Shown: positions 1 to 64,000 of the stretch, piece after piece
Layout: each line of letters begins with the position of its first letter
How positions within the stretch are numbered: position 1 is the stretch's first letter
Assembly: GCF_009914755.1 (NCBI RefSeq)
Contig: NC_060930.1
Direction: 5' to 3' (one strand)
DNA length: 64,000 nt
Source of the DNA: the human T2T-CHM13v2.0 reference genome, Homo sapiens
Notes under the pieces: model-generated
What the model saw: only the letters and a program-made list of their open reading frames with translations
The model's database searches: none
Told to the model about the DNA's origin: nothing
Translations under genes and position numbers: made by a program

Positions 1-614
1 AATATAATATCTTCAAAGAGAGTACTTGCCTTAATGAGAATTTCAATGATTTCTAGTATAAAAATATTTTAATCCTCCTTGAATTCTAATCACTTATTTT
101 CATCTAGAAATTATATGTGACTATAGTGATTATAAATTAAATTGTCATATTTTCAATTATTCTCGCCTCACATTCAAACAAGTAAAATGGAATAAACAGT
201 AATTATTTTATTAATTCAAGCAAAAAAAGGTTTTTTGCTTTAACCGTTTGGATCTTTTCCTTCTTGGTGGCCTGAATAAAGCTGCTGTTTCCCATTTTCT
301 ACTAGTGCATGTGTGTGCATGTGTAGAAGTTTGTGTGTGTACTTTTTAGGAAGAAAATTAAGCCTCTCCTTCCCCCTCAAAACAAAAGTAACTCTAATCT
401 ATAGACTATTGCTAAATCACTGCTGCTCCTTTATAAGTCACTTGTCTGAATCTTAGTTCTTGGTGATGCTTGTCTGCCCCATCATTCAGGAAACATCTGT
501 GAATCTTTAATCTCACTCTTGAGATTGTGATGCTCCCAAATCATCCAAAACAAAGAAGTATCTGCTTTATTCTCAACTATCTCAGTGGTTCTAACCACTA
601 TTGTTTTTGACAGC

Positions 615-958
<344 letters not shown>

Positions 959-1537
959 TAATTATAGAGGTAGTATGTTTGCCAGTTTCTAGCCTGGTTA
1001 TTCTAATTTAGTCAATAAGCAGAGCAATTCAGTTCAACAAACATTGGTTGAGGTAGCAGAGAGGAAAAAACATTTTCTAATCCTTTTGTTTTCCATGTTT
1101 CCCAGGTAGGTGGTCACTTTGAGAGGTGATCTATCCCTCTGTTTCATTTCTCTTCTAACTCCTGTTATTTCCTCTTCTTTCTCTTTATGCCTGTTCCACA
1201 AAGGTCCACTGGTGTTTCTCTCAGTGCCCAATACCCAATCTCACCTCGTTTCTTAGACTAAACCAAAACTAAAATATAAAGTATTTAAGGGGCCTCAGAC
1301 TCATTGACCTCACCCCAAACCTGCTCCATCCCCTGGGCCATATCTTGTGACTCCTCCACTGTTGGGCTGGCCTAGGACACAATACATCAACATTATCACT
1401 GGGCACCCACATTGTGTCTCAAGTCACCTAGGCTGCTAATCTCACCAAGCACAGTTCTCAAATCATCCTACAAGAAGTAAGACCTCCCCAGATCTTGAAG
1501 TCCAACCCACAACCCTGCCATTAGGAGGTTTACTAAC

Positions 1538-1978
1538 TGTTTTAGTCTATTTTCTGTTGCTTATTAAATAATATCTAAAATGGGTTAATTTATAAGAAAA
1601 AGGAATTCATTTCTTACAATTCTGGAGGCTACATCCAAGGTCGAGGGGCCACATCTGGTGAGAGCCTTCTTGCTGGTAGGGACTCTCTACAGAGTCCCAG
1701 GGCAGTATAAAGTATTACTTGGAGAGGTGACCGAACATGCTAATGTGCTAGCTCAGGTCTATCTGCCTTTTCTTTTAATGCCACCGGTTCCCCTCCCATG
1801 ATAATTTATTAACCCATTAACTCATTAGTTCATTAATCCATCAATGAATTAGTCCATTCATAAGGGCAGAGTCCTCATGACCCAATCACCTCTTAAAGGC
1901 CCCACCTCTCAATATTGCCACACTGGGGTTTAAATTTCCACATGAGTTTTGTAGGGGACAAATATTTAAACCATAGCA
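1538..1978 (-). mobile_element. MaLR solo LTR (MSTC/MSTD-like)
   Basis: TG...CA termini, typical MST motifs (cacctcttaaaggccccacctctcaat), 5-bp TSD-like ctaac/ctacc. Confidence 0.8.
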
Positions 1979-4039
1979 CTACCTAAGGTTAGAACTTCTC
2001 CATCGTGACTTACTTAAAGGACTTACTAGTGTCATCCATCTGGACACCCCAGCACTTCTATTGGGATGTCATTTTAAATGACTTGTGCCATCTGGTGTGA
2101 TTAGAGATTGCTGAGCCCTTGGACCTACCTTGTCCCAAATTTCTGCTTTCATCAGCAGTCAGATCTTGCCATCATTTCACACCACCCCACTCTGGAACCT
2201 GTTCTATCCACATGGGTAGATCTAGTACCTAGCTTAAATCTCTCTGCCTTTCCATAGTGTCTGCTTTGTAGGAGTCCCTATGTGCTCTATCAGTGCTGAT
2301 CCAACAGGTCAAATACACTTAGGGGAAAAAATGGAAAATAGAGAGCAATGTATATAGCATGTTATATTTTGTGCAAAACGGGGGAATAGTGTGTGTATAC
2401 ATATATATGTAGATGCATTAATAAACTATGGAAATATACATTAAAAACTAATAATAATTACATGTGGTAAGGTGATAAGGGTGGGGGAAATAAATGTAGG
2501 AAACACAAGCCTTTTACTGTGCACTTTTTAATACTTTTATTTTTGAGCTATGTGAAAGTATTGCCTATGCAGAAATTTTCTGAAGACGGAGGAGTGGTTT
2601 AAGTTGTATTGTGACTAAAGTTAAATTGAAATGGTTTAGGTATCCATGTCTAATTGTTAATGATTTTCTGATGTGCTGTAAACTATGCAAACAATCCTGA
2701 TTGCATTGTCAGAAGGCTACTGTTGTTTCCAAGTTACCTTACTGGGCCATTCTACTCTTTTTGCACAGACTCTTTCCCATGCCTACAAAGTTTTTCCATT
2801 TTTTATGCAGCTGCAGTCTTCTACTCGTCCTTTAAGATCCTGCTCAAACAGCTCCTTTTTTGTGATCTCTGCCCCAGGAAAGTTGTTTATTTTCCCCTGT
2901 GTTGCCACTTACCTTGAATGTACCTTGAACTCAGTACTTATTGTACTGATTTACAAGTCTCCTTCCTTGTCAGACTAGGAAGCCCTAAGGATCAGACTGC
3001 ATTTGTATGACTGGAACATTATTTATAAATTTTTTTTCATGAATGAAATGCATATATTCACAGTTTTTTAAAAAGTAGAAAATACTGCTGTAACAAATAC
3101 ACAGTATTTCAGTTCTAGTATGAACTTTACTTTTGTTTAGGCTTTTGAAGGTAGAGCAGGAAATCTCACCAAATACAAACACATAAGCCTGCTGCGTGCA
3201 GCAGAAAGAGAATAAGGTAGTTTCCAGAGCATGATACCACCCTTCTCCTCCCGCACATGGGACGTGGAGGTGCCAAGATGCAGGTGAACACAGAGCACAG
3301 TGGCATAGGAAGCAGTTCACTGTCCCCAGAAAAACCTGATATTACTGAGTGCAGCAAGCAAGAGCTGCCTTTCCGTACACACACAGGTTCACAAGTTGGG
3401 CATTCTCCAGGCTGGAGGACGTTGCTTTGGTATCCTAAGTATGGCATTAAAGACTGGGACACTATATCTCATGGCACACTATATCTCATAAAAGCTAGAT
3501 ATCTTATATTGTATGAAAAAGATTGGTTGCCTATGTATAGCCAGCTTTGGAAAAATCCAGGTTATCTATATTTATTTGTGATGTTTCCATTTGAAGGTAT
3601 TATGGTCACCAGGATGTAACAGGAAAGCTCAGTGAGTGATGTGTTTTGCTTTCCACCACAAGTAATGTGTTGTCTTCTTTGAGGCACTGACTATGGGTGC
3701 TCTTTATTTACATATGTATAAATAAACATATAAATATACAGCAGCCAGTCCATTTCCTGTATTAACTCAAATTAGAAGGCTTTATCTGTTGTAGGGTGTT
3801 TTTTTAAGAAGAGCATGGTAATATATTTGTTATTTCTCTTCTAAATATTATATTAGCTTGCTGCAAAAAAAAATTCCAAGAATACTAAACTCATAAAATA
3901 AAGACTTAAATTCTTTCCTCACCCTGAGAGGTAACTATTTTGGTATGCCTCTCAGGGTAAGGAGAGAAAAAAGTCTAAATGGACTAAACAGAGTTAGTCC
4001 ATTTGTGGGTTTTTTTTTTTTTTTTTTACTAAGAAATCT

Positions 4040-4850
4040 TTGTGATCATCTTCCCATGTCAGTCTCTATAAAAATGCCTCTTTAGAATTGCTGAGTAGTG
4101 TTCCATATGTAGAATATGATGGATGTACTATCACATAGTTTACCACTCTTTATTTGTGAACATTTGAGTTGCTTCTACATTTTTTTTCTTTTATAAACAA
4201 CACCATCTCTATGCTTTTTTTGGTCAGTTATTTTTGCGGGATAAATTCCCTAGAAGTGGAATTGCTGAATCAAAAGCTTGCATATTTAAAAATGTAATAG
4301 ATACTATCAAATTGTCCGTTGAAAAAGGTTTATCAACTTACACTTCCAACAGTAAATAAGTCTGTTTTCCCACCACTTTATGAATGTTATATATACTAAT
4401 ATTTTCATTTTGCCAACCTGTTGGTACCTCATTGTTTAAATTTGCAGTTCTTCAACTAAGAATGAGTCTGAGCTCTTTTGTTTTTGTTTGTTTGTTTGTT
4501 TGTTTTTTTGAGACAGAGTCGCCCAGGCTGGAAGCTCTGCCTCCCGGGGTCACGCCATTCTCCTGCCTCAGCCTCCCGAGTAGCTGGGACTACAGGCGCC
4601 CGCCACCATGCCCGGCTAATTTTTTTTTTGTATTTTTAGTAGAGACGGGGTTTCACTATGTTAGCCAGGATGGTCTTGATCTCCTGACCTCGTGATCCGC
4701 CCGCCTCGGCCTCCCAAAGTGCTGGGATTACAGGCGTGAGCCACCGCGCCCAGCCAGTCTGAGCTCTTTTGTACACTTATTGGCCACTTGTATTATTTCT
4801 TCACTGAATTATCCTTTCATATTCTTTGCTCATTTTTGTATTGCGTTGTT
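4040..4850 (-). mobile_element. Old L1M fragment interrupted by an AluY
   Basis: L1 3' motifs such as agaagtggaattgctgaatca and tacacttccaacag. Confidence 0.6.
4482..4755 (-). mobile_element. AluY with internal deletions, 17-bp TSD
   Basis: AluY diagnostics (cacgccattctcc). TSD agtctgagctcttttgt at 4465 and 4756. Confidence 0.9.
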
Positions 4851-5241
4851 TACCTTGCTGAAGATATTGTGCTAAAGTGATAATCATTGGTATTCAGAGC
4901 TGATCAAAATTATATTTTTATATGGGACATTTTTATCTTCTTTGTAAGTTTTTTGGAAAATATCTTAGTGTGCTGTTATCCAGTCAGGGTTTAAATTTGT
5001 TGTGTGTTTATGGGGGTGGGGAATTGTGAGGGGGAAAAATTGTAATGAGAAACCCAGAACGCTGCCCTGCCCTTACTCTAGAGAGGATATCCAGAGATGG
5101 GGAGCAGGAGTGGGGCTTTTGAAATCATGTTTTGTGGTCACTCATATGCAATGAAACTAGATGAAGGTCTCAGAAGAGTAACTGAAATGCTCCTCCCTCT
5201 CACTCACTCCAGTTCTGCTCCTGCGACTTTCAATCCCTTTG

Positions 5242-5588
<347 letters not shown>

Positions 5589-6251
5589 TGAAAAAATATT
5601 TACAATTGCCTCTGATTTAAAGCATCAGGAACTGAAAGCATTTAAGTTAAATCCTTTGGGATCCTATTTCCATCTCTAATCAAGACAGGTGACTTTCCTC
5701 CAGGAATACTTGAGTGGTAATCACCCTGACCAGCTGCCCATGTAAGGAATTGCTAATGATTCTAAACCATGGGGCAAATACAAAGCTTTATATAAGTGGT
5801 AATTACTGTTATTGTTCTCTGACATCCTTACATTTCAAGCTGAGTTCCTTCCAGCAAATGTAGTACAGGAGAAAATTAAAGCTCTGGTGACATCATCCTC
5901 ATAATAAAGAGGAGTCACTGGCCAGAGATGCTCACTTGTGTTTCTGAGGCCATTGAGAGAGGATCTTATCATCATTTTGACTGGAGAGATGAAAACTTGG
6001 GGGTTTGTCTTCTTTTGAGTTGTTATAGGGTCTTTCCTAATCGTGATAGAATATTTGTTTTGGTCAGAAATCCCTCACTGGGGGAACTCCCTTCTATTGC
6101 CAAGAAAAAAGGCCACTGGCTGCAGTGACTCACTTGGGACTATTGGCACCATATTGGGGTGCACATGTAGCTCCGGACACTCCAGCTCTCCTACAAAACT
6201 TCCTGTTCTCTCTCGGGAAAAATAGGAAGGCTGATCCGATCCAGAGCCTCC

Positions 6252-6404
6252 ATGGGGGGTTCAACCTGCTGTGGGTGTGGCTGTGGCAGGTGCAATGGGT
6301 GTGCTAATAATCGCAGCAGGAACATTGACTCTCGGCATAGGCGTCCTGACTCCTGGAATCGACATGAAAATCCCAGAAACAGGTACTATGACCGGGATCT
6401 TGAG
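6252..6404 (+). CDS. Candidate alternative first coding exon of CRYBG1 (51 aa, MGGSTCCGCGCGRCNGC..., acylation-type N-terminus)
   Basis: ATG at 6252 (+4 G), 51 open codons, consensus donor GAG|GTAAGT at 6405. Phase 0 is compatible with the acceptor at 55917. CpGs are locally retained and no repeat similarity was recognised. Confidence 0.6.
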
Positions 6405-6601
6405 GTAAGTCCTTGATGAGGAAATCCTTCTGAGGCATTGATTTGTCCAATATTTCTTTAGTGATGTTTGAGTATTGATGATTGTCAATCAGCATGTATT
6501 AATATTATGCAAGGCTAACTAAGTATTTCAGTCTCATATATTTGAAAATATCCTGGCAACTGTCTATTAAGATACTCATTTAGCTATTCTTTTTTTTCTG
6601 A

Positions 6602-6918
<317 letters not shown>

Positions 6919-7331
6919 TTTTCTGAGTTTTAAACAGTGTTTTTGCAGCTGGTTAGAGTTTAACTAGCAAAGTAAGTAAAAGTAGTTCCTGCTGGGTTAC
7001 GTTCTCTGAGACTTAGCCCTTACACCAAGTTTTTCAGAACCTCTAATGCTAGAGAAAGAAACAAGCTACTTTATATTCTCTCAAAAGCCACTTTCCTTTG
7101 GGCTGGGCTCATTTGCAGCATACCAAGTTCTTATTTGAATCATATGGTAATAAATCACAAAGATGCTTTGAGAAGTGGAATAATTAGTTTAAGATTCTGC
7201 ATCAACAGCTCATAATTGCTTTGTGTATACTGGACTTGACAGGTGATGTTGTCTTAAGATTGAGTGGCGAATCAAGATCTTAACCCAGACTTTACTCATT
7301 ATCCCCAATTCCTGTTTGTAAAAGCTAATGT

Positions 7332-7623
7332 GGACAGGCTCAGTGGCTCACACCTGTAATCCCAGCAGTTTGGGAAACCAAAGCGGGAGGATTGCTTGAG
7401 GCCAGGAGTTTGAAACCAGCCTGGGCAATAAGCAAGACCCTATCTCTACAAAAAAATTTTAAAATTAGCTAGGTAAGGTGGCCCATGCCTGTAGTCCTAG
7501 CTATTTGGGAGGCTCAGGTGGGAGGATCTCTTGAGCCAGAGAGTTCAAGGTTGCAGTCAGCTAGGATGGCACCAGTACACTCCAGCCTGGGTGATAAAGA
7601 CCCTGTCTCTAAAAAACAAAACA
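7332..7623 (+). mobile_element. AluJ
   Basis: Diverged dimeric Alu, ggaggattgcttgag. Confidence 0.85.
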
Positions 7624-8658
7624 AGCCAGTGTGCTGTTTTAGTATTAAATCTTCTGTCCTGTGCTATTATTCGTACAAATAAACCTGAGGCAGGAAAGAA
7701 AAAAAAAAAAACAACAACTTCTGTCCTACTTTGTAAAGTGGGAGGTGGCCATCACCACCAGCTTGAACTCACCTTTGATGCTTGTTTTTCCTTCTCTTCT
7801 CTACTTGTAATAGTATACATTTGCTTTGTTTTGCACATGATGCCTTTGAAGCTATTGGATGGAATGTGTAGAATGTTTGTCACCCTAGTTTTGTAATGTG
7901 TTCTAGGAAAAAGCATGCCCTTTAAACTTATGATCTATTCTTTATTTTCCCTCTCAGGGTGCTGATTATCATATAACCCATAATTTAATGAAATAGGTAA
8001 TTGATTTTAAATATATGTGTTTGTATGTGTATAGATATGTGTGTGTATGAAGCACACTTTTGAAAAACATCTGAATGCTGAAGTGACAGTTGGAGATGGA
8101 ATAAAACATTTGATGTTGGCAGTTTGTTGAGCATATCAGTCAGATAAAGCCTTTAGTTGTTTCTTGCATTTAAGACTGCAGGAAAGGGATTTAGTATTTT
8201 AATTATTCTGTTTATTCCCATGACTACTGATTTTACTCTCATTTTCTGTTAGTGGACCTTTGATGTCACTCTGCCATTGTGCCTAATGACTCTTTTAGAA
8301 GCTTTAGTCAAATACCAGCTACAGAGAGGCCAAAAAGTCACTGTGTGTAGATTCATGTCCATGGCTAATTATTGGTTAATTATCAGTTACCAGTAGATAT
8401 TTTAAATAATTTTCAACCAGTCACATGAAAGAAAATCCCCAGAAAAACATGGGGAAAAACCAAAATGTGTGAGTGGAGGACAAATGGACAACTGTAATTT
8501 AAATGCTTAGAGCCTTTGTGACAACTTGTGGTTGTGGGACAGCTCTCAATGTGACAAACACAACCAGCATGAGCAGCTGCAAGGCAACCTGGGTCTTCTC
8601 CGTAGACACTGGGCCTGTCTAATCGAACGCCCTTCTTGACTTCAAACAAAGATCTTAG

Positions 8659-8983
<325 letters not shown>

Positions 8984-11588
8984 CTATTCATGGAATAAGA
9001 TCCCTAAATAATGAGAAACTTTTTCCTATTTGATTTTGTTTCATTAGAATCTTAAAATGAAGATTTCCAACTTAGAAAATGAGAGAATTAGGGACTGTTC
9101 TGAGCATTGATGCTATAACTTCTAATTTAAAGCATTTCCCTAGTGATGACAGTACCATTAAAACCAGTGCAGAGGATTTTGCCCTTAGCTTTCGCTCATA
9201 ACCTTTGCCTTAAATAACTAAAAAGAATATCAAAATACTTCTTCCGAGAATTAACTTCAAAGAGTTTAGAGAATTAAGTGATATTTCACCAAAATATATA
9301 TGTTAATTCAAAATATTGAATTTGTTCAGATATTTTACAAAATGACAATATGCATCATAAAAATAAAAAATACCCTTAAAACATCTTCTTTGCTTTTCTA
9401 TTTTATTTTAAAATGGCACTTATCTAAACTGGCAATAGTAATCCAGTAAGTATCTGTGAATGCAAAAAATATACCTGATCAATATTTATTCATCTTTAAA
9501 ACTCTGATTAAATATTATCTTATTTGCGAAGTTCCCCTAATTCCCAGCTGGCATTGTCTGACATCTCCCATGTTCTCATGGAATTTTGTAATATCTCAAA
9601 TAATTTATCCATATTATTATTCGGAAATTACATCTCTTCTCCACGTGACCTTTTGCCTCTCCAGGGCGGGGAACTAACATCTTATTGACACCTATTACAG
9701 TGCCTGGCATATAGAAGACTGTAAAACTGAAGTATAAAGCACTGAATATGGCCAAAAGACCAGAGTTGCGATTTCAGCTCTTCTCCAGACGGCCTGTGAT
9801 GTCTTAGGTTAAGTCATTCATCCTTTCTGGGCATCAGCTTTTGTATCTATAAAAGAGGGAATGGGAATTGGATTAGATAGTGCTCTGTGGAGCCCTAGGC
9901 ATTCCTTTGAGGTACCTCAGGGCTGCAACAGGAGGAAGGAGGAAGCTGAGGGGAGAGGAACTCAGGCTTGCAAGCTCCATACCATGTCTTCACTCAGAGA
10001 AGCTCATCTCTATCTGTTTTGACAGATCGCTGAATCCGTGTAGATTTCTTTGGAGTAAAATGTTGTACTGCTGGAAAAAAATCTTAAAAACAACTGGACT
10101 AGATTATGTATAATGTTTTTCCACCTCTAGTATCTAAGATTTTATGTAACCGTTTTATTAATTCATCTCATTATTATGTTGCTTTTTAAAAGAAACTGTA
10201 TCACATTGTTATCATTAACTTGTTATTTATACCCTGCCCTCTCAAATACAGGTCTTTTTTTGCTCTATTTTTACTTAGCCAGCTTGTCTTTTATATCTTG
10301 TAATTACTCTTTAAACCTGAGCAAGTTGCCCATCCCTATTGGATTTTCTTTAGTTTGTAGAATCACTCAAATTTAATGAATTGTTTTGAATTTTATTCTT
10401 ATCTATCTGTGCATTAGCAACCTTAAATATCTAGATTCATCCCTTCCTTCCAGTCATTTGTAAAGTCACTGAATAGAATGATATTCAAGTTGAAATTACT
10501 GGGGGCACAGATATTTGAACAAGCTAGTATTCTGACCTTCCTATGTTGCTAGCTGATCTTGCAAATGAGTTGTCTTCTCTACCTTCATATTCTTTAAAAA
10601 AGGATATTTGAAATAGCAAATATTTTCAAGGTTACGAGTAAATATTCAATGGCTATCACCCAAAGTACTAAGTGCAGCCTGCCATGTTTTCACAGCATAA
10701 ATAGTAATGAAGGAATTAGTAGGTGGATTACAGGAGAAACAGAAAGGAGCACCAGAAGGTCAAAGTATATAAATAAGGAGAGGGATTCAAGTACCCATGT
10801 GCTCAACATTCATTCAAAGCTCACTGAAAGTCCCTAGTGCTTCTGCAATTTTAATGCTAACATTCTGCCAGTGGCTTATCCTTTGTTCCTTATGTTTGGT
10901 ACATGTGCTATTTATTTATTCACTTCGTGCCTGTTAATGAGGTGTCTTGGGAGTTTCTTCTTTCAGCAAAAATGGAAGGGAATGAAAAGGGAATTGTTGG
11001 AAGTACATTAACTAACTTTGTTACATACATTACCGACAACTTAATCTAAACCAAGCCTTTAGAAATGAAAAATAAACTAATTTTATTTATGAATAAAGGA
11101 AAAGATAGTGTATTTAGTTGCATTTAATACTGTGTTGTTCTTTCTGTCTTACAATTAGGAAAGGTATCAGAATCAAGGTATCAGTTGAAGACATAAGAGA
11201 ACAAGTTAAGTAGAATGTGTTTGGCTACAGAGAATGGTACAGAAAGGAACCTTAGGAAGTAGAATTTTTTTAGGAATAAGTGTAGGGTAGAGCCCAATCT
11301 TTAAATTCAGACAAAGAAATTGCTGTAAGATTTTGAGCAAAGACATATTTGTGATAAATGAAATATTTCAGAGATGGCATTAGTATTTCTGACATGATGG
11401 AGGAGTTGGGTATAGAGAAATAAAAAGCTTTGAAAGCAGATGGGAACTGAAATCTCAGAAACCGACTGAGAGGCCGCTAAAACAGTATGGGCTTGTATTA
11501 AGATAGAGGCTGTTGAGTGGGATGAAGTCAAGAGATTTCATGATAAATTACATGTAGAAGCAAAAGTGGATAGAACAAAAAGATTTTA

Positions 11589-12023
<435 letters not shown>

Positions 12024-12982
12024 TTATTCTTTTAAGAAAATGTTGACTTTGAAGTAGTAACTTGAAAACCAGGTAGAAAGTTTTAAGACTAACAGAGCAG
12101 TACAGAGAAATATATTTAGAATATCATAAGAACAAATTAGAAAGAGAAGAATTTCTAAGCTTTTTCTCTTACTTTTTTTTTTGTAAATTAACATCAAAAT
12201 TTATTTGCCAGCAAAATCTGACCTGAACTGATATGAGGTAATTTATTGCCTTTAATTGTCCCACTAAGAGTAAACAGTTATACATTTTTGCTGCAGGAAT
12301 ATTGACATATTATGATATTTGCATATAGTACATTTCCAAAATCTGAATATTCCTACTTTTTAAGTACTTCTGGCCTCAGTGAGCTTTTCACCAGGGATTA
12401 TGGTCCTGAAGTAGGTTTAGAGAAAGAGTGGCAGGGAGGGTGTCTTAAATGAGGGAGTCTTACAGAATCACACATAACTGGGGGTCATCTGTAAGTGTTG
12501 AATAAATGGTGAGAGTGGAATACATGATTAAACTGAAAAAAGACAAATATGATACTCACACCAGTAGAAAGTAAAAAGTAAAAGAGGAAATTAAAGAAAT
12601 AGCTAATGAAGAGGATTTTGGATTTGGCAAGAAGAAGGATATTGTTGAATCTGTCCAGCTCTTGACAGTTTCGGGAGTCGAGGAAGATAAGCAATAGGAA
12701 CTGGAGCAGGAGCCTGAGCTTTACGTACAGGTTGAAAGAGGGGTAAACCCTGGGAAGGGAAAGGTTAACGGCTGTCAAAGGGGTAGCACAGTTAAGGGAA
12801 GGGCTGCATACTAAGATGGGACAAACTAGGCAGTTTTAGAAGCTGGCGGGAAGTCATCAGGAAATTGATGGCTGTCCAAAGGCCCAGGATGAATTAAACA
12901 CTATAAATCTAAAATCCAGATGTGTGCAAAGTACTATTTGGCCGTGACTATCTTCTTATTTAACACAATCTAAAATTTCCTA

Positions 12983-13183
<201 letters not shown>

Positions 13184-13399
13184 TTACTCTCCCAGAAAAC
13201 ATGTAGATGTGATACATGAAATGCACACAAAAAATCATTTGTCATTATTTTTCCCAATAATATGCAAGTAGTGATTCCAGAACCATCTAAAGACAAAACA
13301 CGACATTGTAAGGGTCTCCTAATTGGTCTTCTTGCCCCCTTCTTTTGTATTCTTACTCCCTATGCTTCTTTGTACACAGATCAGCCATCTTTTTATCTT

Positions 13400-13945
13400 T
13401 TTACAGGATGAATCAGATCCAACTACTCCTCTGCATGTAACTTTCCCAGTGCTTTCACACACTTGGAAGAGAGCGTTCCATTTCTCTGTGGTTTTACAGG
13501 CCCTGCGTGGCCTGGCTCCTGCCCCTGCCCAACTCACTGGCCCTCTCCCCACCACTCACCCCTCACTCTGCCTCAGCCACATGGGAGCAGTTACTTGAAC
13601 ACACAGAACCCTTTCTTGCCTTAGGAATGTGGTATTACCTATTGGCTCTGCCTAGAATGCACTTGCCCCTGTCCTCACAGAACTGATTCCTTCTTATTGG
13701 TCACAGCTTAGCTTAAAGTCACCTCTGTAGAAAAGCCACTCAGACATGACTGCCTCAACCTACATGAGTTATTTGCAGAGTACATATTACTGTACGATGT
13801 TTTCCTGCTTGCTTGTTGTCTTTCTCTTCTACAATATAAATTCCACAAAGCAGAGATTTTTGTCTCTTTTGTTCATTGCTTTATCCCCATTCCTACTACT
13901 ATGTCTGGCACATATTAGGTGCTTGGTAAATATTTCTTGAATGAA
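13400..13945 (+). mobile_element. L2 3' fragment
   Basis: Ends with typical L2 tail tctggcacatattaggtgcttggtaaatatttcttgaatgaa. Confidence 0.7.
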
Positions 13946-14635
13946 GAAATGTTTTCTCTGTACCTTTTATTTTCAACTTAATTTCCTTAATGATTTTATT
14001 TCTCAAGGACTACTTAATACTTAGTAGGTATTCAGGAGTTTGTTCAATTTTTTGATTTGGTTTGATTTATTGATTTCAGTTGACACAGTAAATAGAGAAC
14101 ATTGCTTCTCTTTTCTACAGTTTTGTAATCGTTGATATTAACCATCCCTGGGCAGTCAAGTCCAAAACCTGTTTTGTTCCCTTGTGCCACAATCTTCCCA
14201 TCCACTGCCCCACTTAATGGCATTAAAAGAAAAAAAAAGAACTTTCTTTGTAGCTATCTTACATAACAGAAAGTCATTATTTTTGTTAGGAAGCAGTTTT
14301 GTAACCAACAGCTTTGACAACTCTGCCCCAAGGCCCATGAAGACTCAGTGTGATGGGAAGGCCTGGAAGAGTTATAGGCAGAGGAGTAGGAGATCTCATT
14401 TATGCTATGGGGCTGTCACTTGTGCCGACAGAGTAGAGGGTGGGGAGTGCAGTGTCTCTGCTGAGCATTCAGGCTGCCAGGCCAAGTCCTGACTTTTCCT
14501 CGGGGACAGGGCGCTTCCCTCCTCCCTTTGGTCCCCGAGGTGTAGGTGCAGTCACTCCTCTCCAGTCTGCCCAGCAATAAGCTGGTAAACACAAGGTTCT
14601 GTGACACACCCAGAAGAATTTAAAATAATTCTCAG

Positions 14636-15040
14636 AGCCAGGTGTGGTAGCTCACTCCTGTAATCCCAACACTTTGGGAGGCTGAGGAGGGAAGATCCCT
14701 TGAACCCCAGGAGGTCAAGGGTGCAATGAGCTGTGTTCACGCCACTGCACTCCAGCCTGGGCAACAAAGGGAGACCTTGTCTCAAAACAAAACAAAACGA
14801 ACAACCCTCAGCCTACCATTCCTTCATTGGACTGACAAAAAATTGGCTATACCTAAGGAGGAAAAGAAATATAAATTAAAAATTAGCCGGGCGTGATGGC
14901 GGGTGCCTGTAATCCCAGCTACTTGGGAGGCTGAGGCAGGGAATTGCTTGAACACAGGAGGTGGAGATTGCAGTGAGCCAATATTGCACCACTGCATTCC
15001 AGCCTGGGTGACAGAGCAAGGCTTCATCTCAAAAAAAAAA
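14636..15040 (+). mobile_element. Two Alu monomer-length pieces (14636-14800; 14880-15040)
   Basis: Alu motifs, each piece with an A-rich tail. Confidence 0.8.
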
Positions 15041-17071
15041 TTATATATATAAATACTTCTGCACTATAAAAAGATGAGTCTAGAGCAGGAACACAAAAGC
15101 AAGTATATAATCATAAAAATGAAGTAAGGCAGATCTACTTAGACCGCCTTTCTCAAAGTAATTGACACAGATGCCCTGTGCTCTAACACAGTATAATTAA
15201 TGTGTATCACTCTTAAAGGGCCACATTGCCTGCCTGTACCATGAAGCATCTTTAGAGTTGGCACTGTACAGTCATTAATTACATGAGCCCCTGAGTTAGG
15301 TATCATTATCCCTGCTTTGCAAACAAGGAAAATCAAGGGTGTTGGTGCCTAGACTCTAAGCAGTGTGTGGCTGGGCTCAATAAAGAATCCTGGAATTTCT
15401 GACTCTTAGCCTGAACTTGGGTTTTTTGCACTGTGGAGTCAATACATCATTGAAGACAACCAAGTGGAAATAACCCAAATACACATTGTTCTTGCAGTAT
15501 TTCAGCCCCACCCTTGTAATTTTCTACATGAAAGGAGACTGCTGTCTGTTTGGCATGTTTGAGGGCTGGAGGAGATGGACTGTGGAGCTCAATGAGGAGG
15601 ATGGCATGGTGAAATGGAAGGGAAATTCATTGCATGATTTCTGGTCTTTAGAAAGGCTACCCAAGCTTGGTTTCTTGAGAATGATTCTAGTCTGCAGGCT
15701 GACCATGCAACTTGGCCTTCCCTTCCAGGATGCTCCTGGTAAATCTCAGAAGAAAAGAGCAGACAAGTTTTATCTGTAAAGGAAGTACTCCAGCACAAGG
15801 ATGTGAAGATCTATGAAAATAGAGCACATGTACACCAATGTGTGGGTCTTCTTTGCAAGCATTTCAGAGGCAGCTGCCTAGTCTGCTGATAGCTAATGCT
15901 GGTCTGGTTTCTCCTATTCGGGATCATATCTATTTTAGTCTCCTCTATAAATTATTCAAATGAGCCCAGAAGCCTTTCTGTATCAGATGGGTAAAGAAGT
16001 GGCTGGGGATTAATTTCTGAAACATTACCCTCCAAGAAGAATACTTTTAGGACAGTGCTTGGTACAATTTTTTAAGTACAAGTTACTCTCCCAAGCAGGC
16101 TGCAGCACTAACAACAAGGTGACAGGTGGAGTGTGGGTCATCCTGGAAGTGACGTGGCAGCCTCTGGGCTATGTCAGTTCTCCAGGCCTCCCCACCCCTA
16201 CCCCCCAGCCCCACTCCAAAGGGTGTTTTAGCTCTATTAAGCATTCTTTATGCCAGACAGTTAAAAAAAAAAAAAGAAGAAGAAAATTAAGAGTCTTATT
16301 TATTGGCATACTATAGACAAAAAGGAAAAGATAGAATATTTTACCCCCTATCTCTCATCTTTGGTCTTATTTAGGGAGATAAGTTTAATAGTAACTATGG
16401 AAACATTTCTTTCAACAGATTGAGCTGACCAGTAAAAACTTCACTGATTGAGATATATTTTTCAGCAAAACATACTTACTCTCTGAGCGTTATGCATATG
16501 AATATGGCTTTAGCTTCCCTTTTGCAGAGAGAAAAATATCACAGTATCCTATTAAAATTTTTGCAAATATAAACTGTTTCTGCTTTATGTTTTTAATCAG
16601 AAGTAGAATTTAGAAAAATAAATTTCATATAGTATTTTTTCTTCACAAAGCTATTAGAGTAGGAACTGATTTGGTTGAATTTTTTTCCTAAGTTAAATCT
16701 GAGACTCTCATGAACACAAAGTGTATGTTTTTCATGGAAATATAAATTAAATATTTTGGAGAATTGGATGTCTATAGATAAAGTATAACACTTGGCTGTC
16801 TAGAACCTTGGGAAATGAGTTATTCAAAACAACTGAGTTTTATAGATGACATAGTGTTTATCTTGATAGGTTAAACACTTTAAAATGTTTACCATTTTGA
16901 ATAAAAACTATCTAAAGATGTGTTTGTTTATTTTTCTATTTTTTAAAAAACAGTACACTAAACATTTTTTAGCTTTTTCTTGATGATTCATGATCATTAT
17001 TATTATTATAGAAAAAGCTTTTTATGGAATTATAGTAATGTTTATTGAGAGCTTATTGAAAAGTATATTCT

Positions 17072-17445
<374 letters not shown>

Positions 17446-18668
17446 CTAAAGTTTCTCTCTTGTTACCTGTCATTTCTTACTTTTGTCAGCACGTACCTTT
17501 TCAAATCTTGAGGTTGTGATTAGTATTGTGTTTAGAAATTAGCTAACAGTGCTCATTAGATTGTTCTATAAAGGAGGAATAAAATGGGCTTGGAGTGAGG
17601 CCAAGATGCCCTCTCCAATTTTAACTATTCTTTTTCTTCTTAATTATTATAGAAACTTTAAAACATACACAAAATAGAGAGAATAGAATATAAACCACCA
17701 CCCCACTCCACTTGACTTTCCACATCATCCAGTTTCAACAGCTACCAACTTCTGGGCAATCCTGTTTCCTCTCTACCTTCCCAACTCTTTCATCCCACAT
17801 CACTCCATAATTGGATTAAAAGCCAGTTCTAGCATCGGTATGAACTCATGTTTAATTTAATGTAGATACAGATAGTTACATATAGAAATATTGAGATATA
17901 TTGGTCTATACAGTGGTTAGTATACACAGATATATTTCCTTGCTCCCTCAGCTGAGAGGGCCTAGAAACAGTGATACTCTTAAAGAGAGAACCAGGCGAT
18001 GGACACAACACAGTGAATCAAAAAGACAGGAGACAACAGGGGGGCAAAAGACATTATACACTATAGAGAGAATGCCACTAACAATATTCTGTGCCCCAGG
18101 GATGTTAACCACTGACCTAGATGATCTGTTTTGCCATTCCTTTCTTGAATGGCAAGAATTTTAAATACGGTAATATTCCTGATCTACTCTTAATGCCAAC
18201 TCTAAACTATGAGGATAAGAGTAAGTCTTCTTTCTCAATTGTTTTCTTACTTCTGTGGCACATGACATAATTTTCTGGACATGTAATTTCAAGACATGTT
18301 GGTCTGTTGTCATCTGAGCTAACCATGAAATAGACTTGTCCTACATAAACTGAGATAAACATGTATTTACTTACTCACCGGAATCCAGTGCATAGAGTTT
18401 ACATATGATTATGTCTTTATAAGAAGAACACTACTTGCTTAGGTTGGAGAATATGACTACATTTGCCAAACTATGGCAAACTAAACTATGACTCAGAAGC
18501 TAACTTAGAGTAGGATTGGAAAAACAAAAGAAACTATCTTGTTGATTACACAATGTATCTGTAGTCCTTTTACAAAACTGTATGTTCAGATATTGTCAAC
18601 ACTGACTGTTACACTTTTGCCAGTGTGTTTTTACTATAAACCATCTTGCTGTTAAAATGTCAGCATTT

Positions 18669-18820
18669 TGCTGGGCATGGTGGTGTGTGCTATTCAGGAG
18701 GCTGAGATGGGAGGATGGCTTGAAGCCAAGAGTTCGAGGCTACAGTGAGCTATGATCATGTGCTTACACCTCAGCTTGCATGACAGAGAAAGACCTGGTC
18801 TCTAAAATATAATAATAATA
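18669..18820 (+). mobile_element. Alu monomer (FLAM/FRAM-like)
   Basis: Diverged single Alu arm with (TAA)n tail. Confidence 0.7.
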
Positions 18821-21269
18821 ATCAGTATTTTGTTGGGAATTGTTATAGTGTATAATAACCTGCATATTTGTATAGTTATGTTTCTCCTTTTTATGTGCTT
18901 TCAGAAGAAACTTCTTTTAAAGGCTTAATTGATTTTTTAAGTCATAAAGGTTTTACTTTTTATTTAGTATTTTAAATATGGTAATTTATATGAAGAAGTG
19001 AAAAAGAGTAGATTCAATATCTCCCTTAGATCCACGCAAGAGTGTCTTCGCTTTTAAAAGGCCTATGTGTACTTCCGGTCTATCCCTCTGAGGGCAGAGG
19101 ATGATGTGTCTCTTAGGCAAGAGAGGTGACCAAGGGGAGGCTGTGTGCAGGGAATGTGTCCAGAGCTTGGATGTGCAAGCTGAGTTGTCCATGGGCAGGC
19201 GTAGGAGGTCACTTGTAGTGTGGAATGGAGACAAGGGAGGGCAGAGAAGGAGGCAAACCTGAGTTTCAGTTCATTCTGAAGGTAAATTTTTAAAGGCGAG
19301 AAATTAGAACACACTGAGTTTGTTAACTTGATTTGAAATTTTAAAATATTTAAACATATGGTATGTGAGCTTCCACTTATGTTCTTATTTCCCTTTTGCC
19401 ACCAATGTTGGGGGAAAACAGGTAGATTTTTTAAAAACAAAACAAAAAAGATTGGACTCACATGTTCCTAGTTTCTTAATTCTTTTAACCTTTTGATAAA
19501 TACTCTGTAACGTTGTCTTTGAATTTAACCATGAATTATAGGTGAAAGATTCTACCTAAAGATATATTCCATAAACTTTTAGGTTTTCAGAATAAATATA
19601 TAAAAATCACCCGAATGTTTCAAATGCCAGATCTTCAAGGAGAATATGGGGGAGGAGAGGGATAACTAAATAATCAGCTAACTGAAACTTACTTACTTAT
19701 TTATGTGTTTGAGCCACAGAGGGCAGATTTTTAGCCTAAGAAATGTCCCTTGCTCTAAATGAATGTATAAACCGAATGGGAGGGTAAGACAAATGTACAC
19801 GAAAAAGTTAAAACAGAACAGCAAATATGAAATCAGTGTTACCAGTGATAAATGCTTTAAGAGAAGGATTTCAGTAAGCTTAGGTAGTCAGGGAGGGCTC
19901 CTGGGCTGGGCTTTGCTGTGTGAATCAGAGTTGGATTGTCACAGGCAGATGAGGTGATATTTGGGAAGGAAAAGTCATGTGGGCAAAGATAAAGAGACAG
20001 GCAAGCACTACGTGTGTTTGGGGAACTGTGAACATACTAATTTAGTTAGAGTGGACGGTCTGTGCGGGTACATAAAAGCAGGATGACTTGAAAGATATAT
20101 AGTGCTGTCTCTGTTTAAGGCTTTGAGAGTCGGGGCTTTATCCTGAAGAAAGTGGATAGTCACTGAAGGTATCTGAGATACAGATGGTAGGATTAAATCT
20201 GTGATTTGGACAGAACAAACAAATGGCTTTGTTTAGATGAACTGGCAGAGGGAAACAAGAGGCAGGCAGACCAGGGGATTCCTGAGCTCATGGACCAGAG
20301 AAGAGGCCAAGGATCTGACATTTTAAAGAGATACACGTTTCCTCTGTCACAGAACTTAAAACTCCGTCTAGTGGTTTTCAGAGATATCACCAACAATTTC
20401 CACTGTGAACAAATGATAGATGATGAGACAGAATAGAATAGAAAATGAGTACCTGTGTAAGTAGGATAAAAAGTAATACACATTTACCATTTACCACATT
20501 CATATTTCATGTCCTCCTAGTGTTTGATGATGTTACTTCTCTAAATGAAGAAAGATAAGCCCCACCTAACTCATATGGAAGTAGATAAAGTATATTTCCA
20601 AAATTCAACCTGTGGAATATAATTATCTTAACCTTGTCCGTACAGAGCACAGGGACATGTCTTTAGCCCCAGGTAACAAGAACATGTTATTTTTAATATG
20701 AAGATGTCACACGGGTGGGGTGAGCAGCATGGTGGAGAAAGGCACTGGGCACTGGACAGTCTGTGAGTTTGTTCTCGGGATGATCCTTCTGACTGGCTCT
20801 AGGATCTGGGGCAACTCATTCACAGCCTCACTTAAGGAGATTAAATTCTATAAACGTCAAGGCCCTTTTCAGCTCTAACATTCTATAATTATATAAGTTA
20901 GATCTAACACCAAAAGACCATTTAATGGAATAGATTTCTAAATACACTTTGACTCATACTCTTTGGTTAAATTTCCTGGCAGCTATGACACTAAGGAATG
21001 ACACAGCTATAGGCTTATCTATGATTAATTGTGGGAAACTTGAGGTGGAGATTTTTTTAATGCTGATTTTGTATCAAGGTTATTCGGTCATTTGGTATGT
21101 GAATTATATTCCTCCTCCCCATGAATCACTATTAAAAATAGGTTAGCTTATAGATATAATTCAATAGATCATATTCTTTTTGTGAACTTTTTAGGAACTG
21201 CCCATGAGGGACATGAAGTAAGACCAGTTCCCAGTGTAGAACCACACACACCTTGGAAAAGACTAAGAA

Positions 21270-21500
21270 AGACTATGGCAAATTGGTTTAAAGCATAGAT
21301 TTTAAAGTCATATCTGCTCAGGTTCAAATCCTAGCACTGCCACTTGATAGCTGTGTGACCTTGGACTAGTTGCTAAACCTTGCTGTGCTTCAGTTTACTC
21401 ATCTACCTCATCAGGTCATTGTGAGGATACATGTGTTTATTACATGTAAAGTACTTAAAATACCACCTACCATAAGTATTTGGTATTGTTATTATTATTG
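21270..21500 (+). mobile_element. MIR
   Basis: MIR core ggttcaaatcctagcactgccacttgatagctgtgtgaccttgg. Confidence 0.7.
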
Positions 21501-23085
21501 GACCCCCAGAAAATATTTAGGAAGGCATCCTAGCATACAGAGCTGTAGGCATAATTATGTGAACCCAACATTTCTTTTTCAAGATCAGTTCAGCTGTTTT
21601 GGTGATGTGTTTTGGTATTCGTCCCATTGTAATTCCAAAGCCACAAAGATGACGTTGTTTTAATCATTGTTTCATCCTATTTGCATTTTACTAAAGATAA
21701 ATATATTAAATATTTAGTCTGTATGGGGTACATACTTTTAAGGAGGAATGTTCTACAGAAAAGTACAGAAAGAGGAGGTTTAGAGGCAGAAGAGGAAGTT
21801 TAGAGACATGAAGGAAGTGGTTCTTACGTTTGCTTTGTGCTTTCAGTAGATAGTTAATATCCATTTAAAGGATGTTTAGTGGGGGAAAATTCTGCTGGGA
21901 CTAAAATTTCATGCTTAGCTGAAGCAATGCATCAGGGTTTTTAAGTATAGTTTTATTCAGTCTACTTCATCTTAGTTAACAAACTGAGGTTGGTCTTCAG
22001 CCCATAGTTAATGAATTATCTATTACTATTTCAAATTAAACTTCATGTATTTGAGCCTTAGAAAACTCCTAGCAAAACATCTCTCTCTGAGTTACCCCTG
22101 GTGATCTGAGCTGTGACCAAATAGCCAAAGAAGAAAAAAAAGGAGACCCATGGACAACGGTTCCGTTCGTGGCCCCATACTCTTCTTTCAGACTCTTGCC
22201 CTGTTGGCAAATGACTTTCTACCCAGGTTTTCCTGAATTATCTCTCTGTTTCTCAGTCTGAGAAGGAACCATTTTTGTGGGGTTCATCAGAAGTGGGTGT
22301 GAAGGTTTTCTTCCTGTGTAAAGGATCTCACACCATGGAAAGATCTGGAGCACGGAGCTGTGACTGCTTTGGAGGCATGTGCCAAGGCGCCAGTTCCATT
22401 GCCACAGGGCAGAGAAAAGCTCAGCAGAAGTTCCTGTCCCTGTACAAAGGAGGAGGGCACGGCTGTTGTTCTCCCTGGCAAGGAGCCAAATGTCAGTACA
22501 AGTGCCAGACTGTGCCCCTAAGCTGGGATGTGAGTGGGTGAGATCAGCTAGGGGAGGGATGTTGGTTTCCACCACTGCTCCTTTGGGTTTGGAAGATTTC
22601 AGGATAATCCCTCGTATCCTTCAACCCTGTTGGGTTATATCCGCGCACCACATCAAAGCTGTTCAATAATGAGGGTGCACAAAAATTAAAAAGAAAATAA
22701 TGAGTGTGTATGTATTATCCTTTTGTTTGAAGATTAGATCTATCTTATCTCTTCTTGTAAACCTTAATTCCAATTATGTTTGTAATCAAAGCGAGTTAAG
22801 CTCTGGTTTGGGCTCAGACTGATGACAGCTACAATCTAGAAACTGATGCATATACTGAATTATAAAATCTTATGCTGAAAGTAATTGTCATGTGGGACAA
22901 TGCCTGAAGGTTTGGGTTGTTCCTCTTACACACCTGCTAAAGACAGTGTGACATTTGGCAGCACACAAATCAATGGAAAGTGTGTCCACATCGAAGGTAT
23001 TTTGTATCCCAACATACCATTTTTATACAACACATGTAAGTGCCACATACCTTCTACTTTGAAAACCAACCACAGAGCCATAGAT

Positions 23086-23429
23086 CAGGGGCCCCCGACC
23101 CCTGGACCATAGACCAATACCAGTCCATGACCTGTTAGGAACTGGGCTGCACAGCAGGAGGTGAGCGATGGGCATGCAAGCAAAGCTTCATCTGTATTTA
23201 CAGCCATTCCCCATCACTTGCATTACCACCGGAGCTCCACCTCCTGTCAGATCAGTGGCAGCATTAGATTCTCATAGGAGCACAAACCCTGTTGTGAACT
23301 GTGTGTGCAAGGGATCTAGATTGCATGCTCCTTAAGAGAATCTAATGTCTGATGATCTGCCACTGTCCATCACCCCCAGCTGGGACCGTCTAGTTGCAGG
23401 AAAAGAAACTCAGGGCTTCCACTGGTTCT
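23086..23429 (+). mobile_element. MER1A hAT-Charlie DNA transposon, 3' truncated
   Basis: caggggccccc start; ctcctgtcagatcagtggcagcattagattctcataggagc; ctagttgcaggaaaa. Confidence 0.8.
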
Positions 23430-24565
23430 GAGTGGAATTATACAATGTGTAGCTTTTTGCGTCTGGCTTCTTTCACTTAGTATAACATTTTCAAGGTTCT
23501 TCCATGTTGTAGCATGTATCAGTACTTTATTCCTTTTTATTGCCAAAAAATGCCACCTTTTATTCATTAGTTGATGAACATGCGGGTTGTTTCCATTTTT
23601 GACTGTTATGAATAATTCTGCTACGAACATTTATGTACAAGTTTTTGTATGGACATATATTTTCAATTCTCTTGAGTATACATTTAAGAATGGAATTTCT
23701 GGGTGTCTTAGCTTGGGCTGCTATGGCAAAATACCATAGGCTGAGTGGCTTATACAACAGATATTTATTTCTTACAGTCCCATCACAAGGGCACAACCCT
23801 CATGACCTATTCCAAACCTAATTACCTCCCAAAGGCCCCACCTCCAAACAGCATCCCACTGGGAGTTAAGCCTTCAATATAAGAATTTTGGAGTGACACA
23901 AACATTAGCTCATAAAACTGGATCGTATGGCAATTCTACATTTAACATTTTGAGAAATGGCCAAACTGTTTTCCAAAGCGACTGCATCATTTAACAATCC
24001 CACCAGTAATGTATAAGGGTTCCTTTTTCCCTACATCCTCACCAACACTCGTTGTCTTTTTTATTTTAGCCATCCTAGTGGGTGTGAAATAGTATCTCAT
24101 TGTGGTTTTGATTTGCATTTCTGTAATGATTAGGGATATTGAGCATCTTTTTATATGCTTGTTGGCTATTTGTATATCTTCTTTGGAGAAATGTCTATTG
24201 AAATTATTTGCTTATTTTTAATTAGGGTTATTTGTATTTTAATTGCTGAACTGTAAAAGTTCTGTATGCTAGACCCCTATCAGATATATGATTTGCAAAT
24301 ATTTTCCTCCATTCTGTGGATTCTCTTTGCATTTTCTTGAAAGTGTCCTTAGAAGCACAAAAGTTTTTAATTTAGATGAAATCTAACTTATCTATTTTTT
24401 TTTCAGGTTGGTTGTACTTTAGGTGTCATAAGAAGCCATTGTTAAATTCAAAGTCACAAAGATTAAAACTCTGTTTTCTTCTGTTTTATTTATAGTTTTA
24501 GCTCCTCCATTTAGGTCTCTGATCCATTTTGAGTTATTTTTTGTATGTGGGGTGAGATAGGGGCC
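23430..24565 (-). mobile_element. L1MB-type fragment interrupted by an MLT1A LTR
   Basis: L1 3' motifs (tagccatcctagtgggtgtgaaatagtatctcattgtggttttgatttgcatttc). Confidence 0.8.
23704..23917 (-). mobile_element. MLT1A-like LTR, internally deleted
   Basis: Both termini present, 5-bp TSD ctggg/ctgga. Confidence 0.7.
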
Positions 24566-24841
24566 ACCACCATTTTTGCTAGAAATACAGTCTGTTTCTC
24601 AGTGACATGATGCCAGGGGAGACATTAATTGCAGAACTGATTGTCAAGACTTAAGTATGAAGTTCATAAGCCCAGTGCTATGTGGTTCTGGTTAGGCACA
24701 GTATGATAGGGAAAAGTGATGCAGGCCATAAAAGTGATGCAGTATGATAGGGAAAAGTGATGCTGGCTGGCCCTGTGACTAAGTTAGGATTGCACACTGT
24801 AGCCTGAAGTTTAGAGGATTTGGATATTAAAAGAAATTGTG

Positions 24842-25734
<893 letters not shown>

Positions 25735-26499
25735 GAGACTCTGTCTTAAGAAAAGAAAAAATTGGCTGCTCCAATGGAGGTGAAAGTTTAGCTTACTGTC
25801 ATTCTGACAAACTAAATTTATAAAGAGAACAACTACCAAACCTTACCAGCCATAGAATTAAATCATGAGAGGTAGATAAGGTACACTTGCCACCCCATGC
25901 TGGTCTTCATGGTGACTGAGGTCTCAGCCCTTCCTTTCCCTAATCTCATCTGCATCTCCTCTCTCTGAAAGAGAGGGAGAAGCCCTCTCGATATCTTTAC
26001 CTTCTCTCCTGGAGACCCTCTGTTTGTTCTTCCGTCCCTCTCCACCCTTCTGCATCCTACTGTGTCCTAGATGGACTGCATCAACCAGTTCTCTCTCATT
26101 GATCGGCAGGCTTCCTGTTGGGGGTCAAACAAAGGGAAGTCCTGGCAGGAGATAAGAAAAAGGGAGGGAAATGAGGCTGGGGTATTCATACTCCTGGTTC
26201 CCTCCCTGTGGGGCCACTGAAGGCCGGCCTATCCCTCAGGCCCATCAGGGTCCTTGCAGCACAGCCCTCTCTGTACCTGTCCTGGGAGCTGCTCTCTCCC
26301 TGTCCTTCATGCCTGCCATTAGTCCTGGGATAGGATACTACTCATGGGGGTTCCCCAAGTCTTGTGCACACGTTTGCCCCTTTATTAGACTGTCATCAGA
26401 TCAACCCATTTCTGTACTTTCTTACTTACAGGACCTGACTGATACACGTTCTCTCCCAGTCAGGTATTTATGTGCGTGATACACTCCCAGGTTCCTGCT

Positions 26500-27321
<822 letters not shown>

Positions 27322-27817
27322 TTAATTGACATCTTGTAATTGTACATATTTATGGGGTATAATTTGATGTTTCAATGTATGCTGTATACTAATCAAATCA
27401 GAGTATTTAGCATATTCATCACCTCATGCATTTATCATTTCTTTGTGGTGAGAACATTCAAAAGCCTCTCTTCTAGCTATTTTGTAATATACAGTACCTT
27501 ACTGTTAACATCACCTTACTGTGATGTTATAGAAAATCAGAACTTACTCTTTCTATCTAATTGTCACTTTGTACCTGTTGACCAGCCTCTTCCCATTCAC
27601 CTCCAATCCTCCAATCTCTGTCAGCCACTGTTCTACTCTCTGCTTCTATGTTATCTACTCTTCTTTGTTTGTTTGTTTTAGATTCCCATATAAGTGAGGT
27701 CATGTGATATTTGTCCTGGCACTTGGCTTATTTCACTTAATATGATATCTTCTGGGTCCATCCATATTGCCTCAAATGACAGGATTTCATTCTTTTTATG
27801 CCTGCATAGTATTCCAT

Positions 27818-27858
<41 letters not shown>
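27818..27858. repeat. (TG)n(TA)n microsatellite
   Basis: Directly visible. Confidence 0.9.
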
Positions 27859-27859
<1 letters not shown>

Positions 27860-28753
27860 AAAACGTTTTCTTTATCTACTTATTTATTGTTGGACAATTG
27901 AATTGATTCCATATTTTGGCTGTTGTGAATAGTGCTACAATAAACATGGGAGTGCAGATACCAATTTCATTTCCTTTGGAATACATACCCAGCAATGGGA
28001 TTGCTGGATCATATGGTAGTTCTATTTTTAACTTTTTGAGGAATCTCTATATTGTTTTCCATAGTGGCTGTACTAATTTATAATCCCATCAACAGGGTGT
28101 AAGTGTTCCCTTTTCTCCACATTCTTGACAACACTTGTTTTCTTTTATCTTTTTGATGATAGCCATTCCAACTGGAATAAGGTGATAACTCATTGTGGTT
28201 TTGATTTCTATTTCTCTGATGAATAGCAATGTTGAACATTTTTTCATAAACCTGTTGGCCATTTGTATGTCTTCTTTTGAGAAATGCCTATTAAGGTCTT
28301 TTGCCCATTTTAAAATCAGGTGATTTGTTTATTGGTTGTTAAGTTTTGTATTTTACAAATCTTATTTAAAAAAATCTCTGCCCAGCCTGATGTAAAGCAT
28401 TTCCTCTACATTTTCTTCTAGTAGGTTCATAGTTTTGGGTTTTACATTTAAGTCTCTAATCCATTTTGAGTTGATTTTTGCATATTGTGAGAGGTAGGAA
28501 TCTAGTCTCATTTTTCTGTATGTGGCTGTTCAATTTTTCCAGCACCATTTATTGAAGAGACTTTTTCCAAATGTGTGTTCTTGTCACCTTTATTGAGAAT
28601 CAGTTGGCTATAAGTGCACAAATTTTGGGGGGGCACTATATTTTGTTCCATTGGTTTATGTGTCATTTTTTATGCCAATACCATGCTATTTTGTCTACCA
28701 TAGCCTTGTATTGTATTTTGAAGTCAGGTAGTGCGATGCCTCCAGCTTTGTTC

Positions 28754-29075
28754 TTTGTTTGTTTGTTTAGAGGCAAGGTGTCACTTTGCCACCCAGGCTA
28801 GAGTGCAGTAGCGTGATCATAGCTCCCTGTAGCCTCAAACTCTCAGGCTCAAGCAATCCTCCAGCCTCAGCCTCAAGCAATCCTCCAACCTCAGCCTCCC
28901 GAGTAACTGGAGCTATAGGCATGTGCCACCACACCCAGCTAATTTTTTTCTTTTTTGTAGAGACAGGGTCTTGCCATGTTGCCCAGGCTGGTCTCAAACT
29001 CCTGGCCTTGAGCAATCTTCCTGCCTTAGCCTCCCAAAGTCTGGGGATTACAGGTGTGAGCCACACCACCTGGCC
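28754..29075 (-). mobile_element. AluJ with internal ~24-bp tandem duplication
   Basis: tcaagcaatcctcca(g/a)cctcagcc occurs twice; TSD cagctttgt. Confidence 0.85.
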
Positions 29076-29159
29076 CAGCTTTGTCCTCCTTGCTCAGGAT
29101 TACTTTGGCTACTCAGGTTCTTTTGTGGTTCCATATGAATTGTAGAATTTTTTTTTTCT

Positions 29160-29454
29160 GGCTGGGTGTGGTGGCTCATAACTGTAATCCTAGAACTTTG
29201 GGAAGCCAAGACGGGAGGATCACTTGAGCCCTAGAGTTTGAGTCCAGCCTAGGCAATGTAGTGACATCCCATCTCTACAATATGGAAAAAAAAAATATTA
29301 GCTGGATGTGGTGGTATGTTCCTCTGGTTCCGGCCACTCAGGAGGCTGAGGTAGGAGGATTGCTTGAGACCAGCAGTTCAAGCCTGCAGTGAGCTATGAT
29401 GGAGCTACTGTACCCCAGCCTGGGCAAAAGAGCAAGACCCTATTTAAAAAAAAA
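29160..29454 (+). mobile_element. AluJ
   Basis: Diverged full Alu. Confidence 0.85.
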
Positions 29455-32400
29455 GGTGGGGGGGATTTCTTTTTCTATTTCTGTGAATGTCATTGGTATT
29501 TTAATAGTGATTGCATTAAATCTGTAGATTGCTTTGGGTAGTATGCCCATTTTAACAATATTATTTCTTCCAATCCATGGACAGAAGATAGCTTTCCATT
29601 TCCATTTGTGTTCTTCTTCAATTTCTTTAATCAATGTTTTATAGTTTTCAGTGGAGAGATTTTACTTCCTTGGTTAAATTTATTCCTAGATATCTTAATT
29701 TTTTGTAGCTATTATAAACAGAATTGTTTTCTTGATTTCTTTTCCAGATAGCTTGCTGTTGGCATATATTAAATAGAAATGCTACTGATTTTTCTATGTT
29801 GATTTTGTGTTCCATGACTTTACTGAATTAGATAATTAGTTCTAACAGGTTTTTTTGGTGGATTCATTAGGGTTTTCTAAATATAAGATCACATCATCTG
29901 TAAACAAAGACAATTTAGCTTCCTCCTTTCCAATTTAGATGTATTTCTTTCTCTTGTCTAATTGCTCTAGCTAGGACTTCCAGTATTATGTTCAGTAAGA
30001 GTGGTGAAAGTAGGCACCCTTGTCTTATTTGTGATCACTGTTTCATACATTCAGTATGATGTCAACTGTGGGTTTGTAATATATGGCCTTTATTGTGTTG
30101 CAGTACATACCTTCTATATCTAATTTGTTAAGAGTTTGTATCATGAAGGGATGTTAAATTTATCAACTGCTTTTTCTAAATCTCTTGAAATGGTTTTTGT
30201 CTTTTTGTTAATGTGGTGTGTTGCATTTATTGATTTGTGTATGTTGAACTATCCTTGCATCCCTGGGATGAATCCACTTGATCATAGTGGATGATATTTT
30301 TAATTGCTGTTGAATTTGGTTTGCAAATACCTTGTTGAGAATTTTTGCATGTGCATTCATCAGGGATACTGACCTGCAGTTTACTTTTTTTGCAGTGTTT
30401 TTGTCTGGTTTTTGAATCAGGGTAATGCTGCCTTCATTTCCTTTCTTCTACCAATTTTGGGTTTATTTTGTTCTGTTCTTCTAGTTCACTGGGGTACATG
30501 GTTAGGTTATTTATTAGAAATCTTTCCTCTTTTTTGTTGTAGGTGTTTGTTGCTATGAACTTCCCTTTTAGAACTGCTTTCGTTGTGTCCCACAGGTTTT
30601 GCTTTGATCTGCTTCCATCCTCATTTGTCTCAAGAAACTTTTAAATTTCCTTCTTAATTTCTTCATTGACCCATTGATTATCAAAGAACATATTATTTAA
30701 TTTTCATGTATTTTTGAGGTTTCCAAAGTTTTTCTTCTTCTTAATTTCTAGTTTTATATCATTGTGGTCTGAAAAGATATTCTATCTTCTTAAATTTTTC
30801 AAGGCCTGTTTTGTGGCTTTACATGTGATGATCTATCCTGAAGAATATTCTATGTGTGGTTGAGAAGAATGTGTATTTTGCAGCTATTGGATGGAATGTT
30901 CTGTAAGTGTCTGTTAGGTCAATTTGGTCTATGACATAGTTTGTTGATTTTTCTGTCTAGATGGTCTGTCCGTTGTTGAAAGTGTAGTGTTGAAGCCCAC
31001 TATGATTACTGTATTGCAATCTCTCCTTTAGAGCTAATAATCTTTGCTTTATATATTTGCTCTGGTATTGGATATATATATATTTACAATAGTTACAGCT
31101 TCTTGTTGACTCAATCCCTTTATCATTATATAATGATCTTTCCCTCCTTTCACAGTTTTTGACTTAAAGTGTAATTTATCTGATATAAGTATGGCTACTC
31201 TTGTTCACTTTTGGTTTCCATTTGCATGGAATCTTTTTCCATCCTTTTATTTTCAGTATATGTTTGCCTTTAATGGTGAGGTTCATCTCTTATAGTTGGG
31301 TCTTGTTTTTTATCCATTCAGTCACTCTATATCTTTTAACTGGAGAATTTAATCCATTTACATTCAAGGTTGTTATTGATAGGTAAGGACTTACTCCTGC
31401 CATTTTGTTAATTGATTTCTGGTTTTTTTGTAGATTGTTTATTCTTTTCTTTCTCTTTTTGTTGTTTACCTCTGTGACTTGGTGGTTTTCTGTAGTACCA
31501 ACCTTTGTTTCCTTTCTCTTTGTTGTTTGTGTATCTATTGAAATTTGTGTGTGTGTGATTACCGTGGGGTTAACAAAACAAGTCTTGTAATTATAATAGA
31601 CTATTTTAAGCTGTTAACAACTTAACTTTGGTTCCATACAAATACTCTAGGCTCCTCCCCAACCTTTTTGCATTTTGGTTGCTTAATTTACATCTTTATC
31701 TTTTATGTGTTCTTTAGCCACTTAACTATTGATGTTTTTTACCTTTTTGACTTTAAATTGAAGAATTTACATGGTACCATTACAGCACTGGGGTATTCTG
31801 AGCATGGTTATGGATTTACCTATATTGGTGAGTTTTGTACTTCCATGTGTTTTTATGATATTAATTATCACCCATTTGTTTTCCTATTGTAAAATTCCTT
31901 TAAGCAATTTTTGTAAGCCTGGTCTACTGGTGATGAGTTCTCTCAGTTTTTGCTTGTCTGAGAAGTTCTTTTATTTCTCTTTCTAGTCTGTTGTTGAAGC
32001 TCTCAATGGTATTTTTTATTTTTGTTTATTTATTCCTCAACAGAAGCCACGTTTACTGTATTTTTTATTCACTGTATTTTGTTCATTGAATTCTTCAGCT
32101 CCAAGATTTCTGTTTGGTTCTTTTTTATGATATCTATCTTTTTGTTGAATTTCTCATACAGATTATGAATTGATTTCCTGCTTTCATTGAATTGTCTGTA
32201 TTCTTATATTTCACTGAGTTTCCTTAAGATCATCATTTTGAATTCTTTTTCAGGGATTTCATAAATATCATTTTTGGGAGGATCTGTTAATGGAGACTTA
32301 TTGTGTTTTGGGGGAGGTGTCATCTTTTCTTGCTTTTTTCTTCTTGTGTCCCTACATTGATATCTGTCCATCTGGTAATACAGTGGCTTTTTCCAATTTT

Positions 32401-33995
32401 ATGGAGTGGCTTCTGTAGGAAGAGGCTTTTTCCTATACCTGGGTCTAGGGTGTTGGTTGGGAATGGTGCATTGACTTTGGTTCTGGGTGAGTAGACTCAG
32501 TAGTGTGGTCTTCATAAAGATTCTTCAGCTGTGATCCTTACCTGCAATGCCTGTGATTAGCTCAGTGTCCCAGACTGCAGTCTATGACTGTGGTGGTATG
32601 GTTTTGCAGGGGTCAGGGGCACTAAGCTGGTTGTTTGCTGGACATGTGCAGATGTGGCAGGCCAGCAGATTATGTGGTGGGCTCTCCTTAATGGCATGGT
32701 CACCACTGTGCTATCTGTCAGGTCTGGGTCAGATGCGTATAGGTTAGGCAGCTGAGTGGGCATTCTCTCCAGTGGTGTAGGGTCCCCTCCAGGCTTGCTC
32801 TCAGGCCAGGGAAGACATAAATGGCCTGGTTGCTGCACAAGATCCCTTCCTGTGGTGCAGGGCCATCTCCAAGCTGGCTGTCAAACCAGGGTTGGGTAAA
32901 TGTCCAACAGTTGTGCACAACTCTCTCTGGTGAGGTGGGGCTGGCTATAAGGCCAAGGGCAGGCACATGTGGGTAGCTGCTGCTGGTAACCTTCTATGGT
33001 GGGGTGGTGCCACCTTACCAGTTGTCAATCCTGGGGCAGGTGCTTGCAGGCCAGAGGCTATACGCAACTCTCTCTGGTGGGGTGGGCTGACTTTAGGCCA
33101 ACTGTCAGGCAGGGGGGTGGGTGCCTGTGGGCCTGATATCTGCTCATGGACTTCCCACTGCTGCACAGTTGGCTTGTGTCCCTGGGTGATAAGGTGCCTC
33201 ATGAATTTGGGCGTGGGTGTCCCAGTTGTTCCTTTGGGCCTAGGTTCTGGGTAGCTGGGGTACTGGTATTGTAGGCACCTGTGGGAATTTAGTGTAATGA
33301 AAGCAAGGTGTCAGGGATGGATTGGTGGAAGGCAGTGTACACTCCAAATATGGGTCCAGTTTCAAGATGGTGTTGTGCTGTAGTGGCTTAGATCCTGGGG
33401 ATGGGAGGTGTCAAGGGAGTTCTTGCTCTGGGAAATGCAAACACAGCTGTTTAGACTCCCAGCAACTGTTCACACTGGACTTAGGGCCTTCCTGCAGCAA
33501 TGACTACTAGAGTCTGTGGCAGTGTGGAGACTGCCAAGGGTCTGCAGCTTACTTTTTCTCATAAGAAAGGTCTCTCCAGCTCTGACCTGATCCCAGCAAG
33601 GAGACAGTGTGGCAGAGGCAGGATTCCTTACTCCCCTTTCTATGGAGTGAGCTGTCCTAGGCTTCTGTGATCCACAGGGGTTTTGTGGTTTTCCTGGTGC
33701 TATCCAGCAACTTCCTCAGTCACTCCAGTCAGAATATAGCCGTTTATTCATTGTTTTGGTTTCTTTGGGTTAGGGAGATGAAAGCCAGGCAACTCTAGTT
33801 GGCCATCTTGCTGATGTCACTCTCAGTGGGCCAAGGTCTTGATAAAATGTTGATTTGATTGTGTCACAAGACCAAAAATTGCTTCAAAATAGAAAAAAAT
33901 CAATTACTATTTTTAATGTAAAAGTCTTTATATAATATATAGGAAAAGATATAATTCCCTTGTCATTTTTTTGGTAGATTGAAAAAGAAAACATT

Positions 33996-34369
<374 letters not shown>

Positions 34370-36969
34370 TTATCCAGAAATAAGAACACAAAATTATCCT
34401 CTGTAAATGATGCATTGAGTTTGTTCATTAATATCTGGAGAAACAGAGATTAAATGCCTAAAATGTCTAAAATGTGCATAGGTGAAGAAACATAAAGAAC
34501 TATAGGAAGAATTTGTCTTCTACGGAGAGACTCATGACTCCAGCAGGGCATGAAAAGCCAACCAAAGAGGGGAGTCCTTAGTCCACATTACAGTTGTCAT
34601 TTCCCTCTCAGAATGTCTACGTACTGTTTAGTGAAATATATCTACAAAGCTGGAGTGATGTAATGCTGTTGGCTTCTTAAAAGAGCCAGGAGAATCCCTC
34701 CTTCACCCTGGTGTGAATGCAGGCTGTTTCCCCTGCATTTCCCCTTTGGGGAAGCAACAACTGTGGCATAACCATCTTTAAGCCAGGCTTGCCTGGCATG
34801 AGGTTTGCTAAAGGAATAAGGACAGAAAGAAAATTCTGTAGCTTAGTTTAGGGGGGAGCAGTTCACCAGGTAGGCTATGAAAGAGGAACTAATCGAAACC
34901 TAATAAAATAGATTGAGGAGATTAAAATAAAGGATAGTGAATTAAAGATTATATCTTTCAGAAATGTCATATTTTTTACACTCAGAAGATTTGTAGGGCC
35001 CTATGAACACTTTCTCTACATTTATCCACATGTACATCATCTGTGACTCGTAGCTGAAATATGTTTATATGAATTTTTTTCCAATATGATATGGAAGGGC
35101 AGGGCTAGCAAATGTGGGAGGAACATCAGGTGCTGGCAATTTTGCTTTCCTTTGCATTTAGCCCCACCTCTGTGCATTGCAGAACTCAGTCATAGAGTCA
35201 GGAGCAGGAATACAGATTCACAGAAAGAATGAGCATGTGAGGAAAGTCCTCAAGCTAGAATTGACCCCTGGCAAATTTGGCTAAGGGAGCAGAAAGTAGA
35301 AGGTGTGCCAAATTCCCATTCCCTTTCTCACACTCTGTGAAAAGGCCTGTTGCTCTTGATGAGCACTTGATCATTTTTCAACTTGTGCTTCAAAAAATGT
35401 GTCCTCATGATATAGTATAATATCTTGATTAAGGCTGGAAAGTAACTAAAACTGGCAGGTCTTCCTCTAATTGCTGTGTGATATTAATTTAACGAAGCCT
35501 CCTCTTGCAAGAGAATTTCATTGGTTTGCTTAAAAACAAAACTACAGGCTTGCTATATTTATTTCATTCATTATGATAACCACAAAGCATTACCCTTTTT
35601 TCAAACACTTTATTTAAACAAAATGATGAAATACTCACAAGTCGTGTCAGAGCAGTTATTGCGTATGCTTATTAATGAAGGTCTCAGTACAAAGGCTCCT
35701 CAGCATGAGCCACCTGTGTGGAGGCTGCATGCAAAAGGACTGACTCCTGATCAAAAACTGGAAAATGCTGATGGAGGCTGAAGGCAGGTAGATGTGTCTT
35801 TTGTCTTTTACAGGGAACATTGCCCTATAACAGAGTTAATAATGCCATTTACAAACTGGAGCTTATATTTTTTCCTACCAAATTGTGATCTACTATGAGA
35901 CTGACTTAGGGCTGAGATAGAGCATAGAGGCATAACTTTGAGAGTGAAACCTACATGGTTTGTGGCCATTTCCACTGAGAAATATTAACTTCCCCTAAGT
36001 TCAACATGACCCAAGCTGGACTCCCTACCCTCCGACGGAGCTCTCCAGTGCTCTTCCAGGCCTCGAGACTCTGCGTCATGGAGTTCCTTTGGATTCATCT
36101 CTCTCTCTCAGTGTCTGCTTTCCTTTGGTTCTTTCTTTTCCTCCCTCCATTTCCATATGTGGTGGTCACTTCAGGCCTCTTAACACCTTACGTCTGAACT
36201 GCTGACTCTAGGTCCTCATCCACTTGGACCCACCAGGGGCTGCAATGCTTTCCTTTCTCCAACACTGCTGCAGATCATGTCGCCTCCCCGCTCAGAAACC
36301 TTAAAAGTTTTCATATTTCCCATGACATCACACCTAAGCTTCTTGACTTGCCTCTCAAGGCTTTCCCCAAACGAGATCAATCATACTTATTCAACCTCCC
36401 ATATATTCATTCCACCAATCTTCTTCGTGCCTTATAACTCCAGTTCGACCCCTGTGCCTGGTGTCATTTGGTTGCCTTTCCTCAGTCTGTTCCCCTCACC
36501 CAGAATGCCTTTTCTTGGCCCTCATCTTATTAAATCCATCCTTTAAGGCTAGTACTGTGTTCTTCCTGTGGTCTTCTGACTGCACACCCTCACTAATCTC
36601 TTTCTCTTTGAACTCTTAAAGCATTACGCATATCTCAACTACATACTTTAGCAACTAATTATATGTCTGTCTGCACATTAGTGGTTGTTTTATAGACAAG
36701 CCTATAAGCTTCTAGATGTCAAAATAAGTCGTATGTTGTCTATCCATTCCATACTGAGTACATGGTAGGTGCTGTATAGAAGATACTAATTGTTTCATAT
36801 CTTTTCTGTGCAGGTTGGGTTAATAGAAGAATTCCTATTTTCATATTATGTTTTCAAGTACTTATAAAGTAATAGTACCAAACAAATGTTTATAATATGA
36901 ATGATTGTTAGAGAATTAGATTCGTATTAGATTATAAGGGTTTTATCTGCTATTAGCCATAATACTTCT

Positions 36970-37063
36970 GAAGAAAGGAAGGAAGTGGGAGAGGGAGGGA
37001 GGGAGGAAGAGAGGAAGGAAAGAAGGAAGGGAAGAAGGAAGGAAAGGAAGGAAGGAAGGAAGG
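36970..37063. repeat. Polypurine GGAA/GGGA-rich tract
   Basis: ~95 nt, almost pure A/G. Confidence 0.85.
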
Positions 37064-37659
37064 ACCGACCCAGAGCTAGGGTGCTTGTATTTTAAGTATT
37101 TATTCAAACGCCACCTTCTCAACAAAGCACTGCTTCTTCTACGCAGGCCATCCATATATGGTAGTTATTATCATATGGCACTTATCATATACATACCTCT
37201 AAATATTATAACAATATCCCCTTGTATTGTCTTCACATATCCATCCTTCTTCCTTCCCTTTTACCTCAAACTGAGTTCTTAATGTAAGAGACTTGTCCTT
37301 TAATCCCTGAATCTGCAAAGCTGGCAACCAATAAATGCTTGTTGAATGAATAAATGAAATACGGGAGCACTCATGTAACCATGAGTGTGACATTCTGTAA
37401 ATATAGTCATGGTAGGCAAATGACCATTGAGTCTTTTCACAAATTAACCTTTTTCTATTTTTAATTTTTTTTTTTTTTACTTTTAGGAGAGCCTGTTAAT
37501 CTATTCTATTTTTATCCTTTTACATAGACTTACAGAGAAAATTACAGAAGAGTTTAGATCAGGAAAAAATGAATCATTTCTTGCCAAGCCTGGGGGATTT
37601 TGTAATATTTTTGTAAAATTAGATATCACTATCTTTTTTGTATAACCCTTCTGAAAAAC

Positions 37660-38910
37660 AGAAACAATCTTTAAAAAATGGGCAAAAGACTTGAATGACA
37701 TTTCTCCAAAGATAAATAAATGGCTAACATGCATAAGAAAAGATGCTCAACATTATTAATCATTAGAGAAATGCAAATTAAAATCACAATAAGATATCAC
37801 CTCACATCCATGAGGATGGCCACTATCAAAAAATAATAAGTTGGTGAAGATGTTGGGAAACTGGAACTCTTATGCACTGTTACTGGGAATATAAAATGGT
37901 GCAGCTACTATAGGAAAGAGTATGGCAATTCCTCAAAAAGTTAAAACTAGACTTACCATATAATCTACCAGTCTCAGGGTGTATATATCCAAAAGCATTG
38001 AGAGCAGGATCTCAAAGAGATATTTACACACCCATGTTCTCTGCAGCATTATTCACAATAGTCAAGAGAAGGAAAGAAACCAAATGTCCATCAACAGATA
38101 AATGGATAAAGAATATGTGCTGTAATAAAAGGAACGAGATCATGTCCTTTGCAGGGACATGGATAGAGCTGGAAGCCATTATCCTCAGCAAACTAATGCA
38201 GGAACAGAAAACCAAACACCGCATGTTCTCACTTATAAGTGGGATGAGAACACATGGACACATGGTGGGGGAACAACACACACTGGGGCCTGTCAGCAGG
38301 GGAGGGGAAGGGAGAGAATCAGGAAGAATAGCTAATGGATGCTGGGCTTAATACCTAGGTGATGGGTTGATCTGTGCAGCTAACCACCATGGCATACGTT
38401 TACCCATGTAACAAACCTGCACATCCTGCACATATACCCTGGAAGTTAAAATATAAGTTAAAGGGGAAAAAAAAGAATATGTGGTATATGCATACAATGG
38501 GATATTATTCAGCCATAAAAAGAATGAAGTACTGATAAATATGCATGTGTCAGTCTGCATACATATGCATACAACATAGATAACCTTGAAAACATTATGC
38601 TATATGAAAGAAGCTAGTCACCAAAAACAAATGTATGATTCCATTTAGACGAGATACCTAAAGTAGTCAAACTCAGAGTCAGAAAGTAAAATTGTGGTTG
38701 CCAGGGGCTGGGGGTGGCAGGGGGTGGGCAGAGGAGAATGGGAGTTTCTGGATGATTATAGATTTCAGATTTTCAAGATGAAAAAGTTCTGGAGATCTAT
38801 TCTACAGCAATGTACATATAGTTAACACTATAGAACACTACACTTTAAAAATGGTTAAGATGGTACATTTTACGTTTTGTGCTTTCTACCACAGTTAAAT
38901 TTAAAAAAAT
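37660..38910 (+). mobile_element. L1MB-type 3' fragment containing a nested L1PA 3' end
   Basis: aaaaatgggcaaaagacttgaa...aaaaatggttaagatggta. Confidence 0.8.
38120..38471 (+). mobile_element. 5'-truncated L1PA (older primate subfamily) 3'UTR with 12-bp TSD
   Basis: gagatcatgtcctttgcagggacatggat...; TSD aaagaatatgtg at 38108 and 38472. Confidence 0.85.
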
Positions 38911-41900
38911 GAATAGCATTTCAAATGCATATTCACCATCAACAATACGCTGACATGAGCCAGCAGATGCTTAATATATGTTTCTAGTACTGGTGGTCAT
39001 GATGAAAGAAAGAGGAGAACATTTTTTCTTGATGTACATCAAAGACTTAAGTAATTAAGAGGTCTGATAGTAGTGTCATTATTTTGTGGAAGAATGTAAC
39101 TTGCTATCAAGTACTGAAAACTTCTGATAAGACATATAGCAAGTAGAAACTATAGACTAAATGTTATGATAACTTATAATTATCTAATTATATTGATAAA
39201 TTTAGGTGTCCATTATTTAAGTATTATGAGGTGAGCATAATTTTTGCCTTTTCAATTATTATGTTGCATGCTTGGACACATTTTTGTAATGGCACATGGG
39301 ATGTAGTTTGTAGTGTATAATGTATATTTTTGTTTTTTAAAAAAGTGTAAGTAAATAAAAGCTGGAATTAAAATAAAGCAAAACAAAACACACAACATTA
39401 AATAAAATTGACCTTGTTCACCAGAGAAGGAAAATCAAAGGTACCATATATCCTTCTTTCTCTATCTACTTCCTATCTACCTATAATCCTATAATCAGGT
39501 TTTTCATGCAATTTAATGTATGCAGGGCAACTTTCTACAAACTACCTACTACTTCCTCTGTTGTCTTTTCAGCAATTTTGGTTCAGTGTCACACCCAAAA
39601 AAGGGCACACCTCTTTAACACTTTCAACTCTTGAATCAAACACACCCTTATTAAATGTGCTTTTCACATCAACAGTCAGTGTCTGTCATTCAGCTCTGGG
39701 AGAGAGCCGGCTCTGGCTCTGGGAGAGAGCAGCACTGCCGAAGGTGAGCTGATGAGAGCTCACCAGGGTATGCTGGAAGGAGGAGGATGAGACAAGGGTA
39801 ATTTGAGAAGTAAGAAGATTGATATGGTAATGCACACACGGCTACATTTTACTTCCCATATTCTCTTGGTGTATCTATAGAAAACAAAAAAGAAGCAACA
39901 CTATGGTAAGAAACTAACTGAAGTTTTTTCTTTTCATTGCCTAAGACTTTGTTTTGGACTTATATAGTATTATTAATAACATCAAGTAACTTCACAATGT
40001 ATTTATTGTCTAGATCTGGTAGTTTTGGGGGGGCTCAAAAATCTGAAGCATTTGTGAATATATGGAATATAGTGGGGGGGCTGAGTACCCTTGGATACTT
40101 TGGCTCGAAGCAGAAATAAAAATGTCCAGTATAGGATCTGCTGCTGTCTGTGCTTTTCTAGGTTCTTTAAAATATTACAGGTAATCATTAACAAGCTACT
40201 CTCATTGAATATATTTGAGTTAGTTCCATCAGTCATTCTTACAGCATCTATTTTATAGACCCATTGTTGAGTGTACTATAAATAACTTATTTAATCCTTT
40301 TTTTCCTTGAGTAAAAAAAAAAAAAAAAAAAAAACTTTCCCCCCTGCCCCCTTTTCAAATTTCAAAGGCAAAGTGATATTCAACTCCTTGGAAAAAGACT
40401 AGTAGGGAAATATTGCTTTGAGAGTAAGGATTGATTTTTATTTTTCTTAATGGTAGGCAAAGTTAGAACTCTACTACACATTCTTTTAAAATGTAGGTTA
40501 TCTTTCAAATGTGTTCCCAGTGGGTGTTGACGGCCTTCTGCCCTCATCAGCCTGTCCCCATAACAAGTTATTATGTATTGCACATACTTTCCCCAAACAA
40601 GATTTTATTTGGACACAAAAATTTATTGGAGACACTGGGCTTCTTACAACCCTGCTATTTAAGAAGTGGTTGGGATTAAAATAAATTATAAGAAATAGCA
40701 ATCCTGTAAACTTTTAAGAAAAAGAAGTTTACATAAGACCTATTAAACTTTGCTTCACCAGTTTGGTCATAGAGGCATAAGTATAAAGCCCCGATTAAGT
40801 GTTGGGCGTTATTAGCCTTCCTTTTCTTTGTTAATAGTTTAATACTTAACACTTTCCTTATCATTTGATATTTTAGACACAATGGCTTAATAACTACACT
40901 GACAAATCATCTTTACACTAAGGTATAAGCTCTTCATCTTCCCCTAGAAATCGTAACAGAATTAATACCTCGTGACTTAAAACCTTTTTTGAAACAATTT
41001 GCCAATTTTTTTTTTTAAATCTAGGTTTAAGAGCGTCATGACTATGAACCTTCAAAAATAATTTTAAGTTTAATTGAAATTTCTGATATTTTGGTCAACC
41101 ATCTTATTAGAGACTAATTATAAATATCTAAAAATCTACTAAGCAGATTAACTATAGCCTATGTACATTGATAGGTAAACTTAGGTTGGTGAGAATGGCA
41201 GGAGGAGGTATTTTGGCCAGGCTGATCATTTTGAAGGTTGTTTGTCTCTTGAGTTTCTCTGTGATACAAGATAAAGATACATGGCAAGTGCTGCAGGTAC
41301 TAACAGCGTAGTGGCTAGTGAGACGACATTTTAATTTTCATTCGAAGTGTTGAAATGGGCAGGAACCTGCTGCCTGTGCCTCCAGGTGTAATCAGGACTA
41401 GAGCAGGGCAGGAGAGCCTGGCGCACAGGCTTGTCCACCTCAAGCCTGTACAGGAGCAGTGTTTGCAAAACGCAATCCAGAGGCACAAGCCAAGGCAGAG
41501 AGAAGGCATCTGAGGCTCCCTCTGCCTGCCAGGAACACTGTAGTAAGAGGGTGATGAAATATTTCACTTTTCAAAACCGAAAGAGCAGGAAATTTCTCAC
41601 CATCAGCCCACTCCTGACACATATAGTCCTAACCTCTGCCACCCTCCCCACCCCCCATGACACCAGCCCAAGACAGAATCTAATGGAATGGGTGAAGAAT
41701 AAAACCAAATTCCATACGAGGGGAAATCAGGCCGGTCTTCCTGAGGGTAGAAAGAAACTGAGTGGGAAAAGACATTCGATGTTGCATGAAAACCCTTACA
41801 AGGATAATTTTATAGAATATATTCACCCCAACGAGAGGAAGTGTGAACTGCTTCCAAGTTCAGCAGTTCGATGTGGCTTTTTGGGCTCTCCTGGAACTGT

Positions 41901-42303
41901 CCTTCATGGCCCATACTCCTTGGTCTCCATGGTCTATTTCCTGTCTTTTACACCTGTCGGCCTTCCCCCTGCACCCCTTAGTAGCAGGCTCTGCTTCCAG
42001 CTCTTTCTGTGTCTGAGGGGACCTGCCTTGTTCATCCCTGTTCATGTTTACGTGTGTGTGCACACATGTGTGCGTGTATGTGATAGTCAAATACAGCCCA
42101 AAGGAACAGAACAAGCAATAGAAGAAGAGAAAGAGCACAAACATTACTAGGCATCTTCTAGTCCCACCAGCTATGTGTGACCGTTGGCAAATCCCTTTTC
42201 ACCCTGCAGTTTTTTCAAATGTGAAATGAAGATAACAATTATCACCTCACATGACTGTTATAAAGTACTTGGCACACGCAGGTTCTTAAGAACTGTCAGC
42301 TGA

Positions 42304-42628
<325 letters not shown>

Positions 42629-42862
42629 TCACAAAAGAGGAAAAACTGAAAGGCCAATAGGTATATAAAACATAGTCAATGCCATTAGAAACCAAAGAAA
42701 TGCAAGCTACCTAGTTTTGCAAAATATAGCTTACACTAGAAAAGTGTATGAACATACAAATAATGACTAATTATAAAGCAAACACCTGTATTACTAGACA
42801 TAATTCAAGAAATAGAATATTGCTGCCACCCGTTAAGTCTCCTCCTGTTGGTCTCTCTGATC

Positions 42863-42934
42863 AGGTTTTGATCACAGTCCCTAAAGACGCAATCCGGAAC
42901 GCCATAATCCCGAATGGGGTTGTGATCCAATCCC
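42863..42934 (+). mobile_element. Miniature Ricksha-like (MULE/MuDR) remnant with both termini
   Basis: Resembles the recalled Ricksha 5' end (gacgcaatccggaacgccataatcccgaatg). Imperfect 19-bp terminal inverted repeats, 14/19 matching. Confidence 0.55.
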
Positions 42935-43103
42935 ATTAGGAATGTATCTTATGGAAATAATTAATGATATGGGTAGAGATAAGCCAGGAATACATTTTCT
43001 GCAGCCTGTGATACGTTAAAAATAATATAAATGAACAACTGTAGCAATTGTGGTATATCAGCATAATGGAATTCAATGTGACCATCAGAAATATTAATAT
43101 CGG

Positions 43104-43385
43104 TCACACCTGTAATCCTAGCAGTTTGGGAGGCTGAGGTGGGCAGATAACTTGAGGTTAAGAGTTTGAGACCAGCCTGGCCAACATGGTGAATAACCAT
43201 CTCTACTAAAAATACAAAATTAGCCAGGCGTGATGGTGAGCACCTGTAATCCCAGCTACTCAGAAGGCTGAGGCAGGAGGATTGCTTGAACTCAGGAGGC
43301 AGAGGTTGCAGTGAGCCAAGATCATGCCACTGCACTCCAGCCTGGGCAAAAAAAGTGAGACCCGTCTCAAAAAGAAAAAAAATAA
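43104..43385 (+). mobile_element. AluS, slightly 5' truncated
   Basis: Alu body with A-tail. Confidence 0.85.
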
Positions 43386-43420
43386 ATATAGAGGTATATT
43401 TATTGGCACGAACTCAGTGA

Positions 43421-45205
<1,785 letters not shown>

Positions 45206-45509
45206 ATATGTATTTATTTCATGGTTTTCTTTTCCATTTCCCTTCTCTTCCCCAGAGATTGTATTGGGCATTTTACAAACATTTCAGTTTATCCTTAAAA
45301 TAATCCAGAGGAGGAATATTTTAGAAACTAGATTTTGGGGAGTCATTTGAGAAAGAGAATAAGGCTAGAGACAGGCCTTTGTTTCTATCTGAAAGTTGCT
45401 TACTCAGGTTCGGTGATAGGTGATTGCCCCAAACCACTGTCCATTCCATGATACACTGTTGTCTGACTCTTGATTGTTGATAGGCTGGAGGATAAAGGAT
45501 TTCTGGAAA

Positions 45510-45760
45510 ATATGTACATTTGGTAAATATTTAAGTGCCTATTGGTACCAAGCATTGATGAAGAGGTAGGGACACAGGTGAACAAAATAACGTTCTTGTT
45601 CCTCACGAAGCTTATGTTCTGTAAGCAGACACAGCAATAAAGAAATATACAAATATATATGCAATATGGTTCAGGTAATGTTAAGTGCTATGAAGAAAAA
45701 TAAAGGAGAATAGATCATAGAAAGTGAGGGTGCTGTTTTACATAGGGTGATTCAAAAGTG
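45510..45760 (-). mobile_element. L2 fragment
   Basis: atatttaagtgcctatt...aagtgctatgaagaaaaataaa. Confidence 0.6.
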
Positions 45761-48700
45761 TTCACCCTGCATAGTTTGCATATCCTCCATACCTTATGAG
45801 CTGCAAAAAAGAGATTAAAAAAAGAGTAGGCTTATATTGTTTTCTTTATTCTAGCCATGACACATTAAAGATGAGTGCTCATGAGCAATGATATGCCAAG
45901 TTCTGCAGACAAATTAGCTCTGTTAGAAACTACATCTGATAAAGCTGTTATTTTCATCTCCTTCTCACCAGTTGAGAACCATAAATTCATTGTGTTACTT
46001 ACTTAGCTTCTATAATTTTAACTTGAGCAAAACATCAGCAAAATATCGCACTGTTAATAAAGCCAGCCATCACTGTCATAGGCTACTTTGTGCTTTTCAA
46101 AAGATGTTCACATGTATCATTTCACATGAATTTCTCAGTACCCTGTATGATAGATGTGCAACTTTTGAGAGAATAAGTGATTTGATCCCATTTAGTAGTA
46201 TTCCTGAGTTCTGATCATAGAAGTGTGAAATCTACTTCTTAATTTGCAAAGTGTTGGTAGAAAGTCAACAATTCTCACTAGAAACTACAGGAAACTAAGA
46301 CATTTCTGGGCAGTGTATATTAATTGGAAAGATAAAGATTGTTCCATTTTCTAGAAATAAATCCACTATTAAATCCACACTTACAAACATGGCTAAACTG
46401 ACCTGAAGTTATGAGGTCTCAAGGTCACTAGAAGTCTCAGAGCCAGCCTAGCTAGAGTCCGTGCTGTGTTGGAGAGGCTTGTCTGTTCCTCTTCTCCAGC
46501 TCTCATTTCTCTTCTGGGTCCCAGTCAGCCCCAGGGCCTCTGACTTGGCTGTAGCTGTGCCTGGTCGGGGCAGGCAGGCTGTGTTAGTTGTCTCCAAGGG
46601 CCGCTTCACCCTCTTCCCCCCAACTTAATCACCATCTCCTGCATCATATCATTTATACATGGATGACCCAACTGAAGTTTAGTCCTTGGTTCTTTAGTAC
46701 TTAGATTCTGAGACTCACCAGTGGCTTTTAAGTGCTTTAAAGTAACCATTCTTGATCTTTGACATGAATTATTGCACAAGTCATTCTTTTTAAATTGCAT
46801 AAGGAATGTACTTTCTGGGTTACAAGTTAATAAAAAGGAACTAATTTGATGACTTCACAAGGAACACATTTCCATTTTCCAGTTTGGCTAAATTTTAGTT
46901 AGGAACTAACTTGTCAGTAATTTGATTATGTTAATCAGGGTATGCATATAATCCAGGAGGTAGAATAAGAAATACTTTTGCTATAAATTTCAAACTACTC
47001 TATCTCCTTTTAATTACACATTATGCATAAGAAAAAAAATCGCCGAATTAGGATAATACATCTCAACTGTAAAGCAAATTAATTCAGCCGGATAGCTTTG
47101 TGAGAAAAAGAGAATGTTGGGGAGACTATTCAAAGTACAGGTAGAGAAACCTTCTGGGGTACTTGTTAGTCATAATTAGGCACACAGTAGAATTAGTCAG
47201 GATCCCAGCACAGGAAACATATAGCACACTCAAGTTGTGTAATTAAGGAAAGTAGTGAAGGACTATTTACAAAGTGTGGGCGAGGTTTTAAGGAAGCCAA
47301 GAAGGGCTAAAGAAAACCTTAGGCTTCAGGGTTCTTCATTCACATGGCCTCTTCCAAGGCCCTCTCCTTAAAATCTATAAGCCAGAATTTTGTGTTCTTT
47401 GTCTTAAAGAAAACTCTCAAAATAACATATGCCTCATGCCCCACAAAACTTCATTCTACCTCAAGCAATAGCTAATGAAGCCTTCCCATCTGGCACCTGG
47501 TGAGGTCCTTTCCCATCTTAGGCCTGAAGGAGCAAGAGGGGAAAGCGGCTCGGGAATATGGGGAGAGAGAACAGCGGCGGAGGTGGGCTGCCTGGCAGAA
47601 GCCCTGGTCACACCCAGCCACACCCAACCCAGAGCCCAACTAAGAGATGGAGAGATTAGGGGGGAAATCAGGGCCTCCCACTGGCTGAACCTAACCAAAT
47701 CCTAAGGACAAGAAAGTCAGTTTCTACCTTCCATCATAACTGGGAGCCTGGGGCGCAGACGAGGCTGAGGGAGGGTGAGCCTACGGAAAGATCCAGCACA
47801 CTCTATCTACAATTACCTGGATTCTAAAGACAGAGCTCCATCACAAGAGAGGGCTCATTGGCTGTTTATGCTATCACATCCATTGCTGTACTGCATGGCC
47901 TAGGAGAAAGCATGTAAGCCATGCCTTCATAAAAGTGACACATTAATCATTCTAGTAAAGTCTTATTTTTCTAATGATACATTATAATTTCTAACAAGAA
48001 AAAATACTGAGCTACCTTTTAGAAAGCCTGACTTATGTCTTAGAAAAAATAATTCGATTCTACAGGCCACAGGTTGCCTCTTTAAGGTGCGGAGAAAATT
48101 CTGGCACAACGTAGACACTCAATAATTATCAGTGGAATGAATGAGTAAATGATCCTACAATTCAGACATTCCATGATCTTATCTTTTATCTTCCTTTCTG
48201 ATTGATCATGTGTCGATGGCTTGAAACAATTAGGTTTCACTTTGTCTCTGTCAAAGTATAAATGACTTAAAGACAATACCAACCCGAAACTGGGAGTCTG
48301 CTTTTTAAAAGAAGCTTTTTGGGAGAATGAAATTATAATTATAAATTATAAATTAACTTTTATAATTGATGGCTTTTGTATTCAGTGACACCTCTTTTTC
48401 AGGACACAGGTTAATCTGGAAGTTAAAAAGTCTGTCACTATTCTTTCACCCAATAGTATACCTTTGATTGTACCCAACAGGATGATATTATTGTTTGGCC
48501 TGAAGTGACAGCATTAGAAAAAAAAAAAAAAAAAAACCACAACCATTGAGGTGTAAGTAGAGAGGTATGTGTTACATTATGTTGAAATGACAGAAAAAAG
48601 ATTTTTTTAAAAAAAGAAAAATAGCATCAGAGATGAGGTGGGCACTAGAAGTGGTGACAAATATTAGAAGCAGCATGGGGCAAGCAGACATTCCACCCCG

Positions 48701-49477
48701 GGAGACTGGGAGCAGTGACATCGGAGAAGAAGGTTCTGAAGCCCTAACCTCAAGGATTATTGGTTATATCATATGAAATTGGACTGTAGATCAAAAATGG
48801 CCAAATGTCACAGTTTCATATACCTTTTCATAAGAGATCTGCTTACTACCAGACAGTGTTACAGTCTGTGGGTCATTTAGTGTAAGCCGTAGTCTTCACT
48901 CCTTCTAACAGCCCTGGAAGAAATCACTATTGTAGCACAAATGTAGTAACAGAGGTTCATAGTTCTGTCTCCAGAATCATAAAGAAGTAGCTAAATTATA
49001 TCTAGTATACTCTTAGGTAACTGAATCATATATAATAGAAAATATTTTAAAAGTTAAAATGAAAAGCTTCTGTGCTTAATAGATCAGAGTTCATTTATGT
49101 GAACATTTCTTTATTCTTTTTGCTGTGCGTGTGTGTGTTTGTGTGTGTGTATATGTGTGTGTGTGTATAGAACAGGCCACATATATTATCCCAATCAATA
49201 TCAGAAAGGAAAACACAAACGGAAAGGTGGGGAGGATAGTTAATTTATTTTTAATGCCTATTCCAAATCAATGTCTGTGGTATCAGGGATCTGTATGTGG
49301 ATCCTCCCTTAAACTTAACTTCATCTGCCTGGTGTTTCTGATACTGAGATGATATTCTGCCATACACTTATCATGGGAAAATACAATTTTAACTTTAATT
49401 CTAAAAGTCTTCAGAATGAATATCCTGGAAGTTATTAAAAAAAAAAAAGAATCATGTCTCATAAAAGTCTTTCTTTA

Positions 49478-50015
<538 letters not shown>

Positions 50016-50935
50016 CTTGTTTTTCTGTGTGTGTTTCTCCTTTTTCTCCCCCTTCCCCATTCCCCATCTTCGTTCTTTAGTTAGCTGTCACGAGTCTAAA
50101 GTCTTTCTTGCTTCTATTGAACAGAATTTTCTAACCCCTATTTTAACTTTTAAAGTTGAAGTGTAAAGTAGCTCAAATTCCTATATTTTTAAGCCACACA
50201 ACTCATGCTATTTTTTTTTTTTTTACAAAAAAACTGCTCAGGAAAAAAAGTTGCTCACTAGCACAAACACACATATGCATATGTTGTGAACAAGTAACAT
50301 GGCCAATCCTATCATTTACAGTAATATCCAGTTGACTCATTCCCATGTGGCTGAATTGAAAAGCTAAGGTATCTTTCAGAAATCAACAAAGTGAGAGCTC
50401 TTAGGGAATCACACGTGTTTAAAAAAAAAAGTTACTTTTGTACATTGATGACCACATTTTAGAAGGATGCACAGGTGAGTACATGTAACAAGATTTTGTT
50501 CCACTTTCCTGAGTCAGATTTGGGCTGAGAGGCTGCAGTAAACCTGTGCACCGGTAGCTCCATCAACACGTGGAATCCTCACTCTGGCAGAATAAAGCTG
50601 CCAAGTCTTGACCACACTAAGTTTTAGGCAGATAAGATTTTCATTCTGATTTGTTTAGAACAATGTTTCTAGTTGTCTCCAAGAGCATTGACAACTCCTT
50701 TTTTGAAAGGCAGGAGGGATGTTACTAATTCTTTAGTAGCAGCAAATACTTTATGTCTACCTCTAGCTGTCAGTCCCCCATGCTAGCTGTTGGAAAGGCA
50801 ACAGAACATTTTTCCTGTTCTCAAGGAGCTTACATTCACTGGGGAATGAAAAGGTGGGAAACATAGGAAAACTTATTTATTTATTTTTTATAAGAAACAT
50901 CACTTTACTCAAAATGTTATTAGATTTCTTGTCAC

Positions 50936-51240
<305 letters not shown>

Positions 51241-51334
51241 AGATTTCTTAAAGATATAAACAGATTATAAACATAAAACAAATGTCAATGACCCATAATT
51301 GTATTAAAATTTAAAAACTTAGTTTTGTTCCCAT

Positions 51335-51450
51335 AGTTACTATAAAAAGGAAAAACCCTTAGATAGTCAAATTTAGCAGAATTTATTTAAGCAAGGAAAA
51401 AAAGAAAAATTCATGATTCGGCCAGCTTCAGAACCAGAACAGTTTCAAAA
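51335..51450. mobile_element. ERV1 (MER4-group-like) LTR fragment
   Basis: aaaaacccttagatagtcaaatttagcagaatttatttaagcaa resembles recalled MER4-group LTR ends. Confidence 0.4.
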
Positions 51451-52451
51451 AAACTCTACCATTTACATTATCTCCTTAACTAATGGGTAGCAAATGTTAC
51501 AAGGTAACATTTACTAAGTGGTAATAGTAGGAATATATAGTAGTATATATAGTAGGCGCTGCCACACCACGAAGGTTGAGAATCACCTAACAGCACTGCA
51601 GCTAGTGCTGCCTGGGCCTCTACACGCTGCTGGAATATGATCTCGTGGATGGTTACATGTGCCCCTAATGAGCCACATTTCATATTAGCCAACAAGAACA
51701 CTCTAAAGCAGGTCGTAGCACACAACCCATGTGCCACCTCTACAATAGTCCTGTTGTGGACTGCTCCGTCCCAGTTGGACATGGATGATGGAAGGGTGCC
51801 AAGTGCAGGTTCTGCACTGTAAGGTGTGCAGGCTGCCTTAAGTAAGGTGGGCAGAAAATACACAGTAAAAAGGTAAATACAAAGGAGGACCCAGGATTGC
51901 ATGTGCTCTGAGAACACCCAGCCTGGGAACCCTCAGGACCCTGCCCAGGCCTGTGGGAAAGTCAGGGGCAGAGGAATCTGAGGAAGCATGAAGAAACTTG
52001 ATGGTCACTCATGGCCTCTTTGCAAAACACTCCCCTTCCTAGCAAATTATCATCAAGCCTGGAAAGGTGGTGGGTCTGTGGCTTCCCATCCTAGGTTTAA
52101 GACCCCAGACCCAAAGGCTCAAACCTAAGAAGGTCCCTCTCTGACAACTCCCAGGCCAGCTAGTTTTTTGTCTCCATTTGCCTTAGTTTCCCCCTGAACA
52201 ATGGAAAGAAACAGTTCCTGGTTGAAAAGAAATACGTATCGCATTTAGGAAGGGGTGTTCCTCAAAGATGTGACTGAGGACTTTACTCAGGAGGTATGGG
52301 GCATTCTGAGCCCTGCTCAGATGATCCTGTTTGGAGATATGATCTTGGATATCCACAGGGACCTGGTCCCGTGGGAGAAGACTGCATTCCCCTGTCAACG
52401 AGTCTATCATTTGAAATGACACGAGATCCCTCATTAAGAACTGCATAACGT

Positions 52452-52727
52452 GGCTGGGTACGGTGGCTCACATCTATCATCCCAGCGCTTTGGAAGGCTG
52501 AGGCAGAAGGATCACTTAAGCCCAAGACTTTGATACCAGCCTGGGCAACATGGTGAAACTCTCTACAAAAAAGTTAAAAATTAGCTGGGCATGGTGGCAC
52601 ATGCCTATAGTCTCAGCTACTTGGGAAGCTGAGGTGGAAGGATCACTTGAGCCTAGGAGGTTGAGGCTGCAGTGAGCTGTGATCGTGCCACTGCACACCA
52701 GGCTGGTCAATACAGTGAGACCCTGTG
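52452..52727 (+). mobile_element. AluJ lacking tail
   Basis: Diverged Alu. Confidence 0.85.
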
Positions 52728-52799
52728 AAATGTGCACCCAAGACAGATGGATTGTGCCACACAGTGCATTTCTATTCTTTATTTCCCAGGGGGAAAAAC

Positions 52800-53290
52800 T
52801 CTGTTTTAAAGAGATTGTATCTTAACTTCATTTATATATACCCATCTTAAATGTACAGTTTGATGAGTTTTGAAAGATAAGTACTCATGTGTAACCATCA
52901 CCACAATCAAGATATAGAACTTTAACCCTCAACGTTCCTTTGTGCCTCTTCCCTGTTGCACCACCACCACTTACCACCCACTGACCCCACCCTCAGGCAA
53001 CCACCGACCTACTTTCTATCATTATAGATTAGATTTGCACTGTCTAGAATGTCATATAAATGTAACCATACAGTATGTAACATTTGGAGTCTGCAAAAGC
53101 ATTTAGCATCCATATCCTTACATGTTTCAGAAGTCTGTTCCTTTTTTATTGCTGAATAATACTCTGCTGTGTAGATGTACCACAATTTGTTTATCTGTTC
53201 ACAAGCCATGTCCGGTGACTTTGAGCTGTTTCCAGTTTTTAGCTATTATGAATGAATGAAGCCACTATGAACATTCATGTATTTTTAGGA
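52800..53290 (-). mobile_element. L1MB/ME 3' fragment
   Basis: gtaaccatcaccacaatcaagatatagaac; caggcaaccacc. Confidence 0.75.
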
Positions 53291-54689
53291 AATTCAGCAG
53301 TCTGGCTGGTGATAAACAGGCTGCCCCTCTGAGGGGAGGAGGAGTCAAGTAGTTGAGCCAAGTTGAAGAGCAAGCAACCAGTTTTGTAAAAAGCATCTAA
53401 TAGCCAAAAAAAAAAAAAAATTTGTTTTAATGCCTATACTAAGCATAGAGAGGACTGCTTGCTGATCAAGCGTCTTTGCTGCATGGGAAAAGCAGATTGC
53501 AACATCATTGGCAGGACAGAGTAATACATATACTTAGTTGGTTTATTTTGACAGGGAATGGAATTAAGCCAAGACTCAAACCTATTTTCCCTGGCTACTA
53601 CTTCAAGATACGTTTGAAGGCCTGTCCAGACAGCAGAGACACAGAGCTCTATGTCAGAGTCAGACTTTACCTGTGGTGGGACCTTGGACAAACGGGCACT
53701 AAAAAAAGACTACCTACCTAGCTGTTGGGAAGATAAAATGAAAGTGTGTGAATCACAAGGGCCTGACCCATAAGGATAGCTCAGTAAACATGTATTATGA
53801 TTTAAAAATCATGTCATACCTTTGACTTGTAAAATAATCCAAATGTTTCCTTAGGAAGTTACAATATTTTAATTTTTTCCCTTAAATCATACTTCGAATT
53901 CTTCCTGTATTATTTATATAACCATTGAAGAATCGGATTAATCAAAATCTGGTTAGATTTTAAAATCGTATGACGTCGGGTACAAGAGCTCCGAGCGGCT
54001 GCACCATTGGTTCATCGCAGCAGCAGCAGCTGTCTAGTCCCAAAGCGCCCACCAGGCGCTTCTAAGACCAGGAGAGTCTTAGAACATTGAGAGCAAATCT
54101 GATTCATGCGCACTTCCTCGGGAGCTGACTCTGGGGGGTGGGTGACCCGTAGTCTGTTCCTCTGGGCCGACTGTGGTTCTCGGGTGGCGGCAGAACCTCC
54201 GCGGCCTCTGAAAGGGGCCCCTGTGGCTGAATGGAAGGAGCATGGGGTGGGCAGGAGGCGACTTGGATTTGAATTCTGACTTTACTGCTCTGACCGCCTC
54301 TCCCCCCCACCCCAATTTTGTGTCTCTTTATAGGCTGGCTGAGCTTCCTTTCCTCATCTGTGTGGTAACAGCATGACCTTACTGGGCTGTAGCGGGGTGA
54401 CACTATGTTACAGTACCAGGACTGTCTCAACAAATGCTTGTTGACCTGTTAATTTCATGCGTTATCTTTCCTATTTCCCATCGCCAAAGTCCATTTGCTG
54501 CATGTAACTCAAACGCAATGGAGCTTCAAAGGGTGATTGGGGAACCTCCCCGTAGTCGGTACTGTCCTGAATGTTCCTTTTCCAGGAAAGGTGGGGCTCT
54601 TTCCTGCGTCGCCAGGACTCAAGCTAGCACCTAGGTTTTGAATGTTTAAAAGTTGATTCTTAAGAAATACAGTAGCCGCACGTTTGGCC

Positions 54690-55350
54690 TGGTTTCAGAG
54701 GAGTCCTTACGCAAATACACTTCCCTCTCCTAGGAGCCAGGCTGGGCTCGCCGCCCCTGCTCCCCCGCTTTCCCAGGCTCGCCTCCTCCTCTTCCTGCCC
54801 ACCTCTATGCCCCGCACCTACCCAGTCCCCACTCTGGCAAACCCCGGAGCGCCACCGCGCCCATTGGCGGGTTTGCTTTTATTGGTTTGTTCTGCGCTCC
54901 CTCCCGCCTTCTGGCGCGGGCACTGGATGCTAGCCGTTTTGCTCCAGGAGATATAAGAAGCCCAGGTTTTCCCCCTTCCTGGGAGCGCTGCGGATCATTC
55001 GCAGGCGGCCCGGCACCCTCGCATAGGTGGGCCGGCCCCTGGGGCTCCAGCCGTGCGACCCCGGAACCACACGTGTGGCGAGGAACGGGTCCCGGGGCGG
55101 AGTAGGCAGAGTCCCAAGCGCATCCTTCAACCACACCTCCTCGGCTCTAGGGGGCGGTGAGCAAAGGCGGTCACCCCTGCAACCTCGCCCGCTACCCCCA
55201 CGCACTCCTCCGTGTTCACATGGTAGGAACTCCCACAGGCAAAAGCCTTTCCGATGCGCTCTGCAGCCGCGGGATCACTCGGGTGTTTGAACGCTCGCGC
55301 GCTCCTCCCATTGGAGCTCCGGCTAAGGCGGGGCCCAGGTGCTTGCTTCC
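54690..55350. promoter_or_regulatory. CpG-island promoter-like region upstream of the large exon
   Basis: High CpG density. Inverted CCAAT boxes (ATTGG 54863, 54881), TATA-like TATAAG 54952, GC boxes GGGGCGG at 55094 and 55151, E-box CACGTG 55070. Confidence 0.75.
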
Positions 55351-55916
55351 TCCGAGCTTGCTTAAGGTTTTCATGTTGCAAGTACTAGATGTTGAACCCA
55401 GGTGGCTTCTTACTGTTCTGGAGGAGAAGGCTGCTAGGACTGGTTTTTTTTCTTCGTCCTCCTTCCCTCCTACAAAAAGAATGGGCGGTGTTTCGGGAAA
55501 AAGTCCGCCTTAGGATACTTTAGTGTGTTTACTGCTGCCCCATGGTCACATGCACGGCTGTTTATAAATTGCATCTTTATTGAGGAAGAAGGTAAAAAAC
55601 CTAGAGAGGGCAAGGAACTATTTATTTTGTATATGTGATTATTTGGACCGTTCAAATTTTCCTTTAAAAAACAAGAATTATAATTCAAAGAAAATGCTAT
55701 TCTGACTACTGCCAGAAACTTAAGGTGTTTAAGCAAAATTCAAAAGTAAAGCCAGAGTTTATTTTGTTGGAATGAATGTAACATAAACATAACTTTATCA
55801 TTTTCAATTAGAAACTCTGGTCTGTTATCATTTTGGCTGGTGGTTCTGTAATGTACGTCTAAGGGGAAAAACACCAGATTCTCATATGTTCCCTCCTCAT
55901 CCCTTTTATTTTTCAG

Positions 55917-57526
55917 TCCAGAGCACAACCTCCAGAAGACAACAGAAGGAAGCCAGTTTTGGGGAAACTTGGCACTCTATTCACTGCAGGAAGGAGAAGA
56001 AACAGTAGAAACGGGTTAGAGAGTCCCACCAGATCGAATGCCAAACCACTCTCTCCCAAAGATGTGGTAGCCTCTCCTAAGCTCCCAGAGAGAGAGAGTG
56101 AGAGGAGCAGATCTCAGAGCAGCCAACTGAAGCAAACGGACACAAGCGAGGAGGGCTCCCCGCGGGAGAATCCCCGAGAGGCAGAGGGCGAGCTCCCCGA
56201 GAGCGGTGGCCCCGCAGCCCCCCCTGACGCCGAGCTGTCACCTCGCTGGAGCAGCAGTGCAGCGGCTGTGGCTGTGCAGCAGTGCCATGAAAATGATTCA
56301 CCCCAATTAGAACCTCTGGAGGCAGAGGGAGAGCCTTTCCCAGATGCCACCACCACTGCCAAGCAGCTGCATTCCTCGCCGGGAAATTCCTCCAGGCAAG
56401 AGAACGCAGAGACGCCCGCCCGCAGTCCGGGGGAGGACGCTTCACCAGGTGCTGGCCACGAACAGGAGGCTTTCCTGGGTGTGAGGGGTGCGCCAGGGTC
56501 GCCCACCCAGGAGCGGCCCGCGGGAGGACTAGGCGAGGCCCCTAACGGAGCCCCCAGTGTGTGTGCCGAAGAGGGCTCCCTGGGGCCCCGCAACGCCCGC
56601 AGCCAGCCCCGCAAGGGCGCGTCTGATTTGCCAGGTGAGCCTCCGGCCGAAGGCGCAGCGCACACGGCCAGCTCCGCGCAGGCAGACTGCACAGCCCGCC
56701 CCAAGGGTCACGCCCACCCTGCTAAGGTGCTAACTTTGGACATCTACTTGAGTAAGACTGAGGGGGCACAAGTGGACGAGCCGGTCGTGATTACTCCCAG
56801 AGCGGAAGATTGCGGTGACTGGGACGACATGGAGAAGAGGTCCAGCGGCCGTAGGTCGGGGAGGCGGAGGGGGTCGCAGAAATCCACCGACTCCCCCGGC
56901 GCGGACGCCGAGCTCCCTGAGAGCGCTGCCAGGGACGACGCGGTGTTCGACGACGAGGTGGCGCCAAACGCGGCCAGCGATAACGCCTCGGCGGAAAAGA
57001 AAGTGAAATCTCCGCGGGCAGCCCTCGACGGGGGCGTTGCCTCCGCTGCGAGCCCAGAATCCAAGCCCAGCCCCGGTACCAAAGGGCAGCTCCGAGGGGA
57101 GTCGGACCGGAGCAAACAGCCACCCCCGGCTTCGTCCCCCACGAAGAGGAAGGGCAGGAGCCGTGCCCTCGAGGCCGTGCCCGCCCCGCCCGCCAGCGGC
57201 CCCCGGGCTCCCGCCAAGGAGTCCCCACCCAAGAGGGTGCCCGATCCCAGCCCAGTCACCAAGGGCACTGCGGCCGAGAGCGGGGAGGAGGCGGCGCGGG
57301 CCATCCCCCGCGAGCTCCCGGTCAAGAGCAGCTCGCTGCTGCCGGAGATCAAGCCCGAGCACAAGAGGGGCCCGCTCCCCAACCACTTCAACGGCCGGGC
57401 AGAGGGAGGTCGAAGCAGAGAGCTGGGCAGAGCGGCCGGAGCGCCTGGAGCTTCTGACGCCGACGGCTTGAAGCCCAGGAACCATTTCGGCGTGGGCAGG
57501 TCGACAGTGACCACTAAAGTGACCCT
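55917..57526 (+). CDS. CRYBG1: CRYBG1/AIM1 large internal coding exon (1610 nt; phase 0 start, phase 2 end), disordered Pro/Ala/Ser/Glu-rich N-terminal region
   Basis: Polypyrimidine tract and tttcag acceptor ending 55916. Open frame [22 protein letters not shown]...[10 protein letters not shown]. Donor CT|GTAAGT at 57527. The sequence [37 protein letters not shown] matches the AIM1 N-terminus as I recall it. Confidence 0.95.
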
Positions 57527-57600
57527 GTAAGTAGCCGCGCAAGTCCCGGCCGAGTTGCTGTCCGCACATGTGCTGGGGGTCCGCTCTGAGAGGCTCGGGG
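56140..57600. promoter_or_regulatory. CpG island overlapping the coding exon (probable internal promoter/5' region of the short isoform)
   Basis: Very GC- and CpG-rich stretch spanning the exon and its donor site. Confidence 0.75.
56829..57526 (+). CDS. CRYBG1: Start of the shorter classical AIM1 isoform (MEKRSSGRR...)
   Basis: First in-frame ATG of the exon, strong Kozak gacgacATGG, 304 open codons downstream of the acceptor. Confidence 0.85.
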
Positions 57601-60244
57601 TATCTGCATTGTGGAAGAAACGTCTGGTCACTGAACTTTCCCCTCCATGCTGAACTTAAGATAGTGAAGGGCCAGTTTACACAGTCAAGATTTAAGATGA
57701 CACCTGTGGCAGCCTCCTCAGTTAATTCCCTTTTTAACACAAGATTTAAGTTTAACGAATGTAAAAATAGGATATCCGTTGAAGCTCAACGTTTATGTAG
57801 ATGAGAGATAAGACCTCATGGCCTGACATGAGCTGATTCTATTCTTTATTCAAAATGTACAAGGGAGTTCCAAGGTGGGATGTTCTTAAAATGCATGTGC
57901 TGTGAATTTCAAAATATGGAGCAAACAGTAACATGTTAAATACGATCCAGTAGCTTTGACATGTGTGAGTTTTAAGAGAATTTGCAGAACCTTTTATGGC
58001 ACTCAGTGCATTTATTGGCAAAAAGCTTAAAAACACACAAGAAAAGTTCCTAATACAAGTATCTTGGTTGCTTCTTCCCCTTTATAATGTTAGGGAGTCT
58101 GGTGATACTTTTGGACCCAGGCTGAAAAGTAGTTTTCAGTTACTGAAATAAAGATCAGTGTTCTTACTGGAAGATTATTTGCTACATGAAAGCAGCTGTG
58201 ACAGGTGTGAGTTTAAGATAATTCCAAAACATTTTATGGAACTTAGTGCATTATTGGCCTAAGCCTCTTTCAAAAAGTCCCTAATTTATGTATCTTGGTT
58301 GCTTCTTCCTCCTTGTGCTGCATGAAAGCACAAAACAACTGTGACTACTTGCTGTTAAGTTTATTCATTTCACAAGTAATTTATTTAATACTTTCTGTGC
58401 AAGATATTGTGCTAGTCACTGTGGGGGAAAAAAACCCTACAACTGTGACTCAGGATATTGCCCTGAAATTTTTATAGCCCCATCTGGCACACAAAAAGCA
58501 CACAAATCAAATAACAATACAAGATGATATCTGATGAAACTGCCAAACGAATGTTACCATCTGTAAATCCTGGGGAAGTGCTAGCGAGCAAGAAATCACT
58601 GCTGGTGCTTTGGGGGAGCTGGGCCTTGTGCCTTGATGATAAATGCAATTTGTATAGGTGGACAGGATAGGGAAGGTACTCTATGAAACTGATAAGACCC
58701 TCCCTTCTCACACTTCTGCTCCCTCACCACTCCCACTTAGCACAGGTGAATAATGATTAAGTGCTTAAGTTTTTCCTCCATTCACATATTTGTTCAAGGA
58801 GTGGGTATTTTAACAACATTATCATTATAATTCTTGAACCTAATGGTTTCTTTCATTCTATTTGATTTCTTGGATAAGTAAGCTTAAGAGGAGGAGAGTT
58901 CTGATTGGGAGAACTCTGAGAACTCTGAGAGGGAAGTATGCGTAATGAATAACTTGACTACCTCACCAACTGCCAACCTGGAGACCTTTGATATAGTCAG
59001 TGATTTATTCTGTGATGGTAGGTAGCATCAGAGAAATGAGCTGGGTGAATGATGCCTATTATTTATAGAAGACCAGTGTGATTGAATGCTAAAGCCTCCT
59101 AAATGTGAGCCTTAGAGAAACATTGCTGTGTACCTTATGAAGGATGGTTCACCTGTCTTCCAATTAGAAGACACCAGTAGAAAAACCAGAAATGTTACAC
59201 TGTGAAATAGTAGGCTAAACAAACAGGAAAGATGATCTTATAATGAAATTCTTCGTTTGCTGTTCTCTGTAATAGAACTAAACCAAATATCTCTTTCCCA
59301 GTTCTGATTAATTTATACCTAAAAATTTTCTTTACCAGACATTCAATGTATTTGTTTTGCGCAGTGCCTTGCACATGGTCATTTGGCAAATTATTGACTT
59401 AAAAATTAATAAGTATTTCTAGTCCTTTGACCCATTTCTTTGTGACTGATGGTTTTTTCAGACCCTTTAATTCTTCCTATGACCGTATCGCAAGATGTTA
59501 ATCAGATTATTCTTTAAAACAATTTGAGACTGAAGAGTAAGAAAAACTATTTCGTATTTCCTGAAAAATGACACTGAAGTAGCATGTTCCTTTATGCTGT
59601 TAGAAAAATTATTACTTCAAGTTCTCTACCAAGTGCTGAATGTTGAAATTCTTAAAATGGTATATGTAGAATAAGGAGAATTTTCCTCTTATAATATAAC
59701 TATGGCTTTTTGGACTCCAAATTATTTTCCCCTGTCTCATAATGAAGGCATTACAACATGAATTATAGGAGCCTTCCTTTTAATCAGTCTGAAGTAGGTT
59801 AATTGTAGTAACTCTTGGTAGCACAACTTAATAGCACAGAAAGTTTGGTTGTAAAATTTATTCTGATCTTCGTGTAAATCTTTAATGTGCAGATACGTGT
59901 TTCCTGTCCTTAAGGTAGCCTGTTGGCTAACCTGTAGTGTTTTCTATTTACATCATAAGATATACTTCGATGTTTGAATTGAGTACCCTTCCTTGAAATG
60001 ATTAGTGAGAATTTTTAAAAAGTATATTCTCTGGTATGTGACCATCCCTCATTAACTGATAGCAAATTGAAGCTCTCTATTTCTAATCATCTCACTAGTT
60101 TCATAATTTGATCTTTGAGGAAATGCTTATAAATTAATTTTCCTTTTAAATTTAAGGTATGGGCCTGCAATAAGGGAGCCTAAGTATCTTATGGAGATAT
60201 TGGGGAAAGCAATGCCTGGGAGAAATTTATGAGCAGAGATCAAA

Positions 60245-60245
60245 T

Positions 60246-60288
<43 letters not shown>

Positions 60289-60573
60289 TTTTTGAGACAG
60301 GATCTCACTCTGTTACCCAGGCTGGAGTGCAGTGGCATGATCATGGCTCACTGCAGTCTCGACCTCCCCCGGCTCAGGTGATCCTCCCACCTCAGCCTCC
60401 CTAGTAGCAGGGACTACAGGCGCACCACCATGTCTGGCTAATTTTTGTATTTTTTTAGAGACAGGATTTTGCCATGTTCCCCGGGCTGGTCTCAAACTCC
60501 TGGGTTCAAGTGATCCACCTGCCTCGGCCTCCCAAAGTGCTAGGATTACAGGCATCAGCCACTGATCCCAGCC
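60245..60573 (-). mobile_element. AluJ with (TTTA)n tail
   Basis: Full Alu, TSD tcaaattt. Confidence 0.9.
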
Positions 60574-60711
60574 TCAAATTTAGTATCAAGTAAAATTTGT
60601 AAAAATTAAAATCTGAATTCTCAGTGCTGCTTTTGGAGAGAATATTTTATCCAGAAGGATAAGTTGACTCACCAGCAGTCATACTGCCTGTCCCTTCTAG
60701 AAGCTCCTTAG

Positions 60712-61016
<305 letters not shown>

Positions 61017-61489
61017 AGGCTCAAGCTTCATGAAGGCCAAGTCCATGAAGGAGAGGCAGTATGGGATTTCAGTGTCTCCACTTGTGTGTTCTCATTATCA
61101 AAGTGGCCTCTAAAGTCTATGTTATGTTATGGATCTCATGATAATTCACTGACTTTAATTGATAAAGATGGAAAGAACCAGAGGAGCTCATTCAGGCGGG
61201 TATAGTCCAAGCCTATCTGGGGAACCAGAATAGTATAGTGGTTGGGAGCATGGCATCTGAAGCCAGAGCACCTCACTTCAAACTGTGGCCCTGTCACTTA
61301 TCAGCTGCATAACCTCAGGGAGTTACTTCTCAACACTTCAACTTCCTCAGCCAAAAATAGAATGTATAAAGTTGTATATTAATTAAGTAAGCCCGATGAA
61401 GCATTTGTCAAGGGCTTGACAATCACTGATTGTTAGTGGTTATGCTTTATCTCTCCCGTTTTATAAACCACTGGACTAATGGTTTAGAC

Positions 61490-61765
61490 TTTTTTTTTTT
61501 TTTTTTTTTTGAGACAGAGTCTCACTTTGTCACCCAAGCTGGAGTGCAGTGGCATGACCATAGCTCACTGCAGCCTTGATCTTCTGGACTCAAGTGATCT
61601 CCCACCTCTGCCTTTGGAATAGCTGGGACTACAGGCACGCACCACTTCACCTGGCTAATTTTTTTGTTTGTTTTGTAGAGACTGGGTCTCAGTATGTTGC
61701 CCAGGCTGGTCTTGAACCCCTTGGCTCAAGCAATCCTCCCTCCTTGACCTCCCAAAGTACTGGAA
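61490..61765 (-). mobile_element. AluJ, 5' end replaced by microsatellite
   Basis: Alu ends at cccaaagtactggaa. Confidence 0.85.
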
Positions 61766-62008
61766 TATATATATACATATATATATACACACACACACAC
61801 ATATATATATACACATATATATATACACACACATATATATATACACATATATACACACACACATATACACACATATATATATACACACACACATATATAC
61901 ACATATATATACACACACACATATATATACACACATATATATATACACACACACATATATATATACACACACACACACATATATATATATACACACACAC
62001 ATATATAT
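61766..62008. repeat. Compound (TA)n/(CA)n microsatellite, ~240 bp
   Basis: Directly visible. Confidence 0.95.
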
Positions 62009-63125
62009 AAGCTTTGGAATCCTTTCTTCTAAGAAAGTTTAAATAGGAGCAATAAATAAAACAGATACTAGGAGTGATTCTGCTTGAAAGGAGAGTGGAC
62101 AGCCCCATCCTCATCCCTACTTTCCCCAACTGCAGCCCTTGAAGAGAACCCCAGGGATTCCTTCAACCATAAGTTGGGGGAAATAAAAACAACTCTGTTC
62201 TAAACCATCTCATTTTTTTTAAAGATGAAGAAGTTAGAGTCCAGAGAGGTAAAGTAACTTGACCAGGTTCACACAGATAATTAGCATAAAAGCCAGGACC
62301 AGAGCCAGAGAATGCCAAACAGAGCACATTTTGTTTCTCTGAAAGAAAGCACTGTGTACATTCAAAGACTTATTATTTCCACTGGGGGTAATTATACCCA
62401 AGAAATGTGACGGAGAGAGGGGAGACTCTCTTGCCCAAGAAGTGGTGACAAAACCAACAGTTGCATAATTGATAAGTAAATGACGGTACATCCATATGAT
62501 GGACTTCCATGCAGCATTAAGACAACTTTTCAAACAAATTTTTTGGTAATCTGAAAAATGTTAACTATAAGGTTAAGTCATTTTATTTCTTGAAAAAGCA
62601 AGATATCAAATTATATGAACAGAATAATCTCAATTCTATTCAAAATATTTAATTATGCATATAAAAAGATTAGAAACATATAAAAATGTTAACAGGGATA
62701 TTGTCTGACTGGTAGGATTATCAGTGATTTTTAAATATTATCCAAAGTTGCTATAGTGAACACACTTATAATCAGAGAAAATCTTATGGGGGAAGGATGA
62801 GATGAATAAAATATCCAAAGCGGTCAATAGTAGATGAATTTTTAAAATCTATCCTTTTGAGATAATATTTAAAAAGTTATGCTAAAATAAAAATACATAA
62901 TTGATGTTGGAGCATGAGAATGCATTAAATATTTAAATTTCTTCTAATGTTGTTCAGGCCTTAAGATGTCTTCCAACTCTAGTGCCAAGCACTGTGCATA
63001 CATGCTACGTACTCAATAAATTAGTTCATCCCTCATCCCTAGAGTTTCTTGGCTATATAATCTTCCGATCCCTCATATGCAAGCAAAACACCCATTAAAA
63101 ATAGTTGGTAGTGTACTTAGGACTA

Positions 63126-63444
<319 letters not shown>

Positions 63445-63453
63445 CACATGTGT

Positions 63454-63456
<3 letters not shown>

Positions 63457-63496
<40 letters not shown>
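63457..63496. repeat. (CA)n microsatellite, ~20 units
   Basis: Directly visible. Confidence 0.95.
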
Positions 63497-63498
<2 letters not shown>

Positions 63499-63619
63499 AC
63501 ACTCCAAATGTTATATATCAGGGAGATGTTGGCTTTTCATAGTTTTATAATTAATTGGTTTGTGTGTTCACTTTTTAAAACTAGGTCAATAACTTTATCT
63601 TCCTGCTTTTTCCTCACAG

Positions 63620-64000
63620 CCCTGCCAAGCCCAAACATGTGGAACTAAATCTTAAAACCCCTAAGAATCTTGACAGTTTGGGAAATGAGCACAATCCATT
63701 TAGCCAGCCAGTTCACAAAGGCAACACTGCCACCAAAATCTCCTTATTTGAAAACAAACGGACAAACAGTAGCCCAAGACACACTGACATTCGAGGCCAA
63801 AGGAATACTCCTGCCTCTAGTAAAACGTTTGTTGGGAGGGCAAAGCTGAATTTAGCCAAAAAAGCCAAAGAAATGGAGCAACCTGAAAAGAAAGTAATGC
63901 CAAACAGTCCCCAGAATGGTGTGCTGGTTAAGGAAACTGCTATAGAAACCAAAGTTACCGTCTCGGAAGAAGAGATTCTGCCAGCAACCAGAGGAATGAA
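63620..64000 (+). CDS. CRYBG1: CRYBG1 next coding exon, runs off the window
   Basis: Acceptor tcctgctttttcctcacag ending 63619. CT+C restores Leu, then the frame is open: PAKPKHVELNLKTPKNLDSLGNEHNPFSQPVHKGNTATKISLFENK...EEILPATRGM. Confidence 0.95.

What the first reader, a model, noticed from the sequence alone, without database searches (positions are those of the whole stretch)
6252..6410. Hidden alternative first exon that would give CRYBG1 a myristoyl/palmitoyl membrane anchor
Seen: ATG at 6252 opens 51 codons, MGGSTCCGCGCGRCNGCANNRSRNIDSRHRRPDSWNRHENPRNRYYDRDLE, ending exactly at a consensus donor GAG|GTAAGT in phase 0. The next CRYBG1 acceptor (55917) is also phase 0, giving ...[13 protein letters not shown]... 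with no stop. The ORF is below the 60-aa cutoff of the ORF track, is non-repetitive and retains several CpGs in a CpG-poor intron. Established: G2-G-S-T-C-C fits the N-myristoylation pattern G-{EDRKHPFYW}-x2-[STAGCN]-{P}, and nearby Cys (6,7,9,11,14,17) plus a basic stretch is the classic dual-acylation membrane signal. CRYBG1/AIM1 is a known actin-binding protein. Inference: promoter choice could switch CRYBG1 between cytosolic forms and a lipid-anchored membrane-actin linker 355 aa longer than the MEKR isoform. It may already exist as a predicted model; I cannot check that.
Basis: partly seen in the sequence, partly recalled or inferred. Interest (0 to 1): 0.85.

Follow-up and report, generated by a model that had tools for sequence, protein, structure and literature searches.

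The report
Conserved alternative first exon of CRYBG1
A short unannotated stretch inside the human CRYBG1 gene looks like a real, mammal-conserved alternative first coding exon that would put a cysteine-rich, probably lipid-anchored tip on this actin-binding protein, though its use in human tissues remains unproven.

Summary
ATG 6252 opens 51 codons that end at GAG|GTAAGT. Joining 6404 to the acceptor at 55917 gives an open frame with 355 residues before the MEKR start.

The exon is unique in the genome. Eight non-human sequences carry the same peptide. Two are CRYBG1 gene models, pig K7GR17 and hedgehog isoform X2. Both start with this exon and continue ...DRDLE|SRAQPPE..., which is the predicted junction.

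Across all nine sequences, 24 of 51 positions are invariant, including Met1, Gly2 and Cys6, 7, 9, 11 and 17. All five CpGs of the human ORF lie in Arg CGN codons. The flanks carry frame-shifting indels and the exon does not.

The myristoylation pattern holds in 9 of 9 sequences. A 2025 paper shows CRYBG1 is S-palmitoylated, but its main text names no sites or isoform.

Not shown: human transcription, translation, or the lipidation itself. Human RefSeq has no such exon. The mechanism is a known kind, and predicted models already exist in other species. Interest is moderate.

The parts
5920..6081 (+). Conserved upstream non-coding block; candidate promoter or enhancer of the exon. It overlaps the RefSeq functional element 'enhancer 5371-6019'.
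   Evidence: Five of the six unnamed mammalian ORFs (P0003, P0005, P0006, P0008, P0012) align here by tblastn. The frame differs from the exon's in P0005 and P0006, and the alignments have gaps. The enhancer label comes from the hub's annotation table.
6126..6157 (+). Promoter-like motifs: one AP-1 consensus TGASTCA (6126) and two inverted CCAAT boxes ATTGG (6142, 6153), about 95-125 nt upstream of the ATG.
   Evidence: Pattern scan. Expected per 361 nt from window totals: 0.05 for TGASTCA and 0.31 for ATTGG. Function and conservation were not tested.
6252..6404 (+). Coding part of the candidate alternative first exon (51 codons, phase 0 at its end). T2T-CHM13 chr6:107638252-107638404.
   Evidence: Orthologous peptide in 8 other sequences.
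6255..6320 (+). Codons 2-23: Gly2 and the Cys/Gly string (Cys 6, 7, 9, 11, 14, 17) up to Arg23. This is the predicted acylation module and the most conserved part of the exon.
   Evidence: With Met1 (codons 1-23), 88% amino-acid identity to six unnamed ORFs (122 of 138), against 65% for codons 24-51. M1, G2, C6, C7, C9, C11 and C17 are invariant in 9 of 9; C14 in 8 of 9.
6321..6404 (+). Codons 24-51: Arg/Asn/Asp/Ser-rich linker with a loose threefold (D/N)SRNR repeat, ending in the invariant RDLE.
   Evidence: alignment. R28, R30, D33, S34, R37, N40, R42, R48, D49, L50 and E51 are invariant.
6405..6410 (+). Splice donor GTAAGT, preceded by GAG.
   Evidence: Only 2 of 3454 GT sites on the + strand reach its score.
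55917..57526 (+). Shared CRYBG1 coding exon whose phase-0 acceptor (pyrimidine tract then cag|TCCAGA) would receive the donor.
   Evidence: Hub annotation (NM_001371242.2).
56829..56831 (+). ATG of the MEKR start used by the short isoform, 355 codons downstream of the new start in the joined frame.

Best explanation
Window 6252-6404 is a genuine, mammal-conserved alternative first coding exon of CRYBG1.

A promoter just upstream starts a transcript whose first exon supplies its own ATG. The likely promoter region is the conserved block 5920-6081 together with the AP-1 and CCAAT motifs at 6126-6157. The exon splices from GAG|GTAAGT (6404) to the phase-0 acceptor at 55917.

The product is the CRYBG1 body from SRAQPPED... 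onward, with a 51-residue tip replacing the N-terminus encoded by the distal CpG-island promoter exon.

I infer the following. After removal of Met1, Gly2 is N-myristoylated. The adjacent cysteine string (Cys 6, 7, 9, 11, 14, 17) is then S-palmitoylated. Together with the Arg-rich linker, this holds the isoform on the inner face of membranes and ties membrane to actin.

Shown: the sequence anatomy, the conservation, and identical junctions in two orthologous gene models. Inferred: human transcription and translation, both lipid modifications, and the localisation.

My odds: about 0.8 that it is a real coding exon in mammals; about 0.6 that it is used in human; about 0.6 that, once translated, the tip is a lipid anchor.
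For: (1) The ORF, donor, phase and open joined frame are verified.

(2) Pig K7GR17 (P0007) and hedgehog isoform X2 (P0004) start with the orthologous exon and read ...DRDLE|SRAQPPEENKRK.

(3) Six further unnamed mammalian ORFs carry the exon. In the nine-sequence alignment, 24 of 51 human positions are invariant, including M1, G2, C6, C7, C9, C11, C17 and the final RDLE.

(4) The exon aligns end to end with no frame-shifting indel in 8 of 8 sequences. Its only indel is an in-frame two-codon insertion, seen in 3 sequences. The upstream flank changes frame in 3 of 6 unnamed ORFs and carries 46 gap columns.

(5) Codons 1-23 are 88% identical (122/138). The upstream flank is 49% identical (221/452).

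(6) All 5 CpGs of the human ORF sit at positions 1-2 of Arg CGN codons. Three of those Arg (R28, R37, R48) are invariant in 9 of 9. This signal is specific to this reading frame.

(7) The gene already uses several first exons that join the same acceptor in phase 0. The annotated first exons 39698-39905 and 54936-55222 both end in ATG|GT.

(8) The PS00008 myristoylation pattern holds in 9 of 9 sequences.

(9) PMC12207882 (abstract, passages and section 9 read) shows CRYBG1 is S-palmitoylated. It also reports that CRYBG1 stays in lipid rafts without DHHC5, which the authors attribute to an unknown alternative anchor.
Against: No human transcript, TSS, ribosome or peptide evidence could be reached. 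The hub's RefSeq table (5 transcripts) has no exon here, although NCBI's pipeline did model it in hedgehog. That suggests weak or narrow expression in human.

The pig and hedgehog entries are predictions and could be ab initio extensions onto a conserved ORF.

Ascertainment bias: the protein databases hold only open ORFs and gene models. Species in which the exon is broken could not have appeared, so '9 of 9 open' overstates the conservation.

Codons 24-51 (65% identical, 109/168) are no better conserved than the first ~20 intron codons read in the same frame (69%, 44/64).

The in-frame indel lies in a 6-nt repeat, where slippage is in-frame anyway. The CpG-in-Arg signal is partly non-independent because of the internal SRNR repeat.

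Human carries four replacements at positions uniform in the other eight sequences: R4S, N29H, R35W and S41P.

Kozak position -3 is T. There is no CpG island.

No DNA from other mammals was available, so no dN/dS could be computed. Nothing was found outside mammals.

PS00008 is a permissive pattern.
Confidence: 0.6

Rival explanations
1. The exon is real and used in some mammals such as pig and hedgehog, but is silent or decaying in human. The human ORF is then an intact relic that contributes little or nothing to human CRYBG1 protein.
For: Human RefSeq lists no exon here (hub table). Models exist for hedgehog and pig. Human alone carries R4S, N29H, R35W and S41P at positions uniform in the other eight sequences. 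Kozak -3 is T.
Against: The human ATG, Gly2, all six Cys, the frame and a near-perfect donor are intact. The CGA codon of R37, one CpG transition away from a stop, is retained. A RefSeq functional element lies directly upstream (hub table).
Confidence: 0.15
2. The stretch is a conserved non-coding element, such as an enhancer, a promoter or a poison exon, whose open frame is incidental. The pig and hedgehog models are then ab initio artefacts that picked up the ORF and its strong donor.
For: The upstream block 5920-6081 and the first ~20 intron codons are conserved too. Codons 24-51 are no better conserved than the start of the intron. Only open ORFs can appear in protein databases. A 48-codon ORF ending at a consensus donor occurs by chance on the minus strand of this same window.
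Against: The start codon, Gly2, the Cys string and the final RDLE are invariant in 9 of 9. The exon has no frame-shifting indel while the flanks have them. All 5 CpGs fall in Arg codons of exactly this frame. The phase matches the only open frame of the next exon. As a cassette exon from the candidate acceptor at about 6226 (read by eye), it would be 179 nt long and shift the frame.
Confidence: 0.12
3. The exon is real and translated, but the Cys/Gly string is not a lipid anchor. It instead binds metal or serves redox, disulfide or protein-interaction roles.
For: Alternating Cys-Gly strings also occur in metal-binding proteins (recalled). Myristoylation is only pattern-predicted. The published palmitoylation is not mapped to this tip.
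Against: Gly2 is invariant (9 of 9) and directly followed by conserved Cys6/Cys7, the arrangement of dual-acylation signals. No metallothionein or other metal-binding family matched at E up to 10. A cytosolic N-terminal Cys string next to a myristoylation site is a typical S-acylation substrate (established knowledge).
Confidence: 0.13

Closest known systems
Predicted CRYBG1 isoforms of other mammals: K7GR17_PIG (2042 aa) and NCBI 'beta/gamma crystallin domain-containing protein 1 isoform X2' of Erinaceus europaeus (1997 aa)
   Same: Orthologous first coding exon (80% and 78% identical to the human peptide). Identical junction into SRAQPPE.... Same downstream beta/gamma-crystallin and ricin-type domains (Pfam PF00030 and PF00652 listed).
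   Different: These are computational models in other species, and I found no published study of this N-terminus. The hub's RefSeq table has no equivalent human model. Hedgehog has a two-codon insertion in the Cys string.
Dual-acylated N-terminal membrane anchors: Src-family kinases such as Fyn and Lck, G-alpha i/o subunits, and the short AKAP7/AKAP18-alpha isoform (all recalled, none checked with a tool)
   Same: Met-Gly start that fits the N-myristoyltransferase pattern, cysteines within the next few residues, and nearby basic residues. In AKAP7 the anchor is also isoform-specific and arises from alternative 5' exon use (recalled).
   Different: Here there are six cysteines spread over 12 residues rather than one or two. 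No lipid has been demonstrated. There is no sequence homology to those anchors, so the likeness is functional and not a family relationship.
Cysteine-string S-acylated segments, such as cysteine string protein and the cytoplasmic tail of coronavirus spike
   Same: A dense Cys cluster facing the cytosol. The only Pfam matches at E up to 10 were two sub-threshold hits. One was the spike intravirion Cys-rich tail family PF19214 (E 0.13, 13.1 bits against a cutoff of 27).
   Different: The match is below threshold and compositional. Those strings follow a transmembrane or other anchor, whereas this one follows a predicted myristoyl-glycine.
The other CRYBG1 promoters and first exons (distal CpG-island exon, 39698-39905, 54936-55222, internal start 56342)
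   Same: All feed the same gene body. The 39698 and 54936 exons also end in phase 0 onto the 55917 acceptor.
   Different: The distal exon encodes an unrelated Pro-rich N-terminus (MPLSPPAQ...) and lies in a CpG island. The two proximal exons could give at most a single Met. Only the 6252 exon encodes a Cys-rich, Gly2-bearing tip.

Membership tests
Alternative first coding exon of CRYBG1 | Lies on the sense strand inside the gene, upstream of a shared acceptor, with no annotated acceptor in between | tested here: met
   Hub table. The annotated exon starts at 39698, 54936 and 56342 are not preceded by AG, so they are transcript starts and not acceptors.
Alternative first coding exon of CRYBG1 | ATG-initiated ORF ending at a donor whose phase matches the next acceptor, with an open joined frame | tested here: met
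   0 stops in 587 joined codons. Only frame 0 of 55917-57526 is open.
Alternative first coding exon of CRYBG1 | Orthologous exon conserved, with start codon and frame kept, in other species | tested here: met
   8 of 8 non-human sequences keep M1, the frame and the RDLE end. Caveat: only open ORFs can be in the databases, and only mammals were found.
Alternative first coding exon of CRYBG1 | Used with the same junction in orthologous gene models | tested here: met
   P0004 (hedgehog) and P0007 (pig) read DRDLE|SRAQPPE. Both are predictions.
Alternative first coding exon of CRYBG1 | Excess of synonymous over non-synonymous change (coding selection) | tested here: inconclusive
   No DNA of other mammals was available. 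Indirect signals favour coding: CpGs only in Arg codons, no frameshifts in the exon, and 88% identity for codons 1-23. Codons 24-51 are no better conserved than the start of the intron.
Alternative first coding exon of CRYBG1 | Human transcript evidence: a TSS and 6404-to-55917 junction reads | not testable with these tools
   No RNA-seq, CAGE or long-read data are held. Five literature searches found nothing on this exon or on an alternative CRYBG1 start here.
N-myristoylated proteins (NMT substrates) | Initiator Met followed by Gly | tested here: met
   M1-G2 in 9 of 9.
   9 of 9 N-termini match. The pattern is permissive.
N-myristoylated proteins (NMT substrates) | Myristate shown on Gly2 | not testable with these tools
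   Needs metabolic labelling or mass spectrometry. In the held library, the listings suggest no link between CRYBG1/AIM1 and myristoylation. I opened only the one paper; the three papers I saw as listings only.
Dual-acylated (myristoyl plus palmitoyl) membrane anchors | Cysteine(s) within a few residues of the myristoyl-glycine | tested here: met
   C6, C7, C9, C11 and C17 are invariant; C14 is present in 8 of 9.
Dual-acylated (myristoyl plus palmitoyl) membrane anchors | S-acylation of the protein demonstrated at these cysteines | tested here: inconclusive
   PMC12207882 shows CRYBG1 palmitoylation by Acyl-RAC.
Dual-acylated (myristoyl plus palmitoyl) membrane anchors | Membrane localisation that depends on Gly2 and the cysteines | not testable with these tools
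   Needs expression of the wild-type and mutant tip.
Metallothionein-like or other Cys-rich metal-binding domains | Significant match to a curated family profile | tested here: not met
   The Pfam scan at E up to 10 gave only two sub-threshold hits, neither metal-binding.

The most novel reading that the evidence does not exclude
This exon encodes the missing membrane anchor of CRYBG1. An internal promoter would produce an isoform that is myristoylated at Gly2 and multiply palmitoylated on the Cys string. The isoform would sit constitutively in raft membranes and link them to cortical actin. That would explain both the DHHC5-dependent palmitoylation and the DHHC5-independent raft residence reported in 2025. 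Promoter choice would then switch CRYBG1 between a cytosolic actin binder and a membrane-actin tether that affects receptor signalling such as VEGFR2.
Probability: 0.3. Interest if true: 0.7.

Novelty: new member of a known kind. Interest (0 to 1): 0.5.

Why it matters
CRYBG1/AIM1 is studied as an actin-binding suppressor of invasion and, since 2025, as a palmitoylated partner of VEGFR2 in lymphatic endothelium.

Functional work I could read used the short MEKR isoform (NM_001624, PMC5529512) or an unspecified mouse testis cDNA (PMC12207882).

If an isoform with its own lipid-anchor tip exists, two things follow. Localisation and palmitoylation results may depend on which 5' exon a construct or cell type uses. 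The unexplained raft anchoring of CRYBG1 would also have a concrete, testable cause.

For annotation, it would add a conserved coding exon, and a target for variant interpretation, that the hub's human RefSeq table lacks.

The kind of mechanism is well known: an alternative promoter giving an acylated N-terminus. The gain is therefore specific to this gene rather than conceptual.

Tried and rejected
- **Earlier findings:** The search of earlier findings was not open.
- **Paralogous exon in the human genome:** none found. DNA search found only the exon itself. The protein search gave three other hits at E 1.5-4.7, which I rejected as chance.
- **Profile search of 1.84 billion representatives:** 6 hits at E<=0.001. 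Three are true (P0003, P0006, P0008). I dropped the other three as hits matched in several short stretches. P0009 and P0010 I inspected and found to be tandem repeats. P0011 I judged from its table row only (4 short stretches, E 7.6e-4).
- **Outside mammals:** nothing was seen. These libraries hold few vertebrate proteins. One search was limited to 91-2000 aa, to 94-2000 aa and to 1098-3495 aa, and clustering can hide isoforms. Absence is therefore weak evidence. A human model with this start could be hidden inside a cluster.
- **ESM Atlas:** best scores 0.76 and 0.75 to bacterial hypothetical proteins; no lead.
- **Pfam:** only two sub-threshold hits.
- **CpG-island promoter:** rejected.
- **In-frame cassette-exon reading:** rejected. 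There is an in-frame stop at 6168-6170, and the exon would be 179 nt from the candidate acceptor.
- **Upstream ATG at 5928 as the true start:** three unnamed ORFs begin at the equivalent ATG. Rejected because human has two in-frame stops between it and 6252, and other species change frame there.
- **Literature:** nine searches gave one relevant paper.
- **dN/dS:** not possible, as no DNA of other mammals could be fetched.

Full report
**Observation**

- ATG at 6252 opens 51 codons, MGGSTCC...DRDLE, ending at 6404 and followed by GTAAGT.
- Read without splicing, the frame stops three codons later at 6416. The nearest upstream in-frame stop ends at 6170.
- Joining 6252-6404 to the annotated exon 55917-57526 gives 587 codons with no stop. 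The junction reads DRDLE|SRAQP, and the MEKR start lies at residue 356 (ATG 56829). The new start would therefore add 355 residues.
- Only frame 0 of that exon is open.
- On a rough donor weight matrix (values recalled), only 2 of 3454 GT sites on the + strand reach this site's score.
- The ORF has 5 CpGs, observed/expected 0.49 against 0.26 for the window. There is no CpG island.
- The stretch is single-copy in the assembly by DNA. The peptide has no paralogue: the other hits have E of 1.5 or more.

**Is it more than chance?**

The + strand of the window has only two AGGTRAGT sites. In 200 Markov simulations, an ATG ORF of 51 or more codons ending in phase 0 at such a site was expected 0.025 times per strand. 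That is rare for one window. Over a 3-Gb genome it still leaves thousands of chance cases. A 48-codon example lies on the minus strand of this very window. The anatomy alone would not settle the matter.

**Related sequences**

Searching the 51-residue peptide against longer proteins returned 5 of 5 candidates. One is NCBI's 'beta/gamma crystallin domain-containing protein 1 isoform X2' of Erinaceus europaeus (P0004, 1997 aa).

Searching residues 1-53 of that protein among proteins of 1098-3495 aa returned 2 of 8 candidates. The second is K7GR17_PIG (P0007, 2042 aa).

Both begin with the orthologous exon and continue ...YYDRDLE|SRAQPPEENKRKPVLGK....

Six more hits (P0002, P0003, P0005, P0006, P0008, P0012) are unnamed ORFs on contigs of about 0.9-2.4 kb. 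They read straight through the exon into its flanks, so they are genomic DNA of other mammals.

The profile search of 1.84 billion representatives gave 6 hits. Three are true. I dropped the other three as hits matched in several short stretches; P0009 and P0010 proved to be tandem repeats when inspected, and P0011 was judged from its table row only. Nothing outside mammals appeared. These libraries are poor in vertebrates, and two of the searches had length limits, so that absence is weak evidence.

**Conservation pattern**

In the nine-sequence alignment, 24 of the 51 human positions are invariant:
- M1, G2, C6, C7, G8, C9, G10, C11, G12, R13, C17, S22, R23
- R28, R30, D33, S34, R37, N40, R42, R48, D49, L50, E51

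C14 is kept in 8 of 9.

I aligned the six unnamed ORFs back to the window by tblastn.

| Region | Amino-acid identity | Notes |
|---|---|---|
| Codons 1-23 | 88% (122/138) | 4 gap columns: one in-frame two-codon insertion in P0005 and P0006 |
| Codons 24-51 | 65% (109/168) | no gap columns |
| Upstream flank | 49% (221/452) | 46 gap columns |
| First ~20 intron codons | 69% (44/64) | similarity fades beyond this |

The exon aligns end to end with no frame-shifting indel in all eight non-human sequences. Its only indel is an in-frame two-codon insertion in three of them. Upstream, the frame changes in P0002, P0005 and P0006.

In the human sequence, all five CpGs occupy positions 1-2 of Arg CGN codons (R21, R28, R31, R37, R48). 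R28, R37 and R48 are invariant, and R21 is kept in 8 of 9. CpGs surviving only where their loss would change an amino acid, or in the CGA codon of R37 create a stop, is what purifying selection on this frame predicts.

**Caveats on that evidence**

- The databases contain only open ORFs and gene models, so lineages with a broken exon could not be seen.
- The two named entries are predictions and may be partly ab initio.
- Codons 24-51 are no better conserved than the start of the intron.
- The in-frame indel lies in a 6-nt repeat that would slip in frame anyway.
- The CpG positions are partly non-independent because the linker holds a loose threefold (D/N)SRNR repeat.
- Human alone carries R4S, N29H, R35W and S41P.
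- I could not obtain DNA from other mammals, so there is no dN/dS.

**Gene context**

The selected transcript starts about 95 kb upstream of the window, in a CpG island. Its first exon holds an ORF beginning MPLSPPAQ..., unrelated to this peptide.

Within the window, the annotated exon starts at 39698, 54936 and 56342 are not preceded by AG. They are therefore transcript starts, which makes 55917 the next acceptor after 6404.

The 39698-39905 and 54936-55222 exons both end in ATG|GT. That ATG is the only in-frame Met in phase 0. CRYBG1 thus already uses several first exons that feed the same phase-0 acceptor. The 6252 exon would be one more, and the only one encoding a distinctive tip.

Upstream of the exon lie three features:
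- a block (5920-6081) conserved in the other mammals;
- the RefSeq 'enhancer 5371-6019' (hub table);
- an AP-1 consensus and two inverted CCAAT boxes at 6126-6157 (expected 0.05 and 0.31).

I read this as a TATA-less internal promoter. That is inference only.

**Likely mechanism**

Met-Gly at the start, the PS00008 pattern in 9 of 9 sequences, and invariant Cys6/Cys7 followed by more cysteines match the layout of myristoyl-plus-palmitoyl membrane anchors. Ten Arg lie in the 51 residues. Known examples of such anchors are Src-family kinases, G-alpha subunits and the short AKAP7 isoform; I recalled these and did not test them.

Pfam gave only two sub-threshold hits. One is to the Cys-rich, palmitoylated tail family of coronavirus spike (E 0.13), which is a compositional echo and nothing more.

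Independent experimental support comes from PMC12207882 (abstract, passages and the whole of section 9 read).
- CRYBG1 was recovered by Acyl-RAC from human lymphatic endothelial cells.
- Its palmitoylation fell on DHHC5 loss.
- A mouse Crybg1 cDNA cloned from testis behaved likewise.
- The authors note that CRYBG1 stays in lipid rafts without DHHC5 and invoke an unknown alternative anchor.

A myristoylated, multiply acylated tip would fit both observations, but nothing ties them to this exon yet.

Haffner et al. (PMC5529512, passages read) used NM_001624. Such a form lacks any such tip.

From the search listings, no paper in the held library appears to link CRYBG1/AIM1 with myristoylation. Of the four co-occurring papers I opened only PMC11193767, where the two terms are unrelated. 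None describes this exon.

**Comparison and novelty**

The closest known things are the pig and hedgehog predicted isoforms, which have the same exon and junction. In mechanism, the closest are isoform-specific dual-acylation anchors.

It passes every sequence-level membership test I could run, both for 'alternative first coding exon' and for 'NMT substrate / dual-acylation signal'. The defining experimental features could not be tested here: human transcript, attached lipids, and mutant-sensitive localisation.

The exon is missing from the human RefSeq table supplied. I could not check GENCODE.

I file it as a new member of a known kind. Its value is specific to CRYBG1 biology and human annotation.

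**Verdict**

- Observation confirmed.
- Exon interpretation well supported for mammals (about 0.8) and plausible for human (about 0.6).
- Lipid anchor plausible but untested (about 0.6 if the exon is translated).
- Overall confidence in the combined statement: 0.6.
- Interest: 0.5.

Noticed in passing
window 39698-39905 and 54936-55222: Both annotated alternative first exons of CRYBG1 end in ATG|GT. That ATG is the only in-frame Met in phase 0 with the 55917 acceptor. These transcripts could therefore start translation with a single exon-1 Met joined to SRAQPPED.... The hub table does not give their coding parts.
   Followed up: partly
window 6126-6157: An AP-1 consensus (TGACTCA, 6126) and two inverted CCAAT boxes (6142, 6153) lie about 95-125 nt upstream of the ATG. 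Expected per 361 nt: 0.05 and 0.31. No TATA or Sp1 motif occurs in 5900-6260.
   Followed up: partly
window 5920-6081: A non-coding block conserved in five of the six unnamed mammalian ORFs overlaps the end of the RefSeq 'enhancer 5371-6019'. Its reading frame differs between species, so it is not coding.
   Followed up: partly
window 6354-6356 (codon 35, TGG): Human has Trp where all eight other sequences have Arg. This would fit a CpG transition from CGG on the human lineage. Three other replacements are seen only in human: R4S, N29H and S41P.
   Followed up: no
window 6321-6404: The second half of the peptide holds a loose threefold (D/N)SRNR repeat with every Arg of the repeat conserved. 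This suggests origin by internal duplication of a unit of about 24 nt (by eye).
   Followed up: no
window about 7773-7916, minus strand (converted from reverse-complement coordinates): A 48-codon ATG ORF ends in phase 0 at another AGGTRAGT site. It is a same-window example that this anatomy can arise by chance. It was not examined further.
   Followed up: no
L006 about 500-1500 (chr6:107536500-107537500, T2T): The distal first exon of the selected CRYBG1 transcript lies in a CpG island (GC 0.62-0.76, CpG o/e up to 0.91). It holds an ORF beginning MPLSPPAQ..., unrelated to the 6252 exon.
   Followed up: partly
window 6252-6404 (peptide residues 6-26): One of only two Pfam matches at E up to 10 was the Cys-rich intravirion tail family of coronavirus spike (PF19214, E 0.13, 13.1 bits against a cutoff of 27). 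It is a compositional resemblance between cysteine strings and is not significant.
   Followed up: no
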